NCBI GenBank assembly: GCA_048938025.1
Contig: JBHLMP010000004.1
Coordinates: forward strand, 1-64,000
Direction: 5' to 3'
DNA length: 64,000 bases
DNA from: Promethearchaeota archaeon
GTDB taxonomy: Archaea; Asgardarchaeota; Lokiarchaeia; Sigyniarchaeales; SOKP01
A program made the position numbers and the translations under genes. Numbering within the stretch: the stretch's first letter is position 1; the number at the start of each line of letters is the position of its first letter. The notes below the pieces were generated by a model. The model searched no databases, was not told the DNA's origin, and saw only the letters and a program-made list of their open reading frames with translations. Below are positions 1 through 64,000 of this stretch, one piece after another.

Positions 1-667
1 AGAATAATTTTCGCCAGATTTCTTTAGGGATAAATTCTCTATTTTTATATCCAACATCATCTGCAACAATGAATAATCTTGCTCCAACGGATTGTAAAAG
101 TGAGATTAAATCTTTAACATAGGTAAAAAAGAAAGTTGAGACTTTTTCAACAAGTTTATAATCGGATTTTAAGCATTTAGCGAAAAAGCTAAACCCCATT
201 GACTGCCAAGTTTTTTCGAATAAGCCAGGTAAAGATAATACAAAATCAAGCTTTGCTTCATTTTTTTGTAAGAAATTTTTTAATATTTTTATTTTATCTT
301 TGGAAGGTAACTTCAAATTTATCCAATGTTCAATCGTTTGTTCATCTTTAAACATTCCAGTCCAGGTATACCAATTATTTTTATAAATACGTCCCCAACC
401 ATCTACTCTTAGTTGATTCGATAACTTGTATTCTCCTTTTCCTCGCCTAAAATCCCATAAAGAAATAGCATCAAATCCCATTTGCCTTATAAGATTATAA
501 TTTCTTCCATTTAGAATAAAATTTTCATTGAAGTTCAGTTTATGCTTATAGATTTCCATGTAATTTTCTATGAATTGAGATTCTGGATATCCTGTACAAT
601 ATAAAGGGATTTTTCTAGTTTTTTCCCTTGATAATACTCTTGTAAAAACACCCTTTTTTACTGTCAT
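1..667 (-). CDS. Uroporphyrinogen decarboxylase / MtaA-CmuA family protein (3'-truncated by window edge)
   Basis: Manual translation from ATG at 667: MTVKKGVFTRVLSREK...VDGWGRIY...LPGLFEKTWQSMGF...FIVADDVGYKNREFIPKEIWRKLF; DxWG and DDxG motifs typical of URO-D-like proteins; not in the ORF track. Confidence 0.7.
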   Translation of the reverse strand, partial: MTVKKGVFTRVLSREKTRKIPLYCTGYPESQFIENYMEIYKHKLNFNENFILNGRNYNLIRQMGFDAISLWDFRRGKGEYKLSNQLRVDGWGRIYKNNWYTWTGMFKDEQTIEHWINLKLPSKDKIKILKNFLQKNEAKLDFVLSLPGLFEKTWQSMGFSFFAKCLKSDYKLVEKVSTFFFTYVKDLISLLQSVGARLFIVADDVGYKNREFIPKEIWRKLF

Positions 668-784
668 AAAATTGTTATTATTATATTTTTCTTCCTTATA
701 TATATCCTTTCATCGTAAATCAAAGAATAATTATGTGATTGTTACTTATTTCAATAATTAATATCATATTTTAGCCTATTAATT

Positions 785-1930
785 ATGGATTATTGGACTG
801 TAATTGATGCATTATATAATACAACATTGTCTCTCTCTTTTTTTATACTAACATTTATAATGCTTTATATCGGACGTACAGGTTTAAAATCAAAAAATCG
901 GTATGGTGGAATTTCTACTATAATTTGTGGAATTTTGTTCTTAATTTTTGGATATGTCAATTCAACTGCGAGATTTTTTCCCTATCCATATGATGGATTT
1001 ATGGTTTGGTGGATTTGGATAAATTTGGTTGTCAGTATAGTTTTTGCATTATTAATTAAAAAACAAAAACAGAAATTACAAGCAGAAAGTATAGATGTAG
1101 GATCAAAGAGTAAAAAAACAATATTACAAAGATATGTTGAAAGGATGACAAAAGAAAATCCTTATAGAGAGGATATAACATTTAAACACGAGGTAATAAG
1201 AAAGGGTTTCCATTTAATGGGATTTCTTCTGGTTTTAGCATATTTTGGATTTTTCTTTCTGTATCCAGTCACTCTTATTGTAAGTGATAGTGTAATATTC
1301 TTAATTAATCACATTGAAGCTTCTTATGAATTTGTATGGGGACCTATTTCCCTTTTTTCCCATAGTCCAGGGGAATTCCAAGCGATTGTTGATCTTACTA
1401 TGATGGCTTTAATTGGATCTCTTATGTTTGCTTTAATATCGGATCTGATTAGAATTCTTTGGGGTCCAGAGTATTCACTTTTTAATTTTCTTACAAGATC
1501 TATGTTAAGAAATAAGGAGAAAAATGCAGCAGGACCACAGATTTATATAATTACAGGATTTACTTTTTCATATATGCTTTATATGGCGAATTTAATTCAT
1601 ATAGCAGCGGTATTTTCGGGAATACTTATTGCATGTTTATCGGATGCCGCAGCGGCATTAATTGGAAGACGATATGGAAAACATAAAATTAAAGTAAGAA
1701 GTAAAGATACTAAATCTGTTGAAGGCTTTCTTGCGGGTACTATTGTCGCATATATCATCGGATTTGTTCTTGTAGGACCAATTTATGCTTTAATCGGGGC
1801 ATTTATTTTCTTTTTAACAGATTATTTTCCAAAATATACGGCTGATAATATTTTGAATCCAATTGCAATCCCCATTGGAATCCAGTTATTTATTGTTCTA
1901 TTAGGATTACCAGTTGGATGGTTTTTTTAA
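785..1930 (+). CDS. Dolichol/phytol kinase (SEC59/DGK1/VTE5-like) membrane protein
   Basis: Multi-TM; RKGFH, SDAAAALIGRRYG, KSVEG and DNI motifs. Confidence 0.8.
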   Translation: MDYWTVIDALYNTTLSLSFFILTFIMLYIGRTGLKSKNRYGGISTIICGILFLIFGYVNSTARFFPYPYDGFMVWWIWINLVVSIVFALLIKKQKQKLQAESIDVGSKSKKTILQRYVERMTKENPYREDITFKHEVIRKGFHLMGFLLVLAYFGFFFLYPVTLIVSDSVIFLINHIEASYEFVWGPISLFSHSPGEFQAIVDLTMMALIGSLMFALISDLIRILWGPEYSLFNFLTRSMLRNKEKNAAGPQIYIITGFTFSYMLYMANLIHIAAVFSGILIACLSDAAAALIGRRYGKHKIKVRSKDTKSVEGFLAGTIVAYIIGFVLVGPIYALIGAFIFFLTDYFPKYTADNILNPIAIPIGIQLFIVLLGLPVGWFF

Positions 1931-1968
1931 ATATATATAAAAACTAAAGTGATTTAAGAAATATTCTT

Positions 1969-2814
1969 ATGAGAAAATTAATAGATGATTTAGAAAATAT
2001 CAAATTAGCAATTTTTGACTTAGATGGTGTAATATATCGGGGAGAAACCCTAATAGCGAGTGCTGATAAAGTTATACAAGATTTAAAGGATCTTTCAATA
2101 AAAGTTGTATATAATTCTAACAATTCTACCGCAACTAGGCAGATGTATGTTGATAGGTTAAAAAAATTTGGTATATTAACCGAAATAGTTGAGATTTATA
2201 CTAGTGCTTCAATATGTGCTTCTGAAATCACTAAAATAAAGAGAAATGCAAATATATTTGTAATTGGAGAAAAAGGACTGAGAAAAGAATTGAGGTTGAA
2301 GGGTCATAAGGTTATTGAAGATCCTTCCAATTATAATGATATTGATTTTGTAATAGTAGGACTTTGCCGTAATCTGACTTATAAAGACATAGCTATAGCC
2401 CAAAAGTGTATCTTAGAAGGGAATGCTCAATTTTATGCAACAAATACGGATCCCACCTTACCTGCTTCTAAAGGACTTTTACCAGGAGCAGGAGTTATGG
2501 TTAAAGCTATTGAAACCTGCACCACTAGAAAACCTATAAAGATCTTTGGAAAGCCCTCACCACTTGGTATTAATCTAATTCTAGAAGATACAACAATACC
2601 TCCGAAAAAAGTAGCTATATTTGGAGATCGTATAGAAACTGACATATTAGCAGGTAATCGTGCAGGTATTACAACAATTGCAGTTTTAACGGGAGTTACT
2701 ACAAAAGATATGATAAATGATGTAAAAAATAAAGCTAAAAATTTAGTAGATTTTGATGATGATTTAATTCCAAATTTAGTGATTAATTCATTAGATGAGA
2801 TATTTAAAAAATAA
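1969..2814 (+). CDS. HAD-IIA (NagD-like) phosphatase
   Basis: FDLDGVIY, SNNST, ATNTD, GKP, GDRIETDI motifs. Confidence 0.9.
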   Translation: MRKLIDDLENIKLAIFDLDGVIYRGETLIASADKVIQDLKDLSIKVVYNSNNSTATRQMYVDRLKKFGILTEIVEIYTSASICASEITKIKRNANIFVIGEKGLRKELRLKGHKVIEDPSNYNDIDFVIVGLCRNLTYKDIAIAQKCILEGNAQFYATNTDPTLPASKGLLPGAGVMVKAIETCTTRKPIKIFGKPSPLGINLILEDTTIPPKKVAIFGDRIETDILAGNRAGITTIAVLTGVTTKDMINDVKNKAKNLVDFDDDLIPNLVINSLDEIFKK

Positions 2815-2819
2815 TCTAC

Positions 2820-3353
2820 TTAAATCAACCCTGATCTTCTCATCATTAATCGACAAATTTCAATGAAAATATCGTCTATATTTTCACCGTTTTTTGCTGA
2901 ACATTCAACAAACCCATATAGATTTTTTTTTTTTGCTAATTCGAAAGCATCATTGCTAGATACTGCTCGTTTATACTGGAGATCTAATTTCCCGCCTACC
3001 ATTATAATGGGTATTTGCCGTTCCTTACCTGTATAAGTTCTTTTAAAAATATTTAACCAATCATCAAAATTTTTTAAGCTAGAATATCTGGTTATATCAT
3101 ACATAAAAATTCCTCCTGAAGCTCCAATAATATAACTAGGAAGGAGGAATCTAAATCTATCTTCACCAGCAAAATCCCATATTTGTAATGATACATTCAA
3201 TCCATCAATCTCTAATTTCTTTACATGAAAATCAACACCAATTGTCATTGTTGAATCACCTTTAAAAACACCAGTCATGTATCGATTTACTAATGTAGTC
3301 TTCCCTACGCCCCCATCGCCAAAAATGCATACTTTAAACATCGCATCAGCCAT
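2820..3353 (-). CDS. Rab-like small GTPase (eukaryotic signature protein)
   Basis: GDGGVGKT, TIGVDF, WDFAGEDRF, GKLD, ECSAK; no C-terminal prenylation Cys. Confidence 0.92.
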   Translation of the reverse strand: MADAMFKVCIFGDGGVGKTTLVNRYMTGVFKGDSTMTIGVDFHVKKLEIDGLNVSLQIWDFAGEDRFRFLLPSYIIGASGGIFMYDITRYSSLKNFDDWLNIFKRTYTGKERQIPIIMVGGKLDLQYKRAVSSNDAFELAKKKNLYGFVECSAKNGENIDDIFIEICRLMMRRSGLI

Positions 3354-3593
3354 TTTGTCACTCCTAAGATCAATATTGATAAAATTAGTTCGGCAAAATT
3401 TTTTTATACTAAGGGTTAAATCTAAATGATATAAGCTTAGGTATTTTATCCAATTAATATTTTTAATTTTGTAATTTTAATAAATTTAATTCTTAAAAGT
3501 ATTTAGTATTAGAAAAAGTTAAAAATAGCTTCAAAGTCATATTAAACTTTTTATTAAAAGTCACTTAAAATATTACTCAAAATTTGTTGGTTT

Positions 3594-4991
3594 TCATTTC
3601 TTATATGATTCTGAATAATTTTTAAGAAAATAATAATTTGAGAGCCTTGTATTAATAATTGAATCAAATTGTATAAATTCATTTGGAGAATGGGCAAAAC
3701 CTCCTATTCCTAAACCACCAGTTATGAAATTAAGGCCCAATTCTTTATTGATCACACTTAAAGGAGCAGCAGCAGCACTTATAGGCCAGACTTCAGTATT
3801 AAATTCTTTAAAACTTTCAATTAGACTCTTTACTAAAATTGATTCTTCTTTTACTCTTGAACCATCGTACCCAATATTTTTTATCAATTTGATTTGACAC
3901 TTTGATTTTGTGGCAAATAATTCAACTTTTTCTTTAATTTCTTTATAAATTTCATCAACAGAAACTTTATGTGCGAATCTGATATCTATATTACATGATG
4001 CTTGATTAGGGACCATATTTTTTATACCCTTTTCTAAATATCCAGATTTTAATGTAGAAATATTAAATGTTGGTTTAAAAAGATAATTAATAAAAGCTTT
4101 TTTGGGATCTTCTTCAATAGCTTGTACTATTCCCGCTTTATGTTTAATTTTTTCGAGGTCTAATTGTTTTATTAAATTTTCTATAAGGGATTTCTCATTG
4201 CTTGTAATATTATATGGTTCTTTAAGAGAATCAATATGAAATTCATTTTTTGAATATATACTATTAATTAGAGAGATTAATTCAATGGGGGGGTTAACAA
4301 TCATAGAACTAAATGCAGAATGGGGCTCTTTATTTTTCGATTTGACTTCAATTGTTAGTGATAGAATTCCTTTATATCCCAATTTCAGAACTGAAATGCC
4401 ATTTACATCTTGTTTTGTTGAAGGGTAATAAGCATCAATACAATTCTCAAATATCTTTCTGTTAGTTTTAATCAATTTTAGGAGTGAAGGCGAACCAATC
4501 TCTTCTTCACCATCAAAAAGCAATACTAATGATATGGGTAATTGATTATTTTCTTTCAATATTTTTATTATATTTAAAAAACATAATAAAGGAGTTTTTG
4601 AATTATATGCCCCTCTCGCTATAATACAATCTCCTAATATATCTAGTGGCGGAGGAAATCTATGGATTTTCGCGCCAAAGGGTTCACTAATCCATTCTTT
4701 TTCTTGATTGACAGGTTGAGTATCGTACATCATGTATATTAATAAAGGACTTTTTATCTGTCCCTCTACTTTAGCTAAGATTAAAGGGTTAACTTCTCCT
4801 TCAATTTCTTTTATCTCTTTACAAAATCCTGAAGTATAAGAAATAATATACTCTTTTGCTAGATTAATTCCTTCCTTATTGAGTGTATTACTTGGAATTC
4901 TTAAAAAAGGAAGTAATTCATTCTCAAGAAATTCCCTATTAGATTTTATTACTATATTCTTAATATTATTATTTGATTTCACAATACTCAC
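3594..4991 (-). CDS. M20/M25/M40 family metallo-hydrolase
   Basis: YDTQP, ARGAYNSK, GEEEIGS, dimerisation domain, AHSPNE. Confidence 0.85.
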   Translation of the reverse strand: MSIVKSNNNIKNIVIKSNREFLENELLPFLRIPSNTLNKEGINLAKEYIISYTSGFCKEIKEIEGEVNPLILAKVEGQIKSPLLIYMMYDTQPVNQEKEWISEPFGAKIHRFPPPLDILGDCIIARGAYNSKTPLLCFLNIIKILKENNQLPISLVLLFDGEEEIGSPSLLKLIKTNRKIFENCIDAYYPSTKQDVNGISVLKLGYKGILSLTIEVKSKNKEPHSAFSSMIVNPPIELISLINSIYSKNEFHIDSLKEPYNITSNEKSLIENLIKQLDLEKIKHKAGIVQAIEEDPKKAFINYLFKPTFNISTLKSGYLEKGIKNMVPNQASCNIDIRFAHKVSVDEIYKEIKEKVELFATKSKCQIKLIKNIGYDGSRVKEESILVKSLIESFKEFNTEVWPISAAAAPLSVINKELGLNFITGGLGIGGFAHSPNEFIQFDSIINTRLSNYYFLKNYSESYKK

Positions 4992-5061
4992 ATATATTAC
5001 AATAGTTAAATATTTTTAATTATTTGTCCTAATATAATTCAAATATTAAGTTTATAGTTTA

Positions 5062-5451
5062 ATGAGTAAAATGAATCACTCTAATTTACAAAAAATAGAT
5101 CAATTAACCTTAGTATTAGATGAAATGAGACAGATAGGAAAATTAGAAGGTATATTGTTTACCTATCGCGATGGAGGTCTTATTGTAGAAAATATTAGTA
5201 AAGATATTGATGGAAAAGAATTTGCTTCCATGTGTGCTTCTGTATTAGAAAGTGCTGAAGAGCTAGGTAGAACTATAGATGATAGAAATATCAAAAAAAT
5301 CATAACAGAGATAGACAAAAAATCAATCTTGATTTTTAAATGTGATGATAAAACATTTCTAACACTTATAATCAATGATGAATCAAAAATTGGATTAATT
5401 TTAGACCAATTAGTAACTTATATTCAACGGATATTAGACGAATTTTATTGA
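5062..5451 (+). CDS. Roadblock/LC7 domain protein
   Basis: 129 aa; GILFTYRDGGLIVENI...FASMCASVLESAEELG pattern. Confidence 0.85.
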   Translation: MSKMNHSNLQKIDQLTLVLDEMRQIGKLEGILFTYRDGGLIVENISKDIDGKEFASMCASVLESAEELGRTIDDRNIKKIITEIDKKSILIFKCDDKTFLTLIINDESKIGLILDQLVTYIQRILDEFY

Positions 5452-5454
5452 TAA

Positions 5455-5988
5455 TTAAATCTTAGAGAAATTATAGATTTTTTCTTTCTTCCCAACTAGT
5501 TTAAATAAATCTTGTGTCGTTATTGTATTAATTATCTCATTTTCATTCATATGGTGATCATCAAAAGAGAGTCTTGAATTTAGCTTTAAGATACGATGAA
5601 ATTCTTTTAATATACATTCTTTATCTTCAATATTATGTAAAACATCAAAACATATAATAACGTCTATAGAATTATCATCTAGCCCAGTTTTACAATCTGT
5701 TTCAATAGTTATTATATTTTCTAACCCCTTTTTCATTGCTTTTCTATTTACTTTTTTAATCGCAAAAGGGTGTATATCTGCAGCAAATATTTTGCCACTT
5801 GGACCTACAATCTCTGCTGCTGCAAACGAGTAACTTCCTGGTCCACATCCATAATCTAGGACAAAATTTCCTGATTTTACCTCTGCTTTATCTATTTTTT
5901 TTATAGGTGATTTAAAAAAATCACGAATTTTGAAGAAAAATGACATAAATCGAAAATCTAAATTTGATTGACTCTTTTTATGGCACAT
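5455..5988 (-). CDS. Class I SAM-dependent methyltransferase
   Basis: VLDYGCGPG motif I; DVIICFDVLH; EFHRILK. Confidence 0.88.
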   Translation of the reverse strand: MCHKKSQSNLDFRFMSFFFKIRDFFKSPIKKIDKAEVKSGNFVLDYGCGPGSYSFAAAEIVGPSGKIFAADIHPFAIKKVNRKAMKKGLENIITIETDCKTGLDDNSIDVIICFDVLHNIEDKECILKEFHRILKLNSRLSFDDHHMNENEIINTITTQDLFKLVGKKEKIYNFSKI

Positions 5989-6204
5989 TTTAATCTTACC
6001 TAGTTTTACTTCTTTTTATAGATATGGTATTAAAGATTAAAAAATCTTAGCTTTCTTTAGATTTGTAAAATCCCATTTGAATTGATAAGTCTTGTCGATG
6101 AACAATAATTAATTTTTTAAAATTAAATCTTATAACCATTTGTTTTAATTACATCAAGATACCAGCAAGCACTTCTTTTCCATTTTCGTCCTTGAGTTTC
6201 ATAA

Positions 6205-7206
6205 TTAATCTTCATCTGGTATATATTGTATAAATAAACAATATTCATCACCTTTCATAAGAGTTTTTGGTTGTTTAAATCGTACTTTTGGATCCCATGC
6301 TGGACGATCCCACCATGCAAAATCTGTTCGGCAATGAATTTGATATCCAATTTCAGGAAAACCAAACTCTTTCCAAATTTCTGCATATCGACAACGTGTT
6401 ATTTTCATTTTAAAACGATTTTTTGTTGTTTCTACTGTTTCTGTATCTTGTAAACCATAAGCCTCATTAACTTCCCATTCTTGTTCATTTACTAATTCTT
6501 CCCATTTAGCCACATCTCTTAAATCTTGAGGATTTAGATTAAATCGTTTAAATAATTCAAGATCTTCTTTTCTTCTTTCTTCCCTGGTTTCTTCTGCCAT
6601 TTTAAGAACTGCATTGAAATATATTTCCCACATTCCATCTCCATATTTATTGTAGAGTTTTGGTAATACACGAGCTAAACCTTCAATTTTTCCTTTTAAA
6701 TGGATTTCATTTTGAGTAATTTTCATTTTCCGTTCATAGTTCACAATATAATTACACACAAAATCCCACTTACCATTGAATTCTTCTAATATAATGCTCA
6801 AACATCCCAATTCCAAATGTAATTCATTATCATCCCATCGATCACCTATCCCCGCAATAAAATTATATTTCTTATTTATTTTTTTTATTATTTTAAGTCG
6901 GTCTTTTTGAGTTTCTCCTAAATACACATCTCCTTTTGGAAATCCTTCTTTCTCTAACCATTCTTTCGTATAGTCGATTGTGAATTTCGGTCTTGCTCCA
7001 ATATAAACAATCTCGTATCTATTCGATAATTTATTTAAGCAATTTGCGCTATTAGGTACAGCTTTATCTTTGATTATTGCTTCACGTTTATTAAACTCTA
7101 GTGTCTTTATTCCAAAATGATGTCTTTGCCTTGTATCACAAATGGTACCATCTATAAATACTAAAATTGATTTCATTAGATCTATATTTTTTAACTTTTT
7201 AATCAA
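6205..7206 (-). CDS. HAD-like domain fused to L-2-amino-thiazoline-4-carboxylate hydrolase-like domain
   Basis: N-term FIDGTICDT...IGDRWDD; C-term ITRCRYAEIW...IHCRTD...KTLMKGDEYCLF. Confidence 0.7.
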   Translation of the reverse strand: MIKKLKNIDLMKSILVFIDGTICDTRQRHHFGIKTLEFNKREAIIKDKAVPNSANCLNKLSNRYEIVYIGARPKFTIDYTKEWLEKEGFPKGDVYLGETQKDRLKIIKKINKKYNFIAGIGDRWDDNELHLELGCLSIILEEFNGKWDFVCNYIVNYERKMKITQNEIHLKGKIEGLARVLPKLYNKYGDGMWEIYFNAVLKMAEETREERRKEDLELFKRFNLNPQDLRDVAKWEELVNEQEWEVNEAYGLQDTETVETTKNRFKMKITRCRYAEIWKEFGFPEIGYQIHCRTDFAWWDRPAWDPKVRFKQPKTLMKGDEYCLFIQYIPDED

Positions 7207-7295
7207 TTTTTCTATTTATCAAAATTCCTATTTATAAGAAGAATAAAAAACTATGAAAAGATTAATATGCCTAATAAAATAGAATTTGTATAAGC

Positions 7296-8756
7296 ATGTC
7301 ATATAAGGAAAAAATTATCAGGCAACTAAGTAAAGGTTATTTGCCTTTAGGAGTGAGCCCAAAAGAAGATTTAAACACCATTTTTAATAAAATTTTTAAG
7401 CCATTAACTGATAAGAAAGATTTAGACTTATTTTTCGAGCTTTCTGAAAGTAGTGAGCCACGTTTGAGAGCATGGGGCTTTCTAGGTATATATTACATTT
7501 TAAAAGATAAAAAAATCGATGATCAAGAGAAAGAAATCAAACTACACAATATAATCATTAATTTACTGAATGATAAAAGTGAGATAAAATATTTTGGGGG
7601 ATCAAGTGAAATTCAAACATCACTAAGAGAGCACCATATAAGAAGACTGTGTGAATTAGATTCCTCGCTTATATTTAAGCCAGTGTATGAATATATTCAA
7701 TCTTTTGAAGGAAAAACTGATGAGGTTATTGGTGAATTATTGGAAAATGTATTAGCCCGTGTTGAAGATCCTCAAGTCATCCCCTTAATTCTAAAACATG
7801 CTAAAAGCATGAATCAAGAAGAATTTAACCTTAAAACTCATATCATTAGGGCTTTTGAGAATTTAGGTCAAAATACAATATTCAAAGAAAAAGCGTCAAT
7901 CACTGATTTATTTAGAGAATATTTAGAAGATAATGAAAAATATAAAGCTAAAATGATAAATGAAAGTGAAATTCCTAAGATTAAAAAGCTTGAAGAAGAT
8001 ATTTTAAAAACCGCTGCTGTTCTAAAACTTGGCCTTGAAGAAGAAACTTTAGAATTTTTAACTAAATTAACCAATCCCTTTAAGGATCTGCCACAAATTG
8101 CCGAAGCATATAAAAATAATGAAAAGTTTAGGTCACTCATTTTAAGTAAGTTAGAAGAAACTGAAAATCCCCATTTAATAAAAGATATACTTATGGCTAT
8201 AATAACAATGAAAGAAAACGTTCAAAATTGGAAGAATCTCATTATAGAGTATCTAAATAAATTTCAACTTGTTGATAATGATTTAATACAAGAATTACAA
8301 AAGGTAGACCTCTTTAGTGAAGACATGTTAATAAATTCCATAAATAATGGTGAAAATTGGCAACTTGATTTTATTCGAGAATTTCTCATAAGTAATCCCG
8401 AAAAGTTAAATATATGGACAAAATTTCAGAATAAGTTTATTGAGATATTAAAGTTCTTTAAAACTACTGAAGAAAGTTGGGAGAATTATCCAAATATGAA
8501 AGAAAAAAAGGAACTGGTATTAAAGCTCATTATAGACTTAGAAAGGGAAGATATGATTAAATATTGCTTAAACAACGTGAAAAATTTAGAAGATGATAAA
8601 TTACGAGAAATTGGTCTTTTCGCCATTATTAAACTTGGAAATGAAGAAATAATGTTCGAGTTAAAAGGATTGATGAAAGATGATAAAGACCTAGCTGCGT
8701 TCTTTAAAAAATTCTGGAGATATTTAGAAAGACGCGAATTTAAATTCTATTATTGA
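7296..8756 (+). CDS. Hypothetical alpha-helical (HEAT/ARM-like) protein
   Basis: 486-aa ORF, helical Leu/Glu/Lys-rich, EPRLRAWGFLG HEAT-like segment. Confidence 0.55.
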   Translation: MSYKEKIIRQLSKGYLPLGVSPKEDLNTIFNKIFKPLTDKKDLDLFFELSESSEPRLRAWGFLGIYYILKDKKIDDQEKEIKLHNIIINLLNDKSEIKYFGGSSEIQTSLREHHIRRLCELDSSLIFKPVYEYIQSFEGKTDEVIGELLENVLARVEDPQVIPLILKHAKSMNQEEFNLKTHIIRAFENLGQNTIFKEKASITDLFREYLEDNEKYKAKMINESEIPKIKKLEEDILKTAAVLKLGLEEETLEFLTKLTNPFKDLPQIAEAYKNNEKFRSLILSKLEETENPHLIKDILMAIITMKENVQNWKNLIIEYLNKFQLVDNDLIQELQKVDLFSEDMLINSINNGENWQLDFIREFLISNPEKLNIWTKFQNKFIEILKFFKTTEESWENYPNMKEKKELVLKLIIDLEREDMIKYCLNNVKNLEDDKLREIGLFAIIKLGNEEIMFELKGLMKDDKDLAAFFKKFWRYLERREFKFYY

Positions 8757-8871
8757 AATCTTCTCAATAATTACTATATTCTTTTCTAACATGAAAAATA
8801 AAAATATTAATTTGATTATACAACTTTAAAAATGAAATATAAAATAGTTAAGAAATTATAAAGATAAAATG

Positions 8872-9669
8872 TTATGTTAAGAATTCAAATAATACATTTA
8901 AAAATAAATCTGGTTCATGAGGGAAAATAGCATGGGCACTCTGTTCAAATAATACTAATTTTGATCCAAGAATCAACTCTGCTAATATCTCACCATTTTT
9001 TGCTGGAACAAGAATATCTTTTTTACCTTGCATAATTAGGGTTGGAATATGCATTTTTTTTAGTCTCCTACAAGTATTAAAGGTTAACATTCCTTTTACT
9101 TGTCTTGCATAACTGTTGAATGGAATACGACATTTGAGAATTTTTTGAATTTTAGCTTTTATATATTTAGGATTGTTTTTAATAAAATCTTGAGTAAATG
9201 CTAATGGAATAGTAGATTTTGCCATTCGTTCCGGAGTTAAATCTTCAATCGCACCTATAAATAATTTATATGCGGACAGATCTGGAGGAATTGTCTTTCT
9301 TCCCCCGCAAGCTGTTCCCCAAAGAATCAGTTTTTCAACCTTTTGGGGATAATTTAAGGCTACTTCCTGAGCAATCATTCCTCCCATCGAAAAACCTAGT
9401 ATGTGAGCACAGTCAATATTTAACGCATCCATTAATCCTGCCGTATCATCTGCCATCATTTTGATAGAATATTCTCCCTCAGGTATATCAGTCTGCCCTG
9501 CTCCTCTATTATCTAATAATAGAACTTTAAATTGTTTTGAAAGCTCATCGATTAATTCATTATCCCAAATTTTGAGGCAAAAAGACAATCCTGTTATCAT
9601 TACAATGGGAAATCCATCTCCATGAACTTCATAATTAATATTTATATCATTAACCTTTACTTTTGGCAA
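8872..9669 (-). CDS. Alpha/beta fold hydrolase
   Basis: DNRGAG, GFSMGG nucleophile elbow, GKKD, SAH; TTG start. Confidence 0.9.
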   Translation of the reverse strand: MPKVKVNDININYEVHGDGFPIVMITGLSFCLKIWDNELIDELSKQFKVLLLDNRGAGQTDIPEGEYSIKMMADDTAGLMDALNIDCAHILGFSMGGMIAQEVALNYPQKVEKLILWGTACGGRKTIPPDLSAYKLFIGAIEDLTPERMAKSTIPLAFTQDFIKNNPKYIKAKIQKILKCRIPFNSYARQVKGMLTFNTCRRLKKMHIPTLIMQGKKDILVPAKNGEILAELILGSKLVLFEQSAHAIFPHEPDLFLNVLFEFLT

Positions 9670-9686
9670 ATTTAACCGACTCTAGA

Positions 9687-9840
9687 ATTTATTTGGATTT
9701 ACTTTTTATGTAGATTTTATTTAAAATTAAACTATGAAACGTTATAAATTATTATATATCAAAAAATATTAAAAAGGATTTTTTATTATTGAGAATTACA
9801 TTTTAAGAAACTTAACTGAAATCTTTATACAAATATTAAA
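9687..9840. repeat. ~150-bp intergenic direct repeat, copy 1
   Basis: atttatttgga...gtagattttatttaaaattaaa.tatgaaacg.tataaattattatatatcaaaaaatattaaa...aaatattaaa recurs at 10412-10550. Confidence 0.85.
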
Positions 9841-9914
9841 TATTAAAAAATTATGATGAGGTAAGTAAAATTACAAATGAATTTCTTCGTAAATATCGAT
9901 ATTTAATTTTCCTT

Positions 9915-10202
9915 TTGGTCTATATTATAGTTTCTGTTTTATTGGCATTTTTCTATGTCGGAGCAATTTCTCAAAATATAGGGAAAAATTATTGGCATGT
10001 TTTTAAGGGAACATATTTAATAACTTTATTTTTAGTCATCATAGGTAGCGCCGCACTTTTATTTGCTACAGCTGTAGTTTCGCATCAAGACATTTTTGAG
10101 GGGAAGGGCGGTTTCTTAGCATTAGTTATCGTATATATCATAGCAGTTGCTATTTTGGGACCAGCGATCTATTTCGGACTTCTAAATTTTGAGGGTTTTT
10201 AG
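9915..10202 (+). CDS. Small 3-TM membrane protein (true start possibly ATT at 9870)
   Basis: Three hydrophobic segments; frame is open upstream to GAGGT-N7-ATT. Confidence 0.6.
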   Translation: MVYIIVSVLLAFFYVGAISQNIGKNYWHVFKGTYLITLFLVIIGSAALLFATAVVSHQDIFEGKGGFLALVIVYIIAVAILGPAIYFGLLNFEGF

Positions 10203-10411
10203 GAACACAAGATTTTATAATATATTTGAGATCAAAATAAACATAGGAGTTCAAAAACAAAGAAAGAGATCCAAACTAAGTTTGAACTTTATCTTAATCA
10301 TATCTCATATAGTTGAATATTCAAATTCTTATAGTTAGAGAGTTTTGAAATTTCCCATTCTCCTAAAAACTTAGTCCTAATAGGTTTAAATACTCAAGTA
10401 ACTTTTATTGT

Positions 10412-10550
10412 ATTTATTTGGACTTATTTTTTACGTAGATTTTATTTAAAATTAAATTATGAAACGCTATAAATTATTATATATCAAAAAATATTAAATA
10501 CCTTTTAGCATTTTTAGAAACTTGGCTGAAATCATTACTTAAATATTAAA
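10412..10550. repeat. ~140-bp intergenic direct repeat, copy 2
   Basis: Near-identical to 9687-9840 apart from a short internal indel. Confidence 0.85.
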
Positions 10551-10626
10551 ATGGAAAAAAAATTTGATAAAAAACTAAGATTTAAATTATTTATTTACTC
10601 AAATACTTCTGAAAAGAGGGAAAATA

Positions 10627-10956
10627 ATGGAACAAAAAAGCTATCTGATTGAAGATATAGTCTATGATCAACTAATCCACGATTTTGAGGAATTTTTTAC
10701 CCCAAATTTTAAATTTTCTAATAAACAAGATACTACTACAGTCTTAATTATAGAAAAATATTATTTCAGAATAAATTCAAATTTAACAATCACCTTAATT
10801 TTTAATAGAAATAATAACTATTCTGTTGAAGTACACATAATTACATCAGGTGGAAAACTAGGTCTGCTTGGACTAACTTGGGGTTCGGAAAAATCAGCTT
10901 TAAATAAAATTATTAATTTTTTCGAGAACTATGATCCATTAAAATGGAGGATTTAA
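10627..10956 (+). CDS. DUF6054-like small protein
   Basis: EKYYFRINSNLTITL...ITSGG...WGSEKS pattern; GAGGG SD upstream. Confidence 0.6.
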   Translation: MEQKSYLIEDIVYDQLIHDFEEFFTPNFKFSNKQDTTTVLIIEKYYFRINSNLTITLIFNRNNNYSVEVHIITSGGKLGLLGLTWGSEKSALNKIINFFENYDPLKWRI

Positions 10957-11196
10957 AGATTTCATAATTTTTCTATATTTATTCTAATAAATGCTCATAA
11001 AAATCTGCGAACTATTTATAACTTTCTCTAATTTAGACATTATCTAATTTAAATTGAGTATGATAAATACTATAAATATCTGCCCTAAGCATAAATGAAT
11101 TTGTCTTATTCTACTAGAATATTACAATATAGATCTAAATCAATTAAATGATAAAATGAAAGTCTTTTTAAAATAAAAAAATATAAAAAATTTAAA

Positions 11197-11315
11197 TTAA
11201 CCTATTTCAATATCCATCTTTTTCCGTTCTTCAAGTAAAGCATCTCCTACCGAAGGATCTGCTAATGTGATTATATTTACAATATAAGTTCTGGCAGCAA
11301 TTGTTTTCAAGATTC
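11197..11315 (-). pseudogene. Displaced, decayed acs 3' end (remnant 1)
   Basis: Translates as [38 protein letters not shown], homologous to the Acs C-terminus at 53536. Confidence 0.88.
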
Positions 11316-11419
11316 ATAAAAATGTAAAATATTATTAATTGAACTAACTGTATATTAATCATTCATAGCTATTAATATCGAATATTCAATATCGAAATAT
11401 AATAAAGTATATTTTTTAA

Positions 11420-13897
11420 TTGATAAAAGTGAAGATAAATACTCAACCTCAAAAATTAGAGAACATAGATAATCAAATTTTAAAGTGCTTAAAGTTATTA
11501 AAAGCGAGGAAATTCGATAAAGCTCTATCAATAATTAACAATATTCTAAACGAAAAAACACCCGAATTAAACTTAATCCAAAAATTTGGTGCAAGATTTG
11601 CCCGCTCGTTAGCATTCATGTCCAAAAAGAAGTTTAATCAAGTTATTGAAGAGATTAAGCTCTGTGAACAAATTTTAGACCAAATGGATTCAGTTGAAAA
11701 AGAAAATCACCTTGTAAAAGAGGGGATAGGCAGGTTAATGTCAATTAAAGGAGCAATTCAGACTATCAACGGTGAACTTAAGAATGCTCTAGAAAGTTAT
11801 CATCATAGTGTAGCGATTTATGAGTCTTTAGGTAATAAAAAAGGCAAATATTATCAACTTGAAGCAATAGGTTGGATCAAAAGAGCTCAAGGCGAATTAG
11901 ATCAAGCGTTGGAATATTATCATAAACAATTGAATGTTGCTAAAGAAATGGGTGATGAAGGGCGTGAGGGTTGGGCAATTTTTTCAATAGCAATTACCCA
12001 TTTCTATAAAGGAGATTTATTTCAAGCAATAGAAAATGCCCAAGAGTGTTTAGCACTTTATGAAAAGCTGAAAAGTGAATTTGGGCTTTCGTGGGCACAT
12101 AATCTTTTTGGATCGATTTATCGTGGAAAGGGTGAATTTAATAAAAGTTTAGAGCATTATTATGAGGCTTTAACAATTTATAATGAGAATTTAGCTATTC
12201 AAAAACGGGTGCCACATAGTTATTGTTATGCTCTTAGAAATATTGGAATGTTATATTATGAAAAAAATCAAATAAATAAATCAATTGAATACTTAAAGGA
12301 ATCGATAAAGGCACATAATTCCTTCTGTGTAGTGAGAGATACTCTATTTGATTATGACCTTATTGCTTCAAATTTATACTTGGTTTTTTCAAGCATAGAA
12401 ATTGATAATTATGAACAAATTGATAATTCTATGGAGGAGCTTTCTAAATTTGCGCAGAGATGGCCTTGGACTGCCTTTTTTATGAAATTTGGTAAAGCTC
12501 TTTTATTGAAGAATAAACAACGAGCGAAAGATAAATTTCAAGCACAAAAAATATTTGAAGATTTACTTAAAGCAAAATTTGATTATCAAATAGAATTCAG
12601 TATCCAAGTAAACCTGTGTGATTTATTATTAGATGAGCTAAAATATTCTGGAATGGAAGAAATACTATCTGAAATTCAAAATTTACTTAATAAAATCTCT
12701 GAAGTCGCTAATAAACAACGTTCTATTACCACGTTAGTTATATTATATTCTCTTCAAGCAAAATTGGCTTTAATTGAGGGAAATGCTGAACTTTCAAATG
12801 AACTATTGAATAAAGCTCTCAAAATTGCCGAAAAAAGGGGATTGGAGTTGATGTCAAAAAAACTAACAGCTCAACAAAATCAACTTTTTAATCAATTAGA
12901 GGAATGGAAAGCATTATTCATACAGAATTCGAAATTACAAGAGAAAATTGAATTTTTAAATCTAAAAGAGTATGTTACAGAAGCTATAAATGAGGTTTTA
13001 GAGAAAAAATTCAAAACTGAAAAGAAATATAAAATAATCTATAAAGATTTACTCAAAGATTATCATAAAATCCAGAGTGAGAAATGTAGAATTGGAATAG
13101 CTCAAATAATGCTCTCCGAAACTGGGGAAGTTTTAAATGAATTCTTTAAATTAAAAGCATCTGGATTATTAGGACTTAAAGAAAATAAAGTGCAAAAAGT
13201 TAGATCCGTTTTTAAAAACATGATAGAGGAAGCTAATTCTGAAGGAATAAATATTCTCATCTTTCCAGAAATGAGTATTGACTTTAATTATGAAATCTTT
13301 TTGGAAGAAATTTCAAATCTAGCCAATATTTATAACATGTATATTATTCCTGGCTCTTATCACGATCAAGCAACAAAACGAAATTTAAGCGTGGTAATAG
13401 GTCCAGAAGGGAAAATCTGGGAACAGGAAAAACATATACCTGCTGTAATACATTTTGGGGGAAAACAATTTAAAGAAATTATTGATGCAAGTTCTCTTCC
13501 CCGTAAAACAATCGTTTGTAATACAGAATTCGGAAGAATAGCCATTATTATATGTCGAGATTTCTTGGATATGGATCTCAGAGTAGAATTAAAAAATTTT
13601 GAGCCACCTGTGGATATTGTTATAAATCCTGCTTTTACACCAGTTACAGCAGATTTTAAAGCTGCGCACTTTGATGCTCGGAGATCTATTTATAGTTATT
13701 GTTTCTTTGCGAATATCGCTGAATACGGTGAATCTCATATATATACACCAGAAAAAGATCGTACTGAAAGATTTTTGCCAGCAAAAGAAGAAGGAATAAT
13801 ATATAAAGATATAGATCTCTTTAAATTACGCGCAGAACGTAAAAAATGGGATAAAGAACAAAATAAAAAGAGATTATTCATACAAAGTACTAGATAG
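11420..13897 (+). CDS. TPR-repeat protein with C-terminal carbon-nitrogen hydrolase (nitrilase) domain
   Basis: TPR units (GELDQALEYY, GEFNKSLEHY); triad IFPEMS / EQEKHIP / IICRDF. Confidence 0.85.
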   Translation: MIKVKINTQPQKLENIDNQILKCLKLLKARKFDKALSIINNILNEKTPELNLIQKFGARFARSLAFMSKKKFNQVIEEIKLCEQILDQMDSVEKENHLVKEGIGRLMSIKGAIQTINGELKNALESYHHSVAIYESLGNKKGKYYQLEAIGWIKRAQGELDQALEYYHKQLNVAKEMGDEGREGWAIFSIAITHFYKGDLFQAIENAQECLALYEKLKSEFGLSWAHNLFGSIYRGKGEFNKSLEHYYEALTIYNENLAIQKRVPHSYCYALRNIGMLYYEKNQINKSIEYLKESIKAHNSFCVVRDTLFDYDLIASNLYLVFSSIEIDNYEQIDNSMEELSKFAQRWPWTAFFMKFGKALLLKNKQRAKDKFQAQKIFEDLLKAKFDYQIEFSIQVNLCDLLLDELKYSGMEEILSEIQNLLNKISEVANKQRSITTLVILYSLQAKLALIEGNAELSNELLNKALKIAEKRGLELMSKKLTAQQNQLFNQLEEWKALFIQNSKLQEKIEFLNLKEYVTEAINEVLEKKFKTEKKYKIIYKDLLKDYHKIQSEKCRIGIAQIMLSETGEVLNEFFKLKASGLLGLKENKVQKVRSVFKNMIEEANSEGINILIFPEMSIDFNYEIFLEEISNLANIYNMYIIPGSYHDQATKRNLSVVIGPEGKIWEQEKHIPAVIHFGGKQFKEIIDASSLPRKTIVCNTEFGRIAIIICRDFLDMDLRVELKNFEPPVDIVINPAFTPVTADFKAAHFDARRSIYSYCFFANIAEYGESHIYTPEKDRTERFLPAKEEGIIYKDIDLFKLRAERKKWDKEQNKKRLFIQSTR

Positions 13898-13933
13898 ATC
13901 TAAATTATAGGTATAAAAATAAAATAAAAAAAA

Positions 13934-14187
13934 TTAACCTACTTCTACATCCATTTTCTTACGCTCTTCAAGAAGGGCATCAACAACGGAAGGATCAGCT
14001 AAGGTTGTAATATTTCCGATTTCTGTTCCAGCTGCGATTGCTTTCAGGATTCTACGCATAATTTTACCACTTCTTGTTTTTGGCAAATCATCAGCGAATT
14101 GAATCACATCTGGTTGAAATACAGGACCGATCTCTTGTCTCACATGCATCCGTATCTCTTTAGACAACTTGGCAGATTTTTCAACAA
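13934..14187 (-). pseudogene. Displaced, synonymously recoded acs 3' end (remnant 2, ~250 bp)
   Basis: [53 protein letters not shown]...MDVEVG*; near-identical protein to 53536-53790 but many third-position changes; no 5' part. Confidence 0.93.
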
Positions 14188-14209
14188 CTTAAATAAGAAT
14201 AAATAGAAT

Positions 14210-16468
14210 TTATTTGGATCTGAATTTTTTACGCTTATAATACACAAGTATCAAGACTCCAAGCAATCCAGTTATAATTATATAGGGAATTGTTATTGGT
14301 ATCCATTCATAGACATTTTTACCATCTGTTGTTCCATTTGATGGTGTATATGGAATAAGCACTATAATCTTTAGGCAGCCTGTGGTATAATTACCAAACT
14401 CATTGTATGCCACAACAATAAAAAAATATGTACCATTTCCCCACCCACTCACCGAATATCGGTAATAAGGCCATTCGAATGGTGGTGTAAAGTTGTAAAA
14501 AGATTTAACACTGCTATTAAAGGTAGTTATTGTATAATTTGAAATGAAAATGGTATAATTCAGTGCATATTCTGACCTAGTCCAAATGATATCGAAGGTT
14601 CCATCATCATCGGTAGGTATATCAGCGTCCGAAAATAATATAAATGGATCAGGGGCACGTCTTACAATAACTTGGATGCAATTCGACATTATGTCCCCCA
14701 CTTCGTTGTATGCTACTATAACATAATAGTAATCGCCATTAGTTAAATTCTCGATTAAAAAAAAAGTATCTGTGATGTTATTTGCGACCAAAGTACTTTG
14801 CGTCTCAAAATCATAGATAAAATCAACATGGACATAAACCGAATAATTATCTGCTCCTTCCGATGTAGACCATGTGAAGTTTACTATTCCATCAGTATCA
14901 GGTATTTCTGTGTGATTATTCAATGTGAATTCACCTGGAACAAATTGAATGATTGCTTTTAGACAGTTGGAGCTTGTATTGCCATACTCATTAAATGCAA
15001 CGACTAAGAAGTAGTGAGTACATTGCTCTAAATTAGTGATATAATAAGTACGATTTGTATTTCCTTTTACTATTTCTTTGACGTTTGAATTAATTTCAGT
15101 TATTGTCTCATTAGATTGGTACAGACTATAATTATCAGTATCTAATGAGTCAGTCCAAGATAATGTAAAATTGCTTTCAGTGTGAGGAAATGAGACATCA
15201 GCAGATAATTCAAAATCATCCGGTATAGCCAAATATTTCGCTAAAAAGAGATCAAAATCATTTATTGTAGTTTCAGTTCTGCCTGTTATGAACGTATTAT
15301 CAAAAGAATCTATTGTAATTCCATAAGCTATGTCATCAAGGCTATTGCCCCAGATTTTATACCACATATAATCTCCGTTGTGATTAAATTTAACAAGGCA
15401 TACATCCTTATCAATTCCATCAAAACTTCTAGTATATCCAGTAATATATATATTCTCCTTTGAATCTAATGCAATAGAATACCCATAATCGTGCTCAGAA
15501 CCACCCCAAGTAGTATTCCATAGTGGATCACCAGAGCTATTAAATTTAAACAAAACAATATCATTTCCTCCAGCACCATAATTTTGCGTATTTCCAACCA
15601 CCAGGATATCATCAGAAGAATCAACTACAAGAGAATATCCATTATCAGGGAGAGCTGCACCCCAAGTAATATTCCATTGATGTTCTCCATTATTGTTGAA
15701 TTTGGCCAAAAAAGAATTGCTTGTTATTGCACCAAAACTACTTGTATATCCTGTAATACAAATATTTTCATCTACATCAATTTCTATGTCGTAAGCTAAA
15801 TCAGTATCTGACCCTCCCCAGATTTCATTCCACTCTAAATATCCAGAACTATTAAACTTTAATATAATTACATCACCAAAGATATCATAAATCTCTGTAT
15901 ATCCAACAATATATATATTATCAGAGTTATCAATAGCAATGCCATATCCGCAATCATATTGAATACCACCCCAAGAGATATTCCACACTAATCCTCCAAA
16001 ACTGTTATACTTAATAAGTATTATATCTACACTACCATTGGTATAGCTCAAGGTAGATCCTGTTATATAAATATTATTTAATGAATCAATATCTATACTA
16101 AAAGCAGAATCATCTGAATTCCCACCCCAGGATTTATTCCATAGAAGGTCTCCTGAATTATTATATTTTCCCAAATAAATATCAAAAGCATTTTTGGAAG
16201 AATTATATTGTTTGCCTGTAAGATAAATATTTCCAAATGAATCCGTAACTATAGCTCTTCCAATATCTTCACCCTCATTTGTCTGTGTTTGATTCCATTC
16301 AAATTTAATTGAAGTATTAATATTACTCATTATTTCTTTAGACCCAAAATTTTTATTAAAAAATGGTCTTAAATTTATAAACAAAAAACTCTGCGATATT
16401 GAAATTAATGATATTAACATAAATAGAAAGATCAATTCTTTCAATTTTTTCTTATTTTTTTCAATCAT
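14210..16468 (-). CDS. Membrane-anchored beta-propeller (SBBP-like repeats) + fibronectin type III surface protein
   Basis: Signal peptide; ~7 WNxTWGG...DS.DNIYITG repeats; three FN3-like YYFxVVAYNE units; C-terminal TM plus basic tail. Confidence 0.85.
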   Translation of the reverse strand: MIEKNKKKLKELIFLFMLISLISISQSFLFINLRPFFNKNFGSKEIMSNINTSIKFEWNQTQTNEGEDIGRAIVTDSFGNIYLTGKQYNSSKNAFDIYLGKYNNSGDLLWNKSWGGNSDDSAFSIDIDSLNNIYITGSTLSYTNGSVDIILIKYNSFGGLVWNISWGGIQYDCGYGIAIDNSDNIYIVGYTEIYDIFGDVIILKFNSSGYLEWNEIWGGSDTDLAYDIEIDVDENICITGYTSSFGAITSNSFLAKFNNNGEHQWNITWGAALPDNGYSLVVDSSDDILVVGNTQNYGAGGNDIVLFKFNSSGDPLWNTTWGGSEHDYGYSIALDSKENIYITGYTRSFDGIDKDVCLVKFNHNGDYMWYKIWGNSLDDIAYGITIDSFDNTFITGRTETTINDFDLFLAKYLAIPDDFELSADVSFPHTESNFTLSWTDSLDTDNYSLYQSNETITEINSNVKEIVKGNTNRTYYITNLEQCTHYFLVVAFNEYGNTSSNCLKAIIQFVPGEFTLNNHTEIPDTDGIVNFTWSTSEGADNYSVYVHVDFIYDFETQSTLVANNITDTFFLIENLTNGDYYYVIVAYNEVGDIMSNCIQVIVRRAPDPFILFSDADIPTDDDGTFDIIWTRSEYALNYTIFISNYTITTFNSSVKSFYNFTPPFEWPYYRYSVSGWGNGTYFFIVVAYNEFGNYTTGCLKIIVLIPYTPSNGTTDGKNVYEWIPITIPYIIITGLLGVLILVYYKRKKFRSK

Positions 16469-16515
16469 TATTTCTATCTTTTTTTCTTATTTGGGAATAA
16501 TCTAGTTATTAAAAT

Positions 16516-17751
16516 TTAAAATTCAGCATTAAACTCCTCTTTAAAATTTCTTAGGTGTTGAAAATGTTCTGTAATTATGTCTTTCTTTATCTGATAATAA
16601 TTAAAAGGCTTTAAGGGTGGTGCTTTGATAAGCTTGAATATATTATACAAACCTTGCTTTTCTTCTGCAATATAATTAAGCTTATTCTTAGGATCAGCAA
16701 ATAATTGAAAATAAGTGATATATGTTCTTTTATCATGTTTATCTAGATTATTTTTATCAAGATGATTCAAATAACTATCAATTAATTCTTTTCTAAAGTG
16801 ATATCCTTTCTTTAAGGGATAATATTGATTCTTTTTCGTATCAGATTGTAATTCTGCTAATTCAACCCATTTGAAAATATAATTTAAAAAATTTAATTGA
16901 TCTTTTGGTAAATCTTCTGAAATATTCGAGAATTTTTCTTTCCCTATACTCCAAACATATTTAAGATCTACTGGTTCCGTGAAAACGCAATTATTTTTGA
17001 TTTTATTATGATTATCTTTATTTTGATATATAATTCGATCCTTTTGATTAACGAGTGTCACATTTTTTATTAATTTTTCAAATATTCGGTGTTTTATAGT
17101 AGCACCAGGTATAATATAATTAAAACATGACTTTAGAAAATTTTTAAAAGAAATTTCCACAGAAAAATCTTTTTCTAATCCTTGTAAAAAATCTCTTAAT
17201 AAAGTCAATTCCCCTTCAATATCATTTTGAGAGACTTTTTTCTTTAACCCCATTTTTTTTAAATCAAATTTAGACAATGCTTTTGTTTGCTTCATTGAAC
17301 TATTAAGTTCAAGAGTGATTATACTGTCTGATATCTTTTTATTTTTCAAAAATAATTGTTCTTCAGTAAAACTAATTATACTATATTTAGGTATCCTCAA
17401 TTTTTTATTGTAAATAACACCCTCTTCATCTGTTTCAGTTATAGCATTAATTAATGCTCTATTTTTTTCAAAATCTGTAATCCATAATATTTTTTTCCCG
17501 TTCAAATTCAAGGAAGTAAGATCTCTTCTTGAAGTTCCGTCAAATTTTTGAATAATATCTTGAGGGAATACTTTCAAGATTGAATTTATAAATAGTTTTA
17601 GAATTTCGGAATAATCTCCAAGAACTAATATAGTTTGGAAATTATTAAATAATGAGCCAACCAGAAAATAAAAACAAAGCCTTTTGTTTATATATTCACC
17701 TGGGTATAATGTATCTAAAATCTTATTAAAATAATAAGTTTTACTTAACAA
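16516..17751 (-). CDS. Mobile-element MCM/Cch-like AAA+ helicase homologue with degenerate Walker A (start possibly ATT at 17874)
   Basis: GEYINKRLCFYFLVGS...QTILVLGDYSEILKLFINSILKVFP...KILWITDFE resembles the GE..NK...G.SSAGKS...VL.LFP...KIL.I.E family associated with element primases. Confidence 0.5.
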   Translation of the reverse strand: MLSKTYYFNKILDTLYPGEYINKRLCFYFLVGSLFNNFQTILVLGDYSEILKLFINSILKVFPQDIIQKFDGTSRRDLTSLNLNGKKILWITDFEKNRALINAITETDEEGVIYNKKLRIPKYSIISFTEEQLFLKNKKISDSIITLELNSSMKQTKALSKFDLKKMGLKKKVSQNDIEGELTLLRDFLQGLEKDFSVEISFKNFLKSCFNYIIPGATIKHRIFEKLIKNVTLVNQKDRIIYQNKDNHNKIKNNCVFTEPVDLKYVWSIGKEKFSNISEDLPKDQLNFLNYIFKWVELAELQSDTKKNQYYPLKKGYHFRKELIDSYLNHLDKNNLDKHDKRTYITYFQLFADPKNKLNYIAEEKQGLYNIFKLIKAPPLKPFNYYQIKKDIITEHFQHLRNFKEEFNAEF

Positions 17752-18399
17752 AACCTCACTAACTTTTAATTTAATACTTTCAGAATCTAAATTTAACTTA
17801 ATGATATTTAGATTTTCACTATTAGGATTATCAATTTGAGATCTCTTATTCTCATTAAAATTTTTTCCAAGAATTTTTATTTCACCCTAAAATTATATGA
17901 TTTTTAAGATAAACACAATCAATACATTCAAAGAAAAGTTCATATTACCTCTAAATTTATTTCCCTTACTTAGAGATTTGAGATTGGTTTGAGTATGTTT
18001 ATTATAAAAATTATTTTTTTTCTCAATTGCATTGGAACCTGGTATACTATAATTTTCCATATGAAAATATTATCAAAATCATAAAATTTCAATGCAATTT
18101 TGTATTGGAATTCTGATATTAATGTAGACCTTATTTTCATCTCATCTTTTCTAAGGATTTAACGTTTAAAATGTATTTATCTTATAATTTATTGTCTTTT
18201 ATGGCTTTTCTTAACTTCTATATAAGTCGATATAAAATAAGATAATATTTAATTTAAATACTTCAACTCTCTATTTTTTTTTCAATTTTTAATACTTATT
18301 ATTTAAATACTTACATAAGATTGCTAAAAATCTGAAAATCAATACAGAATAATGTTTATATAGAAAAATGGTATAATATAGAAAAACACCAAAAGAGAA

Positions 18400-18446
18400 G
18401 ATCGAGGAGATTGAATTTATTTGATCCTTTTTGATCTCATTTGATC
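18400..18446. promoter_or_regulatory. Phased TTTGATC repeats (10-bp period) upstream of the giant gene
   Basis: TTTGATC at 18420, 18430 and 18440, TTGAAT at 18411 and another GATC at 18400. Confidence 0.45.
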
Positions 18447-18525
18447 TATAGTTTTTTGAAATCTATTAGGATTTTATAAGTCTTTCTCTTGATTTTCATG
18501 AATTTAAATAAAAAAAATAAAAAAA

Positions 18526-21500
18526 ATGATTAAAATGATATTTTTAAATAAAAATGAAAATGAATGGATAAAAATACCAAAAACTCAGAAAACAAGGAAA
18601 ATTTTAGCATTAACTCTAATTACTTTAATCTTAATTTCAGAAGTTGCAAAAAATGTGCATGCTGATGATTTAGGTCTAGAATTTAATGCAAATCCAACTA
18701 CTGCAGATATAGGGGAATTAATAACTTTCAATTGGACAAATACGGGAGATTTTAATTCAGGGTGGATTAACTTCGGGGATGGTAATATAACCGTTTTATC
18801 AGATGATGATGATAACAGTACAATTTCGCATAAATACACTACTGAAGGAACCTATAATGTAACACTATATATAGAGAATGATTTTAATCCCAAAGATTAT
18901 GATACTGACAGCATAATAATCACAATAAAAAATGATCCACCGCAATTTGACATTTCCCTTCTTAGTGAAGCGTATGAAGATGATGCTGTTAATGTCTCTG
19001 TCGTTAACCTAGTAGAATCGGAGCATGATCTTCAGGATGGGGTTCTGACCTATGTGTATGATTTTGCTGATGGAGAAACCGTAAATACTAATCAGAGTTC
19101 AATCATTCACGAGTGGAATAATGCGGGAGTCTATAAAGTGACGGTTACTGTGATCGATGATCAAGGGGCATTAGATCAAGAATCTCAAAATATTCAAATT
19201 AACAATAAGCCCCCTGATGCTTATTTTACATTTGCCCCTACCTCTGCTTCAAATAATACGGTTGCATCCTATTATGGGACATACGACTTCCGTTCGGATA
19301 TTATTGGACAGGAACCTGAAAATTGGAGTGTGTATGATTCGGATGATGTGGATTTAGAGACTGCTATTATTAGACCAAATGAAGATGGTGATAAGAAAGA
19401 GTGGACTCCTTCCATTTCAGGTAACCATTACGTTTTAGTAAATGAAGAAACTCCGGACGAAAATGAAGATGATATAATCAGAGCTTATTATAACCCATAT
19501 GATTATATACAAACTGAAAGGTTTGAAATGGGAGCTGTCGATATGGCGGGAGGAACTATAGTAAAAATAAGTATACATGCATATGGCAAGTTTATACCAG
19601 GTGATTTGGAATCTATACAACCCTGTTCAAGGATAAATTTGGGTGGTTGGAAATTTAGGAAAACATGGAATTTTTCAAGTACTGGCTATAGTTGGAAGAC
19701 GCTTACTTGGACTGGATTAAATGGTTCCCAATCAGATTTAAACAATTTAATAATAGAATTTGAAGCTATAATACTAAGCATAGCTCCTGCGGAATATCGC
19801 ATTGATGCAGTTTATTGTGAAATCTTTTACACTCATAATATAGAAATATCCATAATGGATGATGGGGGATATTACAGAGAAGTAATAAAATTTTACGACC
19901 ATGATACTACAGAAAGGGTATGGATGGAAAACAGTTTTGATTCTCAAACTTCTGGAACAATTGAGTTCTATCTAAAATCCAGCGATGCAACTATTGATAC
20001 TTGGACCTTGATATTATATGATGGGAGTACCTACGGATTAAAACTTTTTATGAAAAATGATCAATGGAACTATATAAATGGGACTTCAGGTACTATTTCG
20101 GAATGTGGAACGCCTTTAGATAATCAGTGGTATTGGATCCGGCTCGATTTTTGTACGAGCGGTTTCTATCTTGGTTTGAATGCCCATCAATTTAGGGTAA
20201 CAGTTGATAATTCATCATCAAATATCTATCATTTTGAGGATATAAGCCAAGTAAATAAGATACGATTTGAATCCAATGTTTCAGCACAAGGGACAGCATG
20301 GATTGATGCGATTGGATATACCTGGGATGAAAATTATCAAATTGGGGATAATAAAAATGTAGTGATCTCTTATCCTGAAAAAACCCATATACAATTTATG
20401 GCAAATTGCACTGATACAGGGAATGATCTTGCTTCTATGCGGTTTTATTGGGATTTTGGAGATGGAACTTCTGGTTGGGGTAAATATCCCGTTCATTCTT
20501 ACTTAACCTCTGGATTTTATATAGTTAATCTGACATGTAAAGATGATAATGGAAAAACCGATTGGTATACGGAAAGAGTATTAATACATAACCTATATCC
20601 AGATATAGTAAATGTTAGCTGCTCTAATAACTTCACGACCATTAATGAAGGGGAAACTATTTTATTTGCTGCCGAACCTACCGATGATGAAAGTGACCTT
20701 TCGAGACTATCGTATTGGTGGGAGTTCGAGGATGATGGCTTTGATCCCTATAATACCAGTTCTTATGAATCGGGAGGGTGGCTACGATCCCATTTTTATA
20801 CTGATGATTATTGTGGATATGCCTATATAATCGTAAAGGATCCCGAAGGGGCTTTGGGCTATAAGGCTGTGTTAGTAAATGTTTCGAATGTTGCCCCTTT
20901 ATTGAGTATATGGGATGCAAGTATCTTAGCAAATATCTCATTTGAAGTGTATCGAAATAGCCCCTCATATGATGCCAATTTTACTTTTGAACTCTTGTCT
21001 AACGACGAGGCTCAATTAATCTCGTTTCTTAATTTTACAGGATCAGAAAATAGTTTAGTATATAGCGATAAAACGCAAATACCCATGACACTTTCAAAAT
21101 TGTGGAGGGTAATTGTGAATTCATCGGAAGTACTTCCAGAAAATTCATGGTTTAGATACTACGTTAAATTACAGTTCCTCAGTGGAGAAATATTAGTCAT
21201 CTCAAGCTCAAAATTGTATGGAGGAGGGTATGGTTCATGGGAAATCGATCTCAATCCACACTTCTATGACAATGGGGATTATACCTTTAAGTATCCAATT
21301 ACCTTCAATGCTCATATCTGGGACCCTTCAGTGGATGACATCTTTCTTTCCATACAATATAATGTATCTATGCATTTGATAATTGATTGTGCTAATACGT
21401 TACCCCTTGAAGATAGTTTTACTATAGAATATCCGTTAAGTAATGTATCCTATATAATTAATGTATATATGGAAGATGGAGTGAAATATGCTAATATCAC

Positions 21501-24500
21501 GGCTTCTCAGGACATTAGTTTAGAGTCCCTCAATGACAATGCCTTTCCTGTAAGCTTGGATACAAACTTTACCATATACCCGATTATTGATCTTTTTGAA
21601 CTTTTAGAAATTCAAATGGAGCTTACGAATCTTACAATAATAAATTGTGCACAGGCCCTCAATTTTTTAATAGGGGTTGCAGCAGACGATGACGGTGGAG
21701 AAGGAACATTAACCATTATCTTTAATACCGACGATAATATTGAATTTGAAAATCTTTCTCCTCATATTGAACAGTATCTTCCAGATCAAGCCTTAGAAGG
21801 CACTAATGTCACCTTTTATGTTGAAGTTTCGGATTTTGATCAAATTAGCGATCAAGAAGACTATTATGTTGCTAATTTTAGATCTTCAGATATTCCGACT
21901 ATGCCCGATGATTTTGCGCTCAACAATGGAACTTGTGATTGGGAAGGTGAATTGTTATTCCAAGACAATAATTATGCAACGTTTAGTCCAGAGAATATGC
22001 TTTCTACTGAGGATGTCTGGCTTAAGTTAGACGAAGGTACAGGAAGCCATGCAGAAGATTCTGCTGATGGTGATGAGGATGGAACAATTTACGGAGCTTC
22101 TTGGACAACAGGTAAATTGGGTGATTATGCTCTCGATTTTGATGGCAGTAATGATTACATCGATGTCGATTACAACCTACCCAATGTCGGTTTTACGATG
22201 TGTGCGTGGTATAAAGCAACTACAGGGGGAAGGAGATCGATAATATCTGAAGGGGCAGTTGGTGAATCACCATGGACAAACGTTCAACATATACTAATAT
22301 ATAGTGATACACAAATAGGATATTTTACTGAGACGGGATATGGAACAAATCATGAATATAGGTTCACGCCTACTGGAAATATTATTGATGGTCAGTGGCA
22401 TTTTGTGTGTGCGATAATCACATCTGGTAATTTAGTATTTTATTGGGATGATCAAAAGTTTACATCCTCAATAGTTAATACAGATACAACTGCAAGTAAT
22501 TGTTGGATTGGCTGTTATGGGGGACCTAGTAGTGCTGAATTTTTCGATGGTATTATTGATGATGTAAGGATTTATGAGAGTACTCTTTCTGATGATGATA
22601 TAGAATGGTTATACAATGGTGGATATGGAAGACCAAATGATGTATGTTTTGAAGCTAATTTTCACCTTGATAATGTGGATGATGAGCAAATTTTAAAATA
22701 TCTAAAAATATTCTACGCATATAAAGCAGATTTATCCATACAGGTAAATCTTAGGTTATATAATTTTACTAAAGATTCATGGACTTTAATTGATTCCTCT
22801 AATGTGAGCACTAATATATACAGAAACAAATATTCGATTTTAAGCTCCGAATTTATTAATGATACTAATGATATTCTTGTAAAAATAGAAACCAAAAGTA
22901 AACTTTACGTAGACCAGCTAAAAATTGAATATTATTCTTCAGAAGTATCTGATGATGGCTCCTATGGGCATGAGGATATTCCAATACAACCCCATGAATT
23001 CACCATATATAGTGGAACATGTGATTGGGGCGGAGATCTAAACTCTATTGATGATAGCTATACAACGATTGTATCAACTGAGGCAGGTGACCCAAGTACG
23101 GGAATAATACGACCGAATGGGGATATTACGACTCAATGGTCAATGAGTACACCCCATTATACGAGATTAGATGAAGAAATCGAAGATCCTACTGAGGGAG
23201 ATAGTTATTATATTTACACTTGTGTTCCTTCCATGACTGAGCAATATCATTTTGAAACAATTGCGGGAGTAGATACGATTACTCAAATTGAGGTTAAAAT
23301 GTACGGTAAGGTTACTCAGAACAAACGACCTACTGCTCAAATTTATTTAGGTGAGTGGGAAGACGCAAAAACATGTTCATGGGGTCCTGACCTTTATACA
23401 TGGTCCTCCTTGATTTGGAGTGGATTAAGCGGCTCTCAATCAGACTTGGATAATTTTCAAATTAAAATAAAATCTCCGAGTGGTTATATAGGTTATCTTT
23501 ATTTGAATACTTTATATGTAATTGTAACATACCAACAAGTTGCCGGTCTTAACTTTACATCTGAATTTCATTTAGATGGAGTACGGCCGATTGATCAGAT
23601 AGATTCTGCTGAGTTATTATATTCCTTTAAAACCAATATTAGCACTGACATTGATCTTAGCCTATACAACTACGATTCAAGTAGTTGGGATGTGGTAGAT
23701 ACCCTTATTTATACGCAATTTAATAATTGTAGTTATGAAATCTCAGGAACTGAATATCTCAATCCTTATTATAATATAAAAGTCAGATTTGAAGGAGAAG
23801 AGACCTCTAAATTTGAATTTTATTTAGAAAAGCTCAAACTCCATTATACATGGACAAAAGGCTCCCATGAGGATGACTATGTATATAGCGATTATCCCGT
23901 GTACCCTGCTGATTTTACGTTATATAACGGCACGCACGATTCTGAAGGGAACTTGGAACTTCCAGATGAAGATTATTCCGTTTATAATTCAACTGTAGAC
24001 GGGGATTTAAATTTTTACGCTGTATTAAGCTTAGGAGCGGCACAACCAAGTGATCTCATCACATCGCTATGGCTAAATTATAGTTATAAAACCAATATTT
24101 ATCAATTGATTAACGTAAGCCTTTATAATTTTACCTCTCTTGAATGGTATCTAGTTGCTTCTTCAACTCCTACTGAATTCTTTAATGGATCTTATTCTAT
24201 CCCGATTACAAGGGTCGAAACAGTAAATGACACTGAGATAGAATACCATGACTTCTATGATGCAAACTTCAATATTTTCGTACAATTTGACGGAGCAAAT
24301 CAGTCCTCTCAGTTTCAATTATTCTTAGATCAGTTAAAAGTGGAATATACGGTTACTTCATATATCTTTGTAGGAGATTCTTCGAGGATTATCAATGCAG
24401 TACAAGGAGATTATGTAAGTTTTGATTCAGAACTGGAAGGAGATTCCCAAGTTGTGGATGAGATATTTGAATTAACCCTCGATCAAATGAATTATCATAG

Positions 24501-27500
24501 ATTTGGCCTTTTTGAGTCCTGTCAAGTAAGTTATAGCCTAAACACATCCATACCTCAAAATATCTCTATCAATATCTATAATTACACAGGGAGCGAATGG
24601 ACTGAATTTGACTCGCTTACTACAGATAGCTCCACTTTATATAATAGGTCATTTGTGTTTAATGATAAAGATTTTATTAGCTCTGTTTATAACGTATCAG
24701 TTCAAATCTTAGGAATTAACACTACTGGTAATGCCTTTACATTGTATTTATATAAACTTGAAGTTAAATACAACTGGTCAATAGCACATGCCGATTGTGG
24801 AGTGGATTATAATTCTTATGGACTACAGATAGATTACAATATGTCTTCCCGATATTTTACGATATTTTACGAGGATTTCAACTTTAATTATGAAGGTATC
24901 TATTTAGTAATAATGTCTGCGGATGATGGTTATCACACTACTAAGACAGGAAAGGTAATAAACATTACAAAAGTAGATCCGTTTACTTCCATTGGCCATT
25001 TTACCTCTGAAACGATCGAAGATAAAAATGTTTACTTTACTTCAGACATCTACGTTTCGGGAAGCAACGCAACCATGTCAGATTATAAGTTCTTCTGGTT
25101 ATTTGGAGATGGTTCGTTTAGTAATGACGCTAATCCTGTACATGCATATGCGAAATCGGGAGTTTATAACCTTTCTCTTACCGTAATTGATTGTTTTGGC
25201 AATAGCTATTCAGATGTAAAAAACATTACAGTAGTTGAGAAAGCTCCTGAAATTGTAGGACCTTATACCTTTTATGGAATCGAGGGACAAGCGATTACAT
25301 TGGATGTCGATATCTTCGATGCTTTCTTAGATGAGATTGATCTGGAGTATGAGTGGTACAACTCCTCGGGACTTTTCTCAACAGATAAAAAACCATCATT
25401 ACTTTTAGAAGATGGCTCATATAAATACACCGTGAATGTAACTGACTCGTTAGGACAAACAGCTACCGCAGATATTGACGTAATTATTGAGGATGCTCCT
25501 CCTGTGGTATTAGTATCAAGTTATATGTATTCGGGAGGAAATGTGGATGGATCAGAAGGATTTTTTGCTGGCGCTGCCGATGATCCTGGAGAACTTGCAT
25601 TAACTGCGTATGGTTATGATACTTCTGATAATAATGATTTAGACTATTACTGGTCCATCACAAATGATAATACCACCTTTGAAACATATGAGCAACATGC
25701 TGATATGAGTAGTACCGTTAAATTTAGAGTTAAAGAGACAGCAATCTATCTTGGACAAGTAAAAATAGTATCTTCTGAGAAAAGTGCTGTAGCCAGCTTT
25801 ATAATTAATTCGGTTATTGATAGCAATGGAAATGGCATTAGCAATGAAATGGAAGCGATGATCTTAGAAAACTATGATAATGTAACTGCCTATTCTGATT
25901 ATGATGATGATGGTTTAACTGATATATATGAGATAAGTCATAATATTAGCGATTATTCAGATCCTGATACGGATGATGATGGGCTCTGGGATGGGCTTAA
26001 TAATGAAACGGGAATTGGCGAGCAATCCTTGTCCACAAAACCAAACGACCCAGATAGTGATGATGATGGTTTAAATGACGGGTTAGAATTTTTTGGCTGG
26101 AATATTACTACGGAATTTTTTGGAACAATTACCGTAAATTCAGATCCATGGAAAATCGATACCGACGGGGATGGGGTAAGTGATTACGATGAGTACTTCT
26201 ATGGTACGAATCCTCGTACTTCTGATACTGATACTGATGGAATAGTAGATTCCTTAGATCCATATCCGACAAAATATGATTACGATGGAGATGGGCTTTC
26301 AGATAAAATAGAATTGGAGCTTGGCACTGCTTTAAATGTCACAGATACCGATAATGATGGTATTACAGATGCTGAGGAAGTATTAGGATGGTTCAAAACT
26401 AATCCTTTAAGTGCTGATTCAGATCACGATTTTGCTTCCGATACAGCCGAAATTCAAAATTATAGATTTACAATAGATGATAGATATGATTTAGATGAAC
26501 CAGTCTCTTTAAGTTTTGAAAAAAATTGCGAAAGAGCAGTATCAGCTCAAATAGCTTTCATGATAACTTTCGGTGAAGCTATAAATGAAGGTGACAAAGT
26601 CTATGGAATCCAAAATGTTCCAGATTTAAATATATCAGTTATCAAAGTTGATGACAATCTTCTATTATTTAATGCAACTACTAATTGTACACGATATTAC
26701 TCTAAAGTAATTGATTTCAGAGAGATAATGGAAAATAACAGCAAGGATTATCGTGGAGAATATACGATAAAAATTAATAATACTGAAGCTGGTTGTATCT
26801 TAGAACAATTCGAAATAGAAATCGCAGGATATTTAGATCCACATGCCTCTGATTATGATGGAGACGGCATCATGGATGGGGTGGAAATGGGTTTGCTTGT
26901 AAGAGGGACAGATACGATAGATCATGAGGATCTGTACGGTGAAGCAGTGACAATTCACTTTCCGATGGAAGAAACTTGCTGGTGGTCGATGGATGATGGA
27001 ACTGGTACTACTGCGTTTGATTTAACTTTTTATGAAAATAATGGTACCTTAACCAATATGGAATCAGGGGATTGGAAAACAGGAAAAATTGGTGATTATG
27101 CTCTCGAATTTGATGGCGTTAATGAATTTGTTGATTGTGGTAATGAATACTATTTAGATTTTGAGAGAAATAATACCTTTACTCTAAGTGTTTGGATTAA
27201 AACTTCCTCTACCGGTAGGACGATAATCTCAAAAATGAATACCTCTGATGATTATAGAGGTTATGATTTGTATATAGATAATAGTGGAGTGATTCGGGTT
27301 CATCTGATTAATACACTAGATTCCAATGAAATAATTGTGGATGGAGCTACTTCCATAAACGATAATCAATGGCATTTCATCACTCTTACGTATAATGGAT
27401 CCAGTACAGCTTCAGGAGTGAAACTTTACATCGATGGCTCTTTGGATAACTTAACAATTGTAAAAGACACCCTTAATAAGACAATTCATACTGATGTAAA

Positions 27501-30333
27501 TTTCTTAATTGGAGCAAGAACAGAAGGAAATTACTTTTCTGGACAAATTGATGATGTTAGAGTCTACAGTTTTGCTCTAACGCAAGACAATATAACTTGG
27601 CTCTATAATAGTGGAAATGGAAGACCCTCCAAGACCCTTGGTGGTGTTGATAAGCCTGAAGTTAAAACACAATATTACTTAGAAATTCCCTCTGTGGGTG
27701 TCGTATACGACGCGAATTTGACGTTATCTATTGAATCTTATGGAATTCCAATAGGTTTAGGCAATATTACCGTTGAAATAGTTAAAGAAGAACTTAATTG
27801 TAGCATAGATGATGTCGTGTTATCAAGTGCTTTTAATGAATTCAGTAATACGACTCAATTTTCCTATGAGAAATTCATTGATATTACACCATACCTAAAT
27901 AATAACTCCATTACAGAATTTTATGGAAAATATTTTGTAAATATTGAAATTCAAGGCACAGATTACAGAGATAAATTTCTGGTGGTGGAATTTTATATAC
28001 AAACTGATACCTTCATAGAAGCGGGGTCAACCAATACAGAAGCGTGGTTAACCGATCCTGCCGATAAAGATACTGACGGCGATGGCTGGAATGATTATAA
28101 AGAGATCTTCATCGAAGGAACTAATCCTCTCAGTCCTGATACGGATGGAGATGGTGCTTGGGATAAATATGACAGAGATCCTCATAAAGATGTAATGCTC
28201 AAGATAAGTCCTATTTCAGGTACAATTTGCTATTATAAAACTCGAAAATTGGAGATCGTTATCTCATTTAAACAGGAGGGTACAGGAGAATCATATTCCA
28301 TTTATACATTACGACATTGGACAACTGTACAAGGAGAAACATCTGTTCCTGGGTATCCTTTACCATATTACGAATGGACAGCGTATTTTGATGGAACTCA
28401 TGGGAGTCCCGATGCACTTCAGTATTACATAGACATTGATGATGATATCCTTGTCCAAGGCAATGAATTAGAATTTAAACTTCAACTCTGGAGAATTAAT
28501 AGACATTGGGATAATAAGCATCTTTCTGGGTATGATACCTATAGTATCAATGAAGTTGGATATTCTGAAATCGTAAATATCACCTCAATAGAAGAATTTG
28601 AATCGGTACAGATGAAAACAGAGGCGAAGATAAATGTGACCACCATCGGCGTAGAAAAAGCTAACACGATTGCGATCTATGAAACTAATGGCACTGTGTT
28701 TAATGGGCATTATCAAGAACAGGAGCGGATGAACATCATACAACTGTATGTGAATGATAGCGGTGATGGTACCCCCTTCGTAGAAGGACCTAATGTCATT
28801 GTGATTCCAACCAGCCTCTTTACCGAAACTATCTTTAACGCTTATGTACAAAATGAGACTTTAGATGCCACCCCAATTTATAGCTTAGACGATGAAATAT
28901 TCAAATTTATTTCCGTGGGTCGGGATGGCAATACAGAACAAGCTTGCGATGAAATCGATTTTGTATTCATTCGATTTAACATTTCTTCGCAAGATGCTAT
29001 GGAAATCCTGAATCTCTTGCTTGAATGCCTTGTAAATGAGACCACCAATGAAACTGCAATTGTCTACAGCTATGTTTCGACTAAAATAAATGGTACTTTA
29101 GCGGTGATGATGAATCTGCCGATTTCGGTGCTAGGTTTTGTCCCGTGGTTCTGCAACTTTGAAAATTCACTTATAGGGTCAAAACCAGAAACTAAGAGTG
29201 AAGCGTTCTGGAAGGGAATTAAAAAGTTAGTGTCACTCGCCGTTGGCTTAATTGTAATCATTGGAATGGCGATTCTAGAGCTGGTGGAGCTGATCACAGA
29301 TTTCATCATGGAGATTTTAATGGAGTGGTTGCCGATCTTAGAATATATATTGTGGTTAATACTTCGTACTATTATTTTAATAGTTATTTATATCTTGTTA
29401 GCTCTATTTCTATTTACAAATTTGATATTATTTGCAGTTTTAGCTTCTATGGCATCAGTTATTGGTCTAATTACAGAAGATAGTCCAGAAATCAAATTTA
29501 TGAGTGTTAAATTTGATTTTTTTGAGGATGAATTCTATTTTCACTCTTGGATAAGCACAAAATACCTTGATTTCTTGGATCTTGAAATTCCAATTATAAT
29601 CACTGAAATTACAATTTCTGATAATGTGCTTCTTAGAGATTGTAGTGATCTTATGTTTGGTTCTTGTGAAGATGAAATTAATTACTCACCAAATCCAAAT
29701 TATTCATCAATTGTAACCTCAAATAATAATCCCAATTTTGATTTAAACGCCTTTGCACAAGGTTTTTTGTATGCCTCAACTTTGTGTACCATAACAATAA
29801 CACTTCTATCTGGGATAAAAGGTGCTTCTCATAAAACAGTACCAATGCTTATTTCTCTACTTGCAGCTCTACTTATCGGTTTCTTTTTAACATATATATG
29901 TGAAAATGAGAAACCCAAAGATGAAATTATTTTTTCGATGCAACTAGGAATAGGACTTGCTTTTATAATTGCTTTCTTTGAAATGATATCTGCTAAACAT
30001 CTTAGAATATTAAGTGTTAAAAATGCTGAAAAATTGGATCAAAATATTCCAATATATGTAGATTTACTCCTACTAATTATTGAACTTTTTGATTCATATG
30101 CTTTACAAGATGAAGATTTTGTATCAATTTCATATGGATTAAGTATTACGTCATTAATTCTCTCATGTATTGGTATGAGTCTTGCTTCTACTATTACAGT
30201 AGGTTTACTTTGGGGAAAACAAAGAATTGCTGAATCAGAAGCAGAAGTTGGGTATTTTGGTTTAGAGGTTATATTTCTACTCTTTGGAATTATAAATTTT
30301 GTACCTTCAATAATAGAAATATTTGATAATTAG
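18526..30333 (+). CDS. Giant (3935 aa) modular surface/secreted protein: PKD, LamG and Ca-binding DxDxDG repeats, conserved core, variable multi-TM C-terminal tip
   Basis: Signal peptide ending VHA-DD; PKD WxFGDG motifs; two LamG domains (ALDFDG...FFDGIIDDVRIY); many DTDGDG repeats; hydrophobic C-terminus. Confidence 0.9.
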   Translation: MIKMIFLNKNENEWIKIPKTQKTRKILALTLITLILISEVAKNVHADDLGLEFNANPTTADIGELITFNWTNTGDFNSGWINFGDGNITVLSDDDDNSTISHKYTTEGTYNVTLYIENDFNPKDYDTDSIIITIKNDPPQFDISLLSEAYEDDAVNVSVVNLVESEHDLQDGVLTYVYDFADGETVNTNQSSIIHEWNNAGVYKVTVTVIDDQGALDQESQNIQINNKPPDAYFTFAPTSASNNTVASYYGTYDFRSDIIGQEPENWSVYDSDDVDLETAIIRPNEDGDKKEWTPSISGNHYVLVNEETPDENEDDIIRAYYNPYDYIQTERFEMGAVDMAGGTIVKISIHAYGKFIPGDLESIQPCSRINLGGWKFRKTWNFSSTGYSWKTLTWTGLNGSQSDLNNLIIEFEAIILSIAPAEYRIDAVYCEIFYTHNIEISIMDDGGYYREVIKFYDHDTTERVWMENSFDSQTSGTIEFYLKSSDATIDTWTLILYDGSTYGLKLFMKNDQWNYINGTSGTISECGTPLDNQWYWIRLDFCTSGFYLGLNAHQFRVTVDNSSSNIYHFEDISQVNKIRFESNVSAQGTAWIDAIGYTWDENYQIGDNKNVVISYPEKTHIQFMANCTDTGNDLASMRFYWDFGDGTSGWGKYPVHSYLTSGFYIVNLTCKDDNGKTDWYTERVLIHNLYPDIVNVSCSNNFTTINEGETILFAAEPTDDESDLSRLSYWWEFEDDGFDPYNTSSYESGGWLRSHFYTDDYCGYAYIIVKDPEGALGYKAVLVNVSNVAPLLSIWDASILANISFEVYRNSPSYDANFTFELLSNDEAQLISFLNFTGSENSLVYSDKTQIPMTLSKLWRVIVNSSEVLPENSWFRYYVKLQFLSGEILVISSSKLYGGGYGSWEIDLNPHFYDNGDYTFKYPITFNAHIWDPSVDDIFLSIQYNVSMHLIIDCANTLPLEDSFTIEYPLSNVSYIINVYMEDGVKYANITASQDISLESLNDNAFPVSLDTNFTIYPIIDLFELLEIQMELTNLTIINCAQALNFLIGVAADDDGGEGTLTIIFNTDDNIEFENLSPHIEQYLPDQALEGTNVTFYVEVSDFDQISDQEDYYVANFRSSDIPTMPDDFALNNGTCDWEGELLFQDNNYATFSPENMLSTEDVWLKLDEGTGSHAEDSADGDEDGTIYGASWTTGKLGDYALDFDGSNDYIDVDYNLPNVGFTMCAWYKATTGGRRSIISEGAVGESPWTNVQHILIYSDTQIGYFTETGYGTNHEYRFTPTGNIIDGQWHFVCAIITSGNLVFYWDDQKFTSSIVNTDTTASNCWIGCYGGPSSAEFFDGIIDDVRIYESTLSDDDIEWLYNGGYGRPNDVCFEANFHLDNVDDEQILKYLKIFYAYKADLSIQVNLRLYNFTKDSWTLIDSSNVSTNIYRNKYSILSSEFINDTNDILVKIETKSKLYVDQLKIEYYSSEVSDDGSYGHEDIPIQPHEFTIYSGTCDWGGDLNSIDDSYTTIVSTEAGDPSTGIIRPNGDITTQWSMSTPHYTRLDEEIEDPTEGDSYYIYTCVPSMTEQYHFETIAGVDTITQIEVKMYGKVTQNKRPTAQIYLGEWEDAKTCSWGPDLYTWSSLIWSGLSGSQSDLDNFQIKIKSPSGYIGYLYLNTLYVIVTYQQVAGLNFTSEFHLDGVRPIDQIDSAELLYSFKTNISTDIDLSLYNYDSSSWDVVDTLIYTQFNNCSYEISGTEYLNPYYNIKVRFEGEETSKFEFYLEKLKLHYTWTKGSHEDDYVYSDYPVYPADFTLYNGTHDSEGNLELPDEDYSVYNSTVDGDLNFYAVLSLGAAQPSDLITSLWLNYSYKTNIYQLINVSLYNFTSLEWYLVASSTPTEFFNGSYSIPITRVETVNDTEIEYHDFYDANFNIFVQFDGANQSSQFQLFLDQLKVEYTVTSYIFVGDSSRIINAVQGDYVSFDSELEGDSQVVDEIFELTLDQMNYHRFGLFESCQVSYSLNTSIPQNISINIYNYTGSEWTEFDSLTTDSSTLYNRSFVFNDKDFISSVYNVSVQILGINTTGNAFTLYLYKLEVKYNWSIAHADCGVDYNSYGLQIDYNMSSRYFTIFYEDFNFNYEGIYLVIMSADDGYHTTKTGKVINITKVDPFTSIGHFTSETIEDKNVYFTSDIYVSGSNATMSDYKFFWLFGDGSFSNDANPVHAYAKSGVYNLSLTVIDCFGNSYSDVKNITVVEKAPEIVGPYTFYGIEGQAITLDVDIFDAFLDEIDLEYEWYNSSGLFSTDKKPSLLLEDGSYKYTVNVTDSLGQTATADIDVIIEDAPPVVLVSSYMYSGGNVDGSEGFFAGAADDPGELALTAYGYDTSDNNDLDYYWSITNDNTTFETYEQHADMSSTVKFRVKETAIYLGQVKIVSSEKSAVASFIINSVIDSNGNGISNEMEAMILENYDNVTAYSDYDDDGLTDIYEISHNISDYSDPDTDDDGLWDGLNNETGIGEQSLSTKPNDPDSDDDGLNDGLEFFGWNITTEFFGTITVNSDPWKIDTDGDGVSDYDEYFYGTNPRTSDTDTDGIVDSLDPYPTKYDYDGDGLSDKIELELGTALNVTDTDNDGITDAEEVLGWFKTNPLSADSDHDFASDTAEIQNYRFTIDDRYDLDEPVSLSFEKNCERAVSAQIAFMITFGEAINEGDKVYGIQNVPDLNISVIKVDDNLLLFNATTNCTRYYSKVIDFREIMENNSKDYRGEYTIKINNTEAGCILEQFEIEIAGYLDPHASDYDGDGIMDGVEMGLLVRGTDTIDHEDLYGEAVTIHFPMEETCWWSMDDGTGTTAFDLTFYENNGTLTNMESGDWKTGKIGDYALEFDGVNEFVDCGNEYYLDFERNNTFTLSVWIKTSSTGRTIISKMNTSDDYRGYDLYIDNSGVIRVHLINTLDSNEIIVDGATSINDNQWHFITLTYNGSSTASGVKLYIDGSLDNLTIVKDTLNKTIHTDVNFLIGARTEGNYFSGQIDDVRVYSFALTQDNITWLYNSGNGRPSKTLGGVDKPEVKTQYYLEIPSVGVVYDANLTLSIESYGIPIGLGNITVEIVKEELNCSIDDVVLSSAFNEFSNTTQFSYEKFIDITPYLNNNSITEFYGKYFVNIEIQGTDYRDKFLVVEFYIQTDTFIEAGSTNTEAWLTDPADKDTDGDGWNDYKEIFIEGTNPLSPDTDGDGAWDKYDRDPHKDVMLKISPISGTICYYKTRKLEIVISFKQEGTGESYSIYTLRHWTTVQGETSVPGYPLPYYEWTAYFDGTHGSPDALQYYIDIDDDILVQGNELEFKLQLWRINRHWDNKHLSGYDTYSINEVGYSEIVNITSIEEFESVQMKTEAKINVTTIGVEKANTIAIYETNGTVFNGHYQEQERMNIIQLYVNDSGDGTPFVEGPNVIVIPTSLFTETIFNAYVQNETLDATPIYSLDDEIFKFISVGRDGNTEQACDEIDFVFIRFNISSQDAMEILNLLLECLVNETTNETAIVYSYVSTKINGTLAVMMNLPISVLGFVPWFCNFENSLIGSKPETKSEAFWKGIKKLVSLAVGLIVIIGMAILELVELITDFIMEILMEWLPILEYILWLILRTIILIVIYILLALFLFTNLILFAVLASMASVIGLITEDSPEIKFMSVKFDFFEDEFYFHSWISTKYLDFLDLEIPIIITEITISDNVLLRDCSDLMFGSCEDEINYSPNPNYSSIVTSNNNPNFDLNAFAQGFLYASTLCTITITLLSGIKGASHKTVPMLISLLAALLIGFFLTYICENEKPKDEIIFSMQLGIGLAFIIAFFEMISAKHLRILSVKNAEKLDQNIPIYVDLLLLIIELFDSYALQDEDFVSISYGLSITSLILSCIGMSLASTITVGLLWGKQRIAESEAEVGYFGLEVIFLLFGIINFVPSIIEIFDN
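28642..29349 (+). repeat. Conserved core (~710 bp) shared by the giant gene and two orphan cassettes, copy 1
   Basis: TIGVEKANTIAIYETNGTVFNGHYQEQERMNIIQLYVNDSG...MEWLPILE; colinear without indels with 31801-32508 and 34838-35545. Confidence 0.95.
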
Positions 30334-30408
30334 AATCATGGATTAGTTAAAATAATAAATAATTTTTTTTTATTAATATTTAGGAAAAGAAAAAAATGTG
30401 ATAATTAA

Positions 30409-30990
30409 ATGAATTCTGAAGATAATTTAGATATTAGAATTAAGATAATAACTCCGTTATATATTCGATTAATTAAATGGATTTTTTTACTAATATTCTT
30501 AATATTGATATATTTCTCAGTGATTTTAATTATAACCCATAAAAATTCAAAATTAAACTTTATATATTCATTATTTCTCATTATGGTAGTCTCTTTCTTA
30601 ATTCTATACATGACTTCTATTCTATTACTAAAAAAAGAGATTAAAGCAGAGTATTTATTTACATCAGATAGAATTATAAAAACTAGTTATAAAGGAATAT
30701 TCTTCAGAAAATTTTACAAATCAGAATTATACTTCAATGAAATAAATTTCATTTTATATAAATCCCCGAAAGAAATTTCTATTTTCAAAAAATTTGGAAA
30801 TAGTAAAAATAGATACAAAGGAGATGAAAAAGAAAAAATATATTATTTACATGATAACGCAGTTTATTATCGAATAAATTTCAAAAAATTAAGTTCTGGA
30901 ATTTCTTTTAATGAGCTTTTAAATTTTTTAATAGAAAAGTGCAAATTAATAAAACATCCTTATTTAGTAGAGTTATATTTTTCAAATTAA
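30409..30990 (+). CDS. 2-TM + PH-like domain protein; candidate cognate partner/immunity gene
   Basis: Two TM helices then YLFTSDRII; very AT-rich; directly downstream of the giant gene. Confidence 0.6.
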   Translation: MNSEDNLDIRIKIITPLYIRLIKWIFLLIFLILIYFSVILIITHKNSKLNFIYSLFLIMVVSFLILYMTSILLLKKEIKAEYLFTSDRIIKTSYKGIFFRKFYKSELYFNEINFILYKSPKEISIFKKFGNSKNRYKGDEKEKIYYLHDNAVYYRINFKKLSSGISFNELLNFLIEKCKLIKHPYLVELYFSN

Positions 30991-31248
30991 ATGATTATTG
31001 TACTTTTTAATTCTCTTAAAACTTCTTTTCACTTTTATTTCTTCAATTAATATTACACCATTATGAATTTTTTTTTATTAATTAAGAGTTAATATATAGA
31101 AAATCCATATTTGGATGGTGACGTAAAGGATTTTAGCCGGTAGGGATAATATTACTAACTTGCTAGAGCTCTTTAACGTTAAAAGGATCTCTTACTGATA
31201 ACGAACTGATAATTTTATGAAAAGCTGAATCAGAGCGAATTACCAGGT

Positions 31249-33528
31249 TTGGAATACTTTATTACTGATCAGAAAGAATTTGATTTAACGACATCAAAAG
31301 ATTTGTTTTGTTGTTATGAATCACAGAGTCTTTATTTCCATAATATTGATGAAATTATTATATCTCCACTTCGATTAACAAAGAAGAATCTTGTACACAT
31401 AGACTTTTATTCTAAATATATCTCATTTAAACAAGCAGGTACTGGAGAATCATATTCTATCTATACATTGCGACATTGGACCACTGTACAAGGGGAAACA
31501 TCTGTTCCTGGATATCCTTTCCAATATTGGGAATGGACAGCCTATTTTGATGGAACGCATGATAGTCCCGATGCGTTTTATTATTACATAGACATCGATG
31601 ATGATAAACTTGTTCAAGGCAATTATTTGGAGTTTAAGCTTCAACTCTGGAGAATTAATAGACATTGGGATAACAAACATCTTTCGGGTTATGATATCTA
31701 TAGCATTAATGACGTGGGACATTCTGAAATCGTAAATATCACCTCAATAGAAGAATTTGAATCGGTACAGATGAAAACCGAAGCTAAGATAAACGTAACC
31801 ACCATCGGCGTAGAAAAAGCTAACACGATTGCGATCTACGAAACTAATGGCACTGTGTTTAATGGGCATTATCAAGAACAGGAGCGGATGAACATCATCC
31901 AATTGTATGTGAATGATAGCGGTGCTGGTACCCCCTTCGTAGAAGGACCCAATGTCATCGTGATTCCAACCAGCCTCTTTACTGAAATTATCTTTAACGC
32001 CTATGTTCAAAATGAAACTCTGCATGAAACCCCAATTTATAGTAGCGATGAGGATACCTTCAAGTTTATCTCAATGGGTCGGGATGGCGATACTCAACAA
32101 GCCTGTGATGAGATCGATTTTGTATTCATTCGCTTTAACATCTCTTCAGAGGATGCGATGGAAATCCTGAATCTCTTGCTTGAATGCTTAATAAACGAGA
32201 CGACCAATGAAACTGCGTTTGTATACAGCTATATTTCAACTAAACTGAATGGGACTTCGGCGGTGATGATGAATCTGCCGATTCCGGTGCTAGGCATTAT
32301 CCCGTGGTTTTGTGCGATGGAAAGCTCTTCTTTTGGCAAGACACCGAAAACTAGCAAACAAGCATTCTGGGAACCCTTAAAAAAGGTGGTATCGTTTGCT
32401 GTCGGCTTAATTATAACCATTGGAATGGCGATTCTAGAACTGGTGGAGTTGATCGCAGAATTTGTTATGGACATTTTAATGGAGTGGCTACCCATATTAG
32501 AGTATATATTATGGCTGATCATACGTGTACTTATTCTCATACTAGTTTGGATTATCTTTGCAATTACACTTTTAATAGTTATTATTGAATTTGTTTCTAT
32601 AGTTGGAGTGTTATACACAATAAGTCTTTTCAGAGATGTTCAAATTACAACAAAAATCGATAATATCAAGGCAGAAGGTGATTTAAATATCGAATTTGGA
32701 TATGATATTGGTTCAAAATACATTGATTTTCTTGAATTTTATATACCTACCATTGAAACTTATTTCGAAGCAGATAATTTATCAATGGTGTTTAAATTAA
32801 ACTTTTTTTCAGTTTACATAAATTTCGAAAAATTTCCAGAAGATGTTTGTGATCAAGTTTTAAATAATGATCCCATACAATCTTCAGGATTATATCCAAA
32901 AAGTAGTTCTAGTAGTGATGATGAATTAATCTATATTCTCGAAATTATATCAAATATAGGAGATGGAACTGGACATTGTGGTGCGGTGTTTACTATTACG
33001 GCATTTGTTTCTCATATTAATGAAGCAGATAAAAGTGGGTTTACAGGATTTTATGCTGGATTAATTGTGGCTATTTTTGAAATTGTTTCTTTTATAATAA
33101 TAACATTTACTTACGAACAAGATATTAAAATAATAGCTTCTGCTCTTTTGGGTCTAGGTATAGGATATCTTTTTTCGGGTGTGATTGCTATTGCTAGTGC
33201 AATTTATATGCACTTAATAGGAACTGTTATTTTTAATAGTAATGTTGATACATTGTTATTTCTTTTTCAAATTGATGATGCACTCTTAACTGTTTTTGGC
33301 ATTGTAGTAGCGATAGGTGAACTAGTAAAGGGTCTTCCCGATGATGAAATTTGGTGGTTAACCGAAGAATCTATAACAAGTATTACTGGAGGTTTTTTTG
33401 GATTGACAGTTGGAATTATGTCAATGATGACAGTTGCTAATAAAGGGATAGTTGGTATGGAAGGATTATTTTTCATATTTGTTGGTTTAGCATTGATAAT
33501 AACAAGTATTTCAATGGTTAGTGATTAA
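31249..33528 (+). CDS. Orphan C-terminal cassette 1 of the giant protein (homology starts ~31420)
   Basis: 31420-32540 matches 28261-29380; first ~57 codons are unrelated; no signal peptide; different multi-TM tip. Confidence 0.85.
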   Translation: MEYFITDQKEFDLTTSKDLFCCYESQSLYFHNIDEIIISPLRLTKKNLVHIDFYSKYISFKQAGTGESYSIYTLRHWTTVQGETSVPGYPFQYWEWTAYFDGTHDSPDAFYYYIDIDDDKLVQGNYLEFKLQLWRINRHWDNKHLSGYDIYSINDVGHSEIVNITSIEEFESVQMKTEAKINVTTIGVEKANTIAIYETNGTVFNGHYQEQERMNIIQLYVNDSGAGTPFVEGPNVIVIPTSLFTEIIFNAYVQNETLHETPIYSSDEDTFKFISMGRDGDTQQACDEIDFVFIRFNISSEDAMEILNLLLECLINETTNETAFVYSYISTKLNGTSAVMMNLPIPVLGIIPWFCAMESSSFGKTPKTSKQAFWEPLKKVVSFAVGLIITIGMAILELVELIAEFVMDILMEWLPILEYILWLIIRVLILILVWIIFAITLLIVIIEFVSIVGVLYTISLFRDVQITTKIDNIKAEGDLNIEFGYDIGSKYIDFLEFYIPTIETYFEADNLSMVFKLNFFSVYINFEKFPEDVCDQVLNNDPIQSSGLYPKSSSSSDDELIYILEIISNIGDGTGHCGAVFTITAFVSHINEADKSGFTGFYAGLIVAIFEIVSFIIITFTYEQDIKIIASALLGLGIGYLFSGVIAIASAIYMHLIGTVIFNSNVDTLLFLFQIDDALLTVFGIVVAIGELVKGLPDDEIWWLTEESITSITGGFFGLTVGIMSMMTVANKGIVGMEGLFFIFVGLALIITSISMVSD
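31801..32508 (+). repeat. Conserved core, copy 2
   Basis: High nucleotide identity to 28642-29349 with mostly synonymous differences. Confidence 0.95.
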
Positions 33529-33685
33529 TTGTTAAATAAGGAGAACCTAATTATTTATAAATAATTTTTTTTTAAATACATAATTTTTTATATATAATGT
33601 TAATCTAAAAATAATACAAAGAAAAATTAAGTAATGATAATAATCATAAATAAAATTTTAATTCAAGAAAAAAAATTGGATTTTT

Positions 33686-34150
33686 ATGAATTTATATGTT
33701 TATAAATTAAAGGCTACTTGGAATCGTGTATCCTATGAAGAAATTCTTTTAGATTGTGTTGGGAGTGGTAATGAAGAAGATCCCGCTATAATAGAGCCCT
33801 CAGAATATCTCCCAGATTCTTTCTCCATTTTTAATTCTAATACTTTCATTAATATAAGGAACTGTATAAAAAGATTTATCGGATTTAAATTAAGTCAAAA
33901 TATATCATTGAAAGACTGTAAGATTAATAATTGTTTAGTAGATAATTCTTCAAAAATTAATATCAAAAATGTCATAATTGATAATTATCTCAAAGTACAT
34001 TCAAGTGATCATATTTATATTACAGATTCTAATATTAAAAAATTGAAGTTAAAACAAGCGAGTAGTAATATTATAAAAAATTGTACTATTCAAAAAATAA
34101 AAGAAATTAAAGGATTTAGTAACACTTTTCAAGATATAAAATCTATGTAG
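33686..34150 (+). CDS. Small right-handed beta-helix (NosD-like) protein; partner of cassette 1
   Basis: GSGNEEDPAII cap motif followed by SxNIxIxNC repeats. Confidence 0.65.
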   Translation: MNLYVYKLKATWNRVSYEEILLDCVGSGNEEDPAIIEPSEYLPDSFSIFNSNTFINIRNCIKRFIGFKLSQNISLKDCKINNCLVDNSSKINIKNVIIDNYLKVHSSDHIYITDSNIKKLKLKQASSNIIKNCTIQKIKEIKGFSNTFQDIKSM

Positions 34151-34438
34151 GATGAGACTATTAAATTTAAAAAATCTTGTTGTTTTAATTTCCTTGCCAA
34201 TTTTAAGTTATATAGTTGATTGTCATATTTTTGTTATTTCATTTATCCTTTATAATTCTTTTACATTCTTGAATTCTTACACATTTAATCAAGTCTGCTG
34301 AAAATTTTAATTTTATTCCTAAATTTTGAATCTATAAGACTTATGTGAAAAGTTTTTGAAAAATTTCATCCTATAAGCGCAGATACGGATGGAGATGGTG
34401 TCTGGGATAAATTCGATCGAGATCCACATAAAGACGTA

Positions 34439-36523
34439 ATGCTTGAGATCAGTCCCATTTCTGGATCGGTTCCCAATGATTACAAATTGAAAATTGTGAT
34501 TAAATTTAATGATGGTACAGGCGAAAAGTATTATATTCCAACACCAAAAGAAGTAGCAGATATATTTGAAGATCCCTTATACACTGCTTATTTTGATCTC
34601 CATTATTACATTGATATAAGCGATGATAAACGAGTTCCGAATAATTATGGTGCCATGAGGTTTGATATTGAATTATGGAGAGTGGATAGATACTGGGGAT
34701 TGATCAAAAAGTGGGATAAAAAGCTTGTTTCTGGTGATGAATATTACTACATCCAAACTCCAGGGCACGATGATACGCTAACAGTCGAGAAATATGATGA
34801 ATCTGAATTAGTTTATCAAGCTAAGGTAAAGGTTAAAACTATTGGAGTTGAAAAGGCAAACACCATCGCGATTTATGAAACCAATGGTACTGTGTTTAAT
34901 GGACATTATCAAGAACAGGAGCGGATGAATATTATACAACTGTATGTGAATGATAGCGGTGTGGGTACCCCTTTCGTAGAAGGACCTAATGTCATCGTGA
35001 TTCCAACCAGCCTCTTTACCGAAACTATCTTTAACGCCTATGTTCAAAATGAAACTCTGCATGAAACCCCAATTTATAGTAGCGATGATGATATCTTCAA
35101 ATTCATCTCAGTGGGTCGGGATGGCAGTACCGAGCAAGCCTGCGATGAAATCGATTTTGTATTCATTCGATTTGACATTTCTTCGCAAGATGCTATGGAA
35201 ATCCTGAATTTATTGCTTGAATGCTTGGTAAACGAGACCACCAATGAAACTGCGATCGTGTATAGCTATGTTTCTACCAAACTGAATGGAACTTTGGCTG
35301 TGATGATGAATCTGCCGATATCGGTGCTAGGTTTTGTCCCGTGGTTTTGCAACTTTGAAAATTCAATTATAGGTTCAAAACCGGAAACCAGAGACGATGT
35401 ATTCTGGAAAGGAATAAAAAAATTAATATCACTCGCCGTAGGGTTAATTGTAATCATTGGAATGGCGATTCTCGAGCTGGTGGAACTGATTGGAGATTTC
35501 ATCATGGAGATTTTAATGGAGTGGCTACCGATACTAGAATTTATACTGTTGTTAATAATTGGAGCGATAATTTTAATATATATCTGGATTATGTTCGCTT
35601 TCACAGTCTTATCTTTTATGTTATTATTTCTTCAGATAAGTTTAATATTCATATTTTTTAGTACAGTACTTGGAACAGAACCTATAATTAAGCTAAATTA
35701 CTTAGCAGTTGAAAATGATGATCTTAGTTTTAATTCAGATTACAGAATCGGTGAGAAATATAATAATTTCCTTAAATTAAAAATCCCAACATTATTCTTT
35801 TCTCTTGAAGTTAATCAGACTTCTTATAACACATATATAAACTTTTTTGATAGTGGTTCGATTGTTGAACTCGATTTCTTCGAAACAATTCTTCAGAAAC
35901 AAAATGTTTCAAGTAAAGATGCAAATGAAGAATCAGAATCTTGGTGGAATGGATTTAATCTAATTTTAGGGAGTTTTACCCTTTTAGAGTCTTCACATTT
36001 CATAACGAGATTATTTATTGATAATCCAATATATAATATACTTGTAAAAGTTGCTTTTTATTTAGGAGTCTTCTCTCTAACTCTAGGAATCATGAATGTT
36101 TGCTTAGATTTTCAAGACAAGGAAAAGAGGTTTGATACTTTACGCGGGTTGATTTTTGCTTCAATTGTTTTATTTGGTATTAATTTTTTGTTAAGAACTT
36201 TATATAGAAAAGGTGCACCTGGAGGATCAGGATTAAGTAATACACTTAGAAAATTATTTAAGTTGGGATTGGTGGTTGCTCTTTTTGGTAGCGGAGTGAA
36301 TGTTTTAAATTCAATTATGAGTTTTTTTGGCATTGATTTAGGAGTATCAAATTATTTATCGCTATTAACTTCAATACCGCTTTGGCTTGTCTCGCTCTTA
36401 ATTATAAGTCACTTGCCAAAAAATAAAGATAGAAAAGAAGTAATTAACGACTGGTTGTGGATTTCTATATTCCTAATCTTTTGTGTTGTTGTATATGCGG
36501 CAATAATTTTAAATCTTAATTAA
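34439..36523 (+). CDS. Orphan C-terminal cassette 2 of the giant protein (homology starts ~34367, upstream of the ATG)
   Basis: 34382-34465 encodes DTDGDGVWDKFDRDPHKDVMLEISPISG, matching 28138-28220; diverged domain, then conserved core, then a third distinct TM tip. Confidence 0.85.
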   Translation: MLEISPISGSVPNDYKLKIVIKFNDGTGEKYYIPTPKEVADIFEDPLYTAYFDLHYYIDISDDKRVPNNYGAMRFDIELWRVDRYWGLIKKWDKKLVSGDEYYYIQTPGHDDTLTVEKYDESELVYQAKVKVKTIGVEKANTIAIYETNGTVFNGHYQEQERMNIIQLYVNDSGVGTPFVEGPNVIVIPTSLFTETIFNAYVQNETLHETPIYSSDDDIFKFISVGRDGSTEQACDEIDFVFIRFDISSQDAMEILNLLLECLVNETTNETAIVYSYVSTKLNGTLAVMMNLPISVLGFVPWFCNFENSIIGSKPETRDDVFWKGIKKLISLAVGLIVIIGMAILELVELIGDFIMEILMEWLPILEFILLLIIGAIILIYIWIMFAFTVLSFMLLFLQISLIFIFFSTVLGTEPIIKLNYLAVENDDLSFNSDYRIGEKYNNFLKLKIPTLFFSLEVNQTSYNTYINFFDSGSIVELDFFETILQKQNVSSKDANEESESWWNGFNLILGSFTLLESSHFITRLFIDNPIYNILVKVAFYLGVFSLTLGIMNVCLDFQDKEKRFDTLRGLIFASIVLFGINFLLRTLYRKGAPGGSGLSNTLRKLFKLGLVVALFGSGVNVLNSIMSFFGIDLGVSNYLSLLTSIPLWLVSLLIISHLPKNKDRKEVINDWLWISIFLIFCVVVYAAIILNLN
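34838..35545 (+). repeat. Conserved core, copy 3
   Basis: High nucleotide identity to 28642-29349. Confidence 0.95.
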
Positions 36524-36706
36524 TTTTTTTTTTTTAAAATCTAAAAATAATAGTTTAATTTGGTTTAACAAAAATTTTTTTAATCTAATTCAAAAAATTT
36601 GAGTTAGTGATTTTTTCGAATAATTAATGTTCGTAATTAACATTTATTTTTTTCTCTTTGTTATATTTTTTTAAATTTGATGGAAATTAAAAAGCATAAA
36701 ACATTT

Positions 36707-38176
36707 TTAATTAATTTTGTAAAATCTGTTTCTAAGATTTAGGATTTTTGTAAATAAGTTAACTTTTTTTGTTGGATTTATTTCAATTTTAGTGTTTTCA
36801 TCAGGACTTATACCTTCAATAGGATTTTTAAGGTGGATTTCAATATTTTGACGATTTAATTTATTAAAATAAGTAACGGCTACAACATTATTATAAGGAA
36901 TAGAATAGATTTTATTTGATTTTTCTAATATAATTCTCTGAGATGTAAATAAATATTTCCAAAATTTTTGTGTAAGAAAAATGATTAGCCCGAATATAAA
37001 TATTGAACAAATCCCCAAGAACACCAGCAAAGCATCTACTGATAAATTTATGACAGAGAAAGTAGTAAAATAAAAATATATGATTACTAAAAAAATAATT
37101 ATGATCATTTTTATTGAGGAATAAATTTTTTTAGGAAAATATATTATAAGAATCCTTTCAGTTTTGTTCAAATACTCTAAAAATGGTAAAATTCTTTCTT
37201 TAGAATACGTTATAGGTTCAACTTTCCTCTCAACTTTATTTATTTCTTTTATATATTCATAGGGTTTTTGTTCCTCTATTAAATTTAATATTTCTTCAAC
37301 ATGTAATAATAAATCTTTATTAAATTTCCAAGTCAAAAATTTTAAATAGATTAATTCTAAAACATCAAGAAAATTCTCAATAGGACCAAAAGTAAACTCA
37401 TCATAAGATGGTTCATAAGAAGATTTTATTATTAGTGTATTTATTTCATAATTTAGATAAAAATTATTATCAAATTCAATCTTTTGACTATTGATTCCCT
37501 TAGTTAAAACAAGATTATCATTATAAACTTTTAAAGAAACATTTTGTTTTGTTTCAACAAATTCATGAAAATCTTGAGTACCAACTTCATTATTAATTAC
37601 TTCTAGTCTCTTTTCTATATTCCCATAATGCCAAATTATTGATTCAATTATTTGAATTACCTTTGATATATTTTTGATTGGAGGTGTGATTATACTATTT
37701 TTTTTATGGAGTTGCTTATAATTTTTAAAATTTTTATAAATAAATTCAATTCTTCCCTTATCTTTGAAATAATCAATAAATTGAACACTAATAGCTTGTA
37801 AAGAAGATAATTCTACTATATCTGCACTAGAATTCATAGCAGATCTTATACTCAAGAGATAAATTTTTTTATTACTTATATAAATAAATAGTTTTAAAGG
37901 TTTTGACATTTGAAACGTATAAATGAAACCTATAGGAAATATAACAAAAATAGAAAGGGATAATATTAAGTAATCTTTAAAAAAATCTGATGTAAGAAAA
38001 GGAAAAATTACAAAAATAAAGCTAATTGGAATTAGAAAGAGAAATAAAATCATAATAATTTGTTCTTTTGAAAAAAATTTAAGTTTCAATTTATAAAGTA
38101 ATTTCTCATCTGGAAGCAAATTGTATAAAATATTCTCAGAAATATCAAAAATTTCGGTTTGCTCAGTTCTAAACAT
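36707..38176 (-). CDS. Membrane protein with two (2-TM + PH-like) modules
   Basis: EKLLY..TM-TM..IYISNKKI and ERILI..TM-TM..YLFTSQRII..IPYNNV. Confidence 0.6.
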   Translation of the reverse strand: MFRTEQTEIFDISENILYNLLPDEKLLYKLKLKFFSKEQIIMILFLFLIPISFIFVIFPFLTSDFFKDYLILSLSIFVIFPIGFIYTFQMSKPLKLFIYISNKKIYLLSIRSAMNSSADIVELSSLQAISVQFIDYFKDKGRIEFIYKNFKNYKQLHKKNSIITPPIKNISKVIQIIESIIWHYGNIEKRLEVINNEVGTQDFHEFVETKQNVSLKVYNDNLVLTKGINSQKIEFDNNFYLNYEINTLIIKSSYEPSYDEFTFGPIENFLDVLELIYLKFLTWKFNKDLLLHVEEILNLIEEQKPYEYIKEINKVERKVEPITYSKERILPFLEYLNKTERILIIYFPKKIYSSIKMIIIIFLVIIYFYFTTFSVINLSVDALLVFLGICSIFIFGLIIFLTQKFWKYLFTSQRIILEKSNKIYSIPYNNVVAVTYFNKLNRQNIEIHLKNPIEGISPDENTKIEINPTKKVNLFTKILNLRNRFYKIN

Positions 38177-38364
38177 TTTAAATCATGATCTATTAATAAA
38201 TTATGTACATTATTACAGAAAATACTTCATTAAAAAAGTATAATTATCATTTAAGATTTTTTGATTTAATTATTAATGTAAATAATGATTTTAGTCCCTT
38301 AAGAATAAATATTATTACTCTATAATAAAAATCTTCGCTTTTATTTAGTAAATAAATTAATAAA

Positions 38365-41340
38365 TTATTGAAACTTATATTCTGGAATTACTTGAATAGG
38401 ACTAGCTGATCTTAAAATATTGATACCAATATTACGGATTTCTCTTAATTCCTCTAAGACTAAATTTCTAATTTCCGTTTCTTTGATTTTTTTGCTGCCT
38501 AAAACATAATTTTTGACTTTTTGTGAACATATTTTAGAAAGAGTTGTGATTTTTAACTGTTCGTCAGTATCTTTAAATTTTGGAATATTAAAATATAATG
38601 GTCTTTTATGATGATGTCTTGTATCACTTATAATTTTCACACTTTTTGCTAGATCAGGAATACTTAACATACCACACAAATAATATGCTTCATCTTCATT
38701 TTTAGTACCATAATAGTATAAAGTTGAGTCAACATAAATTCTTCCTTCTGGATCATTAATAACAGCCGCAAGTAATCTTTTAGCGTTTGGAAACACAACT
38801 TTATAGGGTAATCTTTGAACTTTTTTAACAATGTTGTTAGTACATAACTTATTTCTATAATTAATTCCTACCTCAAATAAATCCTTATTAACTTCTTTTC
38901 GATAAATTTCTTTTATGAAATTCCAATGCTTTCTACTAAATGGACCTAATGTGGAAACTGAAAAAGTAAAATTTTCATTTAAGGGTAAAAATATTGCATA
39001 AGGTTTAATATAAAATGGATAAAGTTGACGAGAAAGTGTTGCTTGAAAAAGACAAATTGTTTCAATCCGTGCATGTTTATAATGGGGTTTCTTCCAAATA
39101 TCTTTAGCCTGTGGTGAGATCCAAGGTTCTATTATAGAAATTTTACCATTTTGAATGGTTTCTATTATATTACAATAAAGTAAAACTTTAGGGATTAAAT
39201 CAGCACCTTGAATAAATTCGCTATAATAATCAGATAAATGACATGGAAGTAAATCTGCTTTTTTCTCAGATTTAATTAACTTTTTGACCAAATATTTCTC
39301 ATTCTTTTTTTCTTGGAAATAAACATAGGGTTCTAAATGGTACTGATCTAGTACCTCCATTGTATTAGCATCTAAATAATGACATAATATGGGATATTTC
39401 TTATGAACATCCTCTATTCCTATAATTTTATCAATAACATGAGCAAAAATACAGCAACAATCAATATTAAATACTAAATTATTAAATTCAAAGAATTCTA
39501 TATTTTCAAATGGTTCAAATCTTCTTGCTTTTTGATTTTGCGAGGAAACTAATAATGAACGAGGCATTACAAATGCGATTTTACCATTTCCATCTTTTCT
39601 AAGATAAAGATCTGGAACTCTATACAAAAAAATAACTGCTTCTTCTATATTTGTTATGTTTTGAGCTGCAGGTTTTATATTAAATTTGTTAGATAGCTTT
39701 TTCATGGTTTCTTTTAGTCTTGGATCTGCATCCTTATAAGTTAACCATGGTGGATTTGTAATAATTAAATCCATTTTTTTTTTCATTAAAAGTAAACGTA
39801 TTCCAAGTAAATTGTTCAATATATAAAGCCAAATATGATCTTTATCTTGTTTTCTTAACTCAAACAACTTTTTGAAAAATTGATAGATAGAATTGATAAA
39901 TGGTTGATCTAAATTAGAGTAAGATTCTTTTAAATTATCCTTATTTGAAATTGCGGCAATCCAAGTATCCTTAAATTTATCAAAATCTTCCCACACATTA
40001 TAAAGAGATTTTACTAATTCTTGAAAAGTTTCAATATTAGAAGAGGATAAAAAATCACCAGGTATTCTAAGTTCTAATTCACTATCCAATAAATCAACAC
40101 AAAAAGCATAATATTTTCCTAATTCAATATCTGCTACTTCAGAAAATTCTAATGGATCAATAGAATTACACAAATAAACATTAATAGAAATGCTTTCAAT
40201 CCATTCTTTTCTATTTTTAAAATATAATATACAATTTGCCTTTGTTGTTAATACTGCAATGGGATTAATATCAAATCCAAATATATTATTTATTGCATCA
40301 AACCATTCTTTAGGAGGTTTTACTTCTTTATCTAAATTGAATTGAGAATCTATTCTTTTATATGTCTCAATAATAAAGGTTCCTGAGCCACAAGATGAGT
40401 CTAGAACTCTATCTCCCAATTCATATTGTTTTTCAACCATTTTTTTACATAAAAATTCTGGTGTATAATATTCTCCTAATCTATGTCTTACTCCAGCAAT
40501 AATCATCTCTTGATAGATAGTCCTAAAGATATCAGTAGCTTTTAAAGTGATTGTTTTCAAAATCTCAAAATAATCGTCACATAATCCTTGAACGTTTATT
40601 ATCCACCTGAAAAAATCATAATGAAACAAAGATATACCGAGTAGTTCGAAATAATTTTCTAAATCTTTGAAATATTCACGGGAATATTGCTCTGGATTAA
40701 TGAATTCTTTATATAAAATCAACTTTAAAAGCATACTCAGATAAGAGTGTCTTAAAAATAATTCTTTACCTACTTCTTCATCGTGATAAGCAAGCCTAAA
40801 ATGTTTTTTCCATTGTTGAAAACAAATGGTTTTTTCTCCGCTATGGTCTTCAAAATGCTTCTCTAATCGAGAATATGATAAAATGTAAAGGGGAGAGTTT
40901 ACACCAAATAGAATTGCAAATTGTTCGGAATCCAAAGATTTAGTTTCTAACAAACACTCCATTAATGATCTAATAGATCTTTCATTAATCTCACGCTTAT
41001 TTCTTAAAATAAGATCTTCATCATAATACCAAATATAGGATTCTGAGATAATAATTAATAAATTTGGATATTTTCCTTTAGTTTCAAAATATTCTTGAAT
41101 GTATTGCTTACCTTTTAAATTCAGCCAATTATTTAGAGTTTTATTTGAAATTTTATATTTATAATCAAGAATTATATCTCCAATCAAACAATCTGGTTTT
41201 CCGTATAAAATTCTTTGTTGAGCTTGATAAGTTAATCCTATCTTATCAAATAAGCTATCAAACCAATGTTCAATGTCAAATTCATTTGAAGATCTTTTAA
41301 TGGGAGTTATGTCGATTTCTAAATCCTTTATTAAATACAT
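38365..41340 (-). CDS. Type IIG-like fused restriction endonuclease / N6-adenine DNA methyltransferase
   Basis: N-term PD...DYK nuclease-like motif; GEYYTP, LDSSCGSGTF, GFDINP, NPPW; C-terminal TRD-like region. Confidence 0.85.
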   Translation of the reverse strand: MYLIKDLEIDITPIKRSSNEFDIEHWFDSLFDKIGLTYQAQQRILYGKPDCLIGDIILDYKYKISNKTLNNWLNLKGKQYIQEYFETKGKYPNLLIIISESYIWYYDEDLILRNKREINERSIRSLMECLLETKSLDSEQFAILFGVNSPLYILSYSRLEKHFEDHSGEKTICFQQWKKHFRLAYHDEEVGKELFLRHSYLSMLLKLILYKEFINPEQYSREYFKDLENYFELLGISLFHYDFFRWIINVQGLCDDYFEILKTITLKATDIFRTIYQEMIIAGVRHRLGEYYTPEFLCKKMVEKQYELGDRVLDSSCGSGTFIIETYKRIDSQFNLDKEVKPPKEWFDAINNIFGFDINPIAVLTTKANCILYFKNRKEWIESISINVYLCNSIDPLEFSEVADIELGKYYAFCVDLLDSELELRIPGDFLSSSNIETFQELVKSLYNVWEDFDKFKDTWIAAISNKDNLKESYSNLDQPFINSIYQFFKKLFELRKQDKDHIWLYILNNLLGIRLLLMKKKMDLIITNPPWLTYKDADPRLKETMKKLSNKFNIKPAAQNITNIEEAVIFLYRVPDLYLRKDGNGKIAFVMPRSLLVSSQNQKARRFEPFENIEFFEFNNLVFNIDCCCIFAHVIDKIIGIEDVHKKYPILCHYLDANTMEVLDQYHLEPYVYFQEKKNEKYLVKKLIKSEKKADLLPCHLSDYYSEFIQGADLIPKVLLYCNIIETIQNGKISIIEPWISPQAKDIWKKPHYKHARIETICLFQATLSRQLYPFYIKPYAIFLPLNENFTFSVSTLGPFSRKHWNFIKEIYRKEVNKDLFEVGINYRNKLCTNNIVKKVQRLPYKVVFPNAKRLLAAVINDPEGRIYVDSTLYYYGTKNEDEAYYLCGMLSIPDLAKSVKIISDTRHHHKRPLYFNIPKFKDTDEQLKITTLSKICSQKVKNYVLGSKKIKETEIRNLVLEELREIRNIGINILRSASPIQVIPEYKFQ

Positions 41341-41456
41341 GATAATTAGATTTATTTTTAAAGGTGATTGAAAGATTTTAGTAAATTACAGTAAATAATT
41401 AAACTCTTATGATTTTTATATAATTTTGTCAAAAGTAATTATAAAAATACAGTGAT

Positions 41457-41993
41457 ATGAACATGATATTGAATGAAAATTTCGCTGATCTTGTGGATAT
41501 TGAATATAAGATAGATAAAGAGAAACTTAAAACTATAGAATTAGCTCTTGAAAAAATTTGTAGAGATACAGGTGAAGATGAATATGATTCTATCATTGAT
41601 TTAGAAGTGAAATTTAAAATTTGGATCACTGATGAAAAAATTGTAACTTTAAATGGAAGACAAATATGGATTTGGGTTATTGAGCCTTTCGTAGAGCAGA
41701 TTTTAACTAATATTAAGGCATATCTTAAAAAATTAAACTTACCAATCTCAGAATTTATTGAAATTGTTGAATTTCATCAACAAAAATGTATTAAACATCC
41801 TGAAAAAGTAGCAATATGCGCCATCCATAAAGATATCTTCCAAATAATGAAAGAAGAACATGGGATAACTGGTAGTTATTTGAAATGTTATGAATGGGAG
41901 CAAATTCAAAATTCTGAATTATGGAGAAAAGTAGAAATACAGATTACACGAGAATTAATTGCAGATAAATTAATGAGAAAACTTAAAACATAA
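41457..41993 (+). CDS. Hypothetical protein
   Basis: 178-aa ORF with no recognised motif. Confidence 0.55.
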   Translation: MNMILNENFADLVDIEYKIDKEKLKTIELALEKICRDTGEDEYDSIIDLEVKFKIWITDEKIVTLNGRQIWIWVIEPFVEQILTNIKAYLKKLNLPISEFIEIVEFHQQKCIKHPEKVAICAIHKDIFQIMKEEHGITGSYLKCYEWEQIQNSELWRKVEIQITRELIADKLMRKLKT

Positions 41994-42025
41994 AAAAAGA
42001 AAGTTTGAAAGAATATACTTTTTGT

Positions 42026-42089
42026 CCTATTTCTACATCCATTTTCTTAGGCTCTTCAAGAAGAGCATCAATAACGGAAGATCTGCTAA
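42026..42089 (-). repeat. Displaced acs 3' end (remnant 3, 64 bp, frameshifted)
   Basis: cctatttctacatccattttcttaggctcttcaagaagagcatcaataacggaagatctgctaa versus 13938-14002. Confidence 0.88.
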
Positions 42090-42163
42090 TTTAAAGGGTT
42101 TGGTAATAAATACCCAAGATTTTATCGAAGAGAAAATGGAAAATGGATGTAGATTTATTAAAA

Positions 42164-43078
42164 TTAAGCTAAATTAACTTTAATATCTTTCTTAATCATT
42201 AATTTTAGCACTGATTCCTTCCATTTGATTCTTTCATTTGAGTAAAGCTCTCTATAATAAGAAAATACATGGTCAAATTGTAGTGCCGATTTTAAGTTCT
42301 CAAGATATTTTTTTATCTGTCCTGTTCTTAACTCTCGTGGTATATATTGCTTTTTTAAAAGACCGATCCATATAGTTCCCACATCTCTTTCATAATCTAA
42401 AGCTGACATGTGGGGCATTAATTTCTCAATTAAATCATAAGGCTCCTCATCCAATAAAGGTTCAGCACTAATCGTAGTGGAAAAGCCTTCGTTTGTAGCA
42501 TGTTTAAGACTTTCTAATCTTTCCTCAAAGTTACTCCCAAAAGGCTCAAATAGTCTCAAAATATCAGAATTAACAGAACCAATAGTAAATCTAAATCCTA
42601 TAGTATCTTTGAATTTTTCAAAAATATTACATAATTTCTTTACGACAGCAAGATTTGGTTTAATAGTGATAAGAACTGTATTTTTTGCATTTAAACATTT
42701 TTTTAAAACTTTTATACATGCAGAAAAATAAGGTTCCTCAATAAAGATATTATGTGTAGTAGGAAACATAATATCCCATGGAACAGAAGTTTTTTTCTTT
42801 GATTTATCATATCTTTTTTTTACAGCATGGTCATTAACTCGCATTAACCTCCAAGAATCATCGGTATACCCTCTGTAATGTTTAGCCATAGCTTTAGCAT
42901 AACAATAAATGCATCCTATTCCACAGCCTTTAATGCAGTTCACATTCCTTCCTGCCCATTCTTTTGTACCCATTTTAAGTTTTTTTAATAAATTTTCTTT
43001 TTCTAGGGCTGTATAATTTGCTTTTAATTCTATAGCTTGGACATCGATTATAGATTTGTCTTTAGTAGATTCAATCAT
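42164..43078 (-). CDS. Radical SAM-like protein (DUF5131 / SPL-like)
   Basis: NCIKGCGIGCIYCYA (CxxxCxxC); FRFTIGS, ISAEPLL, IWIG. Confidence 0.8.
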   Translation of the reverse strand: MIESTKDKSIIDVQAIELKANYTALEKENLLKKLKMGTKEWAGRNVNCIKGCGIGCIYCYAKAMAKHYRGYTDDSWRLMRVNDHAVKKRYDKSKKKTSVPWDIMFPTTHNIFIEEPYFSACIKVLKKCLNAKNTVLITIKPNLAVVKKLCNIFEKFKDTIGFRFTIGSVNSDILRLFEPFGSNFEERLESLKHATNEGFSTTISAEPLLDEEPYDLIEKLMPHMSALDYERDVGTIWIGLLKKQYIPRELRTGQIKKYLENLKSALQFDHVFSYYRELYSNERIKWKESVLKLMIKKDIKVNLA

Positions 43079-43287
43079 TTTTTTAACACTTGATTTAATG
43101 TATATAAATTAAACTATTCTCATCTTCTTTTAAATAAAAAAACATGAGGATCATCTCTGGATATTATATTTGTTATATAAAAGTTAACAATAGATTTTTA
43201 AGTAAGATGGATATTATTAATTTTGTCAAGAGATAATTTTTAAGGGTAAGACCTCAGATTAAAATTGTTTTTGTTAAGGAGGATATT

Positions 43288-44631
43288 TTGTTTGACTTAA
43301 AGTTTGAAGAGCATACTCAAGAGAAGTTAGATGAAATCAATTACTATTATAAAACTTGGTTTGGAATCGTAAAACAACAAAAGACATACATAATTGATGC
43401 ATATGCAGGTACAGGTTATAATGAGATTAAAGGAGAGAAAAATAAAAAATCCTTAGGTTCCGCATTGTTGGCAGTTGATTTATACAGATTAGATAGTCTC
43501 GATAACCTATATATTAAATTAATCAATATAAATAGTGAGGAAATCGATATCCTTGAGAAGAATATAAGAGATTTTATAAAAAATACAAAAATGAAACAAG
43601 ATATTATCAAAAGGATTGAAGTTATAAATGATGATTGGTCTAAGGTAATAGAAGATATCATTAATCAGACAAAGGATGGTATTCGTTTATTTTTACTTGA
43701 TCCTTATGGAGCAAAGTCATTATCATGGAAAGATGTCATACAAATTGCAAAAGAGGGTAAAAGCAAATTTGGATATAAGGAGAGTGGTACTGAAATCTTG
43801 ATTAATTGGGCATGGCACACGGTAAGACGGCTTTTGGGGAAATATTATAAGAGCAAAAGAGAGGCAGAAATTAATCACTATACAGAAGTTGATAATCTTG
43901 ATACTCTATTTGGTCCTTTTAATTGGAAACAAGTAGCTAATAGATATCCCGATACGATATTCACTGAAAAAGATATAGAGAAAATTAATCAATTAAAGAA
44001 TGAATTAGTTTTAGGTTATTCTTTGAATTTATTCGAGTTTTTTAGATATATTTGTATCCACCCTGTTTATGCAAGAGTTCAAACAAGCCGTAAACAGTAT
44101 AAAGAAAGGGGTGAAATTGTATATTATCTCATTTTTGCTTCAAATTATTATGATGCCCCCAAGATTATAGCAACTAAATTTAGAGAATATATAAATAAAG
44201 AAGTATATCTACCTAAAAGTCAACCAAGCTTGGAAAAATTTATTCCAATAAAAAATACAAGCAATAAACCTATCAAAAAAAGAATAACAATTAACGATAA
44301 AATAAAGAATTTAGAGAATAAATTAAAAAGAACATTTACAATAAAGCAAAAAAATATTATTAAACAGTTCTATAAAAGAAAATCTCAAGATTATGGATAT
44401 TTTGAGTTTTATCTATTAAAAGAAATTGGATGTGAAAAAAATAATAAAGAATTTCAGATATTAATAGATCTTGGGATTATATCAATGAGACAAAAAGAAT
44501 TTAGAACTTCAGAGGGGAGTGGTGAATATTATTACTTAGACCAAACTATGTTAGTAAATAGAGAAAATTATCTTTATTTTAACAAGAAGATATACAAGTT
44601 TCTTAATGGAAGATTAAAACAAGTTAAATAG
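43288..44631 (+). CDS. tcmP: Three-Cys-motif partner protein TcmP (SAM-MTase fold, C-terminal wHTH-like)
   Basis: EHTQEK, YIIDAYAGTG, GSALLA, LFLLDPYG, TEILIN, YYLIFASN; adjacent to a CxxxCxxC protein. Confidence 0.8.
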   Translation: MFDLKFEEHTQEKLDEINYYYKTWFGIVKQQKTYIIDAYAGTGYNEIKGEKNKKSLGSALLAVDLYRLDSLDNLYIKLININSEEIDILEKNIRDFIKNTKMKQDIIKRIEVINDDWSKVIEDIINQTKDGIRLFLLDPYGAKSLSWKDVIQIAKEGKSKFGYKESGTEILINWAWHTVRRLLGKYYKSKREAEINHYTEVDNLDTLFGPFNWKQVANRYPDTIFTEKDIEKINQLKNELVLGYSLNLFEFFRYICIHPVYARVQTSRKQYKERGEIVYYLIFASNYYDAPKIIATKFREYINKEVYLPKSQPSLEKFIPIKNTSNKPIKKRITINDKIKNLENKLKRTFTIKQKNIIKQFYKRKSQDYGYFEFYLLKEIGCEKNNKEFQILIDLGIISMRQKEFRTSEGSGEYYYLDQTMLVNRENYLYFNKKIYKFLNGRLKQVK

Positions 44632-44670
44632 TTATATTCCTTGATTTTTATTATGCAAAACAATCTTAAT

Positions 44671-45705
44671 CTAAAGATTTCTAAAGTAATTGTCTACTTC
44701 ATTTGGAGAAAAGCCTTCAATCTCTATATTTTTTGAGCTTAAAGGAATGTTATTTTTTTTTAATTCTTTAAAAATATTTTTAAAAAGCAGGATTTGGGAC
44801 TTATCAATCCAAAATTGTTCCAATTTTTTTATAAATTCACACCCTATATCTATTTGTTCTATCGGATTATTAGAAATATCAAATTCCTTTAAATCTTTTA
44901 TATTTATTATCTCAGAGGGGATAAAGCTTACATTATTCATTGGTAAATATAAAATCCTTAAATGAACCATTTTAAAGATAGAATTTGGAATGATATCAAG
45001 TTCTATGTTATTTAATTCTAAATGAACTATTTCCTTAAACATATTTAGTTTATCTATGAGATTTCCAATAGGATGATCATCAATATGTAAGCTACGAACA
45101 TTTCCATATACGATATAACATGAATTTGGAATACTGATTTGTTTTTTATAATCTAATATTATTGATAATTCAAAACCAAGTTTTTGATTTATCTTTTGAA
45201 TTAAATCGAATTCATCTGGAACAAGACCCATATATTGATATAGTTTATATCTTGTTCTAAGGAGACCATATCTCTCAAGAAGATTAATACCATCTCTGCA
45301 TTCAGAGATATATTTTTCTAAAGTGAATCTATCCCAATAATGTGTTATATATTGCCCTTCTTGATTAATAGCTTTAAAATTGTCTTGAACTGATGTACTT
45401 GGTATAGTTGTAGTGATTAAAAAATAACCATCCGTATTATGTATCTTACAAGCACTACGAATATCTCCGAGTTCAGACTCATAAACTGATTTATTTGAGA
45501 CAGCTTTATTTTTGCATTGTACTAAAAATTTATAATTCTGATGTCTACCAATTACATCCTTTACAGAATATCTAATTATAAGATCTTTTTTTCTATCTGG
45601 ACCTCTCGAAGGTCCTTCCACAATTTCAATCCCAATCGATTCTAATAAATCTCTACAGAAAAATTCAAAATCTTCCCCACTAAGACTACTGAAATCAATT
45701 GGCAT
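44671..45705 (-). CDS. Mrr-like restriction endonuclease fused to leucine-rich repeats
   Basis: FEFFCRDLL...GPDRKKDLII...VQCK...YFLITT...WDR; C-term LxxLxLxNNxxxxIP repeats. Confidence 0.82.
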   Translation of the reverse strand: MPIDFSSLSGEDFEFFCRDLLESIGIEIVEGPSRGPDRKKDLIIRYSVKDVIGRHQNYKFLVQCKNKAVSNKSVYESELGDIRSACKIHNTDGYFLITTTIPSTSVQDNFKAINQEGQYITHYWDRFTLEKYISECRDGINLLERYGLLRTRYKLYQYMGLVPDEFDLIQKINQKLGFELSIILDYKKQISIPNSCYIVYGNVRSLHIDDHPIGNLIDKLNMFKEIVHLELNNIELDIIPNSIFKMVHLRILYLPMNNVSFIPSEIINIKDLKEFDISNNPIEQIDIGCEFIKKLEQFWIDKSQILLFKNIFKELKKNNIPLSSKNIEIEGFSPNEVDNYFRNL

Positions 45706-46059
45706 AATTAAAACAAAATCTATATTCTTTTAAATATTTTTAATAAATTTTTGCATATTAAGGTTAAGCACCATAAAGAGACTCTAAAGTATGAAGGGAT
45801 ACTCCTTAATGATAAAGGGGGTTGCATCGCATTATAAGGGGGGACGTTGGGAGAGAGTGTTTATTATTTGGTATGAAATGTCTCGTTTATTTGATGATTC
45901 TTTCAGTAGTGATTTTGATAGTTACATCGTTAGTTTTTATTCGCTTTTCAATAATCTAAACACAATTCTTCATACTTTTTATAGAATACTTGTTTTTATC
46001 TTTATTGGATATATTAAAAATTAAAAAAATAGAATAGATCAAATAATTGCGATAATAAT

Positions 46060-46578
46060 ATGTATGGCAAAAAAGATGGAAAAAAGTTAAAAATTGTAGA
46101 TATTGGTCAAATTCTAAATATATTACAAACAAACTGGGACAGAGTTGAATTAACAGGTGATCAAATACCATGCTTTTTATCTAGATTGACATATAATACT
46201 GAATGTAAGGTATATGCTAGTGGCTACCAAGGACCAGATTATAGAAATTATGATTCAGAATATGGATGTCCAATAACAGCAGGAATCAGGGTTGCTCGTA
46301 AATCAAAAGGGATACCATCAGGGATTATGTGGAAATTTGATGACTATACTGTCTTCAGGAATAATGCTACAGGATTACAGTTCTTAGTTGCAGGACCTTA
46401 TAAACACCCAACTGAACATCACATTGGTGATCTTCCAGATGACTATAAATCCATAGAAATCTTTGAATTTAACTATCCTAATTGTCCAAGATGTGGTTTT
46501 AAATTAAATAGGGAATATCATTGTTGTGATAAATGTGGTTGGAATAAAAAAAACCCTAACCTTTCCCAAGTAGAATAA
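46060..46578 (+). CDS. Hypothetical protein with C-terminal zinc ribbon
   Basis: CPRCG...CDKCGW. Confidence 0.6.
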   Translation: MYGKKDGKKLKIVDIGQILNILQTNWDRVELTGDQIPCFLSRLTYNTECKVYASGYQGPDYRNYDSEYGCPITAGIRVARKSKGIPSGIMWKFDDYTVFRNNATGLQFLVAGPYKHPTEHHIGDLPDDYKSIEIFEFNYPNCPRCGFKLNREYHCCDKCGWNKKNPNLSQVE

Positions 46579-46585
46579 TTAATAG

Positions 46586-46614
46586 AAAAACAAGATTTAG
46601 AAATTCTTGTTTTT
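46586..46614. terminator. Hairpin between convergent genes, possible bidirectional terminator
   Basis: aaaaacaaga-N9-tcttgttttt inverted repeat. Confidence 0.4.
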
Positions 46615-46648
46615 TCACAGGAATTTTCATTGAAATCAGACCCTTAAT

Positions 46649-47293
46649 TTATCTCTTCTTCAAATTCACCTCTTTTTTTAAAATATACTTGATTAGAAAA
46701 TCGAGATTTTCTTTTAAAGCATTTTGCCTTGATATAGTACTGCTTTTAACATTTTTGCCATTGAGTATATGGGCTATTTTTTTGGAAACATTTGAGTTTC
46801 CAAATCTTTCTTCAGATCTTAATTGGAGTTCCTGATTCTTTAGGATAATTATATATTCTTTAACAATCCTTTTTACCTTATTTAAATTATTAAATTGGAG
46901 CTTAAGTTGTTCTTCATAATAATTTTTCGTAATTCGATGAGTATTAGCATCAATTTCTTTCCGTTTTATGGCTTTATCTAAGTGTAAAATATATTGCTTC
47001 AATTTTTTTATTTGGTTTGATAATTCAAAAAAGTTATGTGAATCCTTTACTTGAGAAAGGATTATCTTCTTATTTTGGACAATCTCATTAGAAATTTTTT
47101 TTAACGCTTTAAGTTTAATTGAGAGATCCTCGTTGGGATTTTTTTTTATAGTTTTTTGCAATTTATGTAGCTTTTTGAGTAATATTTCTCTCTGATTATC
47201 AAGTTTATATATCTTATATAGTAAATCTAACTGTCTAAAACCTTCTTCTTCAGGTAATTGGTTATTTTGGTCAAAATTACTTGCTTTTATCAT
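46649..47293 (-). CDS. Coiled-coil hypothetical protein
   Basis: 214 aa, Lys/Leu/Gln heptads; follows the 1018-aa gene on the same strand. Confidence 0.55.
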   Translation of the reverse strand: MIKASNFDQNNQLPEEEGFRQLDLLYKIYKLDNQREILLKKLHKLQKTIKKNPNEDLSIKLKALKKISNEIVQNKKIILSQVKDSHNFFELSNQIKKLKQYILHLDKAIKRKEIDANTHRITKNYYEEQLKLQFNNLNKVKRIVKEYIIILKNQELQLRSEERFGNSNVSKKIAHILNGKNVKSSTISRQNALKENLDFLIKYILKKEVNLKKR

Positions 47294-47327
47294 TTTTTTT
47301 CACGCTTCTCTTTTTTTTCCTAATAAA

Positions 47328-50300
47328 TTATAGATCTTCATTACTCAATATATCATCAAATACATCTTTCATTTTTTTACCCTTTTTAATTTCTAATTCT
47401 AATTTTAAAGGTGTGTTTTCTTTTTTCCTTCTATATTTTTTTCCAAAAATCCATTTTGTAAACTTATTTGAAACAAATAAAGAAAATCCACAAATACCTA
47501 CAAAGATACATAAAGCTAGAATTGTCCAGAGAATTGAGGACTCTTGAGAAGTTCCTCCACCAGGATTGATGGGTTCAGAAGGATTTATTTCGTATTCATA
47601 TAAAATCATTCCATCAGGATGGAATCCATCATAAATTAAAAATTGAACAGAATATTCAATATCATCCAGATTTTCATAATACATTGTAAATTTGGACAAA
47701 TCTGAATAATCCTCTCTCTCAAGTTCAACAGATTCTACTAATAAGAAATTTCTATAAATATTCCCAATTATCATTGAATTGGATGCTGGATTTTGCCCTG
47801 ATGAAAATTCATAAGAGATATTCATCTCAAAGATGAGTTCTTGATGTTTATCTATTATTTTCAAGCCTGAATCATGAAACACATAGAATGTTCTAATATT
47901 AACTGGAACTTGCCCTAATTGCTCATAACCTTTATAGATCGCCACAACCCCTTCTACTTTTGGATGACAACTGGGATTTTCAGGTATTTTAAAATCTTTA
48001 TAATAAGTATTGTTTTCCAATTCCTCAAAATTAATTATTCCGAGCTGTAAGCTTTCAAAAACAACCGAAATGTCATCTCCAAAATCATCAATAATCAAAT
48101 TCTGAAATGAAACTGTAAGACTATTAACACCCCCTAAAATTATTTGTTCCATATATTCACATTCAATTTCTAATTCACTATTCAGAGCCATTTCGCAAAT
48201 CCAGAGAAAAAAATCTTGGTTAACTATTTGATAGTTTGAATTCATGTAAAACTCATTTAAATCTTCTGAATAAAGCAAATCAGCTAGATTTATTACTAAA
48301 TCATAATTGAATTCAAGACTAATATCCAAAATTTCTGAGATTTTGTATGAATAATAGATATTGTTTATTTTATTGTAGTTTATATTTTGTTGCACAAATT
48401 CTTTGATTTTTTGATTATTTAAATCATAAAGATCAAGTGCTTTTAAAACATATATCATGTAATAAGTGTTTTGTAAGATAATATCGATATTAGAGGTATA
48501 TTGAGGATCAAAATATAGTAAGGAGGAGGTTTCAACGATATTTCTTTGAATATATTCACGTAAAGCTACTTTATTAAAAGACAAATCAACAATATTTCCT
48601 AAATTCAGATGATCTACCAGCAATTCTAATGATTTTATCGCGTAATATGAATATTCAAAAAAGATTTTCTGTAATTGGCTTTCAAGGGAGAAAAAAGTAA
48701 ATCCATGCGTAGGTAAAAAAGCCCCGTACACTTCAGGAAATGAGGAATTTAGAAATTGTGATTGTGTGATGTCTTCAATTAAATTGGTTAAATCAACCTC
48801 TCCTCCAAAATCATCCAATTTAAATAGGGTATTCATTGAATTTAAGGCAAAGTACATAGATTTAAAGGAAGTAAAATAATCAATACTTGTAATGTAATTA
48901 TGATACCCTCTATTATAATATTCAATTGGGTACGAGCGAAATTCAGGCTTTAAACTATCTGCATTTATATAAGGTAGAAAAACATACCAATCTTTAGGAT
49001 AATTATTATACCTGAAAGAATTCTTTATTTCATTATATATACCTTGTATATTTAAATCTGAGACCCTATCAAATAATTGAAACGAAGAGATAATGGTATT
49101 AAGAAGATTAAGGGATGTATATTCTTGAGAGATAAGGGAAAATCCTTTAAGTTGATGATAATTATTAAGTGCTGTTAAAATCTCAGATTTGTCCAACGTA
49201 GTAAGGTTAAAAATTGCACCACTGTTATTTAAAGCTCGAATAACTTGGAAAAGATCCATTAACTCATGCATTGTAACTGTTGTAGAGGAATGCCACGTAC
49301 CTTGAGAATTTCTATTATCTAAAATGAAATTGATGACCGAAGTTTCATTTATACCTGAAAAGCCTGTCATTTTAGAAAGATCTAACCCAATTGTGGTTGC
49401 AATGAGATTAGTTATATTATGTTCAAAAACAGACATTTGAAAATAATTGTCATCTTTATATAACTCATTGAGAAATTGATGAAAGCTGTTACTGTTAATC
49501 GATTCTTCCATTCCAAAGATTTCTAATGTTTTGATACAGTAATAAGAAGAAAGAAGGTTGGGCTCATGGAGAGGCTTAATACTATCAAATAAACTATCTT
49601 TATCATTATAAAATCCTCCATATCTCCAATCAGTATTTATTGAATCTTGTAAGTCATTTATATGTTGTATTATCTCATTTTTTCGCACGGTATAACTAAT
49701 CCAATCTTCCATTAGCAAATTTAATGCCATAACTGCAAAATATGTATTATCCATTGTAGAAATTTTAAAAGAGTCTTCTAAATCTACATTATATGGTTGA
49801 CCGATAAAGCCAATTGTGATAGGATTATAACAACTCCAGATGAAATCGATAAATTTTTGTCTGTCGATTAAGTCTAATTTGTTTAAAATATGTAATGATA
49901 AAATAGCATAGCAATTGACTTCAAGGAGAGATGTCAAAGGATAATATGCTTGTGAGAAATCTGTGTCCAAGTATCGATAAGAATATTCATCGAAAAATAA
50001 ATTAGATTCTTGATTATAAGTAGAGATTATATAATTCGTTATTGTTGTTTTATTTATTTCACCTAAATTACCAAGAACATCAAGAATATACAACCCATAA
50101 TATGTAGCTTGTAGCGAAGGTTTATAAATTTGAGGAAAATAGGCATATAATTCATAATCACTAAGTTTTCTGTCAAAAATAGCTTCAATATTGTCCATAT
50201 TTCTACAGGTTGAAGCTTTTAGTTGATTTTTAGTTCTAGATTCTACTCTCTCATCATAATATTGGTGATCATTGACTGAATCTATTCTATATTTAATATT

Positions 50301-50384
50301 ATTAATTGGATACGTGAAAATAATTTGAGAAACTACAAATATTATTACCAATACAATAGTTTTATTCCTTTTCATGCTGACCAT
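47328..50384 (-). CDS. Secreted, membrane-anchored prenyltransferase/squalene-cyclase-repeat (alpha-alpha toroid) protein
   Basis: Signal peptide; repeated TYYxxxxLxxL units with GF/GGF turns; C-terminal TM plus basic tail. Confidence 0.72.
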   Translation of the reverse strand: MVSMKRNKTIVLVIIFVVSQIIFTYPINNIKYRIDSVNDHQYYDERVESRTKNQLKASTCRNMDNIEAIFDRKLSDYELYAYFPQIYKPSLQATYYGLYILDVLGNLGEINKTTITNYIISTYNQESNLFFDEYSYRYLDTDFSQAYYPLTSLLEVNCYAILSLHILNKLDLIDRQKFIDFIWSCYNPITIGFIGQPYNVDLEDSFKISTMDNTYFAVMALNLLMEDWISYTVRKNEIIQHINDLQDSINTDWRYGGFYNDKDSLFDSIKPLHEPNLLSSYYCIKTLEIFGMEESINSNSFHQFLNELYKDDNYFQMSVFEHNITNLIATTIGLDLSKMTGFSGINETSVINFILDNRNSQGTWHSSTTVTMHELMDLFQVIRALNNSGAIFNLTTLDKSEILTALNNYHQLKGFSLISQEYTSLNLLNTIISSFQLFDRVSDLNIQGIYNEIKNSFRYNNYPKDWYVFLPYINADSLKPEFRSYPIEYYNRGYHNYITSIDYFTSFKSMYFALNSMNTLFKLDDFGGEVDLTNLIEDITQSQFLNSSFPEVYGAFLPTHGFTFFSLESQLQKIFFEYSYYAIKSLELLVDHLNLGNIVDLSFNKVALREYIQRNIVETSSLLYFDPQYTSNIDIILQNTYYMIYVLKALDLYDLNNQKIKEFVQQNINYNKINNIYYSYKISEILDISLEFNYDLVINLADLLYSEDLNEFYMNSNYQIVNQDFFLWICEMALNSELEIECEYMEQIILGGVNSLTVSFQNLIIDDFGDDISVVFESLQLGIINFEELENNTYYKDFKIPENPSCHPKVEGVVAIYKGYEQLGQVPVNIRTFYVFHDSGLKIIDKHQELIFEMNISYEFSSGQNPASNSMIIGNIYRNFLLVESVELEREDYSDLSKFTMYYENLDDIEYSVQFLIYDGFHPDGMILYEYEINPSEPINPGGGTSQESSILWTILALCIFVGICGFSLFVSNKFTKWIFGKKYRRKKENTPLKLELEIKKGKKMKDVFDDILSNEDL

Positions 50385-50557
50385 TTTCCTATTTTATTAT
50401 CATTTTTTGTTTAACCACTTTTATGTTGGTTATATTTAAATGAAAAAGAAAAGTATTGGACATTTTTGTAAGTCTTTAATTTTGTTTTTTTGTTTATAAA
50501 TAAATAACAGAATTAAGGTGAAATTAACTATAAATTAATTTTTACAACAGGAATAAA

Positions 50558-53497
50558 ATGATTAAAGATCTCTCTGAGACCAAAGCTGATTTGACTTGTG
50601 AAGAATGTGGTGAACCAATAAAACATAATCAAATAGACAATAAACCTATATATTGTGAATTTTGTGGTGCTCAATATAGCTCTGTAGATTTGCGACATCC
50701 AGAAATATCACAACCGGAACAGGAAAGAATAAGATTTTCTTATACTACTGAAGAATTAAGCCAAGCAATTAGAAATCTTACCTATCAGAAAATTTATGAA
50801 TTGCTGAAAGCTAATTTTTCAATCATCAGCCGTTTAAAGGACCAAGAGGATCTTAAACAATCGCAAATATTAAAACTGGCTAAAAAATTACGAAGAGCAT
50901 TATTATTTCTTTCCCTTCCTTCCAACAATACTGAGTTGCTGACTAAGACCTCAAAGAAAAAGATTGAAAATTTTTTTGAGGACTTCCAAGCAAATTTAAA
51001 AAAAAAGAGAAAAAAGCAATCCAATTATGTGCCTTATTTGACGAAAAATATCAAATTCATTTATAGATTAATCAAGGGAGATTTTGAATTCTCAACTCTT
51101 GCTAAATATAATCAGAAAGCGGTGAATAAATTAAAAACCAAATTTGGGTTTAAAATCAATGCTAAAACTAAAAACGCATTCTCTTACTATTTATCAATAC
51201 TCCTGTGTAGAAAAATATATAAAATTATAACAACTCAGGGGCAGATCTTAGATTTAAAACATAGTAGAAATGAATTAACTAAGCAATATACATTAAACAC
51301 TGCTAAAGATATAACTGCATTAGTTTTAAACAATTACTTCAAGGGAAATTTCTCAAAAGCATATAGAAAATTAAAAATGGAGCTCGAGATCGATTGGGTT
51401 TACCGTGAAAGCTTTATTGACCATGTCCGCTCATTAATAAAACTGGTCTATAAATTAGCATATAACAACGGCTATACCTCTAGACTTGGAGGATTTCAAA
51501 AATTATTTGCTGAAGATTTAAAAGAAAGTAGGTTTTTTGAAGATGACACTATTTTTTCACCCTATTTTAAAGTGAATTTAACTCTGATTCTAAGCAGAAT
51601 TATTCACTGTATTCTTAATTCATCCCAAAATTTAACTCCACTACAATCTGACCCCAGAAAATTAAATCCTACTGATAACCTAAGATCGGCAAATGAGATT
51701 TTAGATGAACTTCTTGCAGATAAAAAAATTAAATCAGAATTTTTAAAGGAGTTTTATAACCTCTCTTTAGAAGAATTTCAAAAAGAATATGAGAATTTAC
51801 TAGCCAAATTAAAATCTGATATGCTCTATAAAGAAAACTTTCTATCATTCCTACAAAAACTTATAAATTCTGTTTACAAAATTACACACATCAAAAGTAA
51901 AAAATCGAATCATTCGAAAATAGAATTGGGAATTATCAAAGATCTGGCTAATTATAACTTTAATTGGGAGTCACTCAAAAAAGAAAAATCATGTTTCTAC
52001 TCAGAGGAAAAAGATAAAAGATATGATATATTTACAACAGAGATTCCAGAAAATAGTCTATTGTGGCGAGTAAGGGCTTATGTTATTGGATTCTTATTAT
52101 CAGATGGTTCAATAAGATATAATCCCTATGAAGTCGCAGCTTCTCAAAATTTAAAAGATAGAGACATACTAGATAATATTAAAAAAGCTTTAGGCGGAGA
52201 TATTCAAGGACCTGACAAAAAAAGTAAGTACTATTGGAGTGTATATAATAAAAGTTTAGTACTAACATTGAAGAAATATGGAATGGTCAAAGCACACTCA
52301 AAAGAACATATCGCAAAGAATCTAGTACCGCCTGATTTTATAACATTGATGATTAATGGAAAGTCAATATTGAGAGACTTTATTAGAGGATTTTATGATG
52401 GGGATGGTTGGATAACTGGTTCTTTTATAAGAGGTGATACTGGTTTCAAAATATTGGGTCCAGAAAAATTTTTAACAATAATACAAGAAATGATTTCAAT
52501 AGATGTTCCAGATATAAAATCATATATTACACCAGAAAGAAAACAATATTTTTTTATTAACAATAAGAAGTACCTTCTTTTTACTAAATCAAAAATATAT
52601 AAGAAAGGATACGGTTTTTATAAGCTCTCAACTGAAGAAAAAAAGAAAGGAGAAATAAAGATTTTGGATCATCCTTGGTTAAAGATTCTTCACTTCTCGG
52701 GAAACTTAAATGCTACTAAATTCTTTAACTGGTTATATGAGGATAATGACAAATTTGATCAATATGAGATTAATGGTATAAAAATTTGTGGTACAAGGAA
52801 GTTTAGAAAGGCTATTTCTATATTAGGAGATAAAAAGAAAAGAAAAGAAAGATTAGCTCCTGATTGGAAAGATACTATGACAGAAATTATACCCAAATTA
52901 AAAGCACGATTTTATAAAATAACAGAATTAAGAGATTTAACAAATGATTTACTTCTTGAAGAATTAAGGTCCTTAGGATTAGAACATCTATATGATGGAC
53001 AAAAAGCTAAAAATATGGATAAATTTCGAGAAAGATTAAAGTTTTTTGAATATCTAGATAATTTATTAGGACATTATAAAAAATCAAACATAAATTATTA
53101 TTTCAGTAAAATAAATCCTCCATCGATAATCCCTAAAGATTTTAAGAGAAGTATCTATTTGATTAAAAACGGAGATATTCGTAAAAACATTAAAAGCTTC
53201 ATAATTTATGTCCTTCTTTTGAAAGATAATCCCATGAAATTTGATGAAATTCTAAAAGAACTCAAGAAATCAAAAATTTTCGATAAGAACACTCTATATA
53301 TCAAGAATATTATAATAAATATCGTTGAATTAATATCATTTGAAATTATTTTTATCGAAGAACTTAAAAAACCAAGATTTATATTTAAGAATTTTAAAGA
53401 TCAAGATTTATATTTAAATATTTCAAGATTAAAAGTAATTTTAGGAATAGATTTAAAAGAGATTAAATTAAAACTAAAAAAACTATATTATAAATGA
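50558..53497 (+). CDS. Zinc ribbon + helical repeats + double-motif LAGLIDADG endonuclease-like protein
   Basis: CEECG/CEFCG; AYVIGFLLSDGSI and DFIRGFYDGDGWI motifs; C-terminal wHTH-like region. Confidence 0.78.
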   Translation: MIKDLSETKADLTCEECGEPIKHNQIDNKPIYCEFCGAQYSSVDLRHPEISQPEQERIRFSYTTEELSQAIRNLTYQKIYELLKANFSIISRLKDQEDLKQSQILKLAKKLRRALLFLSLPSNNTELLTKTSKKKIENFFEDFQANLKKKRKKQSNYVPYLTKNIKFIYRLIKGDFEFSTLAKYNQKAVNKLKTKFGFKINAKTKNAFSYYLSILLCRKIYKIITTQGQILDLKHSRNELTKQYTLNTAKDITALVLNNYFKGNFSKAYRKLKMELEIDWVYRESFIDHVRSLIKLVYKLAYNNGYTSRLGGFQKLFAEDLKESRFFEDDTIFSPYFKVNLTLILSRIIHCILNSSQNLTPLQSDPRKLNPTDNLRSANEILDELLADKKIKSEFLKEFYNLSLEEFQKEYENLLAKLKSDMLYKENFLSFLQKLINSVYKITHIKSKKSNHSKIELGIIKDLANYNFNWESLKKEKSCFYSEEKDKRYDIFTTEIPENSLLWRVRAYVIGFLLSDGSIRYNPYEVAASQNLKDRDILDNIKKALGGDIQGPDKKSKYYWSVYNKSLVLTLKKYGMVKAHSKEHIAKNLVPPDFITLMINGKSILRDFIRGFYDGDGWITGSFIRGDTGFKILGPEKFLTIIQEMISIDVPDIKSYITPERKQYFFINNKKYLLFTKSKIYKKGYGFYKLSTEEKKKGEIKILDHPWLKILHFSGNLNATKFFNWLYEDNDKFDQYEINGIKICGTRKFRKAISILGDKKKRKERLAPDWKDTMTEIIPKLKARFYKITELRDLTNDLLLEELRSLGLEHLYDGQKAKNMDKFRERLKFFEYLDNLLGHYKKSNINYYFSKINPPSIIPKDFKRSIYLIKNGDIRKNIKSFIIYVLLLKDNPMKFDEILKELKKSKIFDKNTLYIKNIIINIVELISFEIIFIEELKKPRFIFKNFKDQDLYLNISRLKVILGIDLKEIKLKLKKLYYK

Positions 53498-53535
53498 TAA
53501 TTTGAAAAAAAAAAGTGTAAAAAATTAATTAAATA

Positions 53536-55548
53536 TTAACCAATTTCAATATCCATCTTTTTACGTTCTTCAAGTAGCTTTTCAACAACAGAAGGATCTG
53601 CTAACGTTGTAACGTTTCCGATTTCTGTTCCAGAAGCTATAGCTTTTAAGATTCTCCGCATTATCTTGCCACTTCGCGTCTTAGGTAAATCATCGGCAAA
53701 TTGAATCACATCTGGCTGAAATACAGGACCGATCTCCTGTCTTACATGCATTCTTATCTCTTTCGATAACTTAGCTGATTTTTCGACTCCTTGGATTAAG
53801 GTTATAAATGCCCAAATTGCTTGTCCTTTGATTTTATGCGGAAATGGAGCTACAGCTGCTTCAGCAACCTTTGGATGGCTTACAAGAGCAGATTCTACTT
53901 CCATAGTTCCAATTCGATGACCTGAGACTTTAATGACATCATCTAATCGCCCAAGAATCCAATAATAACCATCTTCATCTCGTCGTGCTCCATCACCAGT
54001 ATAATAGTATCCTGGATACTTTTCAAGATATGTTGATTTAAATCTCTCTGTATCTCCCCAAACGTCTCTTAACATTCCTGGCCAAGGTTGTGCCATGGCA
54101 AAATACCCACCTTCATTTGGTTCTGTAATTTCGTCCCCTTCTAAATCGAAAATGACTGGTTTAATCCCTAAAAAGGGAAAACAACATGATCCTGGTTTTG
54201 TGGGTGTTGCTGTAGCAATTGGTGTCATTATAAAACCCCCTGTCTCTGTTAACCAATGTACGCGTTATGCGTCCATTTTTTGCCAGTAAGTATCAACTAT
54301 TGGGGCTTTACCTTTTCCAACGACTTTATGGTACCAGGTCCAAGCTTCGGGATTTATTGGCTCTCCAACAGTTCCTAATACTTTTAATGAACTTAAATCA
54401 TGCTTCTTAACTGGTTCATCACCATATCTCATCAAGGCGCGAATTGCTGTGGGAGCTGTATAGAAATGAGTTACTTTATTATGTTCTACAATATCCCAGA
54501 ATCTATCTACATCAGGATATGTTGGAACTCCCTCAAACATTAATGTAGTTGCACCATTAGCTAAAGGTCCATATACAATATAGGAGTGACCGGTAATCCA
54601 GCCGATATCTGCAGTACAGTACCAAATATCACTTTCATGGTAATTAAATACGATTTTATGTGTAAGCGACGTATATAATATATAACCTGCTGTTGTATGT
54701 TTAACACCTTTTGGTTTTCCAGTTGTTCCACTTGTATATAATATAAATAAAGTATCCTCAGAATCCATTGCTTCAGGTTCGCATTCATCGCTCATCCCTT
54801 CAATAAAATCATGATACCAAATGTCTTTATTAGTGTGGGGAACTTCTCTTCCGGAACGTTTTACTACTATGACATGCTCTATTGTTGGAACATCATCAAT
54901 AATTTGAACAACATCTGATATTTTTGGATAAAATTTCCCTGCTCTTAATGTTTCATCGCTTGTGAATAAGAGTCGTGAGTCAGAATCATCGATTCGATCC
55001 TTTACAGCTTCTTTTGAGAAACCACCAAAAACTATAGAATGAATAACTCCAAGGCGAGCACAAGCAAGCATTATTATTGCTAATTCAGGAACCATAGGTA
55101 ACCAAATGGTTACACGATCTCCCTTTTTCAAACCAAGTTTTTTCATACCATTGGCAACTTTATTGACTTCTTTTAATAATTCAGTGTAAGTATAAGTTTT
55201 AACATGTCCAGGTTCATCAGCTTCCCAAATAAGAGCCACTGTATCGCCTTTTCCAGCTTTTATGTGCCTATCTAAACTGTTATAAGCAACATTTAGTTTT
55301 CCTCCGACAAACCATTTACCAGGAAACAATTCTGTTTTTTCCCATACTTTTTTATAAGGCTCGAACCAGTCCAGAGATTTAGCTTGTTCATCCCAGAAAC
55401 CTTCCATATCTTCGATTGATTGTTTGTAAAGTTTTTTATATTCTTCTAAAGATATACCTGTTTTAGCAAATTTCTTGTTTAACTTAACAGGATCGAAAAT
55501 ACGTGTTTCAGTAAGAATACTTTCCATCTTTTTGTCTTTTTCAGACAT
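53536..55548 (-). CDS. acs: Acetyl-CoA synthetase (AMP-forming), interrupted by a 30-nt in-frame insert with a stop codon
   Basis: ORFs 54265..55548 and 53536..54228 are in the same frame; YTSGTTGKPKG, GEPIN, DTYWQ|TETGG, GRLDD, PKTRSGK; 660 aa after removing the insert. Confidence 0.93.
54249..54278 (-). other. Candidate 30-nt bulge-helix-bulge intron in acs
   Basis: Minus strand: CU-GGCA-AA|A-AAUGGACGC-AUAAC-GCGUACAUU-GGUU-AA|C-AG; removal gives TAC TGG CAA ACA GAG ACA (YWQTET). Confidence 0.6.
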
Positions 55549-55824
55549 ACCATTTCACTTCTTTGAATTTTATTATATTTGAATTATTTTATGTTATAAT
55601 TTTTGTTAATACATTAAAAATTTTAAAGATTCATATTCAGTCTCATCGTATTTAAAATTATCATTTTAATAAGACGAGAATAAGTCAAAAAATAGATATA
55701 TTAAATCATTTTTAAACATTTTATTTATAATTTCAAAAAAATTATATGGATAAAAGAGTATATAATAAAACTATTCAATATAATTTTAATAAAATAAAAT
55801 CTATTTTTAGCGTGAGTATTAAAA

Positions 55825-57735
55825 ATGAAAAAGTTAGATTTTCCAGACAATGATTGGAGAAAGAAATGGATAGAGAAAGAGATCACAGCAGAAGAAGCAG
55901 TTAGAAAAATTATCCCAGGGAATAGAGTATTCATAGATTCAGGGTGTGCAGAACCACAGTTATTAACTACAGAATTAATTAAACATTCAGAAACGTTGAT
56001 CGATACTGAAATTCTCCATTTTTTAACAATAGGTCCTGAAAAATATTTCAAAGATAAAGCTGAAGATCTTTTCCGGCATAATGCATTTTTTATTGGAAAA
56101 ACTCTTCGTGAGGAAATAAATAAAGGACAAGCAGATTATACTCCGATTTATGCTAGTGAAATTCCATCTTTATTTGTGACAGGAAGAAAACATATTGATG
56201 TAGCTCTTATACAGATTACACCACCAGATCCTTATGGTTTTTGTTCTTTTGGAATTAATGTTGATATAGCAAAACCAATAGCAAAATCATCTTATATAAC
56301 AATTGCAGAAATTAATCCCCAAATGCCAAGAACGTTAGGCAACAGCTTTATTCATATGAAAGAAATTGATTATTATGTTTATAATGATGTTCCATTATTA
56401 GAATTTCATTTTGATGAACCGGATGAAATTGCTAAAAGAATAGGACAGAATCTAGCAAATTTAATCGAAAATAAATCAACAATTCATGTTGGTTTTGGTG
56501 ATTTGCCAAATGCTGCTTTAAAATTTTTAGGTGAAAAAAAAGATTTAGGAATGCATTCGCATTATATTACAGACAATATAATACCTCTTATTGAAGAAGG
56601 TGTTTTAACATGTAGGAAAAAGAATTTTCACCCAGAAAAAATTTTAACCAGCTATGCTTTAGGGACTAAGAAATTATATGATTTTGTTAACAATAATCCC
56701 TATCTTGAGTTTTATCCCTCTGATTATGTTTGTAATCCTAGATTTATTGGAATGAATAAAAAATTGGTGTCAATAAATTCTGCTCGCCAAATTGATCTAA
56801 CTGGACAAGTAAATGCTTCTACAGAAGGATATCGATTTTATTCTGGACTTGGTGAAACTATTGATTTTATGAGAGGAGCCGCTTTTTCTAAAGGGGGTAA
56901 ACCGGTTATAATTATACCATCAACATCTAGAGATGGCAAAAAATCAAGAATAGTATCTCATTTAGATGAAGGGGCAGGGATAATGTTATCTCGAGGAGAT
57001 GTGCATTATGTAGTAACCGAATGGGGTGTTGCTTATCTCCATGGCAAATCAATTAGAGAAAGAGTACTTGAATTGATTTGTATTGCCCATCCACAATTCC
57101 GTCAATCACTATTAGACGAGGCTAAAAAACTAAATTATGTATATTCTGACCAAGTACTTCCATGTGATGATAATGGGAATATTTGTCTTTATCCCTTTCA
57201 ATATGTAACTATTTATGAAACACACGATAAACAAAAGATTAGAATACGTCCTGTTAAAACTACTGATGAACCATTATTAAGAGATTTGTATTACTCATTG
57301 AGTGAGAGGGATAGATATTTAAGGTTTTTTGAGTTGAAAAAAGAATTTACTCATTCTAAAACTCAATTTGAAGTAAATATTGATTATAACAATGTTTTTT
57401 CCATTGGAGCATTTACAGGAGAAATTGGAAATGAAAAGATGATAGGAAATGCTACTTATTATTTAAATCCTAAATTAAATATGGGAGAGTATAGTTTCCT
57501 TGTGAGAGATGATTATAGAGGCAAAGGAATTGGTGGATTTCTCTATCAACAAATAATCATTATCGCAAAAGAAAGAGGATTAAAAGGACTTTATGGAAAT
57601 ATTCATATTCAAAATAAAAGTGCTGTCAGAATAATTAGAACAGGTGGATATACTAGAATTACTCCTCCAGGAAATCTTGATGGAAAAGAACTGTTCTATG
57701 AAGTCTTTTTTGATAAAGAGGATTCAACAAATTGA
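55825..57735 (+). CDS. Acetyl-CoA hydrolase/transferase fused to a C-terminal GNAT acetyltransferase
   Basis: SGCAEP, SINSARQIDLTGQV, SGLGETIDFMRGA, VVTEWG, IAHPQFR; GNAT IRPVK...YLRFF...YRGKGIG. Confidence 0.88.
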   Translation: MKKLDFPDNDWRKKWIEKEITAEEAVRKIIPGNRVFIDSGCAEPQLLTTELIKHSETLIDTEILHFLTIGPEKYFKDKAEDLFRHNAFFIGKTLREEINKGQADYTPIYASEIPSLFVTGRKHIDVALIQITPPDPYGFCSFGINVDIAKPIAKSSYITIAEINPQMPRTLGNSFIHMKEIDYYVYNDVPLLEFHFDEPDEIAKRIGQNLANLIENKSTIHVGFGDLPNAALKFLGEKKDLGMHSHYITDNIIPLIEEGVLTCRKKNFHPEKILTSYALGTKKLYDFVNNNPYLEFYPSDYVCNPRFIGMNKKLVSINSARQIDLTGQVNASTEGYRFYSGLGETIDFMRGAAFSKGGKPVIIIPSTSRDGKKSRIVSHLDEGAGIMLSRGDVHYVVTEWGVAYLHGKSIRERVLELICIAHPQFRQSLLDEAKKLNYVYSDQVLPCDDNGNICLYPFQYVTIYETHDKQKIRIRPVKTTDEPLLRDLYYSLSERDRYLRFFELKKEFTHSKTQFEVNIDYNNVFSIGAFTGEIGNEKMIGNATYYLNPKLNMGEYSFLVRDDYRGKGIGGFLYQQIIIIAKERGLKGLYGNIHIQNKSAVRIIRTGGYTRITPPGNLDGKELFYEVFFDKEDSTN

Positions 57736-57899
57736 TTAATCAGTTAAGATAACCCAAGAAAACTTCCAAAGGGCTTTTTTATAAAGGATTGAATAGATTG
57801 AACCTTATCTAAATTGCTTCACTTCATTTCTAAAAAGCAATCTTTATTACTCGAGATTTCAATTATTACAAGTAAAAAAAGCACAGTTGTTATCACCAA

Positions 57900-57947
57900 G
57901 AATTATTTTATGAAGTCTTTTTTGATAAAGAAAATTCCATGGAATAA
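57900..57947 (+). repeat. Displaced duplicate of the hydrolase-GNAT gene 3' end
   Basis: Encodes ELFYEVFFDKENSME* versus ELFYEVFFDKEDSTN* at 57688-57735; 23-bp exact match at 57697-57719 and 57909-57931. Confidence 0.8.
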
Positions 57948-57996
57948 ATAAACAATATTTTTATCTTTCTTCTTTAATTATCAATTTTGTTGATTT

Positions 57997-58800
57997 ATGA
58001 GATTTAAATTTACAGATTTTCATGTTCACACAAGAGATTGGAGTATAGATGTAGCAGACGATGGTCCTGCTTTTGAAGATTATATAAAAGTGGCTGAAAA
58101 GCACCGAATTAATGTCTGTTTTCTTGATCATTATGAGCTTTATTACATAGAAAATGATAAGACCAATCCGTTTTATGGTGGTAAAATAGATGATTATCTT
58201 GAAGAGATTGATAACTTTAAAGAAACATATGATTTTATACTCAGCGGTTTAGAAGTTGAATATTATGAGGATAAAGAGATTCAACTACTTGAATTAATGG
58301 ATGATTATAGGAAAGAACTTGATTTTATTGGAGGATCTATTCACGAATGGATCATTGGTTATCCAATTACAACAAAAGAGGGTTTAACAGGCTTACTAGA
58401 AAAAAAGCCAATTAAACAAATTATTGATGAATATTTTAGGATTAGTGAAAAAATGATAAATTCGAATATTTTTAAGAATATCTGTCACATTGATACTATT
58501 TTTCGTTATATTAATAATAATGATTTAATACCTACAGATGATTGTGACGTTTCTGATAGTCGAATAATAAATTTAGGTCGTTTATGTATAAAAAATAGAA
58601 TTAAGATAGAATTGAACTTATCTGGATTGAGGTTTCCAATAAATAGGACGTTTCCTTCCTTGCATGTTGTGAAAAAATTAAAGAATGAGGGAGGAGAATT
58701 TTTTGTAGGATCTGATTCACATTCAATTGAATATTTCAAAAAACAAATTCCAGAAGTACAGAAAGCTTACAATTTTTTAAATTTAATTCATAAAAATTAA
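57997..58800 (+). CDS. PHP-family histidinol-phosphatase-like protein
   Basis: DFHVHT, LDH, GLEVE, GSIH, CHID, ELN, GSDSH. Confidence 0.88.
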   Translation: MRFKFTDFHVHTRDWSIDVADDGPAFEDYIKVAEKHRINVCFLDHYELYYIENDKTNPFYGGKIDDYLEEIDNFKETYDFILSGLEVEYYEDKEIQLLELMDDYRKELDFIGGSIHEWIIGYPITTKEGLTGLLEKKPIKQIIDEYFRISEKMINSNIFKNICHIDTIFRYINNNDLIPTDDCDVSDSRIINLGRLCIKNRIKIELNLSGLRFPINRTFPSLHVVKKLKNEGGEFFVGSDSHSIEYFKKQIPEVQKAYNFLNLIHKN

Positions 58801-58812
58801 ATTATTATTAGC

Positions 58813-59529
58813 ATGGAATCAAACGAATTTATAGCAAGAGTGGATAAATGGGATCAAAAAATCATTCTGAAATATAATGGAATAGGAGGAAAAGCATTTA
58901 CATATGTATTAAAACCAATTTCATTTCTTGGGAGAGAAACGGTATGGATTTCTTTAATCGCATTTTATTTATTAATATGGTACGATCCGTTTTTATTTTC
59001 TCATTTTTCTGCTATATTCTTAAATGGATTTATTTTAATATTCTCAATTAAGAATATTGTTAAAAGATCAAGACCATTTGACAGATTTAATGAAAATAAA
59101 TTACAAGTGTTAGAACGTAAGCCAGTCTCCAAGAGTTTTCCTTCTTGGCATTCGTATAATGTTGTTGCTTATGGGTTATTATTTGGCTTTTTACTAAATT
59201 CACTTTTGTTGATGATTGTTATGTTATGTATTGCTGTGGTAGTATCTTTTTCAAGAATTCAAATAGGAGTACACTACCCTACTGATGTAATTTTTGGTTA
59301 TTTTCTGGGAATTATTGGTTTTATTTTAGCAATCTATATCGTTTCCCCATTATTAAATATGCTTATAATATATTTAGAACAGTTTATTAAACAAGAAATT
59401 CAATACCAACAAATTAATACAATGTTAATTAAAAACTTCTGGTATCTATTTTTATGTGTTGGTATTTTTTTAGGGATATTTTTATTAGCCATATCACGAG
59501 TGATTAAAGAATATATTAAAAAAAAATAA
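58813..59529 (+). CDS. PAP2 family membrane phosphatase
   Basis: KxxxxRxRP, SFPSWHS, SRIQIGVHYPTD. Confidence 0.9.
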   Translation: MESNEFIARVDKWDQKIILKYNGIGGKAFTYVLKPISFLGRETVWISLIAFYLLIWYDPFLFSHFSAIFLNGFILIFSIKNIVKRSRPFDRFNENKLQVLERKPVSKSFPSWHSYNVVAYGLLFGFLLNSLLLMIVMLCIAVVVSFSRIQIGVHYPTDVIFGYFLGIIGFILAIYIVSPLLNMLIIYLEQFIKQEIQYQQINTMLIKNFWYLFLCVGIFLGIFLLAISRVIKEYIKKK

Positions 59530-59538
59530 TATGCGTAT

Positions 59539-60810
59539 CTAAAGATCTAAGCGTTTTTTCTTCGCAAACAAGTCTTTTAACTCATCCAGAACCCGTAATC
59601 TTGTATTTTCTCTTGCTCCAACTTTAGCTTGATCTGGGTTAGCAATTCCTATTGGTACGCCACTTTGAGCCATTTGAAATGCTCCTGATTCTATAGCTCG
59701 AAGGCGGCTATCAATATCATTTAATTGTTTAGCCAAACTTTCAGAGAGTCGTATAATAACATTCATCGTTTCTTCTAATGTCTTACCAAGACCATCTACC
59801 TTTCTAAGGGTGGGATCAGCTAAAGAATGAGTATCACTCATTATTTTTTTTATGTATTTAGCAAATTGAGGTTCATGGGAAATCATTGAATAGATAGAAG
59901 TTAAATAAATCTCGACCTCAAAAATAAATTCTTTATTTTGTAATAATTCATTTAATTTCTCCTTTAAAAGCTCAGTATTCAATAAAATTTCAGGATCCTT
60001 CTTCAAATCAGGATCAAATTTATGAATAAAAACTAGAATATATGGATTTTCTTCTAAGGTTATTATTAAATCAATAACTTTACCAAAATAGTCTATTGTT
60101 TCATCAAATCTATCTGAATCTTGGACGTCAATAACATAAATTAAAAGATCTATTTGCAGAAAGTATTGTTCTGGATTTTCTAAATATCTTGATCTGTATT
60201 CCTCTTGACCTCCTAAATCCCAGATATATAGAGAAAGCTTTTCACTGCCCACATTCATTCGATAAACTCCTTTTGTTGGTTGTGTCTTGATCAAATCACT
60301 TACGCCTAGACGACCTCCCAGTTTGGATAAGGAGGCAGTCTTTCCAGCATTATCTAGTCCTGCTACTACAATCTTTTGTGCTTGAGTCCCAAAATCTCTT
60401 ATATCAGCTTCAAAATTAGTAATTATGGAACTTATTGTTATTGCTTTTTTCAAATTTCTTTCAAGTGCAGGAAATTTTTCTTTAAGCTCCTCGATTTTTA
60501 CTGACAAATTTTCTTTCATTTCAGATACAGTCGATGGATCCTCTGCGTCTTCAAGAAATTTAATTATACTTTCAAATGGGTTTTCTTTATTTAATTTTGA
60601 AATTTCACTAATCTTAGAAATTTCGAACAATTCCTTTACAATATTTGATTCTTCTTTATTTAAGAATTTAAATGTATGAATTGGTAATTTTAAAATATCA
60701 TCTAAAGTTTTTAGTTTGGTAATCTTAGCATCTTTAGGATCTAAGAATTTAGAAAATACATTTATTACACTAGAAAAATCTGTTTCTGTTTTAGCCATTT
60801 TAGTAATCAA
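59539..60810 (-). CDS. Arf/Rag-like GTPase with N- and C-terminal extensions
   Basis: GLDNAGKT, PTKG, WDLGGQ, HKFD, TSI; C-terminal coiled coil. Confidence 0.85.
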   Translation of the reverse strand: MITKMAKTETDFSSVINVFSKFLDPKDAKITKLKTLDDILKLPIHTFKFLNKEESNIVKELFEISKISEISKLNKENPFESIIKFLEDAEDPSTVSEMKENLSVKIEELKEKFPALERNLKKAITISSIITNFEADIRDFGTQAQKIVVAGLDNAGKTASLSKLGGRLGVSDLIKTQPTKGVYRMNVGSEKLSLYIWDLGGQEEYRSRYLENPEQYFLQIDLLIYVIDVQDSDRFDETIDYFGKVIDLIITLEENPYILVFIHKFDPDLKKDPEILLNTELLKEKLNELLQNKEFIFEVEIYLTSIYSMISHEPQFAKYIKKIMSDTHSLADPTLRKVDGLGKTLEETMNVIIRLSESLAKQLNDIDSRLRAIESGAFQMAQSGVPIGIANPDQAKVGARENTRLRVLDELKDLFAKKKRLDL

Positions 60811-61008
60811 TCTTTCTTTTTAATTATATTATGTTAAAATAATTTTTATTATTATTTATTAAACTTTTAAGATACTAGTTAAAAAGATAAAGATTTAAAT
60901 TTTCACACCCGTTTTTAATCTAGATCAAAATTTAAATATTTAGTTTATTTTAAATATAATACGAAAAAGTAATAATCCCAATAAAATCCTTTAATAATTT
61001 AAACTATT

Positions 61009-61926
61009 ATGCCATCTCATTTTGAAGATGATGAATTCTTTGAGGATAAAGATCAAGAATCATGTTGTGATTCACCAAAGATCTCTCAAGAGGATGGTTT
61101 CTATGTTTGTTTAAATTGTGGCTCTGTATACAGTAGAATTCTCGATGATAGCCCTCGAAGAGCTTTTACTCAAGAAGAGATCCAAAAAAGAAAAAGTAAT
61201 GAAAGAGTCTACAGCCCAATTGGCCCCAGAACAATTATAAGAGGTAGTAGAGACGCTCGAGGAACATTATTAAGTCCAAAATATAAATCCAAATTTAATA
61301 GACTAGCTAAAATTCATAGATCGCTGACTACAAGTTATGAGAGAAACTTATGGATTGCGTTACCAAACCTACAACGCTTACAAAAAAGACTAGGAATTCC
61401 TGATACTGTTGCAGAAGATGCCCTTAGAATCTATACTCAAACTGTAAAAAAGAAATTGACTATGGGGAGAAGTATTGATACTTTACTTTCGGCTTCAATA
61501 TTCGCTGCTTTAAGAGTCCATGGTATTCCAAGAACAGTTGAAGAAATAACAAAAGTAGCACAGATACCAAAAAAGAAGGTTATTAAAAGTTATAGATTAA
61601 TACTCATGGAAGTACTTCCCAAATTAAATTTAAAAGTTCAACACTTTTCACCAATTCGTTATGTTGATAAATTTAATGATGAATTAAAACTTTCTATGCA
61701 ATGTAGAAATATAGCTGTTAAAATAATTGAAAAAGCTAAAGAATGTGGATTTAACTCAGCAGGAAAAGACCCTAAAGGAATTGCGGCAGCAGCAATATAT
61801 ATTGGTTCAAAAATCTGCGATGAAAATCGAACTCAGAAGGAAATTAGCAAGTTAGCGCGCGTTACTGAAGTTACTTTAAGAATGAGAGTAAAAGATTTGC
61901 AAAAATATGCTAGCATTGTTGAATAA
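61009..61926 (+). CDS. tfb: Transcription initiation factor IIB
   Basis: Zn ribbon CCDS...VCLNCG; two cyclin repeats (GRSID, PRTVEEI, GKDPKGIAAAAIY, VTEVTLR). Confidence 0.93.
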   Translation: MPSHFEDDEFFEDKDQESCCDSPKISQEDGFYVCLNCGSVYSRILDDSPRRAFTQEEIQKRKSNERVYSPIGPRTIIRGSRDARGTLLSPKYKSKFNRLAKIHRSLTTSYERNLWIALPNLQRLQKRLGIPDTVAEDALRIYTQTVKKKLTMGRSIDTLLSASIFAALRVHGIPRTVEEITKVAQIPKKKVIKSYRLILMEVLPKLNLKVQHFSPIRYVDKFNDELKLSMQCRNIAVKIIEKAKECGFNSAGKDPKGIAAAAIYIGSKICDENRTQKEISKLARVTEVTLRMRVKDLQKYASIVE

Positions 61927-61927
61927 T

Positions 61928-64000
61928 CTAAGATTCAGTTTTAAGTGATATTAATTCTTTCTCTTCTTCAAATAGTGGTAAAATCTCTAGCATCTCATTA
62001 ATTTTTGGCAAAAATCTTTCCATTTTATATAATTTAACATCAAGTAAAAACAAGATTAACAAGATATAAAAAGTATCTTCAACTAACTTTCTATTTATTC
62101 CTAAACTATTTAAGAAATTATTCACGTTATCTCTAATGAGTTGTATAGATTCTCCTGCTTTTAATAAAGATAAACCATGGAGAAGTATTAATAGCGAACT
62201 AGTGTTATAATCTTGTCTTTTAGAAATTGTAATAGCTAAATCAAAATATGTTTTACCCGCTTTTTTGAATTCTTTTATTTCTAATAAACTTAATACGTCA
62301 AGATAATATCGTTTTCTCATAGCTTTTCGTTTAATATAAAAATCACTTTTTTCTCTTCGGATATCTACTGTTTTAGATTTTATTTTGGCAAATCTTTGAT
62401 CTATTTCTATTTTAAATTTTTCTTCTACTTGTTCAATAGATTTTTCACGTATAACTTCTTTTTTGTAATCCTTACCTAAATAATCATAAAGATATTCCAA
62501 TTCCTCTTCGAATAGTGGTAAATTCTCTATATAGGAGATTGCCTCTTTAAGTTTAGGTTCATCCTTAAGTTTCTCTAATTCTATTATGTATTCTATTAAT
62601 TTTATTGGAAAGCTTTCAGAAATAAGTTTCCATAAATTAGATAACTCTTTTTTAGTTTCATTTAATAATTTAGTAATTTCTTGAGTTTTATTTTGTTTCA
62701 TCAGTATTAGACTAGCTAGAACTAAAGATACTCCAGCTAAATTATACTTTTTACGTTTATTAAATGTGACAATGTTATTTCTATAAATTTCTAAGGCTTT
62801 ATCGATTTCTTGATTCTTTATAAAATTTAAAGCTTCTTCAAAATATACTCTTTTTAATCCTTTCCTCTCTCTAAATTCTTTTTCTCTGTCCATTAGGGCT
62901 CCTTGTGCTTTACTTTTAATAATTGATAATCTTTCCTTTAATATTTCTGCCTTCTTTTTTTCTTCTGCTTTTTTAGATTCAAAACCACTTTTTTCTGCTT
63001 CAAGGTTAGCAATTCTTTTATGAATTTCCGCTTTATATATCTTATCTTCAATTTTATCATTATATATATTAGCTTGATGTAGATCATCTAAAACAATATA
63101 AATTTCAGCAATCTTTTTATATACGTCATCCAAATTAATTTTTAATCGCTCTTCCTTTTCTAAATAAGCCGATGCAATATTCCGTATTTTTTTATCTAAT
63201 TCTATTGCTTGATTAATCCCAGATAAGTTTTCTTCACGCTCTACAACGTTCAAAGCTTCTTTTTTAATAATTTTTATAAAAAGAAGGCTTATTTGTTTTG
63301 ATTCATCATAAAGCATTTGATTTCTGAAAATTCTATTTGAATTCTCAAAAATACTTTCATTTCTTTTATAAGTCTCTTGTTTCTTAATTTCTTTCAATTT
63401 TAGGATATATAATGGATATACTCCTGTTAAATACTTTTTTTTCATATCTTCCGTAAGATGTTCATATAAGACAAAAAAATCTTCAAAAATTTTTGCACGT
63501 AATAATATATCTAGAGATTTTGTTAAGATTTGATCACCAATATCTTCTTTACCAATCATTTTAAGATAATTAGCTTGATTTTTAAGAATATTTGCCGCAT
63601 TTAAATGTTCATTTAGCTCTATTAATTTATTAGCTTCTTTGATTTTCTGAGAATTCATGTCCACAATAATATTTAATTCAGCTTCTATAAATTCACCTAG
63701 TAAATCTACTCCTTTTTTAAGATTTTCCTCTATTTCCTTTTTCTTTGATACTTTATACTCATCTTCTGCTATTGAACTTAATTTTGTTAAGTTTTTCTTT
63801 AATTTTAAAGAACTTAATTTACTAATTAAAATTGTAGAAATACCAAAATTATATTCTTTAAGAAATAAGGTTATCAATTTTTCCAATATTGAATCTAGAT
63901 TTTTCTTTTCTACATTATATGATTCATATAAGTTTTCAATTTCATCATAAGTTTGTTTTGCAGCATAAATCTCATTTTGATTAACCTGTTGTTTTAAGAG
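61928..64000 (-). CDS. Large alpha-helical repeat protein (5'-truncated by window edge)
   Basis: Frame stays open from 63886 to the window end; duplicated unit ending LPLFEEE. Confidence 0.7.
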   Translation of the reverse strand, partial: LLKQQVNQNEIYAAKQTYDEIENLYESYNVEKKNLDSILEKLITLFLKEYNFGISTILISKLSSLKLKKNLTKLSSIAEDEYKVSKKKEIEENLKKGVDLLGEFIEAELNIIVDMNSQKIKEANKLIELNEHLNAANILKNQANYLKMIGKEDIGDQILTKSLDILLRAKIFEDFFVLYEHLTEDMKKKYLTGVYPLYILKLKEIKKQETYKRNESIFENSNRIFRNQMLYDESKQISLLFIKIIKKEALNVVEREENLSGINQAIELDKKIRNIASAYLEKEERLKINLDDVYKKIAEIYIVLDDLHQANIYNDKIEDKIYKAEIHKRIANLEAEKSGFESKKAEEKKKAEILKERLSIIKSKAQGALMDREKEFRERKGLKRVYFEEALNFIKNQEIDKALEIYRNNIVTFNKRKKYNLAGVSLVLASLILMKQNKTQEITKLLNETKKELSNLWKLISESFPIKLIEYIIELEKLKDEPKLKEAISYIENLPLFEEELEYLYDYLGKDYKKEVIREKSIEQVEEKFKIEIDQRFAKIKSKTVDIRREKSDFYIKRKAMRKRYYLDVLSLLEIKEFKKAGKTYFDLAITISKRQDYNTSSLLILLHGLSLLKAGESIQLIRDNVNNFLNSLGINRKLVEDTFYILLILFLLDVKLYKMERFLPKINEMLEILPLFEEEKELISLKTES

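Follow-up and report, generated by a model that had tools for sequence, protein, structure and literature searches.

A predicted bulge-helix-bulge mini-intron in the acetate-CoA ligase gene of an Asgard archaeon, and similar inserts in other protein-coding genes

Introduction

How could a full-length enzyme be made from a reading frame that is interrupted by a stop codon in its active-site motif? The acetate-CoA ligase gene (acs) in the window, which is the whole 64,000-nt stretch of DNA analysed here, raises this question. Its minus-strand frame, from 55548 to 53536, reads ...DTYWQ KMDA*RVHWL TETGGF..., with exactly 10 additional codons. The 30-nt insert (54249-54278, minus strand) splits the YWQ and TETGG halves of the motif and contains an in-frame TAA at 54267-54265, which would end the protein at 427 residues if the mRNA remained unspliced. 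An earlier note on this DNA had described a 30-nt interruption (KMDA*RVHWL) of an otherwise intact, in-frame gene and had proposed it as a bulge-helix-bulge (BHB) intron in the mRNA; the minus-strand reading bears out the interruption exactly, and both gene halves are indeed intact. Overall, the comparative evidence points, with a probability of roughly 0.85, to a 30-nt BHB intron in the acs pre-mRNA that belongs to a family of mini-introns in several protein genes.

Results

An insert in an otherwise intact gene

The two halves of acs join at adjacent positions (416 and 417) of the NCBIfam acetate-CoA ligase profile NF001208, and together they cover nearly all of it (Table 1). There is no second acs orthologue in this genome (G000), where the next-best match has 32% identity. 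The insert is also present in independently assembled DNA; in particular, a 662-nt contig built from DNA run X1 (depth 43.5) spans 54080-54741 without a single difference, insert included, which answers the earlier note's concern that the insert might be missing from the raw DNA. DNA runs X4 and X5 yielded relatives or fragments only, with one X4 contig representing an insert-less relative that has a loose end at 54281, and the coverage of RNA run X19 was 54689-54938, short of the junction.

Table 1. Positions of the acs gene parts and of the predicted BHB elements in G000 (window coordinates; predicted cuts are marked by ^).
Feature	Position	Strand	Description
acs exon 1 (predicted)	54279-55548	-	ATG at 55548 to ...TAC TGG CAA A; 423 N-terminal residues and base 1 of the Thr codon
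acs exon 1, profile match	54279-55548	-	NF001208 positions 3-416 of 649, 621 bits
Putative mini-intron (intervening sequence)	54249-54278	-	30 nt: 1 nt, 9-position stem, 5-nt loop, 9-position stem, 4-nt H3, 2 nt
acs exon 2 (predicted)	53536-54248	-	CA GAG ACA GGG ... to stop 53536-53538; C-terminal part of enzyme
acs exon 2, profile match	53536-54248	-	NF001208 positions 417-647 of 649, 334 bits
Exon stem h	CU 54286-54285 with AG 54247-54246	-	2 bp, then mismatch
H5, exon half of central 4-position helix	54281-54284	-	GGCA, pairs with H3; invariant in 7/7 carriers
H3, intron half of central helix	54251-54254	-	GGUU in G000; pairs with H5
5' bulge AA^A	54278-54280	-	predicted cut 54279/54278; same bulge in 7/7 carriers
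3' bulge AA^C	54248-54250	-	predicted cut 54249/54248
Intron hairpin h'	54255-54277	-	AAUGGACGC (54277-54269), loop AUAAC (54268-54264), GCGUACAUU (54263-54255); 8/9 paired

Structure of the insert

Every stem, helix, bulge and loop that had been claimed is present in the sequence, and the proposed cuts, each following the second base of a bulge, excise 54278-54249, which is 30 nt exactly, and rejoin the YWQ-TETGG motif. The central helix GGCA/GGUU is composed of G-U, G-U, C-G and A.G, which places it in the relaxed class with 3/4 positions paired. The earlier caution that the central helix and the exon stem are weak stands for G000, with 3/4 pairs in the former and 2 bp in the latter. A BHB intron was taken to have at least one of the flanking helices, h (exon-exon) or h' (intron-intron), with at least 2 pairs; in G000, h' has 8/9 pairs and h has 2 bp.

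Single-sequence folding was rejected as an arbiter of the BHB motif. The minimum free energy fold of 71 nt is another structure, with 2x2 internal loops, and is not significantly stable (-11.6 kcal/mol, z -1.42), as 16 of 200 shuffles fold equally well. As a control, 4800 pseudo-introns were placed in intron-less orthologues and allowed the same +/-4 sliding, and the G000 element falls within the top 1.7% of the comparison; taken alone, it barely exceeds chance. The fit to the BHB motif is by itself weak, and the case is carried by the length of the hairpin, by covariation and by the selection acting on the gene. A chance origin is untenable because of the comparative data, namely the other acs sites, the covariation and the elements in aEF-2 described below.

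Group I and group II self-splicing introns were considered and rejected, as an Rfam search over 53500-55600 at E up to 1 returned 0 matches and 30 nt is far too small for either. Further, no template for the insert was found elsewhere in the genome, where none of its 13-mers recurs and no second copy exists at up to 3 mismatches, and an exact 23-mer scan of metagenome contigs gave 0 matches.

Conservation and covariation at the same site

A 30-nt insert follows YWQ in seven genomes (G000, L133, L141, L142, L148, L149 and L146, the last counted as G043), and is absent in 29/29 of the orthologues first examined and in 42 genus rows; a FastTree tree was built for 45 acs proteins. The insert of the sister G043 differs from that of G000 by 1 change, which converts TAA to TAG, and the L149 insert contains no in-frame stop. 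Across the seven carriers, the insert sequence has diverged with its BHB layout retained.

The alignment of related acs genes that the earlier note had asked for has uncovered same-site inserts with covarying stems. On the alignment of the seven carriers (A1), 81.7% of 126 cells are paired, compared to 30.2-48.4% when the partners are slid by 1-3 columns; the covariation score is 0.317, compared to at most 0.146 when slid, and was reached by 1 of 500 shuffles. Four pairs (9 cells) on A1 are compensatory, having changed on both sides. In particular, the hairpin h' has 87.3% of its cells paired across the seven genomes, with 4/9 pairs altered on both sides, and the central helix has 82.1% of its cells paired. 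Within the central helix, H3 occurs as GGUU, GGCU, UGCU, AGCU and UGUC, and its pairing with the invariant H5 is maintained; by position, the pairs are GU in 6 and GC in 1, GC in 4 and GU in 3, CG in all 7, and AU in 2 with 5 unpaired. In L141 and L149, the central helix is paired at 4/4 positions.

The L133 insert discriminates between cut registers. Its 3' bulge is AU^C, and a naive cut would yield Ser at the junction; only the BHB cut register yields the universally conserved Thr of YWQTETG.

Purifying selection on the carriers

When the insert columns are removed, all acs carriers have a length divisible by 3, zero internal stops and no other frame breaks. Pairs of carriers have dN/dS ratios of 0.03-0.07, compared to a median of 0.044 in 53 non-carrier pairs. 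Between G000 and G043, which are both carriers, dS is 0.457 and dN/dS is 0.052, and in the 224-codon stretch downstream of the stop, the values are 0.685 for dS and 0.062 for dN/dS. The ratio is about 0.05 on either side of the stop-bearing insert. Relaxed selection, which the earlier note had named as fatal to its proposal, has left no sign in these ratios, and there are no further lesions in the gene.

Further inserts in acs

Besides the focal site (F), acs has six insert sites (A, B, C, D, E and G) with the same geometry. The inserts at sites A, C, D, E, G and F fall within the top 0-1.7% of the 4800 control pseudo-introns, whereas the insert at site B (60 nt, in L148) scores no better than the controls. 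The acs gene of G043 contains five inserts (A, C, D, E and F), and the best BHB register at each restores the orthologue peptide; those at C, D and E contain no in-frame stop. At site E, four different stems, each with 9/9 pairs, occur in four genomes.

Inserts in other genes

Similar elements interrupt at least three other protein-coding genes. The acetoacetate-CoA ligase gene carries a 30-nt insert with a TAA in 8/34 copies, where compensations include G-C to A-U and the series A-U to G-U to G-C, and dN/dS ratios are 0.04-0.10 in both halves. The aEF-2 gene has stops in 16/53 genus rows at two insert sites, one at QMTDSD|DEEQER in 13 genomes and one within the P-loop motif in 3, with the central helix paired at 4/4 positions in all. 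The bacterial-type LeuRS gene of G043 has a 28-nt insert at AHDQ|RDFEF that, laid out by hand, has a central helix GACC/GGUU with 4/4 pairs and a stem with 8/8 pairs; this LeuRS gene was noticed only through its broken frames. A single species has five inserts in its acs gene and one in aEF-2, and its LeuRS gene has at least 3 breaks.

The elements share one design: an A or U, a stem of 8-10 bp, an A/U-rich loop of 5 nt, the returning strand of the stem, four exon-pairing nucleotides, and a terminal AA or AU. Their sizes are 28-33 nt, mostly 30, with one of 60 nt, and the look-alike elements outside acs span the same 28-33 nt. A ..UAAG-loop-CUUA.. apex recurs in elements of four different genes. 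In all cases, the terminal AA or AU is preceded by four bases that are the complement of four exon bases, which lie two positions upstream of where the element is inserted. The presence or absence of the inserts differs between sister species.

Genome-wide scans for similar genes added no case. Structure-plus-ORF scans of G000 alone narrowed 433298 candidates to 1138 and then to 858 (20 with an internal stop), recovering the acs element and no new case that could be called, because the AT-rich genome yields too many chance hairpins. A paralogue-based blastp search of 812 read-through junctions brought up no further insert, its matches being selenoprotein TGA sites and artefacts of antisense frames, and the ..AAG-N5-CTT.. 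subfamily motif has 8 matches in G000, with 0 inside long open frames. A screen of PF00133 in five genomes, which is blind to frame-shifting inserts, found stops in 0/54 rows.

Separately, one tRNA-Val gene of G000 contains a 30-nt element with the same 1+9+5+9+4+2 layout. It alone was worth noting among the ARAGORN intron calls, which are unreliable for non-canonical introns.

Processing enzymes and the predicted splicing reaction

The genome encodes an RtcB (E 4.5e-170) and two EndA paralogues. Of the latter, the 201-aa ORF (contig C66) aligns with the C-terminal repeat of the duplicated-enzyme profile and the 200-aa ORF (contig C33) with the N-terminal repeat. The profile-repeat matches, together with catalytic residues judged by eye, suggest that the EndA pair consists of a catalytic (alpha-like) and a non-catalytic (beta-like) subunit. 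From this two-subunit make-up, a broad substrate range is assumed for the enzyme.

From these sequence comparisons, we infer that the insert is excised from the RNA, and that this is the work of EndA and RtcB. In the predicted reaction, the exon bases GGCA of the transcript would pair with the intron bases GGUU, flanked by two 3-nt bulges, the 9-position hairpin and a short exon-exon stem; the two-subunit splicing endonuclease, consisting of catalytic EndA and its non-catalytic paralogue, would cut after base 2 of each bulge; and RtcB would ligate the exons. The stop-bearing 30 nt would then be gone and the YWQ-TETGG active-site motif would be read through. The putative mini-intron family interrupts several protein genes across this genus of Promethearchaeia and in organisms related to it. 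The BHB reading is supported by the same-site covarying inserts, the cut register in L133, the dN/dS of about 0.05, the further insert sites and the presence of EndA and RtcB. The proposal of the earlier note is thus favoured by all of the comparative tests that were run, and it would extend to a whole family.

Discussion

Alternative explanations

Several other explanations for the insert can be weighed against the same evidence. An artefact of sequencing or assembly, for example a hairpin chimera formed during library preparation, was suggested by a palindromic insert at first seen in a single MAG; its reproduction in an independent contig at depth 43.5, and the occurrence of diverged versions in seven genomes at this site, make this explanation exceedingly improbable. 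It is also very improbable that acs is a pseudogene that has recently acquired a disabling insertion, or a repair or excision scar, that is never removed. The truncation by TAA at 427 residues, the lack of the insert in 29/29 of the first orthologues and in 42 genus rows, and a fold that is not significantly stable would all agree with a damaged gene. However, the insert is common to the sister G043 and recurs at this position in five genomes that are more distant, the gene has evolved at a dN/dS of 0.052 overall and 0.062 over the 224 downstream codons at a dS of 0.46-0.69, the carriers have no other frame breaks once the insert is removed, and G000 has no second acs orthologue.

Translational bypassing or recoding, where the ribosome would hop over or read through the 30 nt and the hairpin would act as the bypass signal, gains some appeal from a second UGG in G000, positioned 30 nt downstream from the Trp UGG with the stop-bearing hairpin between them, an arrangement reminiscent of the take-off and landing sites in phage T4 gene 60. 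This UGG pair is nevertheless present in 4/7 carriers only, as L141, L148 and L149 lack the second UGG; a hop from UGG to UGG would replace an invariant Gln; the stop does not adjoin the take-off codon; and neither the focal insert of L149 nor the G043 inserts at C, D and E contain an in-frame stop. Moreover, the insert lengths vary (28, 30, 32 and 33 nt), and every insert has the 4-nt exon pairing and two 3-nt bulges that bypassing would not need, which together leave this explanation with little probability. Removal at the RNA level by another nuclease and ligase, or by a dedicated reader of the hairpin and its A/U-rich loop, is improbable, though it takes up one feature of the data: the elements have a uniform size (mostly 30 nt), similar loops (AUAAC, AAUUC, AUAUC, AUUUC) and a terminal AA, and the requirements of EndA are looser than this uniformity. 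Against it, the conserved geometry is exactly that of an EndA substrate (3-nt bulges on either side of a 4-position helix, cut after base 2), genes for RtcB and for both EndA subunits are present in the host, and a tRNA-Val gene of G000 contains an element of the same layout and size.

Origin and implications

The BHB mini-introns may further be a mobile, proliferating family of about 30 nt that is colonising protein-coding genes in Promethearchaeia, a proposal that we make tentatively and with the odds somewhat against it. The complementarity between H3 and the exon would fit an insertion guided by base pairing, for example by a reversed EndA/RtcB reaction on the mRNA whose product is copied back into DNA, and precise intron losses would come by the same route. 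If the family is mobile, then the closest prokaryotic relatives of eukaryotes would both gain and lose protein-gene introns with no spliceosome involved.

The affected genes function in central metabolism (acs and acetoacetate-CoA ligase) and in translation (a LeuRS gene and aEF-2, in which even the P-loop motif is interrupted), and some of them are essential. If they are spliced as predicted, gene callers would annotate such genes wrongly, as split or as pseudogenes, metabolic reconstructions from Asgard MAGs would lose intact genes, and the expression of essential genes would depend on EndA and RtcB. Splicing would also open the gain and loss of protein-gene introns to study in those prokaryotes that are most closely related to eukaryotes.

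Comparison with known systems

A full-text literature search, with subscription journals and supplementary files outside its reach, returned no description of such a mini-intron family. Among known systems, phage T4 gene 60, a case of translational bypass, resembles acs in that a hairpin tens of nucleotides long, with a stop codon in it, lies within an intact gene, from which T4 still makes the full-length protein. Its bypass requires matched take-off and landing codons and a stop next to the take-off codon, and the acs inserts do not conform to these requirements. In eukaryotes, HAC1/XBP1 splicing removes a short mRNA intron (26 nt in XBP1) without the spliceosome, where an endonuclease cuts at defined loop positions and a tRNA-type ligase (RtcB in animals) joins the exons. 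It differs from the mini-introns in that its nuclease is IRE1 and not the tRNA splicing endonuclease, its substrate is a pair of stem-loops and not a BHB, and it is a regulated stress switch.

The BHB introns of archaeal tRNAs are closer to the mini-introns, as they share the two 3-nt bulges, the 4-bp helix, the flanking helices and, in the predicted reaction, the enzymes, and those of Asgard archaea, whose tRNA genes are rich in introns, also have many gains at non-canonical positions, according to passages of PMC11291895 and 10.64898/2026.10.13.758758. The same passages describe two EndA paralogues in most Asgard genomes, as found in G000, and, supplements aside, they report no introns within protein-coding genes; in acs, by comparison, the host RNA is an mRNA. 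The closest precedent is the pre-mRNA intron in crenarchaeal cbf5 (Desulfurococcales and Sulfolobales), whose splicing was experimentally shown; according to PMC2738675, cbf5 was the only gene with confirmed pre-mRNA splicing. Like the acs insert, it is a BHB-type intron in a protein gene that is presumably cut by a heteromeric splicing endonuclease, and that paper also describes a patchy distribution, lineage-specific loss and relaxed border motifs. However, splicing has been demonstrated for cbf5 and is what we infer here, and cbf5 is one gene with one intron, whereas the Asgard lineage has at least 4 such genes with up to five inserts per gene (acs of G043), all of a near-fixed size (28-33 nt) and one shared design. 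The same machinery appears to serve mini-introns in several genes of a single Asgard lineage, on a scale beyond that of cbf5.

The focal insert and its distribution

Ten codons (KMDA*RVHWL) separate ...DTYWQ from TETGGF in the acs gene, and the two gene halves cover adjoining stretches, 3-416 and 417-647, of the 649 positions in the NCBIfam profile for acetate-CoA ligase. The earlier note proposed this insert as a bulge-helix-bulge (BHB) mRNA intron cut by the splicing endonuclease EndA; when read on the sequence, its base-by-base layout is correct (see table). The insert is also real in the DNA, where an independently built contig from run X1 (662 nt, depth 43.5) shows no difference. It is unique, as a genome search found no second copy elsewhere in G000, the genome of the window, and the insert region has zero Rfam matches. 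When 71 nt are folded alone, they adopt a structure other than the BHB (-11.6 kcal/mol, z = -1.42), and the single sequence therefore proves little.

Features of the acs locus, of the acs insert sites and of related loci (window positions unless a contig is named)
Feature	Position	Strand	Description
acs, acetate-CoA ligase	55548 to 53536	minus	interrupted reading frame
Segment excised by the predicted BHB cuts	54278 to 54249	minus
Exon stem of focal BHB		minus	CU/AG
Central helix of focal BHB			GGCA/GGUU = G-U, G-U, C-G, A.G
Bulges of focal BHB			AA^A and AA^C
Intron stem of focal BHB			AAUGGACGC/GCGUACAUU, 8/9 paired; loop AUAAC
636-aa ORF	55825 to 57735	plus	divergent neighbour of acs
979-aa ORF	50558 to 53497	plus	downstream of acs
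acs site A			32 nt; 3 genomes
acs site B	alignment columns 1083-1142		60 nt; 1 genome (L148)
acs site C			33 nt; 1 genome
acs site D			30 nt; 1 genome
acs site E			30 nt; 4 genomes
acs site F (focal)			30 nt; 7 genomes
acs site G			32 nt; 1 genome
acs of G043	C82:1-1519 (L099) and C39:23957-24630 (L098)		two contig ends
Leucine-tRNA ligase of G043 (L219)	C49:4300-8300		bacterial type
tRNA-Val (aac) of G000	C82:9312-9433		ARAGORN prediction

YWQTETG is uninterrupted in all 29 orthologues first compared (20 from the same genus and nine from the same order), the closest of which, G012, has flanks identical to those of G000; with the insert missing from these relatives, the pattern would fit a fresh lesion, a first impression that was later overturned. 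A pattern search allowing up to three mismatches located the same element, with one loop change (TAA to TAG), in G043, the sister of G000 on the tree of the acetoacetate-CoA ligase paralogue. Further, a scan in which each species was represented by a single genome identified ten-codon inserts between YWQ and TETG in five more relatives (L133, L141, L142, L148 and L149); L146 also carries one and is counted as G043. In the screen of all 54 genus genomes, another 42 rows read across the site with no stop.

Covariation and register

The seven focal-site sequences align without gaps. The proposed structure pairs 81.7% of their 126 cells, compared to 30-48% when the partners are slid, and its covariation score is 0.317, compared to at most 0.146 for slid partners; the observed values were reached by 1 of 500 shuffles. 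In particular, four stem pairs show compensatory changes on both sides (9 cells), so that the same-site inserts with covarying stems envisaged in the earlier note are indeed present in seven genomes. The intron half of the central helix reads GGUU, GGCU, UGCU, AGCU or UGUC and still pairs with the invariant exon half GGCA, at all four positions in L141 and L149. In L133, the naive boundary yields Ser, while the BHB cut yields the conserved Thr. A ribosomal hop from UGG to UGG was rejected, as the repeat is absent from three focal-site carriers.

Selection and history

Once the insert columns are left out, acs is free of internal stops in every carrier and its length is a multiple of three; dN/dS among carrier pairs is 0.03-0.07, compared to a non-carrier median of 0.044. 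For the two closest carriers, G000 and G043, the whole gene has a dN of 0.024 and a dS of 0.457 (ratio 0.052), and the 224 codons past the stop have a dN of 0.043 and a dS of 0.685 (ratio 0.062) and differ by 18 amino acids. A second acs orthologue is absent from G000. An acs inactivated before G000 and G043 diverged would not be expected to show such low ratios, including downstream of the stop, and the relaxed selection or pseudogenisation that the earlier note raised against its own proposal is not seen.

On a FastTree phylogeny of acs proteins (support values uninspected), the carriers lie from base to tips, each adjoining a non-carrier. Intron likeness tracks host likeness: of 30 positions, a single one separates G000 from G043 and four separate L141 from L142, and more distant carrier pairs have little in common beyond the stem base. 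The scatter of the carriers and the link between intron and host similarity fit an old intron that has been lost precisely several times; recurrent gain at this site is a possible alternative to such losses. Spread of elements between sites is hinted at by a ..UAAG-loop-CUUA.. apex that recurs in four different genes.

Additional inserts in acs and other protein genes

Four inserts in the G043 acs are absent from G000. At all five insert sites of G043 (A, C, D, E and F), the best BHB lies in the very register whose removal gives back the orthologue peptide, and the central helix is paired 4/4 at two sites and 3/4 at three. All acs sites except B score in the top 0-1.7% against 4800 pseudo-introns, and site E carries four unrelated 9/9 stems in four genomes. 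The site B score is not above these controls; its insert, which has two inner hairpins and no in-frame stop, may represent either one longer intron or a fusion of two. The split of the G043 acs, which falls just 3' of the focal intron with an overlap of about 55 nt, reflects the assembly and not a disrupted gene.

Genome-wide scans of G000 alone for similar split genes, as the earlier note had suggested, returned no further member, leaving the candidate acs intron as the only nameable case. A search with the acs N half exposed single TAA stops in the paralogue, where 8 of the 34 acetoacetate-CoA ligase copies examined (7 genomes) are longer by exactly 30 nt, a TAA-containing stretch that separates APSWM from MWNW. 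Laid out by hand, these inserts have the focal partition of 1+9+5+9+4+2 (nt, stem, loop, stem, intron half of the central helix, terminal nt); their stems show replacements of G-C by A-U and of A-U by G-U and G-C, and in one genome an altered intron half makes the central helix 4/4. The carriers are dispersed across the gene tree with a mutual dS of at least 0.86, and their dN/dS is 0.04-0.10 in both halves (non-carrier median 0.053, 270 pairs).

Moreover, comparing G000 with G043 over 47 kb of synteny uncovered a 30-nt stop-bearing insert in aEF-2, a gene with stops in 16 of 53 genus rows. Among the 15 stop-bearing rows examined, the inserts occur between QMTDSD and DEEQER in 13 genomes and inside AHIDHGK, after AH, in three, one genome having both; all central helices are 4/4 and the stems are compensating. 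The G043 leucine-tRNA ligase passes through frames 1, 2, 3 and 1, with about 28-34 extra nt per frame change plus one in-frame stop-bearing insert. The sole insert laid out there by hand, between AHDQ and RDFEF, has 28 nt, a GACC/GGUU central helix and an 8-bp stem.

Neighbouring genes and other observations

By eye, the N part of the 636-aa ORF resembles acetyl-CoA hydrolase/transferase and its C end a GNAT acetyltransferase; such a putative product would be in keeping with a Pat-like protein regulating Acs. The 979-aa ORF has LAGLIDADG-like segments (by eye), and its G043 counterpart has a 30-nt indel near window position 50704 that is not hairpin-like. Separately, several paralogous genes on G000 contigs C15, C26, C29, C85 and C87 contain in-frame TGA codons aligned to Cys in their paralogues, within ...PTDDC(S/A/G)I*(I/V)L(G/A)P... 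and ...FLCxK*GYG...G*...C; they resemble selenocysteine positions in HdrA-like and MvhD-like proteins (family names by eye).

Splicing machinery and relation to known introns

G000 encodes two EndA proteins, one matching the catalytic C-terminal repeat of the duplicated-enzyme profile and the other its N-terminal repeat; by eye, only the former appears to keep the catalytic-triad His. The RNA ligase RtcB is also encoded. A 2026 preprint on tRNA introns gives two EndA paralogues for 44 of 60 Asgard genomes; EndA specificity for the mRNA inserts is assumed here.

Among 43 insert copies from acs, acetoacetate-CoA ligase and aEF-2, a tally that leaves out the hand-laid leucine-tRNA ligase insert, 40 introns end in AA or AU, and the first base is A or U in all but two copies, both from aEF-2 site 2. 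Most loops have 5 nt; they are A/U-rich and often C-terminated, and the exon half of the central helix frequently lies on single-codon residues (Trp, Met).

A full-text literature search, with supplementary files outside its scope, turned up no description of BHB introns within protein-coding genes of Asgard archaea; tRNA introns are the subject of PMC11291895 and of the 2026 preprint, and cbf5 is stated in PMC2738675 to have been the only case of confirmed pre-mRNA splicing. The G000 tRNA-Val contains a 30-nt element with a CAAC/GUUG central helix (4/4) and the loop UUAAC, and because this element shares the 1+9+5+9+4+2 layout of the mRNA inserts, the comparison suggests that the tRNA and mRNA introns here are one kind of element.
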